A stretch of 64,000 nucleotides of DNA from Macrostomum hystrix. Its lineage: Eukaryota; Animalia; Platyhelminthes. Of this stretch, positions 1 through 64,000 are shown in pieces. The stretch lies in assembly GCA_950097015.1 (NCBI GenBank), contig CATNEN010000029.1:3782001-3846000 (forward strand), given 5' to 3'. How positions within the stretch are numbered: the first letter of the stretch is position 1; every line of letters begins with the position of its first letter. The notes under the pieces are model-generated. The model was given only the letters and a program-made list of their open reading frames with translations. It made no database searches and was not told the origin of the DNA. The translations under genes were made by a program, and so were the position numbers.

Positions 1-548
1 GGGAGAAATTAGACAAAGGAGATAATCGATTCGGGAGAAATTAGACAAAGGAGATAATCGATTCGGGAGAAATTAGACACAGGAGAGATTAGACACAGAG
101 AGATTAGACACAGGAGAGATTAGACACAGGATAGATTAGACACAGAGAGATTAGACACAGGAGAGACTAGACACAGGAGAGATTATACACAGGAGAGATT
201 AGACGCAGGAGAGATTAGACACAGGAGAGATTAGACACAGAGAGATTAGACACAGGAGAGACTAGACACAGGAGAGATTATACACAGGAGAGATTAGACA
301 CAGGAGAGATTAGACACAGGAGAGATTCGACACAGGAGAGATTAGACACAGGAGAGATTAGACACAGGAGAGATTAGACACAGGAGATATTAGACACAGG
401 AGATATTAGACACAGGAGATATTAGACACAGGAGAGATTAGACAACAGGAGAGATTAGACACAGGAGAGATTAGACACAGGAGAGATTAGACACAGGAGA
501 GATTAGACACAGGAGAGATTAGACACGGAGAGATTAGACACGGGAGAG
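1..548 (+). repeat. Minisatellite, 16-bp unit GATTAGACACAGGAGA (continues beyond window start)
   Basis: More than 25 tandem near-identical units; purine-rich; related to arrays at 25300 and 60370. Confidence 0.95.
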
Positions 549-1764
549 AAATTGTTTTGGATAGTGCCTGGTGGGTTGGATTCAGGAGAAAAGTTGGCCG
601 AAATTCGCTGATTCGAGAAAAAAACAAATTTCATTCGGCTAGGAGAGAGTGAGTGACTTTCCGTGTCGCGTCTTTGTTCACAAATGAAGGCCCAGAACTC
701 TTAGTATGAGTCACTCACTACTGATTTCTCTCTCATTAAAGAGAAAAGTAAGCATGCCTGCCCGGTGAAGTTTTAGTGTGCGGTAGAGGTAGTTCAGCAT
801 CTTAATGTCCCTATAGACTATTCAAGATAAATGTTTTTATCTGTTGGTGTGTTGACACAAAGGTTCTAATTAGTAATATACATTGTTGGTTTTCATTCTA
901 CTGTCACGCTGAGCCCTAGGGATCGGTGACAGTCCAATGCCCGTGCGGAAAATATATAGCATTATGTCGACAGAGTGAGTGACTGAGCTCACGCGCACAG
1001 AGAAGCTCTCTGTACGTGGTTGAGTCACCGCTCCAGGGTTCTCTAGCAGCTCAACCTAGCCCCAGCCACATCCCCGGTGTGTGATAGATATAGTCCCGTA
1101 AGCTCTTAGTCTGGCTGGGACGAGTGGAAATGCCTAAAAACGGGTGTGACTCACCCAGCTTCTCTTTGCTCTCGGGCAAACCAGAGTGAGCATGAGCACA
1201 GAGAGAGGGGGACACAATGCCTGGCTGAGTCACATGACTACTCAGCCACACAGCTTTCTCCAGCCTCTCAATGCAGGCGTGTTCTAGTAATTTATTCAAC
1301 TTGGCAAAAGCTTTCTCTTATCTACTTCTGTTTGCAGTGCTCACCAGTAAATTACATATAGCCACTTTCATCTTGGGGTCACGTGTCACTTACTCTGCTG
1401 AGCTTTTTGTATGCGTCTTCAATAATTTTGTACCTGACGTCAATACTAACGCTGATTCATTATCTCATTAGTCCTTATCCATTTGGTTAGGGCTGTGTAT
1501 TTCTCGCGGCCCGGTGAGTCCTCACTGAATGGTAGCACGCTGCAGTGGATATATTGCAGTCGCACTCTACATTTCATCTTCGAACCGAACTCGACCATAG
1601 CGATCAAAATGCTGGATGAGACTCAAATGTTTTACCACCTTCAATCTAAGACGATTCCGTCCGCAAGCGTCAGTGAAGCATGGCAGGCGGGTAGTAATAT
1701 TATACTGTCGCAATAAAATTACGTGCCAACTTCAACGTGCATTTAGGATTTGTAACTTGCGTGA

Positions 1765-2104
1765 AAAAAATAATTGTAGGAGGGCTGCGGGCAATGGCAC
1801 ATCATTTGGTGACACTAGACCCGCAGCCAGCGAGGAGGCAATTCTGCCCATTTCGCTGACTCCTGAGCACACACGCACACTGCAGATACTGTACGCAGGC
1901 ATATGGTTGTGTACATCTGCCCTGACTTTCTCATCGCCAGGCAGTGTACACTTCACTGTGCCTTGGAGCTGTACATTTCACGACAAGCTCCAAGCCTTCT
2001 GTCGGTGGCTGCACCCCAATTTAATGTGGCCTCGCCGTGGAATCGAGCTCAGGGGCCTTGGCGCAAGAGGCAAACGGGCGTTAACTGCTCTGCCACCGAG
2101 CCCC
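1765..2104 (-). mobile_element. tRNA-derived SINE, family B, copy 1
   Basis: Reverse strand begins GGGGCTCGGTGGCAGAGCAGTTAA...GAGCTCGATTCC (Pol III A/B-box-like head); homologous to copies at 20001, 32032, 37733 and 54475; degenerate TSD CTTGCGTGAAAA/CTTGCATGGAAAA. Confidence 0.85.
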
Positions 2105-3061
2105 TTGCATGGAAAACTTATTATTCAAGCATTTAATAGTAGGTGGAATAAAATTTAAGAAAAAATAACTTTAGGAAATTGCTTTGTTTTCATCGGGCTA
2201 AATACACGTTCCAAGGAATAAGGCGTTGGTTGTACTTTATATCCACAGTACGACTCAAGAAATCTTTGGAAGATACAGATCTGGTCTAAATTTGTAAAGC
2301 ATTCATACTAAAATAAGATCAGTCATAATTTACACAGCACACAAAACGGCCAAGCACGGGTTCCTATAAAATGTATTTCAGCTAGACTAACACGAGTCTG
2401 CACCAACGTCAACTTGAGATAACAAATTACGAAAGGATTAACTTAAGCGGACGCAGTACAGAAACTGCGACACATTTTAGGAAAGCAGTGTAGCTGAACA
2501 GCCTAGACTATTCTCTGCCTATCTAGTCTTGACACTTGGTCAGATCTGACAGGCTGGGGCCCACGCGACCGCGTAATCAGTACCGAACTCGTCACTATAA
2601 CATTTCCGCGTCTCAGTACTGTTCTATAGCATATAGGGGCGGTCTGGTATCGATGCTAAACATTTGCTTGTCCTTTTGCATATATACACAGACGTACTGC
2701 CCCGACGATGTATTGTGGTGGAACTTCGGGCTGTAGGTACGTTCGCTTGACTTGACTGTGCAAGAAAGAGAGTTATTATCAGCAACACTTCTGCACAGAC
2801 GCACTTCCGCCTGGCATTCTACTTGCATACAGATTCACACTCTCAGCTGCAAGCATGCCGATCAGCATCCTGCCATTTATTAGGGCCGTCACCAGACTGC
2901 TACGCGGCCTGTTGCTACGGTCTGACTATTACTGTATTTTTAGTGTCTGTTTCGCAAGAATTATCTGCGAAAAATGAAGCAGCAAATTTTAGCCGTCAGC
3001 AACCAGATTGTCGATTACCACCCGATTCGTTTCGCCGAAAATCATCAATACCTGAATTTGG

Positions 3062-3495
3062 ATGGAATTGAGGGACATGGGATTGTAGGACACGGGATTG
3101 AGGGACATGGGATTGAGGGATACAAGATTGAGGGACATGGGATTGAGGGACATGGGATTGAGGGATACAAGATTGAGGGACATGGGATTGAGGGACATGG
3201 GATTGAGGGATAAAAGATTGAGGGACATGGGATTGAGGGACATGGGATTGAGGGATACGAGATTGAGGGACATCGGATTGACGGACATGGGATTGAGGGA
3301 CATGGGATTGAGGGATACAAGATTGAGGGACATGGGATTGAGGGACATGGGATTGAGGGATAAAAGATTGAGGGACATGGGATTGAGGGACATGGGATTG
3401 AGGGATACGAGATTGAGGGACATCGGATTGACGGACATGGGATTGAGGGACATGGGATTGAGGGACATGGGATTGAGGGACATGGGATTGAGGGT
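3062..3495 (+). repeat. Minisatellite, 15-bp unit GGGATTGAGGGACAT
   Basis: About 29 tandem units; variant pattern repeats at 150 bp. Confidence 0.95.
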
Positions 3496-4717
3496 ATTTA
3501 ATCAGAGTTGAAACCTGATTTGGGGGCATTTAAGCGAAGTTGGTTTGCTCCTATTAATAATTTTCACTGTGAAGACAGTCGCTGGTGTTTTGGAGTTAAA
3601 GTGAATAACATATTATATTACAGACATGTTAATGCACTTACAAAAACTGCAGAGCAGGATTTGGGATAATGAATGCAAGGCCAGTGTGTTACGAGTGAGT
3701 CAACACCTTTACAAAAAAATAAAAAAACCGTCGAACGAAGAGTAGCCAGCTACAATCGCACCCAGGGGACGCACGCGCAGTTGACTCTCTTGCATATCCC
3801 TAGCTAGCATGAGTCATGCGACTTCACTACCCACGGGGGCCAAGCTGGAAAAGAGGAGTTCAGCCCGGGAAACGGGACAGGACTGCGTGCACGGGGATAG
3901 CAAGAAGCAATGCAAATGGAAGCGAAATAGTAAAGGAAGATGGGACAGGAAGAAGGCGTTTACCTCTGGGCCTAAACAAATTTTACCTTCAGCGCCCACG
4001 AAGATAAATCAAACAGTTCAGGGCGGCAGGAGGGGAGCGCGTGTGCTCCAGACTTCACCTGCAGTCCCGAACTGTAAAAAGAAGGGGTCTGAAAAAAACG
4101 ACTTAGCAGTTTGCAGGGCCCCAGATTTGGGACCGGGGTTGCAGGTAGCTAATACAGGAATTCGGATTGCATGCATCGGTCATGCACCTGCGGCTGAGTC
4201 TAGCAACATTTTTGTGTGTCTCTGATTGTTCCTTTCTTATGCAGCGAAAGTCTTCAGGCAGTTTTGTGAGTATTTTTATGGTGCCAGTCTCTTGATTTCT
4301 GACTGTCCCCTTCACCTGTCTGCCTGGAGGCTCTGAGGCCTGCCAATAATGCAATATGCGTCAGCACCTGTGCTTAACAAACAGCCCAGATGTGACTGTT
4401 GACCAACGACTGCAGAGAAGAAAGAGCGGCTTGTAGACTGGACAAAGACCGGGTCCATTTGCTTCCTATTAGATAGTCGAATTCCCCAATTCAGGATCCC
4501 CCGCAATTATCTCGGAATTTTCCAGCGAAGTCACGTATTTACACAAGGACAGGAGGGGAATCGGCTTTGTGATTTCCTCTCTGATAGCCCCTGCCTGCAA
4601 TGCCACAGATAGTTAACTAGCGAGATTGCTGATTAAATTGTCGGGATTGCTAACATCATTGTGTAAATACTAGCCCAAATAACTTAATGTTCCTCAGTCA
4701 CATATACTCAATCCCGT

Positions 4718-5045
4718 CTCCCTCAACCCCATGTCCCTCATTCCCATCTCCCTCAATCCCATGTCCTTCAATCCCATCTCCCTCAATCCCATGTCCTTCA
4801 ATCCCATCTCCCTCAATCCCATGTCCTTCAATCCCATCTCCCTCAATCCCATGTCCTTCAATCCCATCTCCCTCAATCCCATGTCCTTCAATCCTATGTC
4901 CCTCAATCCCATCTCCCTCAATCCCATGTCCATCAACCCCATGTCCCTCAATCCGATCTCCCTCAATCCCACACCCCTCAATCCCATGTACCTCAATCCC
5001 ATGTCCCTTAATCCCATGTATCTCAATCCAATGTCCTTCTATGTC
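4718..5045 (-). repeat. Minisatellite, same 15-bp family as 3062-3495 in inverted orientation
   Basis: Units ATGTCCCTCAATCCC / ATCTCCCTCAATCCC, the reverse complement of the 3062 unit. Confidence 0.95.
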
Positions 5046-6290
5046 CCTAAATCCTAAACTATGCATCCTAAATCCTAAATCCTATCCCGAAATCCGAAAT
5101 CCTAGATGCGTTGGCAAACTACTTACTACAATGTCTAGTATTGAGATAAAATTAGCTTGCGATGCATCTTGATCTAGGGATACTAAGCATGTTGTGATCG
5201 ATTGAGGCGTACATTGTTGAGAAGTATGAAAATCCAAATGGTTGGCGTCTTGCAAACTGCAATTCCCTCCGATATCCTGGGATCAAAGAAGATGGGATCA
5301 GAGTAATCAGAGCAGTCTTCGTCCCCTCTAGCTGGTAGTTGGCATCAGAAATCAATGATCCGAAAATTGCAGCACAATTTAGAATCGCGCGCACCCTCCC
5401 GGTTGGGATTTGTGTCTCGGATCATTGGTATGGAGTTCTCCGATTGGGAAGTCGAACCTGCTGAGGATGAGTCATCCGCCTCCGCCTTGTCCCCTCCCCG
5501 CTCTCATCCCACGCCTCCCCAAATAGGGCGTGTTTGCATTCCTGCTTGCCCCAGTATTCAATTTTCTTACTTCCCAGCCGAGACAGCTGGGATTCCAAAA
5601 CACCGAACTCCCTCCCCGTTGTAAGAGCGGGTGGAGTGTTGGGCCTTCCACCATTGGTCAGGGCCGTGAGGATCTGTCAGGTCAACAGGAGTTCAAGGCT
5701 GTCGTGGCGGCAATGGCTGTTTGCCATTTTCCCCATCGCCCCACCCTCCCAACCTCCAGTCTCCCCGGCTTCCTCCACAGTTTCTCTGGCCTGTCCGTTG
5801 AAACTCGTCCCCTGTCGCTCTGCCCAGCGAGTGTCACTCAGGGTCCGCTCCACCGGTTAAAACTGGTCTTTGGGGTCGCTCGTTTCGTGGAGGCTTCGAG
5901 GGCTGGCCTATTATATTACGTAATCAGTCCTTTGCCCAGGACCCCCCAGGGTGCATTCTTGGGCGTCATGTGACAGCTTAGACGGGTTCGCGTCCCCACT
6001 CCGCTGCGCTTCCCACAATTGCTTTCCTCACAACTTCATCCCAGACCATCCCGGACCAGAATTGCCCAGCCGATCCCAATCTAGAAAGTAACAGATCAAT
6101 TTTAGAAATCGTGCGCGAACACTGGAGACTCGTCATTGCTCTTCTGGGGAAAGCATTTCTAGCAGGCGGATGCAGATCTCTTCTAAATGAAGCAGAAAAG
6201 TACAGCAGCGCTGAAAGCTAACCAATTTGGCGAATTATATTTTTTAGTAGCAGCGAACTAGCTCTTGTGCCTCTCTAAACCCCAATAACA

Positions 6291-8261
6291 TATCTGAAAC
6301 CCCTCTTCCCTATCTGAAACCCCTCTTCCCTATCTGAAACCCCTCTGCCCTATCTGAAACCCCTCTGCCCTATCTGAAACCCCTCTTCCCTATCTGAAAC
6401 CCGTCTGCACTATCTGAAACTCCTCTACCCTATCTAAAACCCGTCTGCCCCATCTGAAACCCCTCTGCACTATCTGAAACCCCTCTGCCCTATCTGAAAC
6501 CCCTCTGCCCTGTCTGAATACCCTCAGCACTATCTGAAACACCTCTGCCCCTTCTGAAACCCCTCTGCCCTATCTGAAACCCCTCTGCCCCATCTGAAAC
6601 CCCTCTGCTCTATCTGAAACCCCTCTGCACTATCTGAAAACCCTCTGCCCTATCTGAAACCCCTCTGCCCTGTCTGAATACCCTCTGCACTATCTGAAAC
6701 ACCTCTGCCTCATCTGAAACCCCTCTGCCTCATCTGAAACCCCTCTGCTCTATCTGAAACCCCTCTTCCCTATCTGAAACCCGTCTGCACTATCTGAAAC
6801 TCCTCTACCCTATCTAAAACCCGTCTGCCCCATCTGAAACCCCTCTGCACTATCTGAAACCCCTCTGCCCTATCTGAAACCCCTCTGCCCTGTCTGAATA
6901 CCCTCAGCACTATCTGAAACACCTCTGCCCCTTCTGAAACCCCTCTGCCCTATCTGAAACCCCTCTGCCCCATCTGAAACCCCTCTGCTCTATCTGAAAC
7001 CCCTCTGCACTATCTGAAAACCCTCTGCCCTATCTGAAACCCCTCTGCCCTGTCTGAATACCCTCTGCACTATCTGAAACACCTCTGCCTCATCTGAAAC
7101 CCCTCTGCCTCATCTGAAACCCCTCTGCTCTATCTGAAACCCCTCTGCCCTATCTGAAACCCCTCTGCCCTGTCTAAAACCCCTCTGCCCTATCTGAAAC
7201 CCCTCTGCCCTATCTGAAAACCCTCTGCCCTATCTGAAACCCCTCTGCCCTATCTGAATACCCTCTGCCCTATCTGAAAACCCTCTGCCCTATCTGAAAC
7301 CCCTCTGCCCTGTCTGAAACCCCTCTGCCCTATCTGAAACCCCTCTGCACTATCTGAAAACCCTCTGCCCTATCTGAAACCCCTCTGCCCTGTCTGAAAC
7401 CCCTCTGCCCTATCTGAAACCCCTCTGCACTATCTGAAACCCGTCTGCACTATCTGAAACCCCTCTGCCCTATCTGAAACCCGTCTGCCCTATCAAAAAA
7501 ACCCCTCTGTCCTATCTGAAACCCCTCTGCCCTGTCTGAAACCCCTCTGCCCCCTCTGAAACCCCTCTGCCCTATCTGAAACCCCTCTGCACTATTTGAA
7601 ACCCGTCTGCACTATCTGAAACCCCTCTGCCCTATCTGAAACCCGTCTGCCCTATCTGAAACCCCTCTGCCCTATCTGAGAACCCTCTGCCCTATCTGAA
7701 ACCCCTCTGCCTCATCTGAAAACCCTCTGCCCTATTTGAAACCCCTCTGCACTATCTGAAACCCGTCTGCACTATCTGAAACCCCTCTGCCCTATCTGAA
7801 ACCCGTCTGCCCTATCTGAAACCCCTCTGCCCTATCTGAAAACCCTCTGCCCTATCTGAAACCCCTCTGCCTCATCTGAAAACCCTCTGCCCTATTTGAA
7901 ACCCCTCTGCCCTATCTGAAACCCCTCTGCCCTATCTGAATACCCTCTGCCCTATCTGAAAACCCTCTGCCCTATCTGAAACCCCTCTGCCCTGTCTGAA
8001 ACCCCTCTGCCCTATCTGAAACCCCTCTGCACTATCTGAATACCCTCTGCCCTATCTGAAACCCCTCTGCCCTGTCTGAAACCCCTCTGCCCTATCTGAA
8101 ACCCCTCTGCACTATCTGAAACCCGTCTGCACTATCTGAAACCCCTCTGCCCTGTCTGAATACCCTCTGCCCTATTTAAAACCCCTCTGCCCTGTCTGAA
8201 TACCCTCTGCCCTATCTGAAACTCCTCCACCTCATCTGAAACCCCTCCTCTCATTTGAAAC
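6291..8261 (+). repeat. Minisatellite, 20-bp unit TATCTGAAACCCCTCTGCCC
   Basis: About 98 tandem units; internal 380-bp block duplication. Confidence 0.97.
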
Positions 8262-9628
8262 AGCTCAGCTTGTCAGAAAATGAGCAAAAATAAACTCATG
8301 CTGGCCCATTGATGTGGCTGGTTCCGTGTCAAGCATAGAAAATGCTTTTTTCGTCCAATTTTCACAAATGCATCCATTGAAAATGTACCTCGTAGATTTG
8401 CTTTTTTAGAAGTTCCGTCTGCTAATTTCATACCCGCGGCGGCGGTGCCAGCAACGAATCTGTCTGGAATAAACAGTCTGGAATAAACAGTCGTTAATGT
8501 TCAATAGAATCACACCGACACTGCCTTGTTCAATTAGCAGCAAAAACATCCGGAACCCACAGTTTAACCTACCAGGCTTTCCGACTGCGGCTGTTCGAAT
8601 GCACCATCCAGCCTGCTATTTGTGGCTGTTTTGGTTGCCATGGAAACGACAATGCGCTTTCAGAAGGAGGTACGAAAGCTATAAAAAGGTTACTTGCAGT
8701 TTTATAGCGACCCAATGGTGGGGTTTTGCTTGGTTACAAAGTCATCATCTGGCATGAACATCTGGCGAACAGAATGGAGCATTTATTGGATCAATAAATT
8801 GACTCCATTGAATGCTTTCCTTTGTTCGTGTTGATTTTAACAATTCCAAATAGCTGATCTTAACGCACGCCTGAGTTGGTTTGCTCATTAAAAAAGAAGA
8901 ACTAGTTTTGCGCTCAGTTAATTCTCATCGACTTCTCATTTCGGCTGCGTGAACAGCAAGAATTTCTTCTTCCAACCAGCTTTTGGACTGGCAATTTTTT
9001 TCTAGCAGACTTCATGAATTTATACTCTTCGACTCATTGAGGCAATTTTGGATACAGCAACACTGGGGCCTGGTTAAAGCAGGCCTGGAATTCGGACTAG
9101 GAATTTTTCTACAGATTTCTCTTCATTTTTTATTTGTTGTTTTTTCGAACTAGCAGGCAAAATCATGAGTGCCTGAATCAAAAGTTTAGGTCGTCATTCT
9201 GACACTGTTGTTCTATTTCTGAGCCCTTTTAATGAAATCAACTGCACTCAAAAGCCTTTAGTCACCAAAAGCCACACATGTAAATCTCTATCCTCACAAT
9301 GTCGAGTCTTTGTTCTCCTTCAAAATGGTCTGGCTTTGCAGAACTTGCAGATTGGAAAAAAGAGATATTGCGAAATCGGTTTTATACTACTTACAGTAGG
9401 CACCAGAACTTGTCATTGAACTTATCCTTTGTCACTAAAAACACAGTTTTAGTGCTATTTTTGTAATTAAGTCTCGAGTATATTATTAGCAGGATCTAGG
9501 GACGCGAGAACCTTATAGTAAAGTGGTAAAGTATGCTCAAACGAAAACTACGGCTAGGTTGCAACACCCCCTGACTGCCAAATTCTCACTGGTTTCCGCG
9601 TTCTGAAATTTTCTCTATCAATCGATCA

Positions 9629-10186
9629 CTACTTCCAGCCGCTGGCGCCGCTGTTGCCGCCGACGGGCACAATGTCAAAGCTCAGGCCGCGCCTGCCGCA
9701 GGAGATGCAGCGGTGTTCGTGAATCGGAGGCGCTGGTGGCAGGTTCAGGCCAACAACCTGTGTCTGGCCATTGCAGCTGGGCAGCAGGGTGCCCGGTGGC
9801 GGCTGCCAACCACCCGGAGTCAGGCAGTTGGACGACAAGGCGCCGGCCGCGGGAGCTATCGACGGCTCCGGCTGAACCTGCGGCCGCATGTCGCCGACCC
9901 AGACGTGCAGCTGCACGCCGGTGTTCGTGTACAACGTGGTCCAACCCATCGGCGGCGGCACGTAGGCGATGCTGGAGCCCGGTGGTCGTGGCGGATCCCG
10001 CGGGTCCCACAGCAGCAGGCCCGGGAAGGGGCGGAGCAGGCGTTCGCCCGGGTACAAATTGGCCTCCAGCGGGTAGAAATTGTGCAGAGCCCCGGCTGTG
10101 GCGTTTCGCTCGACTTCGTCGCTCTCGCACATCTCATCGTCCACGCTGGTGCACCAGCGCTGAGGCCTGATGACATCCTGAGTCAT
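9629..10186 (-). CDS. Putative single-exon orphan protein, 185 aa, Pro/Gly-rich
   Basis: GC-rich island between AT-rich flanks; ATG at 10186 with an AG acceptor-like site 13 nt upstream; no family recognised; GC-rich DNA also gives overlapping ORFs in other frames. Confidence 0.5.
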   Translation of the reverse strand: MTQDVIRPQRWCTSVDDEMCESDEVERNATAGALHNFYPLEANLYPGERLLRPFPGLLLWDPRDPPRPPGSSIAYVPPPMGWTTLYTNTGVQLHVWVGDMRPQVQPEPSIAPAAGALSSNCLTPGGWQPPPGTLLPSCNGQTQVVGLNLPPAPPIHEHRCISCGRRGLSFDIVPVGGNSGASGWK

Positions 10187-10500
10187 GCCGCCGTGTGGTC
10201 TGATTCAATACGCAGTGTGGTCTCAACAAACACAATTTATTTTATTTTATTATATTTTTGATTCTCACTGGAAGTCCTTCATTGCTGGATTTTTACGAAT
10301 CGTTCGTCTGTTGTCTATGGTATAAACCCAGCGCAATTGCGGGTTTCAATATGGATTGCACCGATACTACTGATTGGAACTGCGCCAGTAGGTCTCGTGC
10401 GTTTTTCAAGTTTCTTCAATAGCTATTAAATATAATTTAGGAGTTATTAGTAAGAATTTTACGAACTGTGGCTTGTGCCATGAATGACACAATATTGTAG

Positions 10501-10787
10501 TAATAATATTAGTAATTGATTACACCTGCCCCAATTGGGCCAGATGTGTAGCCGACAGCGCAGCCGCAGCTATTGCGCGGCGCATCTGAAGGCTGCGTAC
10601 GGCTTGTTCAGTCCATGGACTGGGGGGACGCCACACTTACTCTCAATTACCCTACCTGATGCTGGTACCCATTTAACAGCAGAGTTTAGTGTTTTGCTAG
10701 AGGACAAGAATTGTTCCAGTGGAGTCGTGAATCGAAACCCCGACTTTCAAGTCGTGTGTCCCGACGCTCTAAACACTAGGCTACAAC
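10501..10787 (-). mobile_element. tRNA-derived SINE, family A, copy 1
   Basis: Reverse strand head GTTGTAGCCTAGTGTTTAGAGCG...GGGGTTTCGATTC; body shared with copies at 35560, 38773 and 59263; AT-rich tail. Confidence 0.85.
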
Positions 10788-11128
10788 TTCCTAAGACTGT
10801 GGATTGCGGATGTGTAATATTTTTTACGCACCTTTACAAAGCACTGGTGCCCTGGCTGTCACAGATCATCAGTTGCTACAAATAACAAATGCTTTCGTGT
10901 TCAAACAACTGCTAGAAGTGTTTATTTGAAACAGGAATGAGACAGTTGCCTGCATCTAGTAAATTCAGGAATTCACTAACGCAGGCCATCTTTCCAGATG
11001 ACCTTTTACTTCCGTACGTAGCAGAGGTGGCTGAGGTGTGGCGCATCCGCGAATAAGCGCTCTGATTGGTCAGTTCGGTTCGCTGACAGCAAATTGGCAT
11101 TTTTAAACACAGGAAGAACGGTTGGCCG

Positions 11129-13378
11129 ATGATCACAGACGCCGATACAATGAGCCAAAGTGACGTAACCTCCGAGCTGTTCACTGCCGTCAGATCAGAC
11201 TATGCTGAGGCCCTGAAGCGGCTGCTGCAGCTGGGCGGAGATCCCAACGCCGCTTCCATTATCGGCGACATCAAAGATGACATCATTGGTCATTGTCGGC
11301 GGCGCCAGCGACGGTTGCTGCACGCGGCGGTGTCACCCCAATGCCAACCCGCCTGCCTGCGGCTTCTGTTGGACTCCGGGGCTGATGCCGACCTCACCGA
11401 TGCCGCCGATGTCGATGAAGCTAACAACGAAGATGACGAAGATAACAGCGGCGAAGAAGAACATGTCGGCGAGACACCGCTGCACGCCGCCGCCGAAAGC
11501 TGCCGTATCAGCGGTGCCCCATGCGTGCGCGCTCTTCTGTCCGCCGGTGCCGACTGTTGGATCACCGATGATGAAGGCGACAACCCGCTGCACCGGGCCT
11601 GCCTGGTGGGCAATGCCGCAGCAGCTGCAGCCCTGCTAGAAACAGAGCCTCGACTGGCCAACTGTCCGACGATCGGGCCTGGACACGGACCGCTCACCTG
11701 CCTGCACGTGGCCGCCGCGGCCGGCGACCCCGAGCTGTTCCGCTTGCTCCTGCGCAGCGGAGCCGACCATCTGGCATTGGACGGCCGTGGCCGTGCGCCA
11801 ATCGATATCCTCCTGGCTAGCCGCGATACCGACTGTCTCGACTGCCTCGGCCGGCAATTAGCTGCGCGCCTCAGGCCGGGTTTGCGGCAGGGACAGGAGC
11901 CGCTGGAGCTGCTGTCCAGCCGGCCCGGCCGTCGCTACCTCACCCAGCTGCTCCGCATCGACACCAGCGCCGGGAGGGAGACGCCATTCCGGCCCAGCGA
12001 CCGGGTGCGGCAGGAACGGCTCGCCGGCCTGGAGGAAGTCGCCAGAGGTCCCGGCGTCTCTGCTCAACGCCTGGTTGACGCCCTGGTGGATGCGCACCAA
12101 CTGGGCCTGACGTCTGACCTGGAGCTGCCTGACTGCGCCTGGCTGATTGGCCGCTTGGCTGGCCGTGTGGGCCGTCTTGTGCTGCTGTCGCAGGAGGACG
12201 GCCAGTTGAGGCGGCTGACCGCCTGCAGGCGCCTGTGGCTGACGCTGGCTGCCCGCCTGAGGTTGCGTATCCGCCAGTTGTACTCGGCGGGCCTTCGATA
12301 TCGCAAGGCGACCGTCTCGTCGGCATCCTCAGTGGCGGCTGCCTCGGCTTCAGTTGTCGGCGGGCCTTGCCAGGCGATGCGCCGTGAACTAGCTGCCGGC
12401 TCTGCCGACGGTCGCTGGCGAGTGGAGGCCGGCCGGCTTAACAGGGCTGTGGCCCGGCTGACTGGCTTCGCGCGGTTCCGCTGTCGCGAGTCCGTTTTCC
12501 CTCACGAGACGGACGGCGTGGGTGTGCTGAGAGATCCGCTGCAGTCGCTGACTACCTGGGCGGTGCTCACTGGACGCCTGCGGCTAGTCCCGGTGCTGCT
12601 TCGTCAAGAGGAGTTCGACCTTGTGCCGCTGGCTTTGCTGTCGGCGACGCTGCTGCGAGCTCTGGCCCGTCGGTCTGAGGTGGACGACGTTTTCACCGCC
12701 GCGGCCCTCCGCGTGGCCAGCTTGTGCGAGACCATGGCAGTTCGGACGCTGCGTGCAGTGAAGGACGTTGATAGCTCCGTCGGCAACTGCCTGACCATCG
12801 CCTTCGTGAGCCAGCCGCTGCCAAACTACGCCGACTACACAGTGCTGGACCTGGCCGCCATAGGCTCTGTCACCGGCCTCATAAAGCTGGACATTGTTGA
12901 GCTGGCCACCGACATGCGCTGGTACGGCGACTTCTTCGACAGCCGCTCCTTGCCCGGCAAGTCGTCGCTAATCCGCGAGCTGCTTATTGTCAGCGGCTTC
13001 GTGCCGCCGCTGGTGCCCCTGCTGCCGCGCCTGCTGCGCCGGCTGGGCGACCCGGAGCGGCAGCGCTTTCTTGATCACATGATCGGCGACGGCGACGGTG
13101 GCAGCTGCGACGCAGATGATCAGGGGGATAGCGACGATGAAAACTATGCTGAGGTGGAGGATAAATCTGAACTAGAAACAGAGGCTGCTGACCATCGACC
13201 AGCAACTGCGACATCGGCGCCGGCGCCACCTTCAACAGGTTGGCGCGCCGAGCTATCGCTCAGCTTCGCCGATCTGCGGCGGTTCTATGATACGCCCTGT
13301 GTGAAGTTTCGCGCCAGTGTTGTGTTTTACTTTACTACCGTGGTCATGATGTCCATGATGACACTGCACGACTTCCAG
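11129..13378 (+). CDS. Ankyrin-repeat TRP channel (TRPM-like C-terminal half), exon 1: ANK repeats, MHR4-like domain, S1
   Basis: 750 codons; ANK motifs GETPLHAAA, GDNPLHRAC, LTCLHVAAA..GAD; MHR4-like PLQSLTTWAVL...LALLSATLLRALA...TVLDLA...WYG; GT donor at 13379, phase 0. Confidence 0.9.
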
Positions 13379-13422
13379 GTCAGAATGCCATAGTATTGTT
13401 TTTATAATTTCGATATTTTTCT

Positions 13423-13669
13423 CAGCTAGAACCGTGGCAGGAATCGCAGCTAGAACCGTGGCAGGAATCGCAGCTAGAACCGTGGCAGGAATCGCAGCTA
13501 GAACCGTGGCAGGAATCGCAGCTAGAACCGTGGCAGGAATCGCAGCTAGAACCGTAGCAGGAATCGCAGCTAGAACCGTGGCAGGAATCGCAGCTAGAAC
13601 CGTGGCAGGAATTGCAGCTAGAACCGTAGCAGGAATCGCAGCTAGAACCGTAGCAGGAATCGCAGCTAG
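13423..13669 (+). repeat. Minisatellite, 24-bp unit GCAGCTAGAACCGTGGCAGGAATC (TRP intron 1)
   Basis: About 10 near-identical units. Confidence 0.95.
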
Positions 13670-13716
13670 TAGGAAGGAGTGTTTGAAGCCAGTAAAAATT
13701 TTTCCGATCTCCGCAG

Positions 13717-14257
13717 GGCGGCGTCAGCAAGCTGGAGGTGGCGAGCTACGTGGCTCTCCTCGGCGTGCTGGCCGAGGAGCTGCGCGAGCTGAACGGCTGC
13801 CGGCTGCAGGGCACCCTGGGAACATACCTGGCGGACGGTTGGAACATCCTGGACCTGGTGGCAATTATCTGCGGCCTAGCGGCCTTCCTAGCACGCAGAT
13901 TCAGCTCGGACCAGTGGGACCTGCTGGGAGCCCTGATGCCTGACCACGAGCGACGCACCCGCAGCTTCGGCTACCTGTTCGTGGTGGCCGCCACACTGAT
14001 CTTCTGGATGCGCGTCCTGTTCGTGTCAGTTGTTCTTGAGTCGGTTGGAGTCAAGCTAAAGATGCTATCGCTAGTGATTAGGCGCGACTTCATCCCCTTC
14101 CTGTACATCCTGCTGGTGGTGATGGCCGGCTTCGGAATCGCCTTCGCCGCGCTGCTGTGGCCCGGCGCTGCCTACTACAGCGGCGGCCGCCGGGTGCCCA
14201 TCCCGCCTTTTGAACTTCTGTTGAACATCATCCGCAGGACCTTCTATGCCATTGTGG
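13717..14257 (+). CDS. TRP channel exon 2: S2-S5 and pore helix
   Basis: Acceptor TCTCCGCAG at 13716, in frame with exon 1; YLADGWNILDLVAII (S3), FWMRVL (S4), RDFIPFLYILLVVMAGFGIA (S5), FYAIVG; donor GTGAG at 14258, phase 1. Confidence 0.9.
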
Positions 14258-14297
14258 GTGAGAAGTCTGCTGCAAGACCCGCAGTCGCTGGGATTGG

Positions 14298-15170
14298 ATG
14301 GGATTCTCACTCTGCACAATGGGATTCTCACTCTGTACAATGGGATTCTCACTCTGTCTAATAGGATTCTCGCTCTGTACAATGGGATTCTCACTCTATC
14401 CAATGGGATTCTCAATCTATCCAATGGGATTCTCACTCTATCCAATGAGATTCTCACTCTATCCAATGGGATTCTCAATCTATCCAACGGGATTCTCAAT
14501 CTATCCAATGGGATTCTCACTCTATCCAATGAGATCCTCACTCTATCCAATGAGATTCTCACTCTATCCAATGAGATTCTCACTCTATCCAATGAGATTC
14601 TCACTCTATCCAATGAGATTCTCACTCTATCCAATGAGATTCTCACTCTATCCAATGAGATTCTCACTCTATCCAATGGGATTCTCAATCTATCCAACGG
14701 GATTCTCAATCTATCCAATGGGATTCTCACTCTATCCAATGAGATTCTCACTCTATCCAATGAGATTCTCACTCTATCCAATGGGATTCTCAATCTATCC
14801 AATGGGATTCTCACTCTATCCAATGAGATTCTCACTCTATCCAATGAGATCCTCACTCTATCCAATGAGATTCTCACTCTATCCAATGGGATTCTCAATC
14901 TATCCAACGGGATTCTCAATCTATCCAATGGGATTCTCACTCTATCCAATGAGATTCTCACTCTATCCAATGGGATTCTCAATCTATCCGATGGGATTCT
15001 CACTCTATCCAATGGGATTCTCAATCTATCCGATGGGATTCTCACTCTATCCAATGGGATTCTCTCTCTATCCAATGAGATTCTCACTCTATCCAATGGG
15101 ATTCTCAATCTATCCGATGGGATTCTCACTCTATCGAATGGGATTCTCACTCTATCCAATAGGATTCTCT
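14298..15170 (+). repeat. Minisatellite, 21-bp unit GGGATTCTCACTCTATCCAAT (TRP intron 2)
   Basis: About 42 units; variant pattern repeats at 210 bp. Confidence 0.95.
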
Positions 15171-15247
15171 CAATCGAACAAAATTTTCACTCAATCCATT
15201 GAGTCCATCACTTGCTGTAAGCAATGCCTAACTCAACCCATCCGCAG

Positions 15248-15966
15248 GCGAGTATAGCCTCGAAGAGTTAAGCAATGTCTGCGACTACAGTGCAAGCAGC
15301 AATGAGACTGAAACGGTGAAAGGAGAAATGTGTGTCGCCCAGCCCGGTTCCCACCTGGTACAGTACGGCCTGCTGGTCGTGTACATTGTCATCATGCAGA
15401 TTCTTCTCATGAACGTCGTCGTGGCGCTATTCAGCAAGACGGTGGACTCCGTGGATGCCGAGTCCCGCTCGATGTGGCTGATCGGACGCTACGAGCTCAA
15501 CGAGGAGTTCGCGGGCCGCTCGGCCATCCCGCTGCCGTTCAACCTGCTGATGGAGCTGTGGAACCTCCTGTCCTGGCTACTCCGCCAGCTGCTTACCGGC
15601 CGCGGCGCGCTCCGCCCGACTGAAGCCGCAGCCTCGGCCAAGTCGCCTGGCAAGCTGGCTGAGCAGCGGAGGCGGAGCGCCGTGTACGCCATCTACCTGT
15701 TCTACCAGGCCGCCACAATGCGGCGCCTTCGGCCGCGCCTCGACGGCTTCAGCGGCGGCGACGAAGACGGCGCCGAGCTGAGTGGCGAAGCGGCCGCGCT
15801 GGTCGAACAGCTCGGCGAAGTCGGCGCCTCCCAGGTCGGCATGCTGGACGAGCTGGAGGCACAGAGCCGCGAGCTGGGAGTTTTCGCCAGGCAGCTTAAC
15901 TGGCTGCTGGGCGGCCGGCACACGGCTGCCGTGGGCGTCTCGAAGACCGAGAATCTGCGGATCTGA
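15248..15966 (+). CDS. TRP channel exon 3: pore loop, S6, TRP helix, C-terminus
   Basis: Acceptor TCCGCAG at 15247 completes GEY in phase 1; S6 YIVIMQILLMNVVVALFS; TRP helix SMWLIGRYELNEEF..R..IPLPFNLL; stop TGA 15964-15966. Confidence 0.9.
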
Positions 15967-16253
15967 GATTTAGGGATCTGGGATGCGGATCTGAGATTTA
16001 GGGATCTGGGATGCGGATCTGAGATTTAGGGATCTGGGATGTGGATCTGAGATTTGGGGATCTGGGATGTGGATCTGAGATTTAGGGATCTGGGATGCGG
16101 AGCTGAGATTTGGGGATCTGGGATGCGGATCTGAGATTTGCGGATCTGAGATTTGGGGAACTGGGATGCGGATCTGAGATTTAGGGATCTGGGATGTGAA
16201 TCTGAGATTTAGGGATCTGGGATGCGGAGCTGAGATTTGGGGATCTGGGATGC
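15957..16253 (+). repeat. Minisatellite, 28-bp unit GATCTGAGATTTAGGGATCTGGGATGCG
   Basis: About 10 units starting in the last codons of the TRP ORF. Confidence 0.93.
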
Positions 16254-17021
16254 GACCCTCCAGTCCATGGACTGAACAGTTGTACGCAGCCATTGGAATA
16301 GAAGCGGCTGTGCCACTAGCTTTACATCTGCTCTAATTATTTCAGGTATCATTTCAATGCCATTATATTCTTAAGCTCGAAAAACTTGGCTTATAATATT
16401 ATGCAACTTTTCCTGATCGTTTTCTCCTAATTTTTTTCCTATACAACGGTGACCGATATTTGGATACTGTAAACGTCTATCCCTTCAATGAACACGGAGC
16501 CAATCAGATAAAGTTAAAAGTACAGTGCGCATAAAAAAAGATTTGCAAGCTCGATTCGCTTATAACTATCACTTCATGATTTTATATTCTTGCTTTGAAC
16601 TGTAGGCTTATGGTATGCCTTATGAGCCTACACCAATAATAATAATAGTACTAATAGTAGCATAATTCTTATTTCTAAATGCTGCTTCTTCACTTTACGA
16701 AGATCTTTACTTCACTTTGCTGGGGTGTTCAGCACCCACCAAATTGGCTGTCATAAATCATGCTTGCTTTGTCGGTAGAAGCTAGGGCTTGTACAAAAGT
16801 GCATTTCGGTTCTGGGGTCGGAGCTGGCATTTCAAAGTCTCTGACTGCTATCGATTGTCTTTGTTAAGAAAAGCCTCGAGTTTTGTGTTCTTTGCGCAAA
16901 TGACTAGTGGTCATAGTTGATGCAGCCTTTTAATTTAGCGCATCCGTTAGATGGGATCTGCATTCATTATTGGATTTTTGGAATAGGAATTTTTATCTGC
17001 TTTTTTAGGTGTCATTGTTTG

Positions 17022-17650
17022 AAGTGTCAGGGATATCAAATGTCAGGGATATAAAGTGTCAGGGATATAAAGTGTCAGGGATATAAAGTGTCAGGTTTAT
17101 CAAGTGTCAGGTTTATATAGTGTCAGGGTTATCAAGTGTCTGGCTTATCAAGTTTCAGGGTTATCAAATGTCAGGGTTATCAAGTGTCAGGGTTATCAAA
17201 TGTCAGGGTTATCAAATGTCAGGGTTATCAAATGTCAGGGTTATCAAGTGTCAGGGTTATCAAATGTCAGGGTTATCAAATGTCAGGGTTATAAAGTGTC
17301 AGGGTTATCAAGTGTCAGGGTTATCAAGTGTCAGGGTTATCAAATGTCAGGGTTATCAAATGTCAGGGTTATCAAATGTCAGGGTTATCAAATGTCAGGG
17401 TTATCAAGTGTCAGGGTTATCAAATGTCAGGGTTATCAAATGTCAGGGTTATCAAGTGTCAGGGTTATCAAGTGTCAGGGTTATCAAGTGTCAGGGTTAT
17501 CAAATGTCAGGGTTATCAAATGTCAGGGTTATCAAATGTCAGGGTTATCAAATATCAGGGTTATCAAATGTCAGGGTTATCAAGTGTCAGGGTTATCAAA
17601 TGTCAGGGTTATCAGATGTCAGGGTTATCAAGTATCAGGGTTGTAAAGTG
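17022..17650 (+). repeat. Minisatellite, 16-bp unit TGTCAGGGTTATCAAA/G
   Basis: About 39 units. Confidence 0.95.
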
Positions 17651-17796
17651 TCATTTTTTATTTCAGTGCATCAATTATAATTCAGTCGATTGCTGCAAGC
17701 TAATAGGCTCGCTTGCCTATTAAGTGTAGTCTATGGCCACGACATGCCATCCAGCGGCACAACAATATTTCAAAGCGTATCGAACGTGAGCTGGTG

Positions 17797-18279
17797 ATGC
17801 AGAAGAGCGCTATGGCTACGGCTTCCATCCCAGCTAGGCCGATCAGCCCTGATCACCGGCTGCGCTGCTCGAGGCTCTTCAGCGATCTGCGAAGCCAGCC
17901 GTACGCCCGACTGACAACCGCCCTCCGCCGCCTGCTCTGCCTCTGCCGAATTCGACGCCGCGCAGATCGGATGAGCCGTTGCCCAGCCAGCGTGGACTCG
18001 TCTTCGTACATCCGGCTGGCTCGCAGCATCGACGACTGCGAACTCTGCGCCTCCGCCGGCTCGCACAGCTCCCGCAGCCGCGGTGACAACGACAACGTCG
18101 ATGAAACTGTTAACGACTCCGTCACCCTCGCCGTACTGTGCGAAGTCTGCTGCGACGTCTTCGCCATCAGGGGGTCCGAGCGCCATCGTGCTGGCTGCCC
18201 GCACGAATCGATTTGCGAGGCCTGCAGCTGCCTGACTGACCACAGCAAACAGGACTGGGCGCACCTCAGGGACGGCTGA
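17797..18279 (+). CDS. Putative single-exon Cys/His-rich orphan protein (about 155-160 aa; ATG at 17797 or 17812)
   Basis: GC-rich island; motifs CELC, CEVCC, HRAGCPHESICEACSC; an overlapping 197-aa antisense ORF exists, so the strand is not certain. Confidence 0.45.
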   Translation: MQKSAMATASIPARPISPDHRLRCSRLFSDLRSQPYARLTTALRRLLCLCRIRRRADRMSRCPASVDSSSYIRLARSIDDCELCASAGSHSSRSRGDNDNVDETVNDSVTLAVLCEVCCDVFAIRGSERHRAGCPHESICEACSCLTDHSKQDWAHLRDG

Positions 18280-19894
18280 CGGGACCTGAGCACTTTGAGC
18301 TGTGCTAACAAACTGGGATTTGAGAAGCGTGATGTCGAGTTTTTTCGGCGATGTGACTTTGGCAATGAAGTGTCTCTTCTATTATAATAAACCTCAGGGC
18401 CATTTATTAGAAGGTTTATATTAATTTTGAGGACAAATTTATACATAGAATAAGTAGGACAAACAGAAAATTTATTCAGTTTCTTTGCTTTTGAGGCCGG
18501 TCATACGCCTGAAATAAATTTCTCTGCGCCTACTTATTAGTAGAGTGCATGGCGCGCATTTATAAAAAAGTGCTCCACTGGAGTACGGCTAAGCTACATT
18601 CCACTGGTGTTAAAGGCTTATAGAGTGTAAATCATTTATAAAAAATGTTGCCTAGCCAAAATCAGATATTTGGCCATATAATGTCTGAGCCTGGCTGGCT
18701 GAGAAGAGCTGGAGCAGGCACACAAGCAGAAATTGAGCTATGATTGTCTGAATGCCTATTGTTCTCGTACTGTTCTCAAATTCATTCATTAACCTAGCAG
18801 GTGCCAGTTGCAAATAGCTAGTTAAATGAGGGCCAAATTACAATGCAAAATAAATTTTCATCACCGTGCAGTTAAATCAGACGCTAATTAAGCAGGCCTC
18901 CAGAATGGACATAAATGGATTCCTTTTAGTTAGGGACTCAAGCAGTTGTAAAAACTGCCTGCTTTGACTTGTGCTCACTACAATGTGTGCTCAGTATTTG
19001 AAAAAATGGAAAGCAATGCAGAGAGAGTTCCTTCACGCTTAGGTGTGACATTGTAAAACTTGAGAGACAAAATCACTCACATTCCTTCACTTGACGCTGT
19101 TCAGTCAGGTCACGTGAGTGTATTGAGTCAAGCAGGTTGGGTACTCAGAAAGTAGGATTCTGTATTTGTGAACTGGGAGATGAATGGAAAGATAGGACGG
19201 ATGAGTGGGGCAGACACTGAGAAAGTAGATAATGGCGAAGGATCGTATGAGACAGACCCACAGACCCACACACACGCCCTGAGAGCAGTCCGATTGGTTG
19301 AAGGTAGTCGCGAGCTTTGAGTCTCGCAGCGAGAAGGCAGTGGGCAGTTAGAAGGTGGGGGTGAATTGAACTGTGTAAAACGGACCGCAGTGGAGCCAGC
19401 TTAGCATGCAATAGCTCCTCCTCCAATGAGGGGGCGGGCTGCTGTCGCCAACTCACTGAATGTGGGGAGGGCTGTTAGTGCAGTGGGTGGGTGGGGCTGG
19501 TAGCCGGCTCTTTTGAGGCAGTGGCAAGCAGAGCAGCGGTTAGCAGGGCCGTCTGCGCTACCCGAGGGACGGAGAGAGACCGGCAGGTAAAAATATAAAT
19601 TTATTAATGCAGCCAGCTGAGGTTGGTAGTGTGTGAGTTCTTATTTCTAATCTTGGCCAAGGTGAGCCAATCTCATGTTAGTGGCAGGTGCACAATTTAC
19701 TGCCTGCTGCTAAGCAAACTTCACTAATTAGTGCACTGTTTCGGCCTGGCTTTATCAGGTAGGTTTGTCCGCCAAATGGTCCTTAATCAGGACGAAAAAA
19801 CTGTTTCGTCTATGGCATAAACCTATTCACCATTCGATTCCCAACTGAACTGAAAATTATTGTGCCCTTTTGCGAGACACTTAACTCTGTGTTG

Positions 19895-19995
19895 CTTCAG
19901 TTGCGAAATGGGTACCAGCATTAGTTGGGGTAAATTAGGGTGGGTGCGGCATCCCCCCAGTCCATGGACTGAACAGCTGTACGCAGCGTACAGCC
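19895..19995 (+). mobile_element. SINE family A internal fragment
   Basis: AAATGGGTACCAGC...CCCCAGTCCATGGACTGAACAGCTGTACGCAGC matches the family A body; abuts the tail of a family B copy. Confidence 0.65.
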
Positions 19996-20000
19996 CACGC

Positions 20001-20372
20001 AATATAATAATAATAATTGCAGGAGGTCTGCAGGCAATGGCACATTATTTGGTGACACTAGACCTGCAGCCAGCGAGGAGCAATTCTGCCCATTTCGCTG
20101 ACTCCTGAGCACACACACACACACACACACCCACACACATATACTGTACGCAGACACACACTCACACAGGTATGTACATCTGCCCTGACTTTCTCATCGT
20201 CAGGCAGTGTACACTCTCACTGTGCCTCGGAGGTTGGCCCTTAAGGGCGTAAATTGCACGACAAGTCCCCAAGCCTTCTCTCCGCGGCTGCGCCTCAAAT
20301 GAATGTGGCCTCGACGCGGAATCGAGCTCAGGACCTCGGTGCGAGAGGCAAACGCGTTAACCTCGCGCCGTG
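20001..20372 (-). mobile_element. tRNA-derived SINE, family B, copy 2
   Basis: (AAT)n tail, conserved 3' block GGCAATGGCACATTATTTGGTGACACTAGAC, 43-nt hairpin at 20172-20214, B-box-like GGAATCGAGCTC. Confidence 0.85.
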
Positions 20373-20950
20373 AAATAGCCGCAGGTGGGCAGACGGCTGC
20401 AGTTATTATTTGTACTCATATTATAACGACCTATTATTCTTTTTTACTATTATTACTATTATATTTTTACATTGGACAATGATATCATAGTCTTCACTGG
20501 ACTCCAATGAGTTGAGTTGAGTACGTTAAGCAAACTAACTCACAGTTGCAGTGCTGTCACTCAACAACACCTGACAGCAGCTGTTATAGCGCTTTCCATT
20601 AGGTCCTCAATTTGCTATCCTCAGTAAACAATGGGACATGTCAATTCATGTCATATTCAGCAATTGTTTCACCAAATCCATCAACAAGATAGACATGGGA
20701 AGAATTTTCCTTACCCGGGATATCCAAACACGAGGTTCTCATGGGACTGATTCCCCATTGCACCCATAATCCCCATAATCGCATAACCAACAATTTTTGC
20801 AGCAAATGAACTGCAGCAGAGCTGGCGGATAACTCGGGACAGCCGGTTTTGCACTTTTAATCCCCATTATAAAAACACGAGCCGAATATAGCAGCATTGA
20901 TAAACACAATCATCTATTGAATTTTAGGTAGCAGCTTACCTGCCTTAGTA

Positions 20951-21050
20951 ATGAGCCAACAGTCACACCGTGATCACCTGCTGCCACGCCTGCCGACTGA
21001 GGAGGTCGAGGTGCTGCGGCTGGCCAAGCAGCAACAGGTGGAAATGACCA
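20951..21050 (+). CDS. AGBL2/AGBL3: Cytosolic carboxypeptidase 2/3-like, exon 1 (model: 20951-21050, 22294-23085, 28191-28386, 33667-33979, 34121-34304, 34594-34745, 35002-35483, 36139-36353, 37013-37247, 38152-38284, 39805-...)
   Basis: ATG at 20951; donor GTGAGT at 21051, phase 1, compatible with exon 2; exons 1-10 total 2802 nt in one open frame. Confidence 0.72.
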
Positions 21051-21059
21051 GTGAGTGTT

Positions 21060-22250
21060 CAGCTCACCCTGTCACAGCTCACCCTGTCACAGCTCACCCT
21101 GTTACAGCTCACCCTGTCACAGCTCACCCTGTCACAGCTCACCCTGTCACAGCTCACCTTGCCACAGCTCACCCTGTCACAGCTCACTTTGCCACAGCTC
21201 ACCCTTTCACAGCTCACCATGTCACAGCTCACCCTGTCACAGCTCACCCTGTCACAGCTCACCCTGTCACAGCTCACCCTGTCACAGCTCACCATGTCAC
21301 AGCTCAACATGTCACAGCTCACCCTGTCACAGCTCACCCTGTCACAGCTCACCCTGTCACAGCTCACCCTGTTACAGCTCAACATGTCACAGCTCACCCT
21401 GTCACAGCTCACCCTGTCACAGCTCACCCTGTCACAGCTCACCCTGTTACAGCTCACCCTGTCACAGCTCACCCTGTCACAGCTCACCATGTCACAGCTC
21501 ACCCTGTCACAGCTCACCATGTCACAGCTCAACATGTCACAGCTCACCCTGTTACAGCTCACCATGTCACAGCTCACCATGTCACAGCTCACCATGTCAC
21601 AGCTCAACATGTCACAGCTCAACATGTCACAGCTCACCCTGTCACAGCTCACCCTGTCACAGCTCACCCTGTCACAGCTCACCCTGTTACAGCTCACCCT
21701 GTCACAGCTCACCCTGTCACAGCTCACCATGTCACAGCTCACCCTCTCACAGCTCACCCTGTCACAGCTCACCCTTTCACAGCTCACCATGTCACAGCTC
21801 ACCCTGTCACAGCTCACCCTGTCACAGCTCACCCTCTCACAGCTCACCCTGTCACAGCTCACCCTGTCACAGCTCACCATGTCACAGCTCACCCTGTCAC
21901 AGCTCACCATGTCACAGCTCACCCTGTCACAGCTCACCCTGTCACAGCTCACCCTGTCACAGCTCACCCTGTCACAGCTCACCCTGTCACAGCTCACCCT
22001 GTCACAGCTCACCTTGCCACAGCTCAACCTGTCACAGCTCACCCTGTCACAGCTCACCCTGTCACAGCTCACCCTGTCACAGCTCACCTTGCCACAGCTC
22101 AACCTGTCACAGCTCACCCTGTTACAGCTCAACATGTCACAGCTCACCCTGTCACAGCTCACCATGTCACAGCTCACCCTCTCACAGCTCACCCTGTCAC
22201 AGCTCACCCTGTCACAGCTCACCCTGTCACAGCTCACCTTGCCACAGCTC
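21060..22250 (+). repeat. Minisatellite, 15-bp unit CTCACCCTGTCACAG (CCP intron 1)
   Basis: About 79 units; stop-free in several frames, producing the spurious 446-707 aa ORFs. Confidence 0.97.
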
Positions 22251-22293
22251 AAGAAACCTTCCTCCCAACCCCCTTCAACCTCTCCTCCGGCAG

Positions 22294-23085
22294 GCAATTC
22301 TGAGTGGCGCGAGCGTCTCCGGCGCGACCTGGAGGCGGACATCAGCCGACGGGTGCGCGAGGCGCTGGACACGCCGCCCGCGGAGCGGCAGAGGCGCAAC
22401 CGAGAGCTCGCCAGACTTCGGGCAGCAGCCCAGAAAGAGGAGCAGCTGGCTCAGTTTCACAAGGCCGCACGCGCGCTGGCGGCGGCCACAGCGGCGGCCG
22501 CAGCGGTCGCCAACGGCTCCGAGAGGCTGCAGCGTCCGGCAGCAACGGCGGGACCGTCAGGCGACTCAGGGATCGGAAATCGAGCGTCGAGGTCGAATCG
22601 TTATCGCCACTTAGTTGGTGGCGGCTTCGACGAGGAAAATAACTCTGACAATGGCGACTATGACGACGACTACGAAGAGGAGGACACGACGAACGATGAA
22701 GAGGACGAAGAGTCGGCGGGCGCGGCCAGGACGATGGCGGCTCTCGCCAGGCGGCGTCCTCAGCCAGTGTCGTCGCTGCCAGCGTTTCGCCTGGGCGCGG
22801 AGGCGATGCGGCACTTCGGCGACTTGACGCCGGACGAGAAGCTGCGCCTGTTTGCCAACTTCACTCGAGACGGCTTCCGCGAAGCGGCGCGCAACGGCCG
22901 CCTGCCTGACGGCTCCCCGCTGACGCTTCTGCCAGACGGTCGCTACCGGGACCAGTTCGGCATCGCGCGCGACTCCCGCGGCCCCTTCTGGCCCCGCGAC
23001 TTCGGTCCCTGCCACCCGACGCCGAGCCACCGACGACTGGGCTGCCCCGGCCCGGAGCCGCTGCTGCTGCCGTTGAAGAATCCCG
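22294..23085 (+). CDS. AGBL2/AGBL3: CCP2/3-like exon 2 (N-terminal extension, acidic tract)
   Basis: Acceptor CTCCTCCGGCAG at 22293; GC-rich open frame NSEWRERLRR...GPFWPRDFGP...LKNP; donor GTAAG at 23086, phase 1. Confidence 0.8.
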
Positions 23086-23866
23086 GTAAGACTGATGAAT
23101 TCGTGATTAAATGCAACACTGATTTATTTGCAGTAGAAAGATGGCCCCATGGCCTGCTGGAGTACATTGTGTGAACTAAAAAACAGTATTGTAGTTCATT
23201 TTTTATATAAAAATATTAATTAGATGCATTCTAACCTTCTGACATTTTCATCAGCTGACAAAGCCAAATCGAATGACAGAAGAAAGCCAGGTTAACATCT
23301 ATTCGATTCACTTTTTATATCTGTCTGCGAGTAGTTCACACTGACTTGTTCACCAATTTTCTTTCACGAAGCACAAAGGCTATTGTTGTCTTCCGTTTCT
23401 TGGGGCGTCAAAGTAAAAGTGCAAAAGCGAATTTTGTAGAACAAGATCAGGGTCGCTTTGCCGCTCACACATTCCTGAGTATGCTTGCCCAGGAACAATA
23501 GTGCACACATAGCTGCTGCCTACCCACCCGCGGGATATTGCTATTGGCGTCACAGAATCTTCCTCTTATGAATTAGACATGACCAATCTTGTTGTAGCTG
23601 TCTAGACAGGACAGTCACTTGACTTTGACATGCCACCGTGCACCGGGTTTTGTGTTAGCCCCTGGTCAAGCATGTTCTAGCTGCCTGATGTTGGCTAAGC
23701 TAACAATAAAGTCAAGCCTTGTCACCCTTAGCTAACAAGGCGGACGGAATGTAGATTGTAATATGATCAATGCGAGACAATATCAATGAGCAGACAGAGA
23801 TGAAGTGGCTCAACTTCTGGTAGCTTCTGTTCGAAATACACTGTATGTTCTAGCCAGGGTCTTAAG

Positions 23867-24510
23867 TCTGAGCTTGAGCACTATTCTCACCGTCTGAGCT
23901 ATCAGATTGAGCACTATTCTCACCGTCTGAGCTATCAGATTGAGCACTATTCTCACTGTCTGAGCTATCAGATTGAGCACTATTCTCACCGTCTGAGCTA
24001 TCAGCTTGAGCACTATTCTCACTGTCTGAGCTATCAGATTGAGCACTATTCTCACTGTCTGAGCTATCAGATTGAGCACTATTCTCACTGTCTGAGCTAT
24101 CAGATTGAACACTATTCGCACTGTCTGAGCTATCAGATTGAGCACTATTCTCACCGTCTGAGCTATCAGATTGAGCACTATTCTCACTGTCTGAGCTATC
24201 AGATTGAGCACTATTCTCACCGTCTGAGCTATCAGATTGAGCACTATTCTCACCGTCTGAGCTATCAGATTGAGCACTATTCTCACCGTCTGAGCTATCA
24301 GATTGAGCACTATTCTCACTCTCTGAGCTATCAGCTTGAGCACTATTCTCACCGTCTGAGCTATCAGATTGAGCACTATTCTCACTGTCTGAGCTATCAG
24401 ATTGAGCACTATTCTCACTGTCTGAGCTATCAGATTGAGCACTATTCTCACTGTCTGAGCTATCAGATTGAGCACTATTCTCACCGTCTGAGCTGTCAGC
24501 TTGAGCACTT
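23867..24510 (+). repeat. Minisatellite, 33-bp unit GAGCACTATTCTCACTGTCTGAGCTATCAGATT
   Basis: About 19 near-identical units. Confidence 0.96.
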
Positions 24511-25299
24511 TTCCAACGCTTATCGGATTTAGAATCAGACGAGCCAATACTATTCTATTGTTTGAGTCAGCAGCGAGTGAACTGTTGGAGGCTTTGCATT
24601 CTGAGTGCAGTGTAAATAGGCTCACAGACTGGGGCACAATGCTCTGGTATTTTACCAGACGGAGGCGGAGGGACTAAGCTTATGGGATTTCTCGCTAGAG
24701 GCATTTTTGCCAGCACTCAACTAGTGCTGCCCCACACAAAGGAATTTAGCAATGAATTCAATGGCCCATTTATTAATTTTATTAATAACGACTGGTCCTT
24801 TGTTGATTGAAGACAGCACAATCAGTATCTCGATAAAATAGGCTTAAAGTAAAGTTTTTCCAATATCAGGAAATTGCCCTCGAAAAGCGAGCTGGGCTTT
24901 TACTAGCGGATTCACTCGGGCTTATTGCGATATTAGAATGCTAACATTCTTAATTAAGTGCTTGCCTACAAGCAAGGCTCATTAGGTACTCTACTCAAAT
25001 TTGTCTGCTCTGTGACTCAAGCCTATTGTACTGGCCTAGTCTGTTCTGCCTTCACACGTCTATCTCTCTGGCTGCTTCTTCTGCTAGAGGCAGAATTTAT
25101 TTCAATCCCGTTTCCTCGCTTGGTGCAGACAGGAAGAGAGAAAATTTTCACTTGGACACGAAAAAAGCTGTTCTGCGTTTTAATTTGGAAAATTTTCGAA
25201 TCAAATAAAACCTGTCCGACTAAGAGTACTCTGCACTGCAGGGTCAACTCACACGCTTCAGAATTCTGTTGAAAATATACTCAAAAGACATGCAGGAGG

Positions 25300-26285
25300 G
25301 ATGAGACAGGGGAGATATGAGACACAGGAGAGATGAGACACAGGAGAGATGAGACACAGGAGAGATGAGACACAGGAGAGATGAGACACAGAAGAGATGA
25401 GACAGGGGGGATGAGACAGGGGGGAGATGAGACAGGGGGAGATGAGACAGGGGGGAGATGAGACAGGGGGAGATGAGACAGGGGGGAGATGAGACACGGG
25501 AGATGAGACACGGGAGATGAGACAGAGGGAGATGAGACACGGGGGATGAGACAGGGGGAGATGAGACACGGGAGATGAGACACGGGAGATGAGACAGAGG
25601 GAGATGAGACACGGGGGATGAGACAGGGGGGAGATGAGACAGGGGGAGATGAGACAGGGGGGAGATGAGACAGGGGGAGATGAGACACGGGGGAGATGAG
25701 ACAGGGGGAGATGAGACAGGGGAGAGATGAGACACGGGAGAGATGAGACACGGGAGAGATGAGACACGGGAGAGATGAGACACGGGAGAGATGAGACACG
25801 GGAGAGATGAGACACGGGAGAGATGAGACACGGGAGAGATAAGACATGGGAAGAGATGAGACACGGGAAGAGATGAGACACGGGAGAGATGAGACACGGG
25901 AGAGATGAGACACGGGAGAGATGAGACACGGGAGAGATGAGACACGGAAGAGATGAGACACGGGAGAGATGAGACAAAGGAGAGATGAGACACAGAAGAG
26001 ATGAGACACGGGAGAGATGAGACAAAGGAGAGATGAGACACAGAAGAGATGAGACACGGGAGAGATGAGACAAAGGAGAGATGAGACACAGAAGAGATGA
26101 GACAGGAGAGAGATGAGACATGGGAAGAGATGAGACACTGGAGAGATGAGACACGGGAGAGATGAGACACGGGAGAGATGAGACACGGGAGAGATGAAAC
26201 AGGGCGAGATGAGACACGGGAGAGATGAGACAAAGGAGAGATGAGACACAGAAGAGATGAAACATGGGAGAGATGAGACAGATAT
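25300..26285 (+). repeat. Minisatellite, 14-17-bp unit GGGAGAGATGAGACAC
   Basis: About 60 purine-rich units. Confidence 0.95.
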
Positions 26286-26839
26286 AAATAAGATAGGGGA
26301 GAGATGACATGGCTAATATGATTAATATCTCTCATAAGTTTAATGCTCGGAAGAGAGACATGGGATCAGTCAGGCAGTTGTTGGCAGTCTTACCAAAACG
26401 GTAAATATTAGCCATCTACATTGGGGACTCAAAGATAGGGGCAAACATCGGCCAGCCAGCGAACACTGAGCAGGCAGACAAACTCAATTCCTTCCTAGAA
26501 ACTGCGCACTAGAAGAATGTTATTTTATATTTTATACTAATGCACTTTTATGTAAGCCTTTATAAAATTCACCTACCGCGGTAAAAAAGCAGCCCGAAGA
26601 TTTGCTTTGAATTCACTGAGTAATCTGGCGCAGTCAGTTTCTTCTTTTGTTCTTCCTTTCTGCGATTTTTTCTCCCGCTTCTTGTCGCCGGTGTGAAAAC
26701 AGTTTTTTGTGAGGCCCGCCGCCTCCGCGGCTGTTTTGTCTGCTTTTACTCTGACTTGCACTTTCATTTAGACATTTTATTCCTGCGTGATTCTCGGTTG
26801 TTCTTCCAACTTGAATGCGAGAAAATCCCCTCTAATGAA

Positions 26840-28145
26840 AACTAAAATCCCATCATAATGATAAAGTCCCACCACATGGATAAAATCCCACCACATGGAT
26901 AAAATCCCAACCCAATGATAAAATCCCACCGCAAGGATAAAATCCAATCGCAAGGATCAATTCCCACCACAAGGATAAAATCCAATCGCAAGGATAAAAT
27001 CCCACCACAAGGATAAAATCCCAACACAATGATAAAATCCCACCACAAGGATAAAATCCCACCACAAGGACAAAATCCCAACACAATGATAAAATCCCAC
27101 CACAAGGATAAAATCCCACCACAAGGATAAAATCCAATCGCAAGGATAAAATCCCACCACAAGGATAAAATCCCAACACAATGATAAAATCCCAACACAA
27201 TGATAAAATACCACCGGCCAGCCAGCCGGTGGGATTTCCACTGACTTCCACTGACTTTCCGAATTCGCCCACCGACTTTCCGAATTCTCCCACCGACTTT
27301 CCGAATTCTCCCAACGACTTTCCGAATTCTCCCACTGACTTTCAGCTCCGAACGACTTTCCGAATACGCCCACCGACTTTCCGAATTCTCCCACCGCAAG
27401 GATAAAATCCAATCGCAAGGATAAAATCCCACCACAAGGATAAAATCCCAACACAATGATAAAATCCCACCACAAGGATAAAATGCCAACACAAGGATAA
27501 AATCCCACCGCAAGGATAAAATCCAATCGCAAGGATAAAATCCCACCACAAGGATAAAATCCCACCACAAGGATAAAATTCCAACACAATGATCAAATCC
27601 CACCACAAGGATAAAATCCCAACACAATGATAAAATCCCACCACAAGGATAAAATGCCAACACAATGATAAAATCCCACCACAAGGATAAAATCCCAACA
27701 CAATGAAAAAATCTAATTACAGGAAAAATTCCCACCACAAGGATAAAATGCCAACACAAGGATAAAATCCCACCACAAGGATAAAATCCCACCACAAGGA
27801 TAAAATCCCACCACAAGGATGAAATCCAATCGCAAGGATAAAATCCCACCACAAGGATAAAATCCCAACACAATGATAAAATCCCACCACAAGGATAAAA
27901 TCCCAACACAATGAAAAAATCTAATCACAGGAAAAAATCCAACAACAATGATAAAATCCCACCACAAGGATAAAATCCCATCACAAGGAAAAAATTCCAT
28001 CAAAATGATAAAATCCAATCGCAAGGATAAAATCCCATCACAAGGATAAAAATCCCATCACAAGGATGTAAATCCCATCACAAGGAAAAAAATAATATCA
28101 AAAGGATAGAATTCCCATCAAAAGGCTAAATCCCATCGCAAAGAA
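26840..28145 (+). repeat. Minisatellite, about 19-20-bp unit CAAGGATAAAATCCCACCA, with a foreign insert at 27211-27396
   Basis: Tandem degenerate units interrupted by a copy of the downstream array. Confidence 0.93.
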
Positions 28146-28190
28146 AAAATCCCCAAATAGTTATAAAACTCCCACCCAAAACTCCCACAG

Positions 28191-28386
28191 GCTGCGAGCC
28201 CTCAGTTACATTCGACAATCAGCGGAACCGGTTCAGCGGTGGCCGGTGGCGCGGCACCCAGATTGTGTACGACAGCGAGCGCAGCCCCAGGTACTGCAGC
28301 CCGCAGCCGGTGCCTGAGGACACCTGTCCCTCCCTGGTGTTCGAGTCCAGGTTTGAGTCGGGCAACCTCAGACAGGCTCGACGAGT
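28191..28386 (+). CDS. AGBL2/AGBL3: CCP2/3-like exon 3
   Basis: Acceptor CTCCCACAG at 28190; encodes the CCP hallmark LVFESRFESGNLRQARRV; donor GTAAG at 28387, phase 2. Confidence 0.93.
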
Positions 28387-28427
28387 GTAAGAAACTGAGC
28401 TGGTCACTTTCATTAGCTGTCCGAATC

Positions 28428-29546
28428 CCCGACTGTCCGAATCCCCCGACTTTCCGAATTCTCCCACCGACTTTCCGAATTCGCCCACCGACTTTCCGAA
28501 TTCTCCCAACGACTTTCCGAATTATCCCACCGACTTTCCGAATTCTCCCAACGACTTTCCGAATTCTCCCACCGACTTTCCGAATTCGCCCACCGACTTT
28601 CCGAATTCGCCCACCGACTTTCCGAATTCTCCCACCGACTTTCCGAATTCTCCCAACGACTTTCCGAATTCTCCCACCGACTTTCAGCTCCGAACGACTT
28701 TCCGAATTCGCCCACCGACTTTCCGAATTCTCCAACCGACTTTCCGAATTCGCCCACCGACTTTCCGAATTCTCCCACCGACTTTCCAAATTCGCCCACC
28801 GGCTTTCCGAATTCTCCCACCGACTTTCAGCTCCGACCGACTTTCCGAATTCTTCCACCGACTTTCCGAATTCTCCCACCGACTTTCAGCTCCGACCGAC
28901 TTTCCGAATTCTTCCACTGACTTTCCGAATTCGCCCACCGACTTTCCGAATTCTCCCACCGACTTTCCGAATTCTCCCAACGACTTTCCGAATTCTCCCA
29001 CTGACTTTCAGCTCCGAACGACTTTCCGAATACGCCCACCGACTTTCCGAATTCTCCCACCGACTTTCCGAATTCGCCCACCGACTTTCCGAATTCTCCC
29101 ACCGACTTTCCAAATTCGCCCACCGGCTTTCCGAATTCTCCCACCGACTTTCAGCTCCGACCGACTTTCCGAATTCTTCCACTGACTTTCCGAATTCGCC
29201 CACCGACTTTCCGAATTCTCCCACCGGCTTTCCGAATTCTCCCACCGACTTTCAGCTCCGACCGACTTTCCGAATTCTTCCACCGACTTTCCGAATTCTC
29301 CCACCGACTTTCAGCTCCGACCGACTTTCCGAATTCTTCCACTGACTTTCCGAATTCGCCCACCGACTTTCCGAATTCTCCCACCGACTTTCCGAATTCT
29401 CCCACCGACTTTCAGCTCCGACCGACTTTCCGAATTCTTCCACCGACTTTCCGAATTCTCCCACCGACTTTCAGCTCCGACCGACTTTCCGAATTCTTCC
29501 ACCGACTTTCCGAATTCTTCCACCGACTTTCCGAATTCGCCCACCA
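28428..29546 (+). repeat. Minisatellite, 21-bp unit CCGACTTTCCGAATTCTCCCA interleaved with a shorter CTTTCAGCTCCGA variant
   Basis: About 55 units starting about 40 nt after the exon 3 donor. Confidence 0.95.
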
Positions 29547-29924
29547 ACTGTCCGAATTTTAGGATTTCCCACCGTCTTCAGTAGCTCAGTTAAACTGGAA
29601 TGCAGAAAAGACCACACACTTTTTAAATGCCAAAACATATTTTTCAAAACGAAATTTTGTATATTGGTAGCCGATGAAAAACTGTGCAACAAAAATCGAG
29701 TAAAGCGGCAGGGAGTTAAAATAAAAATACGCATGATTTTCAAGAAAATCTCATGTGGCTTGAAAAAGACAAGTTTCTAAGAAATAGCAAAAAACGAAAA
29801 AGCCTGAAAAATGTTTGCAAAATCGATTCTGTTCTCATTAATAAATCTTTAACTAGCACATCGGGGATTCTAACTCGCCATCGTTAATAACTATTAGCTG
29901 ATAACTGTGAGCGACCTGACATTG

Positions 29925-30343
29925 AGCTCACATCTAGCTACCAGCTCACATCTAGCTACCAGCTCACATCTAGCTACCAGCTCACATCTAGCTACCAGCT
30001 CACATCTAACTACCAGCTCACATCTAGCTACCAGCTCACATCTAGCTACCAGCTCACATCTAGCTACCAGCTCACATCTAACTACCAGCTCACATCTAGC
30101 TACCAGCTCACATCTAGCTACCAGCTCACATCTAACTACCAGCTCACATCTAGCTACCAGCTCACATCTAGCTACCAGCTCACATCTAGCTACCAGCTCA
30201 CATCTAGCTACCAGCTCACATCTAGCTACCAGCTCACATCTAGCTACCAGCTCACATCTAGCTACCAGCTCACATCTAGCTACCAGCTCACATCTAGCTA
30301 CCAGCTCACATCTAGCTACCAGCTCACATCTAGCTACCAGCTA
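29925..30343 (+). repeat. Minisatellite, 18-bp unit AGCTCACATCTAGCTACC (just 3' of the Kv stop codon)
   Basis: About 23 near-identical units. Confidence 0.96.
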
Positions 30344-30368
30344 CTTATGAGCTCACACCCAGAGTGTC

Positions 30369-31711
30369 CTAACAGGATGAGTGATAGATCCATGCCTTGG
30401 CCCGCTTGACCGAGTCTCTGGCCCCCTCAACAAACTTGCCAACCTCGCCGCGAAGGAGCAGGTGCGAAGTGTGGCCGTAGTAGCGATGAAAGTTTTCCGA
30501 CACGATGGGCACAGTGACGGCGACAACAATGAGACCCACCAGGCTGCACAGGATGGCGAGAATTCTGCCTTCAACGGTGCTAGGCGTGATGTCTCCATAG
30601 CCCACTGTAGTGATGGTGATCATCGCCCAGTAGTAGCCGTGGAACATTGTGCTGACCTTGTCCTTGTTGTCCTTGTCGGAGCGTTCCATCAGGAAGAAGA
30701 CTGTGCCAAACAGGAAGGTGGCGGTGAACACCAGCAGAGCCACCACCAGTAGGTCACTGAGACCCTTCAGCAGAGTGTAGGCCAGCACCTGGATGCCCAT
30801 GAAGTGGCGGATCAGGCGGAACACGCGGAAGAACAGAGCCACGCTGAGCAGTTCGAAAAGCCAGCCAATGGGACTGCGCAGGTCCAGCCGGCTGCCGGTC
30901 ATGCGGAACAGCAGGTAGCCGTAGAGCGGCACTAGCGAGGCGACGTCGTTCCATGTGTGCGGCGAGCGGACGAACTTGGCTCGGTTGGGCGCCAGCAGAG
31001 CCCGCAGCATCAGGTCCAGGGTGAAGAGCAGGGTGAAGCTGCTCTGGCAGATCACGTAGGCCATGTCGGCCCGGGCTGCGTCGGACAGTTCGCCGTTGGG
31101 CAGCGTGCAGTTGGCGCCGCGGTGGCCGCTTCGATGTCCCCAGTCGCTGCACTCGTGCGGTGGGTCCTTGGTGTACATGACGGCCGAGGCGATGGAGCAG
31201 AGGAACATCAGCAGGGCATAGAAGGCGGCGGGAATGGAGCTGCACGGCTGGTTCAAACCGGTCCACAGCCATCGCAGCGGCGTCCTCTTTCCGCGGCTCT
31301 GGTCCTGGTCGCCTGCTTGTACCAGCTCATCGTCAGCCGGATCAGCGAGTGCGCTGGCCTCGAATTCGTCCAGCAGCACCTTCCAGCGCTTGCTGTCCAG
31401 CGCCGTGTGCATGCAGCAGGACTCCAGGCAGTCAGGTGTCACCTTAACATTCCAGTGCTGCAGCTCTTTCTCTAGCAGCGGGCCGCACAGGTAGTTTGGC
31501 AGGTGCATCTGACTGTGCCGGTGATAGTTGAGCAGCAGGCGAAACACTACCGGATCCAAATCGTAGTACTTCTCGCCGTTGGGACAGTTCACAGATTTCT
31601 GAGTGTCTTCCAGAAGCTTAAGCAGGTCCTCGTACGGATGAGTTTTCAATACCCGCTCGGGAAAGTACATTCTTTCGCCTCTCATGTTCAAGGTCAGCAT
31701 TCGCTGCGGTA

Positions 31712-31742
<31 letters not shown>

Positions 31743-31781
31743 CTCCCTGGCGTGGATTGTTAAATGATTTTGCGACTGCAT
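30369..31781 (-). CDS. Shaw: Intronless Shaw/Kv3-like voltage-gated K+ channel subunit, 470 aa, nested antisense in CCP intron 3
   Basis: T1 domain with Zn motif HLPNYLC...CC; six hydrophobic segments; S4 FELLSVALFFRVFRLIRH aligns with Shaw LEFFSIIRIMRLFKLTRH; filter TITTVGYGD; Q9 tract at the N-terminus. Confidence 0.93.
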
Positions 31782-32029
31782 TTCTGAAAATGTTTTGTCG
31801 CTGAACTGAACAGGAATGCATCTAGCGGGCTCAAATTAGTCAAGCTAGCAATATGAATACGTGTCAGCCAATCAAATCGCTGGAAGGGCAGAGAATGAAG
31901 GCTTGGGGTGGGTGTAGAAACAACTGATATAAAACGTGCCGAGTGGAAGCACTGGATGTACATGTCTCGTAGATTTTTCTTACCAATCAGCGTCAAGTTG
32001 CACTCTACAGACAGGCCTGCGCAATGGAC

Positions 32030-32031
<2 letters not shown>

Positions 32032-32065
<34 letters not shown>

Positions 32066-32394
32066 TGCAGGAGGGCTGCGGGCAATGGCACATCATTTGG
32101 TGACACTAGACCCGCAGCCAGCGAGGAGGCAATTCTGCCCATTTCGCTGACTCCTGAGCACACACGCACACAAATACTGTACGCAGGCATACGCTCACAC
32201 AGGTGTGTACATCTGCCCTGACTTTCTCATCGTCAGGCAGTGTACACTTCACTGTGTCTTGGAGGTTGGCCCTCAAGGGCGTCAATTGCACGACAAGCCC
32301 CAAAGCTGTCGTGCAATTGTGGCCTCGCCGTGGAATCGAACTTAGGGACCGTGTTGCGAGAGGCAAACGCGTTAACCGCTCTGCCACTCACCCC
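32032..32394 (-). mobile_element. tRNA-derived SINE, family B, copy 3 (full length)
   Basis: Perfect 16-bp TSD CCTGCGCAATGGACAA at 32016-32031 and 32395-32410; (AAT)n tail; A/B-box-like head. Confidence 0.93.
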
Positions 32395-33406
32395 CCTGCG
32401 CAATGGACAAACCTGAATATGCTCATTTAAATTTCCAATTATATTTGTATGCACAATAGTGTTACTCTAACTAGGTAACTCGAACATCGTCGGACATATC
32501 AAATCAATTCCTAAGGTCCGTTCGCAACGCCATCATCAAATGCATCTAAATTCGTATTCATAAAACTTTTTCATAACTTGCCGTCTCTACAGGTATTCAT
32601 GTAAGGGTTTGTGTGCGTTACTATGTGCGTTACAAGCCACTAAGCACCTCAAATAAATTAGAATTTGCAGACAGAATTGGGCTAAAATCTGAAATTGTTC
32701 AGCAAATAAAGGGAAACTCCAGTTTGTTTAGTGATTCCCGGGCCAGCTGAGCAGTCTGAGGCTGACTGATGAAGGGAGAGCTCAGACTAAACTGAGACAG
32801 ATTCTTGCTTGTGTCACGGATAATCAAGTCTCCATCTTTACCCACTGCTGCAAAATTCATTAGGAATCAGTTCCCCCCAGGCCCCTGAATCCCTTCAATC
32901 CTGCTGCTCATTCACTGAGCCTAGGGGGCAATGGGCACAGGCAGACCCTTGCGTGCTGGTGATGCTCAGTGGGCCGTGAACCCGCGATCTCTCCCGCACT
33001 GCTCAGCATTTTGAGAGAGGACAGGTGCGTCAAAAATGGTGGATTCTACATCACTGAGCTCCTGACAGTTGCTTGAGCATACTTGGCAGGGCAGCTACTA
33101 GAGCTGTTTGAGGATGATTTGTAAAATTAGCGCGCTAGAATAGGCATTTCCACAGGTATTGCTCTCAGGTGAGAGTCGGCACACATTGTTTAGCCGGATG
33201 CAATCAATGCGGTCCCTCTATATAGTTCGCGGAGTTTGCATGACCTGAACTTTTAGCGTGAATTAATGTTGCAAAGTGGGTACAACTTAGCAACCTGTAG
33301 CGAGTTACTAATCTAACGAGTCATTTTTATATTGTAACTCGATTTACTAGACATCGAAAGTAAACGAACATCGGTTAGTCTAAAGTCCGAAGATCCGAAC
33401 TCGCTC

Positions 33407-33666
33407 CAACCCGAACTCACTCCAACCCGAACTCACTCCAACCCGAACTCACTCCAACCCGAACTCACTCCAACCCGAACTCACTCCAACCCGAACTCAC
33501 TCCAACCCGAACTCACTCCAAACCGAACTCACTCCAACCCGAACTCACTCCAACCCGAACTCACTCCAACCCGAACTCACTCCAAACCGAACTCACTCCA
33601 AAACTAACAACACTCTAAAACGAACTCACTCTAAAACGAACTCACTCCAACCCGAACTCACTCCAG
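33407..33666 (+). repeat. Minisatellite, 16-bp unit CCAACCCGAACTCACT ending at the exon 4 acceptor
   Basis: About 16 units; the last unit ends CTCACTCCAG. Confidence 0.93.
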
Positions 33667-33979
33667 TGGCATGTTCGAATACGAGCTGGTCCTTCGCACG
33701 GATTTGTACACCAAGCGGCACACCCAGTGGTTCTACTTCCGGGTGCAGAACGCTGTACCTGGCATTGTGTACAGGTTCATCATTGTGAATCTGCTCAAGT
33801 CGAGCAGCCTCTACGGCGAAGGCATGAAGCCGCTGTTCTACTCGGAGAAGTGTGCTCAAAATGGGGGCCTGGGCTGGCACAGATCCGGGCACCATATCCG
33901 CTACTCCAGGAACGCCACCCGACTGCAGTCTGCACTTCTGCAGAGGGACATGGCCTACTACCAGCTGGAGTGGCAGATG
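33667..33979 (+). CDS. AGBL2/AGBL3: CCP2/3-like exon 4
   Basis: YELVLRTDLYTKRHTQWFYFRVQN...YRFIIVNLLKSSSLYGEGMKPLFYS, typical of the CCP2/3 N-domain; donor GTAATC at 33980. Confidence 0.95.
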
Positions 33980-34120
33980 GTAATCATTTCCATTGCTACT
34001 CAGATTCTAACTCGATACTTCAATTTGATAATCCGCACTCAGCTTAGCTCATATAAGCATGTGCTCAAACAGTCGTCTCGTCGTCATAAACGAGTCTTTC
34101 CATGGACCTCATCCCACCAG

Positions 34121-34304
34121 GACTTTCCGCACGCCTCTGACAGCTGCTACCTGGCGCACAGCTATCCCTACACCTACTCGGACCTCCGCACCGACCTGAC
34201 CGGACTGCAGCGAGATCAGGCACGAAGGCGCTACGCCACAGAAGAAGTCCTCTGCGAGACTCGCGCTGGTAATGCCTGCTTCCTGCTCACGGTCACTGAC
34301 TCTG
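34121..34304 (+). CDS. AGBL2/AGBL3: CCP2/3-like exon 5
   Basis: CYLAHSYPYTYSDL motif; acceptor CCCACCAG; donor GTGAGT at 34305. Confidence 0.93.
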
Positions 34305-34593
34305 GTGAGTGGAACTGTGTTGCTTACTTACTTTGACTTCAGGGGTCACCATCCGGATGAAGCGGGGAGGCGTAGCCGCCCATTTTGCAAAAACCTGGTG
34401 ACCAAACCTGGCGGCAACGTTGCCAGCGTCCACAGCGTCCAGTCATTCTCCGGAGAGTCCAGGTGGTGGAGTGAAGCTTGACCGGTGACTCTCAGGTCAC
34501 TGCTTGGCCAAGCCCTTCTTTCTTCCTACTTTGAACACCGGTTTTTCCTGCGTCTTTGTACAAATACCTATGCGACATCACCTCGCAATGCAG

Positions 34594-34745
34594 ACGTCCC
34601 GGACACCGAGAAGCTCGGCGTGGTGGTGACGGCTCGAGTGCACCCGGGCGAGGCCAACAGCAGCTGGATGATGAAGGGGCTCATCGACTTCCTCACCGGC
34701 GACAACCAAGTGGCTAACGAGCTGCGGCGCCATTTCATCTTCAAG
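34594..34745 (+). CDS. AGBL2/AGBL3: CCP2/3-like exon 6 (Zn ligands)
   Basis: TARVHPGEANSSWMMKGLIDFL (HxxE); donor GTGCGT at 34746. Confidence 0.95.
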
Positions 34746-34759
34746 GTGCGTCCTTCAAG

Positions 34760-34922
34760 CCTTCCCAAGCATCCCAAGAATCCCCAAGCATGCCAGTACC
34801 CCCAGACATTCCCACGCATTCCTTACGCATCTCTAGAATCATCCCAGTATCCCCAGACGTCCCCAAGCGTTCCCAAGTGTTCCCAAGCGTTCCCAAGCGT
34901 TCCCAAGCCTTCCCAAACGTCC
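34760..34922 (+). repeat. Degenerate 10-bp repeat CCCAAGCGTT
   Basis: Short imperfect tandem run in CCP intron 6. Confidence 0.7.
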
Positions 34923-35001
34923 TAAAGACGTTCGCTCATAGTTTGTCAGTACTCGAAGAGTATCATCATTCTTGATCCTCAAACCATCACCACCCTGACA
35001 G

Positions 35002-35483
35002 ATTGTGCCCATGCTGAACCCTGACGGAGTGATCGTTGGCAACTATCGAACCTCGCTGGCTGGTCGCGACCTGAACCGCAACTACCGGCACCCGAGAAAA
35101 GAGACCTTTCCCACCGTGTACTACACGAAGGCCATGTTGGAGACCTTCTCAAAGGAGCGACAGGTGGTCCTGTACTGCGATCTCCACGGCCATTCGCGCA
35201 AATCAAACGTCTTTATGTACGGCTGCGACTCGCAGTACCGCGACGTCGAGCCGCTGAGAGTGAACGCCGTTCGTCTGCGGCTGCAGCCCGAAGCCTTTCT
35301 GAACGAGCGCCTGTTTCCATGGCTGGTGTCGCGCTGCGCCCCCGGCCTGTTCTCCTTCCACGGCTGCCGGTTCAACATCCGACGCAGCAAGGAGGCCACC
35401 GGCCGTGTTGTCATGTGGCGCCAGTTTGACATCGCCAACTCGTTCACAATGGAGGCCACCTTTAGTGGCACCAGTGTGACCGA
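35002..35483 (+). CDS. AGBL2/AGBL3: CCP2/3-like exon 7 (catalytic core)
   Basis: PMLNPDGV, GRDLNR, CDLHGHS (third Zn ligand), SFTMEATF (catalytic Glu); donor GTGAGT at 35484, phase 2. Confidence 0.96.
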
Positions 35484-35559
35484 GTGAGTCGCGGGGATTA
35501 ATAAAAGTTTTTCTTTCCTAATTGTTTAATGCTTCACAAATCAAACAAATAACTTTTAT

Positions 35560-35785
35560 TTACACCTGCCCCAACGGAACAAGATATGCAGCCGACAGCA
35601 CAGCCGCAGCTATTGCGCGGCGCATCTGAAGGCTGCGTACGACTGTTCAGTTCATGGACTGGGGAGGACGCCACACACATCCTCAATTATTTAACAGCTG
35701 GGTGAACAGAGAAATGTAGAGTCAATTGGGAAATTGAACCCCCGACCTTCAAGTCATGATTCCGAAGTAACCACATGGCTACAAC
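35560..35785 (-). mobile_element. tRNA-derived SINE, family A, copy 2 (internally deleted)
   Basis: TTACACCTGCCCCAA end, family A body, GGGAAATTGAACCCCCGACC B-box complement. Confidence 0.8.
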
Positions 35786-36138
35786 CCATTGTTATTGGGA
35801 AACATCAATGTCAAAAAATACAGCAAAGACAGCGAAAAAACAAAAAAACCAGCCAGCAGTCAGTTGTCGGTAGAGTGGCTGCAGAGTGAACAGCAGCCCC
35901 TCCTGAATTGGCTGTGGGTAGTTAGCGACTCGGGCGCAGATGACGCGGTCTGTTAACTAAAGTCCTCGACAACGCAGATAAAGTCGCCTTTATTCAAAAA
36001 GGCCTTCACCCCTAGTTTAATCACCAGATGTTGAATTTAAATACATAAATGGCAAAAAAAGAAAACCTTTTAAACTGCAAAAAGGATGATTTCGAGTTCC
36101 TAAATCTGTTCCTGTTCCTTTCTAAACAACTCCGTCAG

Positions 36139-36353
36139 CGTCGACTCGCGCCACTTCAACATGGAGGACCTGGAGACCATGGGTGGCAGCCTGGCCAGCG
36201 CTCTGTGGCAGTACCGGCAGGTGAAGTCGGACGCCACTCGCCAGTCGCAGGTGGTGGTTGACATGACCTTCGACCTGGTGCTCAGCGTGCTCAACGAGCG
36301 CGGCGTTGATGTCGACCGGCAGCTGAGCCTCTTGGACAAGCGGGCCGCGGAGG
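36139..36353 (+). CDS. AGBL2/AGBL3: CCP2/3-like exon 8
   Basis: RHFNMEDLETMGGSLASALWQY (last helix of the M14 domain); phases 2 to 1 consistent. Confidence 0.88.
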
Positions 36354-36446
36354 GTGAGAACTGGGAAATCTAGGCAAATTGGGAATGAAAAACTGACAGT
36401 TCACGTCCATCTGGGAACGTGATGGGCGCAAGCCACTCGACAAAAA

Positions 36447-36965
36447 TCCCAACCCATCCCAGCTCATCCCAGCCCATCCCAACCCATCCCATCTGATCCA
36501 AACCCATCTCAACCCACCCCAACCCATCCCAACCCGTCCCAACCCGTCCCAACCCATCCCAACCAATCCCATCTCATCCCAACCCATCCCAATCCATCCC
36601 AACACATCCCAACACATCCCAACACATCCCAACCAATCCCATCTCATCCCAACCCGTTCCAACCCATCCCAACCCATCCCAACCCATCCCAATCCATCCC
36701 AACACATCCCAACACATCCCAACCCATCCCGACCCATCCCGACCCATCCCGACCCATCCCGACCCATCCCAACCCATCCCAACGCATCCCAACCCATCCC
36801 AACACATCCCAACCCATCCCAACACATCCCAACACATCCCAACCCATCCCAACCCATCCCAACCCATCCCAACACATCCCAACACATCCCAACCCATCCC
36901 GACCCATCCCGACCCATCCCAACCCATCCCAACGCATCCCAACCCATCCCAACACATCCCAACCC
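36447..36965 (+). repeat. Minisatellite, 10-bp unit AACCCATCCC
   Basis: About 51 units; G-rich on the - strand. Confidence 0.95.
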
Positions 36966-37012
36966 CATTGTTTCAAATCTTCGCTTAGCTGATCAACCTA
37001 ATCTTTCCTCAG

Positions 37013-37247
37013 CAAATCCGGACTCGAAAACAGACGATTTCAATGCCGACAAGGAGTCGACGATGCAGCTGCTGAAGTCGGCGCTTCAGACCGACCGGCG
37101 TCGGGCAGCCCCGGCGCTTCCTGCCAGCGAGGCCAAGGCTGATGGCGCCGCTGTGCGCAGCCTGCTGGACCGGCTGTCGCTGCAGACAATGGGCGACTGC
37201 GCCGGCATTCTGCGCACTCTCGGCATCGAGGGCGCTGAGGAGTCAGA
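37013..37247 (+). CDS. AGBL2/AGBL3: CCP2/3-like exon 9
   Basis: Acceptor CTTTCCTCAG; open frame ANPDSKTDDF...GIEGAEES; donor GTGAGT at 37248. Confidence 0.78.
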
Positions 37248-37587
37248 GTGAGTCTGTTGAGATTATCCACAGCCAGCCGTGAGCACACTTAAGCTGATCG
37301 CTGAGCACACGGATTGATTCGAGGGATATTCATTAATTCTATTGTCTATCGACGGTTATTGAATTTTTTTCGTGCCCTGCAGTTACATTTACTAGCTTGT
37401 AAAATCAAACAAATTTTCGAATTTTAAACCCACGCGAAATTTCCAGCCTATTAAACTCAAGAGGTTGCGAAACAAAGGACCGGGAACTGCATCGTCCATC
37501 CAAAGGATATTAAAAATTCAATAGGATATTAATTAAATTCCAAACCCACCCAAATTTCTTCCCTAGCCGATGCTGTTACCTATTTTT

Positions 37588-37732
37588 TGCACCGAGGTCC
37601 CTGAGTTCGATTCCGCTGCGAGGCCACATTTATTTGGGGCGCAGCCGCGGAGAGAAGGCTTTGGGGCTTGCCGTGCAATTTACGCCCTTGAGGGCCTAAC
37701 TCGAAGGCACAGTGAAGTGTACACTGCCTGAC
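37588..37732 (+). mobile_element. SINE family B partial copy (+), fused to an inverted copy
   Basis: GCACCGAGGTCCCTGAGTTCGATTCC through GTGTACACTGCCTGAC, then an abrupt junction. Confidence 0.85.
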
Positions 37733-38008
37733 AATTCTGCCCATTTCGCTGACTCCTGAGCACACACGCACACAGATACTGTACGCAGGCACACGCTCAA
37801 ACAGGTGTGTACATCTGCCCTGACTTTCTCATCGTCAGGCAGTGTACACTTCACTGTGTCTTGGAGGTTGGCCCTCAAGGGCGTCAATTGCACGACAAGC
37901 CCCAAAGCCTTCTCTCCGCGGCTGCGCCCCAAATAAATGTGGCCTCGCCGTGGAATCGAACCTTAGTGCGAGAGGCAAGTGCGTTAGACCGCTCTGCCAC
38001 TCACCCCC
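37733..38008 (-). mobile_element. SINE family B copy 4 (-), 3'-truncated
   Basis: Head CTCTGCCACTCACCCC complement; hairpin at 37807-37849; lacks tail. Confidence 0.85.
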
Positions 38009-38151
38009 ATCCTTTGGGCTATTCTAGGTCATAACTCCAGTGGCTACCAGTGGCTTGATTGTGTAATCTTAATACCATGATCGACTGCTCATTTCGCACA
38101 AGAAGCACTTGTTATAACGCTCGCATTTCACTTGATAAAAATCCTACCCAG

Positions 38152-38284
38152 CTCAAGCGATTCGGACTCAGAATCGGAGCCGGAGATGCCGCCGGAGCCG
38201 CCCTCGGAAGCTGCCAAGCGGAAGCGGCTGGATCGGCCGGCTGCCACGGTGCAAAAGCGTCGCGACTCAAAAGAGACGGCAATG
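38152..38284 (+). CDS. AGBL2/AGBL3: CCP2/3-like exon 10
   Basis: DSSDSDSESEPEMPP... acidic Ser-rich segment; phases 2 to 0; donor GTGAGC at 38285. Confidence 0.78.
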
Positions 38285-38772
38285 GTGAGCCTCACTAACA
38301 TTTTATAAGACTAGTTCATACTACTCATCGGTGCATGCATTGAGTAGCATGTGCCAAAGGAGGAGAGCAACCGAAATTGCATTGAAAAATTATGAGAAGC
38401 CTTTGCAAACAATGCGATCGGTAATTTACAGTTTGGAAGGCCGGAAGCTGCGAGTAAACCGATACCATCAGAGGCGCCTAGCGAACTGGTAGCTTGCAGA
38501 AGCAGCATGCTGTCCATAGTACGTAAGATGCGGAGCTAGCCTAGGACAAGTTAAACTCCGCAAATTTATCATACGAATCGCGCTTTGCCGAGCTAACTTC
38601 TTTCTAATTCAGCAGCACATGCTATTTTAGCCTTTGGAAGCCCGCACCAGTTAGCACCGTAGTAACAATTTTGCTTCTTTTGAAATAATTTCCACTTGGA
38701 TGCTTAATCTATATCTGTCAATATCATAACTATCAAGGTACGATGGTTTGGCGAATTTAGACTAGCAGAAAT

Positions 38773-38962
38773 GTAATAATTGATTACACCTGCCCCATTG
38801 GGCCAGATGTGCAGCCCACAGCACAGCCGCAGCTATTGCACGGCGCATCTGAAGGCTGCGAACGGCTGTTCAGTCCATGGACTGGGGGGACGCCACACCC
38901 ACCCTCAATTACCCCAGCTAATGCTGGTACCCATTTAACAGCTGGGTGAAATGAAGCAATAA
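38773..38962 (-). mobile_element. SINE family A copy 3 (5'-truncated, no tRNA head)
   Basis: High similarity to the bodies of the 10501 and 59263 copies. Confidence 0.85.
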
Positions 38963-39007
38963 GGAATGTGACGATGCATATGACAGATGCAAGCCATGCT
39001 ATAATAA

Positions 39008-39675
39008 CCCCAACCCATCCCAGCCCATCCCAACTCATCACAACCCATCCCAACCCATTTTAACCCATCCCAACCCATTCCAACCCATTCCAACCCATTC
39101 CAACCCATCCCAACCCATTCCAACCCATTCCAACCCATCCCAACCCATTCCAACCCATTCCAACCCATTCCAACCCATCCCAACCCATTCCAACCCATCC
39201 CAACCCATTCCAACCCAACACAACCCATTCCAACCCATCCCAACAAATGCTAACTCATCCCAACAAATCTCAACAAATCCCAACAAATCCCAACAAATCC
39301 CAACAAATCCTAACAAATCCCAACAAATCCCAACAAATCCCAACCCATCCCAACAAATCCCAACAAATCCCAACAAATCTCAACAGATCCCAACAAATCC
39401 CAACAGATCCCAACGAATCCCAACCCATCACAACCTATCCCAACCCATTCCAACCCATCACAACCCATCCCAACCCATTCCAACCCATCACAACCCATCC
39501 CAACCCATCCCAACCCATTCCAACCCATCACAACCCATCACAACCCATTCCAACCCATCACAACCCATCCCAACCCATCCCAACCCATTCCAACCCATCA
39601 CAACCCATCCCAACCCATCCCAACCCATTCCAACCCATCACAACCCATCACAACCCATTCTGAACCCATCCCAAC
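39008..39675 (+). repeat. Minisatellite, 10-bp units AACCCATCCC/AACCCATTCC/AACAAATCCC
   Basis: About 66 units; same family as the 36447 array. Confidence 0.95.
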
Positions 39676-39804
39676 TCTTTCTTTCACAACCCAACTCAGA
39701 GGGCTTATAATGAGAAGCTTTATCGACTGGGCTAAAATCTGATTAAAACTCATTCTCAGGTCAATATGATGGAGCTACAGGTGATAATATGATATTTTTC
39801 ACAG

Positions 39805-40377
39805 GACGAGGCGGACGACTCTTCAGCGGCGGCGGCTCGCGAGGTATCGGACAGGAGAAAGGTAGCCAACGCAGCTAAATCGCACTATGCTGAATATTTT
39901 AGCCTGGCTCAGGAGGCTTCAGGTACTGGACTGGGGACGGCAGACGATCGCCTCTACAGGCGAGTTAGCTCCATGTACTGGCGACAGCCGCTGCTCAGAT
40001 CCGAATCCCGCTCGCGGAGACGGCTGGAATGTCTGCAGCCGCTGCTGTTCAGCGGCGCTGAAGCTGGCCTCTGCTCCGATGTTGTCAACAGCGTGCGACT
40101 TCCGGCTCTGTGCGGCGGCTTCTTCCGCCAGCAGCAGCAGCCGCAGCCGCCGGTGTCAAGCACAGCTGGCCACAATGTACTGCTGACAATCCAGGGCAGT
40201 CAGGGAGAGTCTGTGGCGATTCCGTGTCGCGGAGTTCGCTCTGTGGTCTCTGAGCGTCAGTCTCATTGGAGACTCAATAATCCCATGGAGACTCAGAGAC
40301 GCCGTCTGCACGTGCTCAACCTGATGGACTTTTCCAGCCTGTCCTCCTCCAGGTCCTCGCCACGGCCTCCGATTTGA
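39805..40377 (+). CDS. AGBL2/AGBL3: CCP2/3-like exon 11 (long terminal form; a short form may end at donor 39843 or 39861)
   Basis: Acceptor TTTTTCACAG at 39804; frame open for 190 codons to TGA at 40375-40377. Confidence 0.62.
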   Translation, partial: DEADDSSAAAAREVSDRRKVANAAKSHYAEYFSLAQEASGTGLGTADDRLYRRVSSMYWRQPLLRSESRSRRRLECLQPLLFSGAEAGLCSDVVNSVRLPALCGGFFRQQQQPQPPVSSTAGHNVLLTIQGSQGESVAIPCRGVRSVVSERQSHWRLNNPMETQRRRLHVLNLMDFSSLSSSRSSPRPPI

Positions 40378-40709
40378 TTGCAGACGGAATCGTCTGGGCC
40401 GCTTGGTCCGCTCAGGCATTCATTTTCACCGCCGGTCATTCAACTTTTAATTAACTTATTAACGACTCAAACACCGGAAGGATAGCAGTAAGATGATGGG
40501 CATTTCCTTGACCTGTCACGGACGCTAAACAGGCATGCGAGCGACCAGCTGCATTCTTTAATATTCGTGACACACTACTCACAGCCTCCGCATGGATCAT
40601 TTTTTTACTTCCCAAAGTGGATGAGATTGAAATTTAGCCTTCGCATTCAAACCGTCTACTTGAAGTAGGGCGCACGGCATCTACAAACTATCCGCCCTCA
40701 CACCCGCAG

Positions 40710-40838
40710 AAATGGGAGGAATCGAGCAGCAGGGTGCGCATCAAGCAGTACCCCATGTTTGTGAACAAATATGCCAACCGCTCCAACCACGGCATTCCCT
40801 GCTTCTCCGAGGAGAGACTCATACAACGGGCCACCAGA
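40710..40838 (+). CDS. Probable further CCP exon (KWEESSSRVRIKQYPMFVNKYANRSNHGIPCFSEERLIQRATR)
   Basis: Acceptor CACCCGCAG, donor GTGAGC, phase 0-0, protein-like content. Confidence 0.68.
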
Positions 40839-40884
40839 GTGAGCACTTGACTGCTTATCTCTACTCCTGCTGCTCCTGTCACAC

Positions 40885-41470
40885 TACTTCTCTTTCTTCT
40901 TCTCCTCCTTCTCCTCTTCTTGATGTTCCTCCTCCTTCTCCTCCTTCTCATTCTCATTCTCCTCCCCCTCTTTCCCCTTATTCTCCTCCTTCTCCTCCTT
41001 CTCTTTCCCCTCATTCTCCTCCTTCTCCTCCTTCTCTTTCCCCTCATTCTCCTCCTTCTCCTCCTTCTCTTTCCCCTCATTCTCCTCCTTCTCCTCCTTC
41101 TCCCTTTCTCCCCCTCCTTCTCCTCCTCCTTCTCTTCCTCCTACTCCTCCTCATGTTCCACCTCCTTCTCCTCATTCTCCTTCTCCTCCTCCTACTCCTC
41201 CTCCTTCTCCTCCTCCTCTTTCCCCTCATTCTCCTCCTTCTCCTCCTCCTCTTTCCCCTCATTCTCCTCCTTCTCCTCCTCCTCTTTCCCCTCATTCTTC
41301 TCCTTCTCCTCCTCCTCTTTCCCCTCATTCTCCTCCTTCTCCTCCTCCTCTTTCCCCTCATTCTCCTCCTTCTCCTCTTCCTCTTTCCCTTCATTCTTCT
41401 CCTTCTCCTCCTTCTCGCTTTCTCCTCCTCCTTCTCCCCTTCTCCTCCTCCTTCTTCTCCTCCTTCTCCC
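40885..41470 (+). repeat. Polypyrimidine (CTC/CTT)n tract with a 33-bp period
   Basis: Almost pure C/T strand; unit about TCTTTCCCCTCATTCTCCTCCTTCTCCTCCTCC. Confidence 0.93.
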
Positions 41471-41663
41471 CATTATCTTCCTCTCCTTCCAATCATTCGT
41501 CTTTCTCATTCCATCCTTCTAAACCAGCCTGGCCTAACAATCTCGGTTGAAATGATGCCATTACATTCCTGTTCCGTCTGCAATAACCCTTTCTCCAGCA
41601 GTTTGTCTGCTCGTATGTGAGCAGCGATTAGACCAATCACAAAAAAGCACCCGCTAATTTCAG

Positions 41664-41732
41664 AGAGGCAGCGACGTTTCTACTAAGACTACCCAGCCGG
41701 AGGATCGAAGAGCAGCAGCTGCGCCGGCTGTG
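41664..41732 (+). CDS. Candidate exon (phase 0-0, RGSDVSTKTTQPEDRRAAAAPAV)
   Basis: CTAATTTCAG acceptor and GTGAGC donor; reading frame uncertain. Confidence 0.5.
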
Positions 41733-42604
41733 GTGAGCGTCGACGTTAACTGTTGAATAATCACGCTATTTTCTCCCTAGGGGAAGACCACGGGATATTT
41801 CAAAAACCCTGGTGACCCAAATTGGTTCAATAATCTGAGTCCATCTGTCTTAGGGACCTTTGCTCTCGGCATACAAGTCACCAGGGTCCCCTTACAGGGT
41901 CCCTTCATGTAACCGAAGGCTGAAAGGACTGAAAACTGTCAATATGTCAAAGGACAATGTCAATTTTTTCTGCGACTTATTGACATAGTTCGTGAAGCCG
42001 ACACACTTCCATGAGGAAATTTTGTGAGCAGAAAAATTATGCCAATATTGGTGGAGTTTGCCACCAGACACCCTTCAAGAACGAGAACTGTTGAAAATGA
42101 GGTTTAACATTAACAAGAAATAGAAAAAAACTAACGAGAAATCAGTCTTATGTTTACTTATTAAAATCGTCAATAAAAAAACATTTCCCCACCTGTTCGA
42201 AGGATGCAAATGGCAGAAACATAGCCAGCTGCACACTGCCCATTGTACAGCCATTCTTTTCGGTAAAAGTTTTCACAACTTAACAGGCTATTGACCGCAA
42301 TTTTTAATTGCATGATAAATCCTTGTCACATGACTCACCGCATGAGAACACTTCCTATTAGATCTGTTATTTACTGTTAGTTAGTTCTCGTACAGTTTAT
42401 TTCTTATTGCCAACTTCCTACGTTTAAATGTACAAACCTAGTTTAATGCTGCTTCTAAATGTGCACCAAATTTCAGTATGTAGTACCGATAGAAGGTACT
42501 TTAATTTTTAGTTGAATATCACTTCTTTTTTTCATATGGCTGTAAAACTTATGGCTCTATTTAACTTTCAAGTTCTCATCATCTGTGTACTACTAAATTT
42601 ATTA

Positions 42605-43795
42605 AAGTGCATGGCGGAGTGACACTAAAGTGCATTGTGGAGTGACACTATAGTGCATGGTGCAGTGACACTATAGTGCATGGTGCAGTGACACTAAAGT
42701 GCATGGTGCAGTGACACTATAGTGCATTGTGTAGTGACACTATAGTGCATGGTGCAGTGACACTATAGTGCATGGTGCAGTGACACTATAGTGCATGGTG
42801 CAGTGACACTATAGTGCATGGTGCAGTGACACTATAGTGCATTGTGGAGTGACACTATAGTGCATTGTGGAGTGACACTAAAGTGCATTGTGGAGTGACA
42901 CTATAGTGCATGGCGGAGTGACACTAAAGTGCATGGCGGAGTGACACTATAGTGCATGGCGGAGTGACACTATAGTGCATGGCGGAGTGACACTAAAGTG
43001 CATGACGGAGTGACACTATAGTGCATGGCGGAGTGACACTATAGTGCATGGCGGAGTGACACTAAAGTGCATGGCGGAGTGACACTAAAGTGCATGGCGG
43101 AGTGACACTATAGGGCATGGCGGAGTGACACTAGAGTGCATGGTGCAGTGACACTAAAGTGCATGGTGCAGTGACACTATAGTGCATGGTGCAGTGACAC
43201 TATAGTGCATGGTGCAGTGACACTATAGTGCATGGTGCAGTGACACTATAGTGCATGGTGCAGTGACACTATAGTGCATGGCGGAGTGACACTAAAGTGC
43301 ATGGCGGAGTGACACTATAGTGCATGGCGGAGTGACACTATAGTGCATGACGGAGTGACACTATAGTGCATGACGGAGTGACACTATAGTGCATGGCGGA
43401 GTGACACTATAGTGCATGACGGAGTGACACTATAGTGCATGGCGGAGTGACACTAAAGTGCATGACGGAGTGACACTATAGGGCATGGCGGAGTGACACT
43501 ATAGTGCATGACGGAGTGACACTATAGTGCATGGCGGAGTGACACTAAAGTGCATGACGGAGTGACACTATAGGGCATGGCGGAGTGACACTATAGGGCA
43601 TGGCGGAGTGACACTAGAGTGCATTGTGGAGTGACACTAAAGTGCATTGTGGAGTGACACTAAAGTGCATTGTGGAGTGACACTATAGTGCATGGTGCAA
43701 TGACACTATAGTGCATGGCGGAGTGACACTAAAGTGCATTGTGGAGTGACACTATAGGGCATGGCGGAGTGACACTAGAGTGCATGGCGGAGTGA
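42605..43795 (+). repeat. Minisatellite, 23-bp unit GTGACACTATAGTGCATGGCGGA
   Basis: About 52 units; contains the 10-bp palindrome CACTATAGTG. Confidence 0.96.
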
Positions 43796-43892
43796 GGCAT
43801 GGAGTGAATACCAGAGTGAAACAACGGATTGCTCTAATGCTATGTGCGAACAGTTGCTAACCAATGCATTCTCCTCGAAACAAACCTTGAAG

Positions 43893-44116
43893 TCCGCGGA
43901 GACGTCAGGCACGCTGGCCTCACTGGACGAGCTGCAACGCCGGCTGCGGCGGCTGCTTGAGTCTCAACAGGATGCCGCATTCCAGATTGGAACTGCCTGT
44001 GTGGAGGTCCAGCATTCGGACCGGGACTTCATGGCGCAGCGAATGGCATCGGCGGCCAGACCGTTTCACGCTGCCGGACTGCCACCGTCTAAGAGCCGAC
44101 CGAGGGACAGCAGACA
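43893..44116 (+). CDS. Candidate exon (SAETSGTLASLDELQRRLRRLLESQQ...)
   Basis: GC-rich open frame, coiled-coil-like; phase 0 to 2; donor GTGAGC at 44117. Confidence 0.6.
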
Positions 44117-44200
44117 GTGAGCCCTTCTTGGGATCTCAGTGACGCGTGATCAGACTATACTTTTATCCCTGATCCCGGATGCTTGACCGAAACACTTTAG

Positions 44201-44330
44201 ATCTGGCCAGCAGCCACGTGTGACCTTCAATGTTCCCGCGCCGTGCTCTGACAGCGGACAGCGCCCTTTTGCATCCACCACAATGGCTTCAGCTGAGCCT
44301 TACGCTGCGGATCGGACGAGATCTAACCGG
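44201..44330 (+). CDS. Candidate exon (SGQQPRVTFNVPAP...RTRSNR)
   Basis: Acceptor CACTTTAG, phase 2 matches the previous exon; donor GTGAGT at 44331. Confidence 0.52.
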
Positions 44331-45179
44331 GTGAGTGATTGGGAGATCGCTGCTCAGATCCCATCTCCCATCCCCAAATCTGCTATCCCGAATCTCAGTC
44401 GTGGTTATGTAACCTCTAAATCTCAAATCATTAATGAACTTATCAAAAAATCCCCTAGCGCGTTTTGACTCTCGCACCAATGGCCCTTGGCCCACTACCC
44501 ACGGCGCTAATGCAAATCGTAAAATTTTTATTATTCCAATTTCATTCCCTATTGAGATTTAATTGTAATACATAATTTTTTATTTTGCAGCAATTTGAAA
44601 TCAAGTTAAAAAGAATTACATTTATAAAGAAAATAAGTTATGCAATTCTAGAATACACACACTGCCATCAGCAATCTTCAATTTCTCTTTTTGTTAAAAT
44701 TTCAGCTTCCACTCATCAGGGACAGACAGGGTCCAATGCTCTGACCCTGTAAGACCGCATTCGAAAAAACCCCGGCTCTGTAGCTAAAATCATTTGCACT
44801 ACCCGCCATTTGTTCAGAGCACTTAATAACGAATTAAGCCCAAAGCTTCGTCTGTGATTCACACTCGCGCACACTACTTGCGAAGTAGCATCGATTAGTA
44901 GTCACTGGTGTGCATATTCATGATAGAAATAATGTTAACATCCTCACAAAATCGAAGAAACACCTACGCCATTTTTATAATGGCGGCTTTCGTGACTGAT
45001 GTGCACTTTTGTTCTCATATTTTAACATGATGCTCAACGAATTCTTTCAATACCATTTTTTCTTTGTGGGATTGAAGCATTGTGGCCTTGCATTAAGAGT
45101 ATCGGACACTACTGAAATAATTTATGTCGTTTTAGCAAGACACAATTGACAAAATTGGCCAGATTAGCGCAAAATGGCA

Positions 45180-45372
45180 CAATTGGGACAGGTGTAACAG
45201 ATAAGCAGTATTTAATTAGCACAATATAGCCCAATTGGGACAGGTGTAACAGATAAGCAGTATTTAATTAGCACAATATGACTTAATTGGACAGGTGTAA
45301 CCAATAAGCAGTATTTAATTAGCACAATATAGCCCAATTGGGACAGGTGTAACAGATAAGGTGTATTTAATT
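45180..45372 (+). repeat. About 52-bp unit x4, containing the SINE family A 3'-end motif
   Basis: GCCCAATTGGGACAGGTGTAACAGATAAGCAGTATTTAATTAGCACAATATA repeated. Confidence 0.85.
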
Positions 45373-46464
45373 AGTTTGGTAGCACTTAAATGGCACAAAA
45401 CTTATGTGTGAGTTGTTTGTTTATAAATAGAACTTAAGCATGGGTTTGGCGAGTGTAACTCCTACTTCGGCGGAAAATGGATCAGAACTTTTTTTCGCTC
45501 GTATTCAACGAAAAGTTTCTTAATAGAGACTTGAGATTTTACCGACTCTGCTTAAGGTTCTACTTGTCATGTTAAATCGCAGTCACGCGATTTACTCATC
45601 CCGTTCAAGTTTTTGAGCCTAGCTAATGATTGGTATAACCGGCAGTGCCGAGACCATAACACTATCAACAATTAGACGCCTCTATAAGTTATAACTCGAT
45701 GCCGCTTTTCAGAAAACCCCATTCGGCTTTGCTCCCGGCTCATACTGTACAGCTAATACTGGACAGCAGCAGCAGCAGCAGCAGCAGCAGCCTCAGAGTG
45801 TTGTGTGTTTTCACATTAACGCATTGTTTGGGCCCATTGTTCGATCAAAAACTGCTCTGTGATTGAATTATTTTGTAAAGTCTCATAGTTTCATCAAGAC
45901 ATTTGTTTTGCCTCTTCTTAGAGAAACTTTTTATCTTTATTCTTTATGTTCAAATTTCCACAACAGGTTCTGTACTTAATCTACGAGTACAGAACGTACA
46001 AGAGAAAGTGCAAATTAAAAGTTCAAATGCCGAATCAGTTTTCAAAGTTTTCAGAAAATCAATAGTTCGTGTCTGTACTATTTTTCTATCCCTTTGATCT
46101 CGCTGTCTTCAATCAAATGTACTTTTGACTAACTTGCACCCTTTTTTTCTCTGCGATGCCAGTTGCTTTCCAGGATTTTCTAACAATGAGTGACTTTAAA
46201 CACACCGGTTGGAGTAGCGAATCTGCTGTGACAGCAGCTGTTCATTACGATTGCCTCCTCAAACTAATTGGAATCTCAACCAGTCTTTGTTCTTATCAAT
46301 TTCTGGCTAAGGCTGATCAATGGTCGAATTCAAGCTTAAGTGATGGAGAGATAATGGCCTCAATATTATCTGGGAGATCGAATGGGAAAATTTACTATTC
46401 TAGAGCTGAAATAGAAGTGAGCTGACCTTCAGAAGGATAGGAGATTAAGATAAGGTTTAGGGAC

Positions 46465-47925
46465 ACTGAGGGAGACAGTGAGGAGACAGTGAGGAGACAG
46501 TGAGGAAACAGTGAGGAGACAGCGTGGAGACAGTGAGGAGACAGTGAGGAGACAGTGAGGAGACAGTGAGGAGACAGTGAGGAGACAGTGAGGAGACAGT
46601 GAGGAGACAGTGAGGAGACAGTGAGGAGACAGTGAGGAGACAGTAAGGAGACAGTGAGGAGACAGTGAGGAGACAGTGAGGAGACAGTGAGGAGACAGTG
46701 AGGAGACAGCGTGGAGACAGTGAGGAGACAGTGAGGAGACAGCGAGGAGACAGTGAGGAGACAGCGAGGAGACAGTGAGGAGACAGTGAGGAGACAGCGA
46801 GGAGACAGTGAGGAGACAGTGAGGAGACAGTGAGGAGACAGTGAGGAGACAGTGAGGAGACAGTGAGGAGACAGTGAGGAGACAGTGAGGAGACAGTGAT
46901 TAGACAGTGATTAGACAGTGAGGAGACAGTGAGGAGACAGTGAGGAGACAGTGAGGAGACAGTGAGGAGACAGTGAGGAGACAGCGAGGAGACAGTGAGG
47001 AAACAGTGAGGAGACAGCGTGGAGACAGTGAGGAGACAGTGAGGAGACAGCGAGGAGACAGTGAGGAGACAGTGAGGAGACAGTGAGGAGACAGTGAGGA
47101 GACAGTGAGGAGACAGTGAGGAGACAGTAAGGAGACAGTGAGGAGACAGTGAGGAGACAGTGAGGAGACAGTGAGGAGACAGTGAGGAGACAGCGTGGAG
47201 ACAGTGAGGAGACAGTGAGGAGACAGCGAGGAGACAGTGAGGAGACAGCGAGGAGACAGTGAGGAGACAGTGAGGAGACAGCGAGGAGACAGTGAGGAGA
47301 CAGTGAGGAGACAGTGAGGAGACAGTGAGGAGACAGTGAGGAGACAGTAAGGAGACAGTGAGGAGACAGTGAGGAGACAGTGAGGAGACAGTGAGGAGAC
47401 AGTGAGGAGACAGTGATTAGACAGTGATTAGACAGTGAGGAGACAGAAAGTGATTAGACAGTGATTAGACAGTGAGGAGACAGTGAGGAGACAGTGAGGA
47501 GACAGTGATTAGACAGTGATTAGACAGTGAGGAGACAGAAAGTGATTAGACAGTGATTAGACAGTGAGGAGACAGTGAGGAGACAGTGAGGAGACAGCGA
47601 GGAGACAGTGAGGAGACAGCGAGGAGACAGTGAGGAGACAGTGATTAGACAGTGAGGAGACAGTGAGGAGACAGTGAGGAGACAGTGAGGAGACAGTGAG
47701 GAGACAGTGAGGAGACAGTAAGGAGACAGTGAGGAGACAGTGAGGAGACAGTGAGGAGACAGTGAGGAGACAGTGAGGAGACAGTGATTAGACAGTGATT
47801 AGACAGTGAGGAGACAGAAAGTGATTAGACAGTGATTAGACAGTGAGGAGACAGTGAGGAGACAGTGAGGAGACAGTGAGGAGACAGTGAGGAGACAGTG
47901 AGGAGACAGTGAGGAGACAGTGAGG
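46465..47925 (+). repeat. Minisatellite, 11-bp unit GTGAGGAGACA
   Basis: About 130 units; a rare GAGGAAAC variant recurs at a 495-bp offset. Confidence 0.97.
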
Positions 47926-48625
47926 ACTGCGTCAAACATCTACCTGGACAGAGCTGACTTACACCCCTGTGTGTGCTCATGTGAGCTGGTCGGATCGAAC
48001 AGAACTGCTTTCTCACGGGCCTACAATTAGATGACTAAAAAAAGAGGAAAATTAGGCAGAGGAGTGGAAGGATAGAAAGCAAAGCGTGGAGTATTTTGCT
48101 GGCTAACTTGGCGTGTTCTAAGCTGCAAAAGTTCTACACAAAACTCGGAGATTGGCATCGGACAAGCGATGACAGATAGATAGACCCGGCCGGCTGCTTA
48201 TCTAAACTTTGCTAGCCTACCTGCCCTTCACCAGCCGCCCTGAGCTCACCGCAGAGTCATCACAGCTGGCGGCACAGAATAGGAAGTCCGAAGTCTCTCT
48301 AAAGAAGTGCTTCCTGAGTCATACAAAGAATGCACACGACTTGTCCATTAGAGCCGGGTGCAGCTTGGGGTGGACATGCATGGCAAGGAGCTACTGGACT
48401 GGAGTGGCTTGCACTGCTGGCTGCTTTTGTCAGATTGGGGACAAACTCAACAGCACAAACTAGCAATGCGCCTGCGATTTGAGTGGCATTCAAGGATAGG
48501 ATAAGAGAGTAGTAGAAAGAATGTGAGCTTGCTGAATTCAAGGTCAATAGAAAGCTATGCAGTTGTGATGAAAAACTTTATCAGAATAAAGCTTGAGGAA
48601 GTGCTTGGGAATACTTCAAAAACCC

Positions 48626-50133
48626 ACTCTCAACCGACAACCCAGTCTCAACCGACAACCCATTCTCAATCGACAACCCAGTCTCAACCGACAACCCAGT
48701 CTCAACCGACAACCCATTCTCAATCGACAACCCATTCTCAATCGACAACCCAGTCTCAACCGACAACCCAGTCTCAACCGACAACCCATTCTCAACCGAC
48801 AACCCAGTCTCAATCGACAACCCAGTCTCAACCGACAACCCACTCTCAATCGACAACCCAGTCTCAACCGACAACCCAGTCTCAACCGACAACCCAGTCT
48901 TAACCGACAACCCACTCTCTATCGACAACCCAGTCTCAACCGACAACCCAGTCTCAACCGACAACCCACTCTCTATCGACAACCCACTCTCCTCCGGCAA
49001 CCCAGTTTCTATCGACAACCCAGTCTCAATCGACAACCCATACTCAATCGACAACCCAGTCTCAACCGACAACCCAGTCTCAATCGACAACCCAGTCTCA
49101 ACCGACAACCCAGTCTCAACCGACAACCCAGTCTCAATCGACAACCAGTCTCAATCGACAACCCAGTCTCAACCGACAACCCAGTCTCAATCGACAACCC
49201 ACTCTCCTTCGGCAACCCAGTTTCTATCGACAAGCCAGTCTCTATCGACAACCCAGTCTCTATCGACAACCCAGTCTCAACCGACAACCCAGTCTCAATC
49301 GACAACCCACTCTCCTTCGGCAACCCAGTTTCTATCAACAACCCAGCCTCTATCGACAACCCAGTCTCTATCGACAACCCAGTCTCAACCGACAACCCAG
49401 TCTCAATCGACAACCCACTCTCCTTCGGCAACCCAGTTTCTATCGACAACCCACTCTCCTTCGGCAACCTAGTCTCTATCGACAACCCAGTCTCTATCGA
49501 CAAGCCAGTCTTAATCGATAACCCAGTCTTAATCGACAACCCACTCTCCTTCGGCAACCCAGTTTCTATCTAAAACCCAATCTCTATCGACAACCCCGTC
49601 TCAACCGACAACCCAGTCTCAATTGACAACCCACTCTTTCTCGACAACCCACTCTCCATCGACAACCCACACTCCTTCGACAACCCACACTCCATCGACA
49701 ACCCACACTCCTTCGACAACCCACACTCCTTCGACAACCCACACTCCTTCGACAACCCACACTCCTTCGACAACCCACACTACATCGACAACCCACACTC
49801 CTTCGACAACCCACACTCCTTCGACAACCCACACTCCTTCGACAACCCACACTCCTTCGACAACCCACACTCCTTCGACAACCCACACTCCTTCGACAAC
49901 CCACTCTTCATCGACAACCCACTCTCCATCGACAACCCACACTCCCTCGACAACCCACACTCCTTCGACAACCCACACTCCATCGACAACCCACACTCCT
50001 TCGACAACCCACACTCCTTCGACAACCCACACTCCATCGACAACCCACACTCCTTCGACAACCCACACTCCATCGACAACCCACTCTCCTTCGACAACCC
50101 ACTCTCCTTCGACAACCCACTCTCCTTCGACAA
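48626..50133 (+). repeat. Minisatellite, 18-bp unit CGACAACCCAGTCTCAAC grading into CGACAACCCACACTCCTT
   Basis: About 83 units; two sub-domains switching near 49620. Confidence 0.96.
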
Positions 50134-51498
50134 CCTAGTTTCTATGGACAGAACATTCGAGCTACTTCTTTATCAAGAAGATAAAGAATGGATTCTTTAT
50201 TCGCCATATTTTTGAGTGACAGGTGACATTTCCAGCATCATCATTACTGTCAGCTGATCATGTTGATGGCAGGCCGAAAAGCTTTAGCATTTCCACTGCC
50301 AAGCCTGTCATATCGACAGGTGTGCACGGGACTGCACAGCCCTGGCGCTGCAGTACTATTTCTTCTCCCGCAAATCCCTATAGCTGTGTCTCCACCCGCC
50401 ATTTGCTGGCCTCTCCGTCTCTCTCCCCCTCTCCCCCTCTCCCCTCTCTCTAACCCAGTGTTTTAAAAAATGGACCATCTAAAAAGAGTGCAAAAGTGCA
50501 AAACAGCGAACGCCGTGCGTCACACAACGCCGATACGGCTACTGGTGACATTCTTCTGGCAGAGGAGAAACTGCCATAGACTGCGCCAGCCAGCCTAGCA
50601 GGCAAATAGTCGTGAGTTGTCCTGTGTCTATCTTTTTTTTCTTCGCCTGTCAAATTATTTTTCCATAGAGGTCGGGAGCTCGATCTCAGCCTGTTAAATG
50701 TTTGGACTAAACATTGGATTTGCATTTGAAAGTGGCTGTACATTTGGCCCAACAGAGTTAGGTGCATTTTATATTTCTCTATTTCTTTTCCAATAATTTT
50801 AGTCCCTTCCTCTACTAGCCAGGACTAGGCAGAGTAACTGTTGCTGACTTACACTTCTCTACTTAAAGCTTGCCATCGCCCAACCTTGACGGGAAGTGGC
50901 CCCGTCTCCCAAAAGTCTAAAACTTTTCGACGACTCTTCCCGACTCGCCCCGCCTCACCAAACCCGAGGGAATTTGAGCTCAGTAACTCCGCAGCCTAAC
51001 TCCTGAGGGCAATGCCACTCAGGGCCCCTTATCTCTCTGTCTCTCTCGCACTCTCTTTCACTCATTCTCTTTCTCTGTCTTCAGTGCCAAAATCTTGCGC
51101 CTCTTCTTCTTCTTCTTCTTTTTTTACCCTTTCCTAGATTTCGCCCAAGCACTCTTCGCTGCCCTGGTCACTTTGCCCTAGTAGCGATAGTCCCATGGCT
51201 GTAGCTGCACACCTACTATACGCGGCAGGCAGCACTTTGAAAGAATTGTTCCCACATCAGCCGAAAGTGAAGCTAAATTCACCCCAGTCCCCAAGTCATT
51301 TAGCAGTTACTTCACTTTCAGCCATGCATTCCGGATAGGCACGCGACCTTGCGACTAGCCCAGCCATGCTCGATCCCACCCGGCCAATTAAGCAAGCCTA
51401 GCTGACCTCATCACCCACCCCACTGCTCTGCCCACCCGCCTGCCACGGCCATGCCTTCCCCTTGAGCACCGGGCCGTCATATCCGCCTGATTCAGCAG

Positions 51499-51592
51499 GA
51501 GCTATGTCTGCGTGGGGCCCAATTGACATACCAGCAGATCTGTGACTGTGACTTCAGCAACTGTCTGATAACAAATTACAGCATACCCGAGG
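51499..51592 (+). CDS. Candidate orphan exon (ELCLRGAQLTYQQICDCDFSNCLITNYSIPE)
   Basis: TTCAGCAG acceptor, GTGAGT donor at 51593; phase 1 matches the 53964 exon. Confidence 0.4.
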
Positions 51593-51607
51593 GTGAGTTC
51601 ACCGATT

Positions 51608-52148
51608 TACTCACTCACTCACTCACCCACTCACTCACTCACTCACTCACTCACTCACTCACCCACTCACCTACTCACTCACTCACTCACTCACTCACTC
51701 ACTCACTCACTCACTCACTCACCCACTCACCCACTCACCCACCCACTCACTCACTCACTCACCCACACACTCTCTCACTCACTCACCCACTCACTCACTC
51801 ACTCACCCACTCACCCACACACTCTCTCTCTCACTCACCCACTCACTCACTCACTCACCCACTCACTCTCTCACTCACTCACCCACTCACTCACTCACTC
51901 ACCCACTCACCCACACACTCTCTCTCTCACTCACCCACTCACTCACTCACTCACCCACTCACTCTCTCACTCACTCACCCACTCACTCACTCACTCACTC
52001 ACTCACCCACACACTCTCTCTCTCACTCACCCACTCACTCACTCACTCACCCACTCACTCACTCACTCACTCACCCACTCACTCACTCACCCACTCACTC
52101 ACTCACTCACTCACCCACTCACTCACTCACTCACCCACTCACTCACTG
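51608..52148 (+). repeat. (CACT)n/(CACC) microsatellite
   Basis: Direct observation. Confidence 0.95.
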
Positions 52149-52157
52149 ATTTACTCC

Positions 52158-52390
52158 ATTATTAAGTCACCCAGGAACTCACTGATTCGGTACATTATTA
52201 AGTCACCCAGGAACTCACTGATTCAGTACATTATTAAGTCACCCAAGAACTCACTGATTCAGTACATTATTAAGTCACCCAGGAACTCACTGATTCAGTA
52301 CATTATTAAGTCACCCAGGAACTCACTGATTCAGTACATTATTAAGTCACCCAGGAACTCACTGATTCACTCCATTATTAAGTCACCCAG
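52158..52390 (+). repeat. Minisatellite, 36-bp unit TATTAAGTCACCCAGGAACTCACTGATTCAGTACAT
   Basis: About 6 units. Confidence 0.92.
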
Positions 52391-53106
52391 AAACAAACTG
52401 ATTTAAAAAGAAACGAATGTGTCTACGCCACTCTACTCTTAAGTAGAGTGATGCAGATCAACTTGGCCTTCATTTCGCATTTTATTTCAAATTATAATCT
52501 ACAAGTTAGTCATATATGAAGTGTCTGATCTGATCTGACTCTCCACTCGGAAAATTCAGAAGCCTGCGAAAGACTCCAACTTTGAGATCAAACTTTGAGA
52601 TGTAGCTCGTATTTTATTTTTCACGCCAAATCAGACTTCATGTCATGTCATCTCATCTTATGTTATCTCTCCGTACCGTATCCCATCTTTACTTTATCCA
52701 AAAATACAGGCTTCTAGCCCTTTAAGTCGCCAAGCAATTGCCAGTGAAGTCTCAGGCACGAGCCTGGAGTAGTTCGAACACGAGTTTTCAATCATCGCTT
52801 ATAGAACAGCGACCCCCCAGCAGGCCACTTAAGGTCTCCTCAGAAAACTACTCAAAGAAAGCTTTGCCCTGCAAGGCTGACCAGCCAAGGTTGAATTGAC
52901 AGCCATTCGACGATCTGGAAGGCAAATTTTGATTCGGATTGGCAGATAAAATTCCTGAAAGTGGGAGAGCAGCAGCTCAAGCTTCATCAAATAAGTTTGC
53001 AATTTATTTGCTAAATCGTAGTCTGGATAAGGAACTCAATGCTAAAGTCCATTTGGAATTAATAATTATCCAAGCACTGCTCTTTGTGCAACCATTAACC
53101 ATTAAC

Positions 53107-53706
53107 ATGTGTCCTCAGGATAAGGCTGTAGCCAAGGTGTCTTTGATGCTGTGTCCTCAGGATAAGGCTGTAGCCAAGGTGTCTTTGATGCTGTGTCCTC
53201 AGGAAAAGGCTGTAGCCAAGGTGTCTTTGATGCTGTGTCCTCAGGATAAGGCTGTAGCCAAGGTGTCTTTGATGCTGTGTCCTCAGGATAAGGCTGTAGC
53301 CAAGGTGTCTTTGATGCTGTGTCCTCAGGAAAAGGCTGTAGCCAAGGTGTCTTTGATGCTGTGTCCTCAGGATAAGGCTGTAGCCAAGGTGTCTTTGATG
53401 CTGTGTCCTCAGGATAAGGCTGTAGCCAAGGTGTCTTTGATGCTGTGTCCTCAGGATAAGGCTGTAGCCAAGGTGTCTTTGATGCTGTGTCCTCAGGAAA
53501 AGGCTGTAGCCAAGGTGTCTTTGATGCTGTGTCCTCAGGATAAGGCTGTAGCCAAGGTGTCTTTGATGCTGTGTCCTCAGGATAAGGCTGTAGCCAAGGT
53601 GTCTTTGATGCTGTGTCCTCAGGATAAGGCTGTAGCCAAGGTGTCTTTGATGCTGTGTCCTCAGGATAAGGCTGTAGCCAAGGTGTCTTTGATGCTGTGT
53701 CCTGAT
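53107..53706 (+). repeat. Minisatellite, 42-bp unit TGTCCTCAGGATAAGGCTGTAGCCAAGGTGTCTTTGATGCTG
   Basis: About 14 almost identical units. Confidence 0.97.
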
Positions 53707-53963
53707 GATGCTAAAATAGTTGTTTATACGAATTGGAATGTAAGTGCAGAATGATTTTGACAGAATCAAGCTATGGGGCTTGCAGATTCCAAAAGTGAGC
53801 AGCAAAATGGTGTTAGAGAATAATTTCATCCGATAAATTTCGTCTTGGTAACGAGTCTGACAGAACAACTTATGAGCGGGCGAATAAAGTTTTCCCAATC
53901 GGGTTTTTAGCCCCAAAATTTGAGCCCCGGCAAACTAAGGTGACGAAACTTTTCTATCTCTAG

Positions 53964-54040
53964 GCGAAAGTTCGGCCTGCGATTCCTGGGAATTCACCGG
54001 ACCCTCTCCCTCCCAATCTGCCCCAGAGAAGATTAATCTG
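53964..54040 (+). CDS. Candidate orphan exon (GESSACDSWEFTGPSPSQSAPEKINL)
   Basis: TTTCTATCTCTAG acceptor, GTGAGT donor; phase 1 to 0. Confidence 0.42.
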
Positions 54041-54474
54041 GTGAGTTGGGGCCTTCTCAATGCCCAGCTTCGAGCAGATCGGCAGCCTTCGCCCAGGCCC
54101 GCTGTGTTTGCCGGCCTGGCCCAAAGTGAAGCCAAATAATCCCCTATCCGGGTCACTGGCCGCATGCGGACCTGTCTCACATCCGCACTTCCCTCAGTCT
54201 CCAACGCCTCTCACCCCAACACTGCAGAAGTGGCCGCTCATTTAGTCTGATCAGCAGCTCTCGCCTCTGGCATTGAATGGGGCCGCCGAGGTCGATGTGG
54301 ACAATGGCCGCAGCGGACACAGTTTCCCGAAGTTATCGATTTCAACTCCCTTGGGTCGGTGAATGATAATTCAAGCTTTGAGCAAGTAGATTGAGAATTG
54401 AGCAGCCTTGATAACGATCCCAAAGCCGAGACCAGACAAAAAACATGGTGGAACAATTTTAACATCAACCAGCT

Positions 54475-54819
54475 GGGGGGTCGGTGGCAGAGCGGTTAAC
54501 GCGTTTGCCCCTCGCACCAAGGTCCCTGAGCTCGATTCCGCGGCGAGGCCACATTTACTTGGGGCGCAGCGGCGGAGAGAAGGCTTGGGGGCCATTGAGG
54601 ACCGGCCTTCAAGGCCTTGTGAAAGTGTACACTACCTGACGATGAGAAAGCCAGGGCAGATGTACACACCTGTGTGAGCGTCGTACAGTATCTGAGTGCG
54701 TGTGTGCTCATGAGTCAGCGAAATCGGCAGAATTGCCTCCTCGCTGGCTGCGGGTCTAGTGTCACCAAATGATGTGCCATTGCCCGCAGCCCTCCAGCAA
54801 TTATTATTATTATTAATAA
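54475..54819 (+). mobile_element. tRNA-derived SINE, family B, copy 5 (full length)
   Basis: 13-bp TSD TAACATCAACCAG at 54460-54472 and 54820-54832; head GGGGTCGGTGGCAGAGCGGTTAA...GAGCTCGATTCC; (TTA)n tail. Confidence 0.93.
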
Positions 54820-54867
54820 TAACATCAACCAGTTGGTACATCTGCCCCTAATTTTCTTATCGTCAAG

Positions 54868-55041
54868 CTGTGTCTTGGAGATTGGCCGTCAAGACCTTGG
54901 TGCGAGATTAGACAGCGCTACTGTCTTGCTCGAGGAAATGAATTACTTATGCTGCGAATCGAACTCCGGACCTCTTCAACTTGGCCGACAGATAGCCTCC
55001 CAGCTGCCAAGGGGCCTGTCGATTCCAAGAAAAATCGATAG
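54868..55041 (+). CDS. Possible terminal exon of the 51499/53964 chain
   Basis: TTTTCTTATCGTCAAG acceptor; phase-0 frame open to TAG; no homology recognised. Confidence 0.25.
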   Translation: MCLGDWPSRPWCEIRQRYCLARGNELLMLRIELRTSSTWPTDSLPAAKGPVDSKKNR

Positions 55042-55329
55042 CAGCTCCGACTGTTAAATCGATTTGAGAGCCGAGTGGAATACAGTAGAGTAGAGAGACT
55101 GCGGATGGGGATGAGGCGAATTGGGAGAATGAAATCAGATCCCGGCATATTGGGGCTGCGAGTCTGATGCACGCTGGGTTGACCGCACAATGGCAGTGGA
55201 GAAATTGAGAGGATTAACGAGGCTGAAGAATCATCATGTTATATTAGGGGGGATGCCAACCAGATTGGTAGTGGAACCACTCGATTGAGACTCGCTTGAG
55301 AGGGTCCGAACTATTCGCGGTAGAGGGGC

Positions 55330-56250
55330 TAGATAAGGATGAGAAAGATAGATAGATAGAGAGAGTGATAGATAAGGATGAGACAGATAGATAGATAGAT
55401 AGATAGAGAGAGTGATAGATAAGGATGAGACAGAGATATATAGATAGATAGAGAGAGTGATAGATAAGGATGAGACAGAGATATATAGATAGAGAGAGTG
55501 ATAGATAAGGATGAGACAAAGATAGATAGATAGAGAGAGTGATAGATAAGGATGAGACAGAGATATATAGATAGATAGAGAGTGTGATAGATAAGGATGA
55601 GACAGAGATATATAGATAGAGAGAGTGATAGATAAGGGTGAGACAGAGATAGATAGATAGAGAGAGTGATAGATAAGGATGAGACAGAGATATATAGATA
55701 GATAGAGAGAGTGATAGATAAGGATGAGACAGAGATAGATAGATAGAGAGAGTGATAGATAAGGATGAGACAGAGATATATAGATAGAGAGAGTGATAGA
55801 TAAGGATGAGACAGATAGATAGATAGATAGAGAGAGTGATAGATAAGGATGAGACAGAGATATATAGATAGATAGAGAGAGTGATAGATAAGGATGAGAC
55901 AGAGATATATAGATAGAGAGAGTGATAGATAAGGATGAGACAGATAGATAGATAGATAGAGAGAGTGATAGATAAGGATGAGACAGAGATATATAGATAG
56001 ATAGAGAGAGTGATAGATAAGGATGAGACAGATATAGATAGATAGATAGAGAGAGTGATAGATAAGGATGAGACAGAGATAGATAGATAGAGAGAGTGAT
56101 AGATAAGGATGAGACAGATATAGATAGATAGATAGAGAGAGTGATAGATAAGGATGAGACAGAGATAGATAGATAGATAGAGAGAGTGATAGATAAGGAT
56201 GAGACAGAGATAGATAGATAGAGTGATAGATTTAAATGAGACAGAGATAG
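55330..56250 (+). repeat. GATA/GA-rich compound minisatellite (GATAGATAAGGATGAGACAGAGATA...)
   Basis: About 40-bp period with a variable GATA count. Confidence 0.95.
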
Positions 56251-56274
56251 ACACTGCTAGATATGAATGAATTG

Positions 56275-56920
56275 ATGAGACAGAGAGGGAGAGAGTAGGA
56301 GATAAGGGTGAGACATTGAGATAGGGGAAGAGAGTGGGAGATAAGGGTGAGACAGTGAGATAGGGGAAGAGAGTGGGAGATAAGGGTGAGACAGTGAGAT
56401 AGGGGAAGAGAGTGGGAGATAAGGGTGAGACAGTGAGATAGGGGAAGAGAGTGGGAGATAAGGGCGAGACAGTGAGATAGGGGAAGAGAGTGGGAGATAA
56501 GGGCGAGACAGTGAGATAGGGGGATAGAGTAGGAGATAAGGGTGAGACAGTGAGATAGGGGAAGAGAGTGGGAGATAAGGGTGAGACAGTGAGATAGGGG
56601 GAGAGAGTGGGAGATAAGGGTGAGACAGTGAGATAGGGGAAGAGAGTGGGAGATAAGGGTGAGACAGTGAGATAGGGGAAGAGAGTGGGAGATAAGGGTG
56701 AGACAGTGAGATAGGGGAAGAGAGTGGGAGATAAGGGCGAGACAGTGAGATAGGGGAAGAGAGTGGGAGATAAGGGCGAGACAGTGAGATAGGCGGAGAG
56801 AGTGGGAGATAAGGGTGAGACAGTGAGATAGGGGGAGAGAGTGGGAGATAAGGGTGAGACAGTGAGAGATGGGGGAAGAGAGTGGGAGATAAGGGTGAGG
56901 AACTGAGAGATAGGGATAGA
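56275..56920 (+). repeat. Minisatellite, 39-bp unit GGGAGATAAGGGTGAGACAGTGAGATAGGGGAAGAGAGT
   Basis: About 16 units. Confidence 0.95.
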
Positions 56921-57374
56921 TAGGGGTTGATATGAGGCGGAAATTTAGTGGATCTCTGTTGGTAGATCTCTGATGCATCTCAAAGCTTCAAGCATCGAGT
57001 GGAGACACCGAATGGCAGATGACTGAGGCGTTGAGGGATTGCTGTGAGTGGCTGCCCAGGGATGCCTTTGGATTGGCTGGCATTGACCAAAGCTAAATAT
57101 TTAGCCGACTCTTTGTTAGTTTAGGCCGAAAAGTGCTTTAATATATATATTTAATCATTAACGCCATGCCGTGTGTTAGATTTAGGTCGGAAATAAGCTG
57201 AAAATTTTATTGGCTATATTTACCAGTCGATTAATAAAAGCATCATGGGAAACAATATGTAAGTTGTGCAGCAGTGCTAATTGTCCCTTAAAGTTTTGTA
57301 TTCGAATAATAATTTCTTTCAATTTACTTTCCGTTCACGACTTCTCTCTGATCATAAAATATAGGTTTAGACAG

Positions 57375-57720
57375 TTAAGGTGAGACAATTAATGTGAGAC
57401 AGTTAGGGGGAGACAGGGTGAGACAGTAAGGGGGAGACAAGGTGAGACAGTAAGGGGGAGACAGGGTGAGACAGTAAGGGGGAGACAGGGTGAGACAGTA
57501 AGGGGGAGACAGGGTGAGACAGTAAGGGGGAGACAGGGTGAGACAGTAAGGGGGAGACAGGGTGAGACAGTAAGGGCGAGACAGGGTGAGACAGTAAGGG
57601 GGAGACAGTTAGGGTGACACAGGGAGAGACAGAAAGGGTGAGAGTTCGGGTGAGACAGTTAGGTAGAGATAGGGTGAGACAGAAATGGTGAGACAGGTAG
57701 AGTGAGACAGTTAGTGAGGC
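57375..57720 (+). repeat. Minisatellite, 24-bp unit GAGACAGTAAGGGGGAGACAGGGT
   Basis: About 9 good units plus degenerate flanks. Confidence 0.9.
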
Positions 57721-58125
57721 AGAGTGAGTCGAGTCGAGTGAGGCAGACTGAGAGTGGAGTGATGTAGTTAGGCTGATGTCAGCAACCATTTCTTCGTCTA
57801 GTACTCGTACAATTGAGCCAAAGCTAAGTTAGATTTCGCCCACTCACAGAATCAAAGCGAACCACTAAACTGTTCACAATTATGAAACAGAAATATTTTA
57901 CAAGCCAAATCAGTCAGTCAGATTCAATCAGGAAGCTGTCCCAAGCTCTCGCGTGTGTCAGTCTGCCTGCGTGCTGCCGCGTGTTAGCGGAAGGTAGGAG
58001 GCATGAGAGCTTGCAACCTCACAATGCGGCTGTGCCACACCTATTTCTAGTTGCTAGGGCGATTCGCACGGGGAAGTGTGCTGTTCAAATCTTGAGCATG
58101 CTAGGAAATAGAGACCGCCTTTGAG

Positions 58126-58884
58126 ATGAGTGAATAGGTAGAGTCTCTACAATGCTGTGATGTACTGTCACAATGAGTGACTTCGTAGAGTCTCTACTGT
58201 GCTGTGATGTACTGTCACAATGAGTGACTTCGTAGAGTCTCTACTGTGCTGTGATGTACTGTCACAATGAGTGACTTCGTAGAGTCTCTACTGTGCTGTG
58301 ATGTACTGTCACAATGAGTGACTTCGTAGACTCTCTACTGTGCTGTGATGTACTGTCACAATGAGTGAATAGGTAGAGTCTCTACAATGCTGTGATGTAC
58401 TGTCACAATGAGTGACTTCGTATAGTCTCTACTGTGCTGTGATGTACTGTCACAATGAGTGACTTCGTAGAGTCTCTACTGTGCTGTGATGTACTGTCAC
58501 AATGAGTGACTTCGTATAGTCTCTACTGTGCTGTGATGTACTGTCACAATGAGTGACTTCGTAGAGTCTCTACTGTGCTGTGATGTACTGTCACAATGAG
58601 TGACTTCGTATAGTCTCTACTGTGCTGTGATGTACTGTCACAATGAGTGACTTCGTAGAGTCTCTACTGTGCTGTGATGTACTGTCACAATGAGTGACTT
58701 CGTAGAGTCTCTACTGTGCTGTGATGTACTGTCACAATGAGTGACTTCGTATAGTCTCTACTGTGCTGTGATGTACTGTCACAATGAGTGACTTCGTAGA
58801 GTCTCTACTGTGCTGTGATGTACTGTCACAATGAGTGACTTCGTAGAGTCTCTACTGTGCTGTGATGTACTGTCACAATGAGTG
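58126..58884 (+). repeat. Minisatellite, 47-bp unit ATGAGTGACTTCGTAGAGTCTCTACTGTGCTGTGATGTACTGTCACA x16
   Basis: 16 highly homogeneous units; the 17th ATG opens the 58878 ORF. Confidence 0.97.
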
Positions 58885-59124
58885 AGTTGGTCAAACTGGT
58901 GTCACCTTCCTCCAGTGCCGGGCCCGGCCGAAGATCGCGCTCAAACTCGCAGCCGCACGCGGTCGAGTATTACCATAGACTAGCGGAGAGCCAATCGGTG
59001 CTGAGCCAGCTGTCCAAGGCCACCAGAGACAATCAGACGGGACCTGCGACCAACGGTGGGCGCCAGCAGCGGATTCCGAATTCCAGCACTTTGACAAGCC
59101 AGCTCGACTTCTGCCCCCAGCAGG
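58878..59124 (+). CDS. Candidate coding exon (first exon from ATG 58878, or internal exon from acceptor 58915)
   Basis: GC-rich open frame MSELVKLVSPSSSAGPGRRSRSNSQPHAVEYYHRLAES...; strong donor GTAAGT at 59125. Confidence 0.5.
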
Positions 59125-59262
59125 GTAAGTTTCACATCTGAACTGTGCAATGTATATGTGTATATATAATACACGCTTTCTTCACTTCCTACTGGCAGTA
59201 GGGTCTTAAGGACAAATCAAGTGCAATATCCACATTCTATATAGTCATACTATAATGAATTA

Positions 59263-59531
59263 TTATTAATCGTAATTGATTACACCTGCCCCGATTGGGC
59301 CAGATGTGCAGCCGACAGCACAGCCGCAGCTATTGCGCGGCGCATCTGAAGGCTGCGTACGGCTGTTCAGTCCATGGACTGGGGGACGCCACACCCACCC
59401 TCAATTACCCCAGCTGATTTTGATACCCATTTAACAGCTGGGTGAACTGAAGAATTTTTTTCAGTGGAGTCAGGAATTGAACCCCGGACCTTCCAGTCGT
59501 GAGTACGATGGTCTTACCACTAGTTTACAAC
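59263..59531 (-). mobile_element. tRNA-derived SINE, family A, copy 4 (full length)
   Basis: Reverse strand head CTAGTGGTAAGACC...GGGGTTCAATTCC (A/B boxes); complete body; AT-rich tail. Confidence 0.9.
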
Positions 59532-60257
59532 TTTTTCCTACTAATAGTAAGCTATTTCTCATAGGATTTACTGCAGTTACTAATTGAAACGCTAAAGGCT
59601 AATATGACTGCTAAAGGACACAGATTGTTTCCTAAGGGCTAAGATTCGAACTCCCGACCTCTAGATAGGAAGGCCAAGGCTCAAACTCTTTTTGCTATAA
59701 GCTCCATAGAAAGTAAAAGTTCTCTTACAGATGCAAGGCGAAGTTTCAGCTCTGAGTCCTAGAGACCCACATTAATATGTAAAGTGTGTACATGTACTTC
59801 TGTGAGCAGTTTCCGTCTCAAACTGGCAAGCTCCGCTGCAGATCCTGGGCGCTCTCAGTCAGTCCGTTTTTCTCATCAGATGTCCATTCAGAATTATTGC
59901 CACATCCGACACTCCGGGCCGCTTTCTATTTCTCTTCTAACCCGTGCGGTAAGCCTGGAGGCACCCCTACATGGCTTCTCAGGGCCTTCTCAAGTCATGG
60001 GAAAATATAAATTAACCAACACTGGGGGAAGATGCCGGGCAGAATGGAGAAGCATATGTGCGCCAATAAGCCGCCACTGTGTACAGGCTCAAATGGTCGC
60101 ATAGCAGGGCCGGATCGCTAGGGCAGGCAAGCTAATAAGCTGACCCTGACTGCGCCGTGACTAGGAAGATAACACTAGCCACTGAAGCCTTCCATCTACC
60201 TGTCATCCACCTGTCAAGATGCTGAATGGATGTTAGCCAGGGCTCCACTGTTGACTA

Positions 60258-61150
<893 letters not shown>

Positions 61151-61433
61151 CGCCATATCCCTGCTTTCAGTAGAATAATTTAGGCCTGTGAGAATCGGCT
61201 GATTTCCAGGAAAATTCCGGGAATGTCCGTCAGTAAAACCTCAGTCAGAGTTCAAGGAGGAGGGACTTCTAGATCAAGAAACCGAATTTAGGGGTTAGTG
61301 GGGCCAGCTTGATGCCTTTGGGAGTAAACACACGAACTAGCTGCCCGATGGAGGATGATGGAGAAGTGGAGGCTGAAATGACTGCAAAACGGACTGGCCT
61401 GACCTCCCTCATCAACCCCCCCGGCCAGCGCAG

Positions 61434-61520
61434 GAACTGGTCATCAATCATTATTCATTGCCGCGCGCTCGCAGAGTGGAGAAGATCGAAGCTCAGCCTC
61501 AGGAGGAGCGAATCGTGCCT
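61434..61520 (+). CDS. Candidate exon (ELVINHYSLPRARRVEKIEAQPQEERIVP)
   Basis: Phase 0-0; donor GTGAGC at 61521; acceptor weak. Confidence 0.33.
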
Positions 61521-62046
61521 GTGAGCCAGATTTGCTAATCTGAGAGCTCCGGGCCGGCCGGCATGCCGCTTCCCTTATTTGCATTTCTCTGTGCCGCCTT
61601 TCTCTCTTCTCGGCCAACTCTTTTTTTCCTGCGGATTTTCAGCTCCTTGGCGATTCTGCCATTGATTGCTATTTCGGATATCGACGATTTTAACTATCGA
61701 GTCGTGACAACTTCTTGACAGCGACTGCGAAAAAGCCTTCATATAGATTATTTTTCTTCAATGATATAAAGCACTATTTCATGCCTGATTTCTACTTTGG
61801 GAAGTTTCTAGCTTCGGAAGATTCCAACTCGGGATGTTTCCCACCTAAAAAAAGTTTCATTCATAAAAATGTCTAGCTTAAGAAGCTCCAATTTTCGGGA
61901 AAATTTCAGGTTGGTAAGATTCTAGTTTGGGATGTTTCCCGCCTGGGAAGATTCCGACTCTTCCTAAAAAAGTTTCACCCAGTGAAATAACTTGCTTAAG
62001 AAGTTCCTAACTTTAGTAAGACTTTAGGTTGAGACACAGCTAAGGT

Positions 62047-62505
62047 CTCCAGCTTCGGAAGATTCCAGCTCAGGAAGATTCCAGTTTGGGAAGATTCCAG
62101 CTTAGGATGATTCCAGTTTGGGAAAATTCCAGCTTAGAAAGATTCCAGTTTGGAAGATTCCAGCTTAGGAAGATTCCAGCTTAGGAAGATTCCAGCTTAG
62201 GAAGATTCCAGCTCAGGAAGATTCCAGTTTGGGAAGATTCCAGCTTAGGATGATTCCAGTTTGGGAAAATTCCAGCTTAGAAAGATTCCAGTTTGGAAGA
62301 TTCCAGCTTAGGAAGATTCCAGCTTAGGAAGATTCCAGCTTAGGAAGATTCCAGCTCAGGAAGATTCCAGTTTGGGAAGATTCCAGCTTAGAAAGATTCC
62401 AGTTTGGAAGATTCCAGCTTAGGAAGATTCCAGCTTAGGAAGATTCCAGCTTAGGATGATTCCAGCTTGGGAAGATTCCTGTTTAAGAAGATTCCAGCTT
62501 AGGAA
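62047..62505 (+). repeat. Minisatellite, 16-bp unit CAGCTTAGGAAGATTC
   Basis: About 28 units; degenerate related sequence upstream from about 61790. Confidence 0.93.
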
Positions 62506-63132
62506 GCTATCGGGACAGTTCGATCCAAAGAACTGCTGTGTGGGAGAAATTGTGGAAAGGAAGGAATGACTTGGCGCCGGAACTTCGACGCAAAGTTAGC
62601 TAACTAAAATTGGGAGAGCGGGTCGAGGGCAGGGAGGAACTGCAGTTGCGAGTAACTCAGCCAAGGCAGGTGGCAGTCGGCGCGCATTTCTTATTCAATT
62701 TCGGGCCCTCTGCGGGGGGCTGCCGCCAAAGGAGGGACGGATTGGCCCACGATCGATAAGGGGATAGTGGGGGAGGCAGGGACAGCAAATATAAGTTTCG
62801 CATTTAATCGCTTACTCCTTCTCCTCGGCTACCCCCCCCCCCAGTGCCGCCCGAAGGCAAAGTGAATTTTCAGGCCGGGCCGCCCAGTTGACTAGAAGTT
62901 CTTCATCAACTTCGTCTGAGTCTGCGGACGCCCCAGTTGGTCGCTATCAGCATCCCCAATCCTTCCCATCTCGCTTCTTCACCCTTGCTCGGACTCTATT
63001 GGCTATTGGCCATCTCAAACAGCCGCTCACTCATCTCAAATAGCTCAGGCTGGTGGCGGATTTGCTCAACTGGAACTGGGGCCGTTTTCTCTAGAAATAA
63101 ATAATACTTGGGACAGAAACTGTAGGACACAG

Positions 63133-63541
63133 GCAAAGAGCGGACACGGGTCAACGGCTGCGGCAATGAGCAAGGCTGCCAGATCTCCTCTGCGCCTGGT
63201 GGCCAAGGCTCGCTTGGTCAGGCAGAAGGAGGTGCAAGACGGAGCCGCAAGCCATCACAATCCGCTGCTGAATAAAAGATTCCCCGGCGCCCGCCTGTCA
63301 GACCTGCAGGTTGAGAAGAGCCACACCTTGGCCGCTGCCAGCGCGTCGCCATTGCTGCAGGTCCGGCAGCAGCGCCGCTGTGTCACAGACCCGACCTCGG
63401 AGACCACATCTCCGCAGCAGGCGGAGAAGCTCAAAACTTTGGTCAGGCAGCGACAGGAGGACGCCACGGAGACCATGGACTGGGAATTCGTGCTCCAAGA
63501 GGCGCCGCAGCGAGTGTCCGTTAAAGTGCGGCTCATCACGC
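63133..63541 (+). CDS. Candidate exon of an unidentified gene (AKSGHGSTAAAMSKAARSPLRL...VSVKVRLIT)
   Basis: GC-rich 136-codon open frame (ATG at 63166); donor GTGAGT at 63542; missed by the ORF track because the frame stays open to the window end. Confidence 0.58.
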
Positions 63542-63564
63542 GTGAGTCAAATTGTCTGGAATGG

Positions 63565-64000
63565 AGGGTTCCCAGTCTCAGTGAGAGGATTCCCTGTCTC
63601 AGTGAGAGGATTCCCTGTCTCAGAGAGAGGATTCCCTGTCTCAGTGAGAGGATTCCCTGTCTCAGTGAGAGGATTCCAGAGAGAGGTTTTCCTGTCTCAG
63701 AGAGAGGATTCCCTGTCTCAGTGAGAGGATTCCCTGTCTCAGTGAGAGGATTCCCTGTCTCAGTGAGAGGATTCCCTGTCTCAGAGAGAGGATTCCCTGT
63801 CTCAGTGAGAGGATTCCCTGTCTCAGAGAGAGGATTCCCTGTCTCAGTGAGAGGATTCCCTGTCTCAGTGAGAGGATTCCCTGTCTCAGAGAGAGGATTC
63901 CCTGTCTCAGTGAGAGGATTCCCTGTCTCAGAGAGAGGATTCCCTGTCTCAGTGAGAGGATTCCCTGTCTCAGTGAGAGGATTCCCTGTCTCAGTGAGAG
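63565..64000 (+). repeat. Minisatellite, 21-bp unit CAGTGAGAGGATTCCCTGTCT (continues past window end)
   Basis: About 20 units starting about 25 nt after a donor site. Confidence 0.96.

Follow-up and report, generated by a model that had tools for sequence, protein, structure and literature searches.

A three-exon gene of Macrostomum hystrix that probably encodes a TRPM-like channel subunit with ankyrin repeats in place of the SLOG domain

The window analysed here, a stretch of 64,000 nucleotides from the flatworm Macrostomum hystrix, contains at positions 11129-15966 of the forward strand an intact three-exon gene encoding about 1169 amino acids. Its exons and introns are as follows, the junctions being predicted from consensus splice signals and from collinearity with the Macrostomum lignano orthologue P0001 (a slash marks the splice junction).

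11129-13378, forward strand: exon 1 (2250 bp, 750 codons; open reading frame and donor site CAG/GTCAGA, phase 0), with the start codon, ankyrin repeats, MHR3-like and MHR4-like regions, acidic loop, pre-S1 and S1
13379-13716, forward strand: intron 1 (GT...AG), largely occupied by about 10 copies of a 24-bp minisatellite (13423-13669)
13717-14257, forward strand: exon 2 (acceptor CCGCAG/, donor G/GTGAGA, phase 1), with S2 (EELRE), S3 (DGWNILD), S4, the S4-S5 linker, S5 and the pore helix (RRTFYAIV)
14258-15247, forward strand: intron 2 (GT...AG), largely occupied by about 41 copies of a 21-bp minisatellite (14298-15169)
15248-15966, forward strand: exon 3 (acceptor CCGCAG/, stop codon at 15964-15966), with the selectivity filter (G/EY), pore loop, S6, TRP helix (WLIGRYELNEEF...PLPF), C-terminal helices and stop

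The translations of the three exons are collinear, from Met to stop, with P0001 (1176 aa), to which they are 41-55% identical. More precisely, exon 1 is collinear with residues 1-721 of the orthologue, the junction of exons 2 and 3 spells FYAIVG/EY, and the stop of exon 3 is collinear with the end of P0001. A tblastn search of the window returned these three exons only, and we found in it no counterpart of 3a/3b, the pair of alternative channel exons in Opisthorchis. Long open reading frames upstream and downstream were considered as extra exons and rejected, as they are translations of tandem repeats.

The encoded protein begins with the regions listed below, all of them in exon 1.

11156-11881, forward strand: array of six ankyrin repeats (residues about 10-251), the second and third of which are separated by an acidic insert (about 83-116)
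11993-12328, forward strand: MHR3-like helical region (residues about 289-400), alike in fold only
12428-13048, forward strand: MHR4-like region (residues about 434-640), with the motifs PLQSLTTWAVL, LALLSATLLRALA and TVLDLA...WYG
13079-13234, forward strand: acidic low-confidence loop (residues about 651-702, pLDDT below 50) ahead of pre-S1
13241-13378, forward strand: pre-S1 helix and S1 (residues about 705-750; helices 705-720 and 723-748 in the AlphaFold, AF2, model), aligned to pre-S1/S1 of TRPM

A first-pass annotation, made by a model from the sequence alone, had counted five to six ankyrin repeats at residues about 14-230. Six are confirmed, over residues about 10-251, both by Pfam (Ank_2, E 2e-26; Ank, 6e-19) and by the AF2 model, where they form six helix-pair repeats; the region also matches DARPin and ankyrin chains in the PDB and ankyrin proteins in Foldseek. 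The TRPM-type MHR4 that the annotation placed after the repeats is borne out by the family profile, which in this region matches TRPM chains only among PDB sequences, with E values from 4e-21 (nvTRPM2) to 1e-10. The homology of this linker to TRPM is significant only with the family profile and not with single-sequence phmmer, whose best PDB match has an E value of 0.28 (TRPM2). For the window protein by itself, the match to the Pfam TRPM2-like domain (PF25508, residues 466-576) is weak (E 0.011); it lies at or slightly over the cutoff in the paralogues P0003-P0008 and P0010, and slightly under it in P0001 and P0002.

The MHR3-like region has no sequence match beyond the Macrostomum subclade, and positions 1-178 of the family profile have no sequence match in the PDB. 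The evidence for it is structural. Using VIA-align, model residues from about 30 on were placed on TRPM residues from about 404-435, and the aligned part (MHR3/4 and S1, 263-341 residues) spans TRPM residues about 404-880 with Z values of 10.7-15.8, while TRPY1, NOMPC and TRPC reach at most 8.2 (NOMPC 6.9, TRPC 6.2-6.5). Since Foldseek on the whole exon 1 model gave ankyrin proteins only, the non-ankyrin part was folded separately, and its Foldseek search also matches TRPM. As judged from the modelled fold, MHR3 is kept alongside MHR4, which corrects the first-pass annotation, where MHR1-3 were all listed as missing.

The rest of the annotation's description of the domains holds. A TRPM-type S1-S6 core and TRP helix are present in exons 2 and 3. 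Exon 2 matches Pfam Ion_trans (9e-8) and has the TRPM2 chanzyme as top PDB match (5e-6), and the top PDB matches of exon 3 are TRPM4 (5e-9) and TRPM2/5/8, with TRPV3 at only 4e-4. The motifs that it had quoted are all present: YLADGWNILD, PLQSLTTWAVL, LALLSATLLRALA and the TRP helix are found in the window protein, and the alignment shows conservation of the motifs in S2, S3, the filter and the TRP helix. As it had also stated, SLOG (MHR1/2) is missing, both by Pfam (no LSDAT_euk) and by a home-made SLOG HMM, and Pfam detects no NUDT9 or other C-terminal enzyme domain; beta strands of a Rossmann-like fold are absent from the AF2 model. The protein consists of a TRPM body (MHR3, MHR4, pre-S1, S1-S6, TRP helix and helical C-terminus) with six ankyrin repeats replacing SLOG/MHR1-2, for which the label "domain-swapped" is plausible.

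Canonical TRPM channels (nvTRPM2, TRPM3, TRPM7, TRPM2 and TRPM4/5/8) share with the window protein the MHR3/MHR4 fold, pre-S1, S1-S6, the position of the G-E/Q filter, the TRP helix (W...RY.L..E[FY]..R) and the positions of the Ca2+-site motifs in S2/S3. However, they have the SLOG-type MHR1/2 that defines TRPM where the window protein has six canonical ankyrin repeats, a NUDT9 or kinase domain is absent from the latter, and their TRP box 1 reads WKFQR instead of the degenerate WLIGR. TRPS (soromelastatin; C. elegans ced-11) is, like the window protein, a divergent TRPM-related lineage, but its domain content is the reverse, with SLOG and Nudix domains and no detectable ankyrin repeats (Himmel 2020).

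Considering that TRPN/NOMPC, TRPA1, TRPC and TRPV also have an N-terminal ankyrin array before a six-helix TRP channel, one could take the gene for a member of this group 1 (TRPC, TRPN, TRPA or TRPV) and its resemblance to TRPM for convergent or superficial. Yet the linkers and cores of these channels match far worse. The structural check of the linker proposed in the first-pass annotation (AlphaFold/Foldseek), extended here with VIA-align, clearly separates TRPM from TRPC/NOMPC (Z 10.7-15.8 vs 6.2-6.9), the MHR3/4 module is TRPM-specific, the PDB sequence matches put TRPM first (by orders of magnitude for exon 3), and we saw no TRPC/N/A/V signature in the matches sampled among the best 150 profile matches. 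We regard a group-1 origin as extremely improbable, and on the same PDB, fold and profile evidence the assignment to a TRPM-like lineage rather than to TRPC, TRPN or TRPA stands. The minisatellites filling both introns could in turn suggest a pseudogene, or an assembly chimera merely resembling one gene. Against this, the frames are open in all three exons, the introns are bounded by canonical, in-phase splice sites, the functional motifs are kept along with the Met-to-stop collinearity at 41-55% identity, and many flatworm species show the same architecture; such an artefact is very improbable. The 2250-bp reading frame of exon 1, collinear with P0001, likewise supports the annotation's view that a fusion lying in this single exon is no splicing mis-prediction.

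To place the gene, we used a maximum likelihood tree (IQ-TREE; supports given as UFboot/SH-aLRT) that is unrooted and contains no TRPC/N/A/V or labelled TRPS sequences; the window exons were entered as separate rows, and P0001 served as full-length proxy. The window exons fall in an ankyrin clade that includes the schistosome TRPM_MCLZ (100/100). Within it, they group with P0001 (100/92) and with Macrostomum (97/88), and the parasite TRPM_MCLZ side is supported at 100/97. On that side, the African schistosome protein P0209 carries, with matching numbering, 8/8 of the residues published as landmarks of Sm.TRPM_MCLZ. The gene thus belongs to a subclade that is expanded in free-living macrostomids and is sister to the parasite TRPM_MCLZ orthologues; because of this sister position, it is a co-orthologue or paralogue of the parasite gene and not its one-to-one orthologue. 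In the best 150 matches of an exhaustive profile search, SLOG is present in most of the long sequences (70 by our own HMM), about 17 have ankyrin repeats and lack SLOG, and the weakest are truncated TRPMs by Pfam scans; none of the 150 could be identified as a TRP from outside TRPM. A look-alike search in the ESM Atlas gave only short TRPM2-domain clusters (rotifers, molluscs).

These results lead us to conclude that the locus very likely encodes the subunit of a cation channel that is built as a tetramer and belongs to the flatworm "TRPM-like" family, as the group was named by Rohr et al. (2026, PMC12861061). Its characterised member is the schistosome TRPM_MCLZ (Smp_333650), the target of meclonazepam. 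The architecture, in which the first-pass annotation had seen a domain-swapped or intermediate lineage, is not new, being described for this clade in papers of 2023-2026. The flatworm TRPM_MCLZ is a channel that "lacks the NH2-terminal MHR1/2 or SLOG domain", contains modules of ankyrin repeats and is devoid of an enzyme domain (Sprague et al. 2024, PMC11731825). A search of relatives, which the annotation had suggested, found the same architecture in many flatworm species, M. lignano included. The window gene adds a free-living member to a family that was already described. What is new here is the multi-copy expansion in free-living flatworms, the canonical TRPM G-E pore filter and the altered residues of the drug pocket.

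The origin of the ankyrin clade is less straightforward. In the unrooted tree, it attaches between the flatworm SLOG-type TRPMs and the remaining SLOG-type sequences, on a branch of 0.56 substitutions per site (100/100) that splits it from all SLOG-bearing sequences. This long and fully supported branch, on which the midpoint root lands (we gave the latter no weight), would fit a TRP lineage of its own, old and sister to TRPM plus TRPS, that survives in flatworms only. Such a lineage would have retained an ancestral ankyrin array that was swapped for SLOG in TRPM/TRPS, and would merit the rank of a family rather than the label of divergent TRPM. The about equal similarity of the family profile to alpha- and beta-type TRPM structures in the PDB is consistent with it, as are the degenerate ankyrin repeats inside MHR3/4 that PMC13143021 cites from Burroughs 2015. 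However, the named members of the clade are all flatworms, and loss in every other phylum would therefore be needed; a long stem branch is expected anyway from the fast sequence evolution of flatworms; and the TRPM/TRPS ancestor was inferred to be ankyrin-free (Himmel 2020). Moreover, flatworm TRPMs are the closest neighbours of the clade in the tree, and two of them have ankyrin repeats ahead of SLOG, which suggests that SLOG was lost within flatworms. An old independent lineage is hence unlikely. Quite unlikely, too, is a related reading in which the ankyrin-MHR3/4 clade is a surviving early stem branch of TRPM/TRPS with the ancestral array, the cryptic MHR3/4 repeats of ordinary TRPMs are its remnant, and the flatworm TRPMs with both ankyrin repeats and SLOG represent the step of SLOG insertion, not of loss. 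If this were true, the ankyrin-free ancestor inferred in the literature would have to be given up.

The function can be proposed by analogy with the parasite channel. The signal of Sm.TRPM_MCLZ needs Ca2+ entry, its current-voltage relation is a straight line reversing near 0 mV, and its ligand pocket lies in the VSLD (PMC10788528). The window protein may likewise conduct cations non-selectively, Ca2+ included, and may be gated through a ligand cavity that S1-S4 form together with the TRP helix. It is probably modulated by cytosolic Ca2+, because the acidic or amide positions are kept in S2 (E, and E replacing Q) and S3 (N, D); we take these to be the positions that hold Ca2+ in TRPM2/4/5/8. 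With SLOG and NUDT9 absent, nucleotide gating of the ADP-ribose type should therefore be impossible, and the ring of ankyrin repeats and MHR3-4 could instead be a docking or regulatory platform.

Domain order is the same as in the TRPM_MCLZ of Schistosoma mansoni and its trematode, monogenean and cestode orthologues: ankyrin repeats, TRPM-type cytosolic helical region, S1-S6, TRP helix and a short C-terminus without enzyme domain. The pocket differs. The window protein keeps E868 (S2), R943 (S4) and Y1038 (pore), but has Ser for H827, Tyr for H831, Val for Y864, Glu for Q871, Phe for H946 and Phe for Y1117. H831 (S1), R943 (S4) and Y1117 (TRP) are conserved across 63 parasite orthologues, with the exception of Phe at Y1117 in Gyrodactylus (Rohr 2026, PMC12861061), and only R943 of the three is kept here. 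The S4 position holds Phe, as in the meclonazepam-insensitive cestode channels, and we thus predict from the sequence a low or absent sensitivity to the drug. Since two of the three (near-)conserved pocket residues differ and S4 has this Phe, the pharmacology of the parasite channel cannot be transferred to this one. The pore filter reads IVGEY, vs IFEVS in parasite TRPM_MCLZ, and selectivity may therefore differ as well.

Through TRPM_MCLZ, which meclonazepam hits in schistosomes, the family is already important as a drug target. The cited literature on it samples parasites only, which mostly have one gene, whereas the free-living macrostomid subclade is multi-copy and adds many intact paralogues. 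These offer natural sequence variants of both ligand pocket and pore (His-His vs Ser/Tyr in S1, G-E filter vs FEVS), in an animal that is tractable for knock-down and expression mapping; other Macrostomum paralogues retain the His-His pair. Their study could aid the search for a physiological agonist and reveal how SLOG gave way to the ankyrin array. The gene structures are partly alike. Both the window gene and TRPM_MCLZ have three coding exons, but the channel is split over all three in the window gene and lies entirely in exon 3 in trematodes, and the window protein is shorter (about 1169 vs about 1380 aa).

The ankyrin-bearing TRPM-like gene of the window is real, and it adds a paralogous member from a free-living species to a flatworm TRPM-like family that is already known. 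Reading frames give three open stretches on the forward strand, which are set out here with the other features of the region.

Features of the window
11129-13378, + strand, exon 1 of the channel gene (2250 bp; donor CAG/GTCAGA, phase 0)
13423-13669, minisatellite, 24 bp x 10, in one intron of the gene
13717-14257, + strand, exon 2 (acceptor CCGCAG/; donor G/GTGAGA, phase 1)
14298-15169, minisatellite, 21 bp x 41, in one intron of the gene
15248-15966, + strand, exon 3 (acceptor CCGCAG/; stop codon 15964-15966)
15956-16254, minisatellite, 28 bp units
17025-17653, minisatellite, 16 bp x 39
30369-31781, - strand, intronless 470-aa ORF with BTB_2 (T1) and Ion_trans domains

The predicted splicing rests on consensus splice sites and on collinearity with P0001, the Macrostomum lignano orthologue (1176 aa), which aligns from Met to stop with the three exon translations. 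This agrees with the first-pass annotation, which had held that the ankyrin-TRPM fusion is not a splicing mis-prediction. Joining exons 2 and 3 restores the Gly codon of FYAIVG/EY, and with it the pore motif FYAIVGEY reported there, in a protein of about 1169 aa. A tblastn search of relatives against the whole window returned these three exons and no further gene pieces; there is therefore no hidden upstream SLOG exon, downstream NUDT9 exon or alternative channel exon.

The exons were analysed singly, each as its own sequence. Pfam places ankyrin repeats within residues 1-230 (Ank_2, 2e-26) and Ion_trans in exons 2 and 3, finds the TRPM2-like domain PF25508 weakly (E 0.011, residues 466-576), and detects neither SLOG (LSDAT_euk) nor NUDIX. 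As modelled by AlphaFold (mean pLDDT 76), residues 10-251 of exon 1 form six ankyrin repeats, each a helix pair, in line with the 5-6 repeats of the first-pass annotation, and an acidic insert lies behind repeat 2; the region that follows is all-helical, and Rossmann-like strands are absent from this model. Searched against the PDB, a profile built from 25 family members over the N-terminal half without its ankyrin part matched TRPM chains only (nvTRPM2 at 4e-21, then TRPM1, 3, 7, 2, 8, 4, 5), all in the MHR4 and pre-S1/S1 part, in keeping with the TRPM-type MHR4 originally proposed. The best PDB match of exon 2 is the TRPM2 chanzyme (5e-6), and that of exon 3 is TRPM4 (5e-9), with TRPV3 as the first non-TRPM match (4e-4). 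When the model of residues 260-750 (pLDDT 77, pTM 0.75) was compared with about 48,000 representative chains, the best twelve matches were all TRPM channels (Z 10.7-15.8, 263-341 residues aligned), whereas TRPY1 (8.2), NOMPC (6.9) and TRPC (6.2-6.5) scored lower; Foldseek agrees for the non-ankyrin model. Since the matches span TRPM residues ~404-880, that is MHR3, MHR4, pre-S1 and S1, the ankyrin array stands in for MHR1/2 only, with MHR3 kept in the fold and unrecognisable in sequence. The initial statement that SLOG/MHR1-3 and NUDT9 are missing thus holds for SLOG, NUDIX and MHR1/2, but not for MHR3.

Two M. lignano proteins that share this Pfam set came from a word-based search, and an exhaustive profile search of 1.84 billion representatives gave 1326 matches. 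All of the best 150 were annotated by home-made ANK and SLOG HMMs, and samples of them by Pfam. They form two groups, proteins with ankyrin repeats and no SLOG versus SLOG-bearing TRPM-type proteins, and many of the remainder are short fragments with neither domain; no TRPC, TRPN, TRPA or TRPV signature occurred in the sampled matches. Among these best 150, the ankyrin group has at least nine clusters from M. lignano, members from Opisthorchis, Dicrocoelium and Schistocephalus, and a few whose taxon is unknown; a Dicrocoelium-seeded search added schistosome, fasciolid, paragonimid and cestode members. The Opisthorchis viverrini gene models P0011 and P0172 have one ankyrin region followed by two tandem channel domains. 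They probably join mutually exclusive exons, as the channel exons of Opisthorchis are duplicated (3a/3b; Rohr et al. 2026, PMC12861061).

This layout has been described in flatworms before (PMC10788528, PMC11731825, PMC12861061), the case that the first-pass annotation had named as counting against its reading. Smp_333650 of Schistosoma mansoni was identified as TRPM_MCLZ, the meclonazepam target, with three exons, an N-terminus of ankyrin-like repeats, a signal that requires Ca2+ entry and a linear I-V relation reversing near 0 mV (Park et al., JBC, PMC10788528). It has ankyrin modules in place of MHR1/2 or SLOG and no enzyme domain (Sprague et al. 2024, PMC11731825), an architecture restated in a 2026 PLoS Pathogens review. 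TRPM_MCLZ is found in every parasitic flatworm, in a clade adjoining TRPMs for which the label 'TRPM-like' was proposed (Rohr et al. 2026, PMC12861061). The literature searched contained no mention of it together with free-living flatworms. Himmel et al. 2020 reported TRPM and TRPS to be without ankyrin repeats and inferred an ankyrin-free ancestor; at least 12 of the 14 phyla sampled there are other than flatworms.

The schistosome proteins in our set are TRPM_MCLZ, since P0209, from an African schistosome cluster, carries H827, H831, Y864, E868, R943, H946, Y1038 and Y1117 at the exact published numbering, and in the protein of S. mekongi, an Asian species, the H946-equivalent position is Tyr, as published for Asian schistosomes. 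The unrooted tree (IQ-TREE, LG+C20+F+G4 PMSF; 91 rows, 328 columns, pre-S1 to TRP helix) had window exons 2 and 3 as separate rows and omitted fragments lacking both domains, the long-branch rows P0111, P0121, P0112, P0132 and P0054, and also P0173 and P0204; quick trees were built as well. Support (UFboot/SH-aLRT) is 100/100 for the ankyrin clade, 100/97 for its parasite TRPM_MCLZ side, 97/88 for the side of Macrostomum plus the window, and 100/92 for the window exons with P0001. The neighbouring clade of flatworm SLOG-type TRPMs has 99/92, and all other SLOG-type rows 100/99.

In that neighbouring clade, P0017 of M. lignano and P0102 of Clonorchis sinensis, whose cluster includes an Opisthorchis member, carry ankyrin repeats ahead of SLOG (Pfam order ANK, SLOG, TRPM2-like, Ion_trans). 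At the P0017 locus (L001:3001-7809), a single exon spans the ankyrin end and the SLOG start, introns are short, and six exons 340-610 bp apart encode residues 1-700, the ankyrin and SLOG parts. This speaks for a real gene and against a fused model. Such ANK+SLOG TRPMs could be an intermediate towards the ankyrin-only architecture. As these two proteins have ANK ahead of SLOG and all named members of the ankyrin clade are flatworms, we favour a route within flatworms that first put ankyrin repeats ahead of SLOG and later dropped SLOG. An older origin of the clade, before flatworms, is the less favoured reading, and one that an unrooted tree still accommodates.

The window protein differs from TRPM_MCLZ in the ligand pocket: H827, H831, Y864 and E868 correspond to Ser, Tyr, Val and Glu, R943, H946, Y1038 and Y1117 to Arg, Phe, Tyr and Phe, and Gln871 to Glu. 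The Ser/Tyr in S1 (13241-13378) is common to the window protein and P0001; at these positions, most of the rest of the family has a conserved, pocket-lining His-His pair, among them other Macrostomum paralogues and every parasite TRPM_MCLZ. The filter region reads IVGEY, as in ordinary TRPMs (IYGEL, MFGDF), whereas parasite TRPM_MCLZ has IFEVS. In the alignment, WN..D in S3 and the Glu of the TRP helix are retained. Since these S2/S3 positions coordinate Ca2+ in TRPM2/4/5/8 structures, modulation of the window channel by Ca2+ would be a reasonable expectation.

Minisatellites (24 bp x 10 and 21 bp x 41) make up most of the two introns of the gene, and minisatellite sequence begins right at its stop codon. 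These arrays produce long spurious ORFs on both strands. The long ORFs at 20951-23174, 25244-26335 and 48593-49573 have low-complexity Pfam matches only (pentapeptide, decapeptide, extensin-like); rather than genes, they look like translated tandem repeats. From its domains, the ORF at 30369-31781 is a predicted Kv-type potassium channel subunit.
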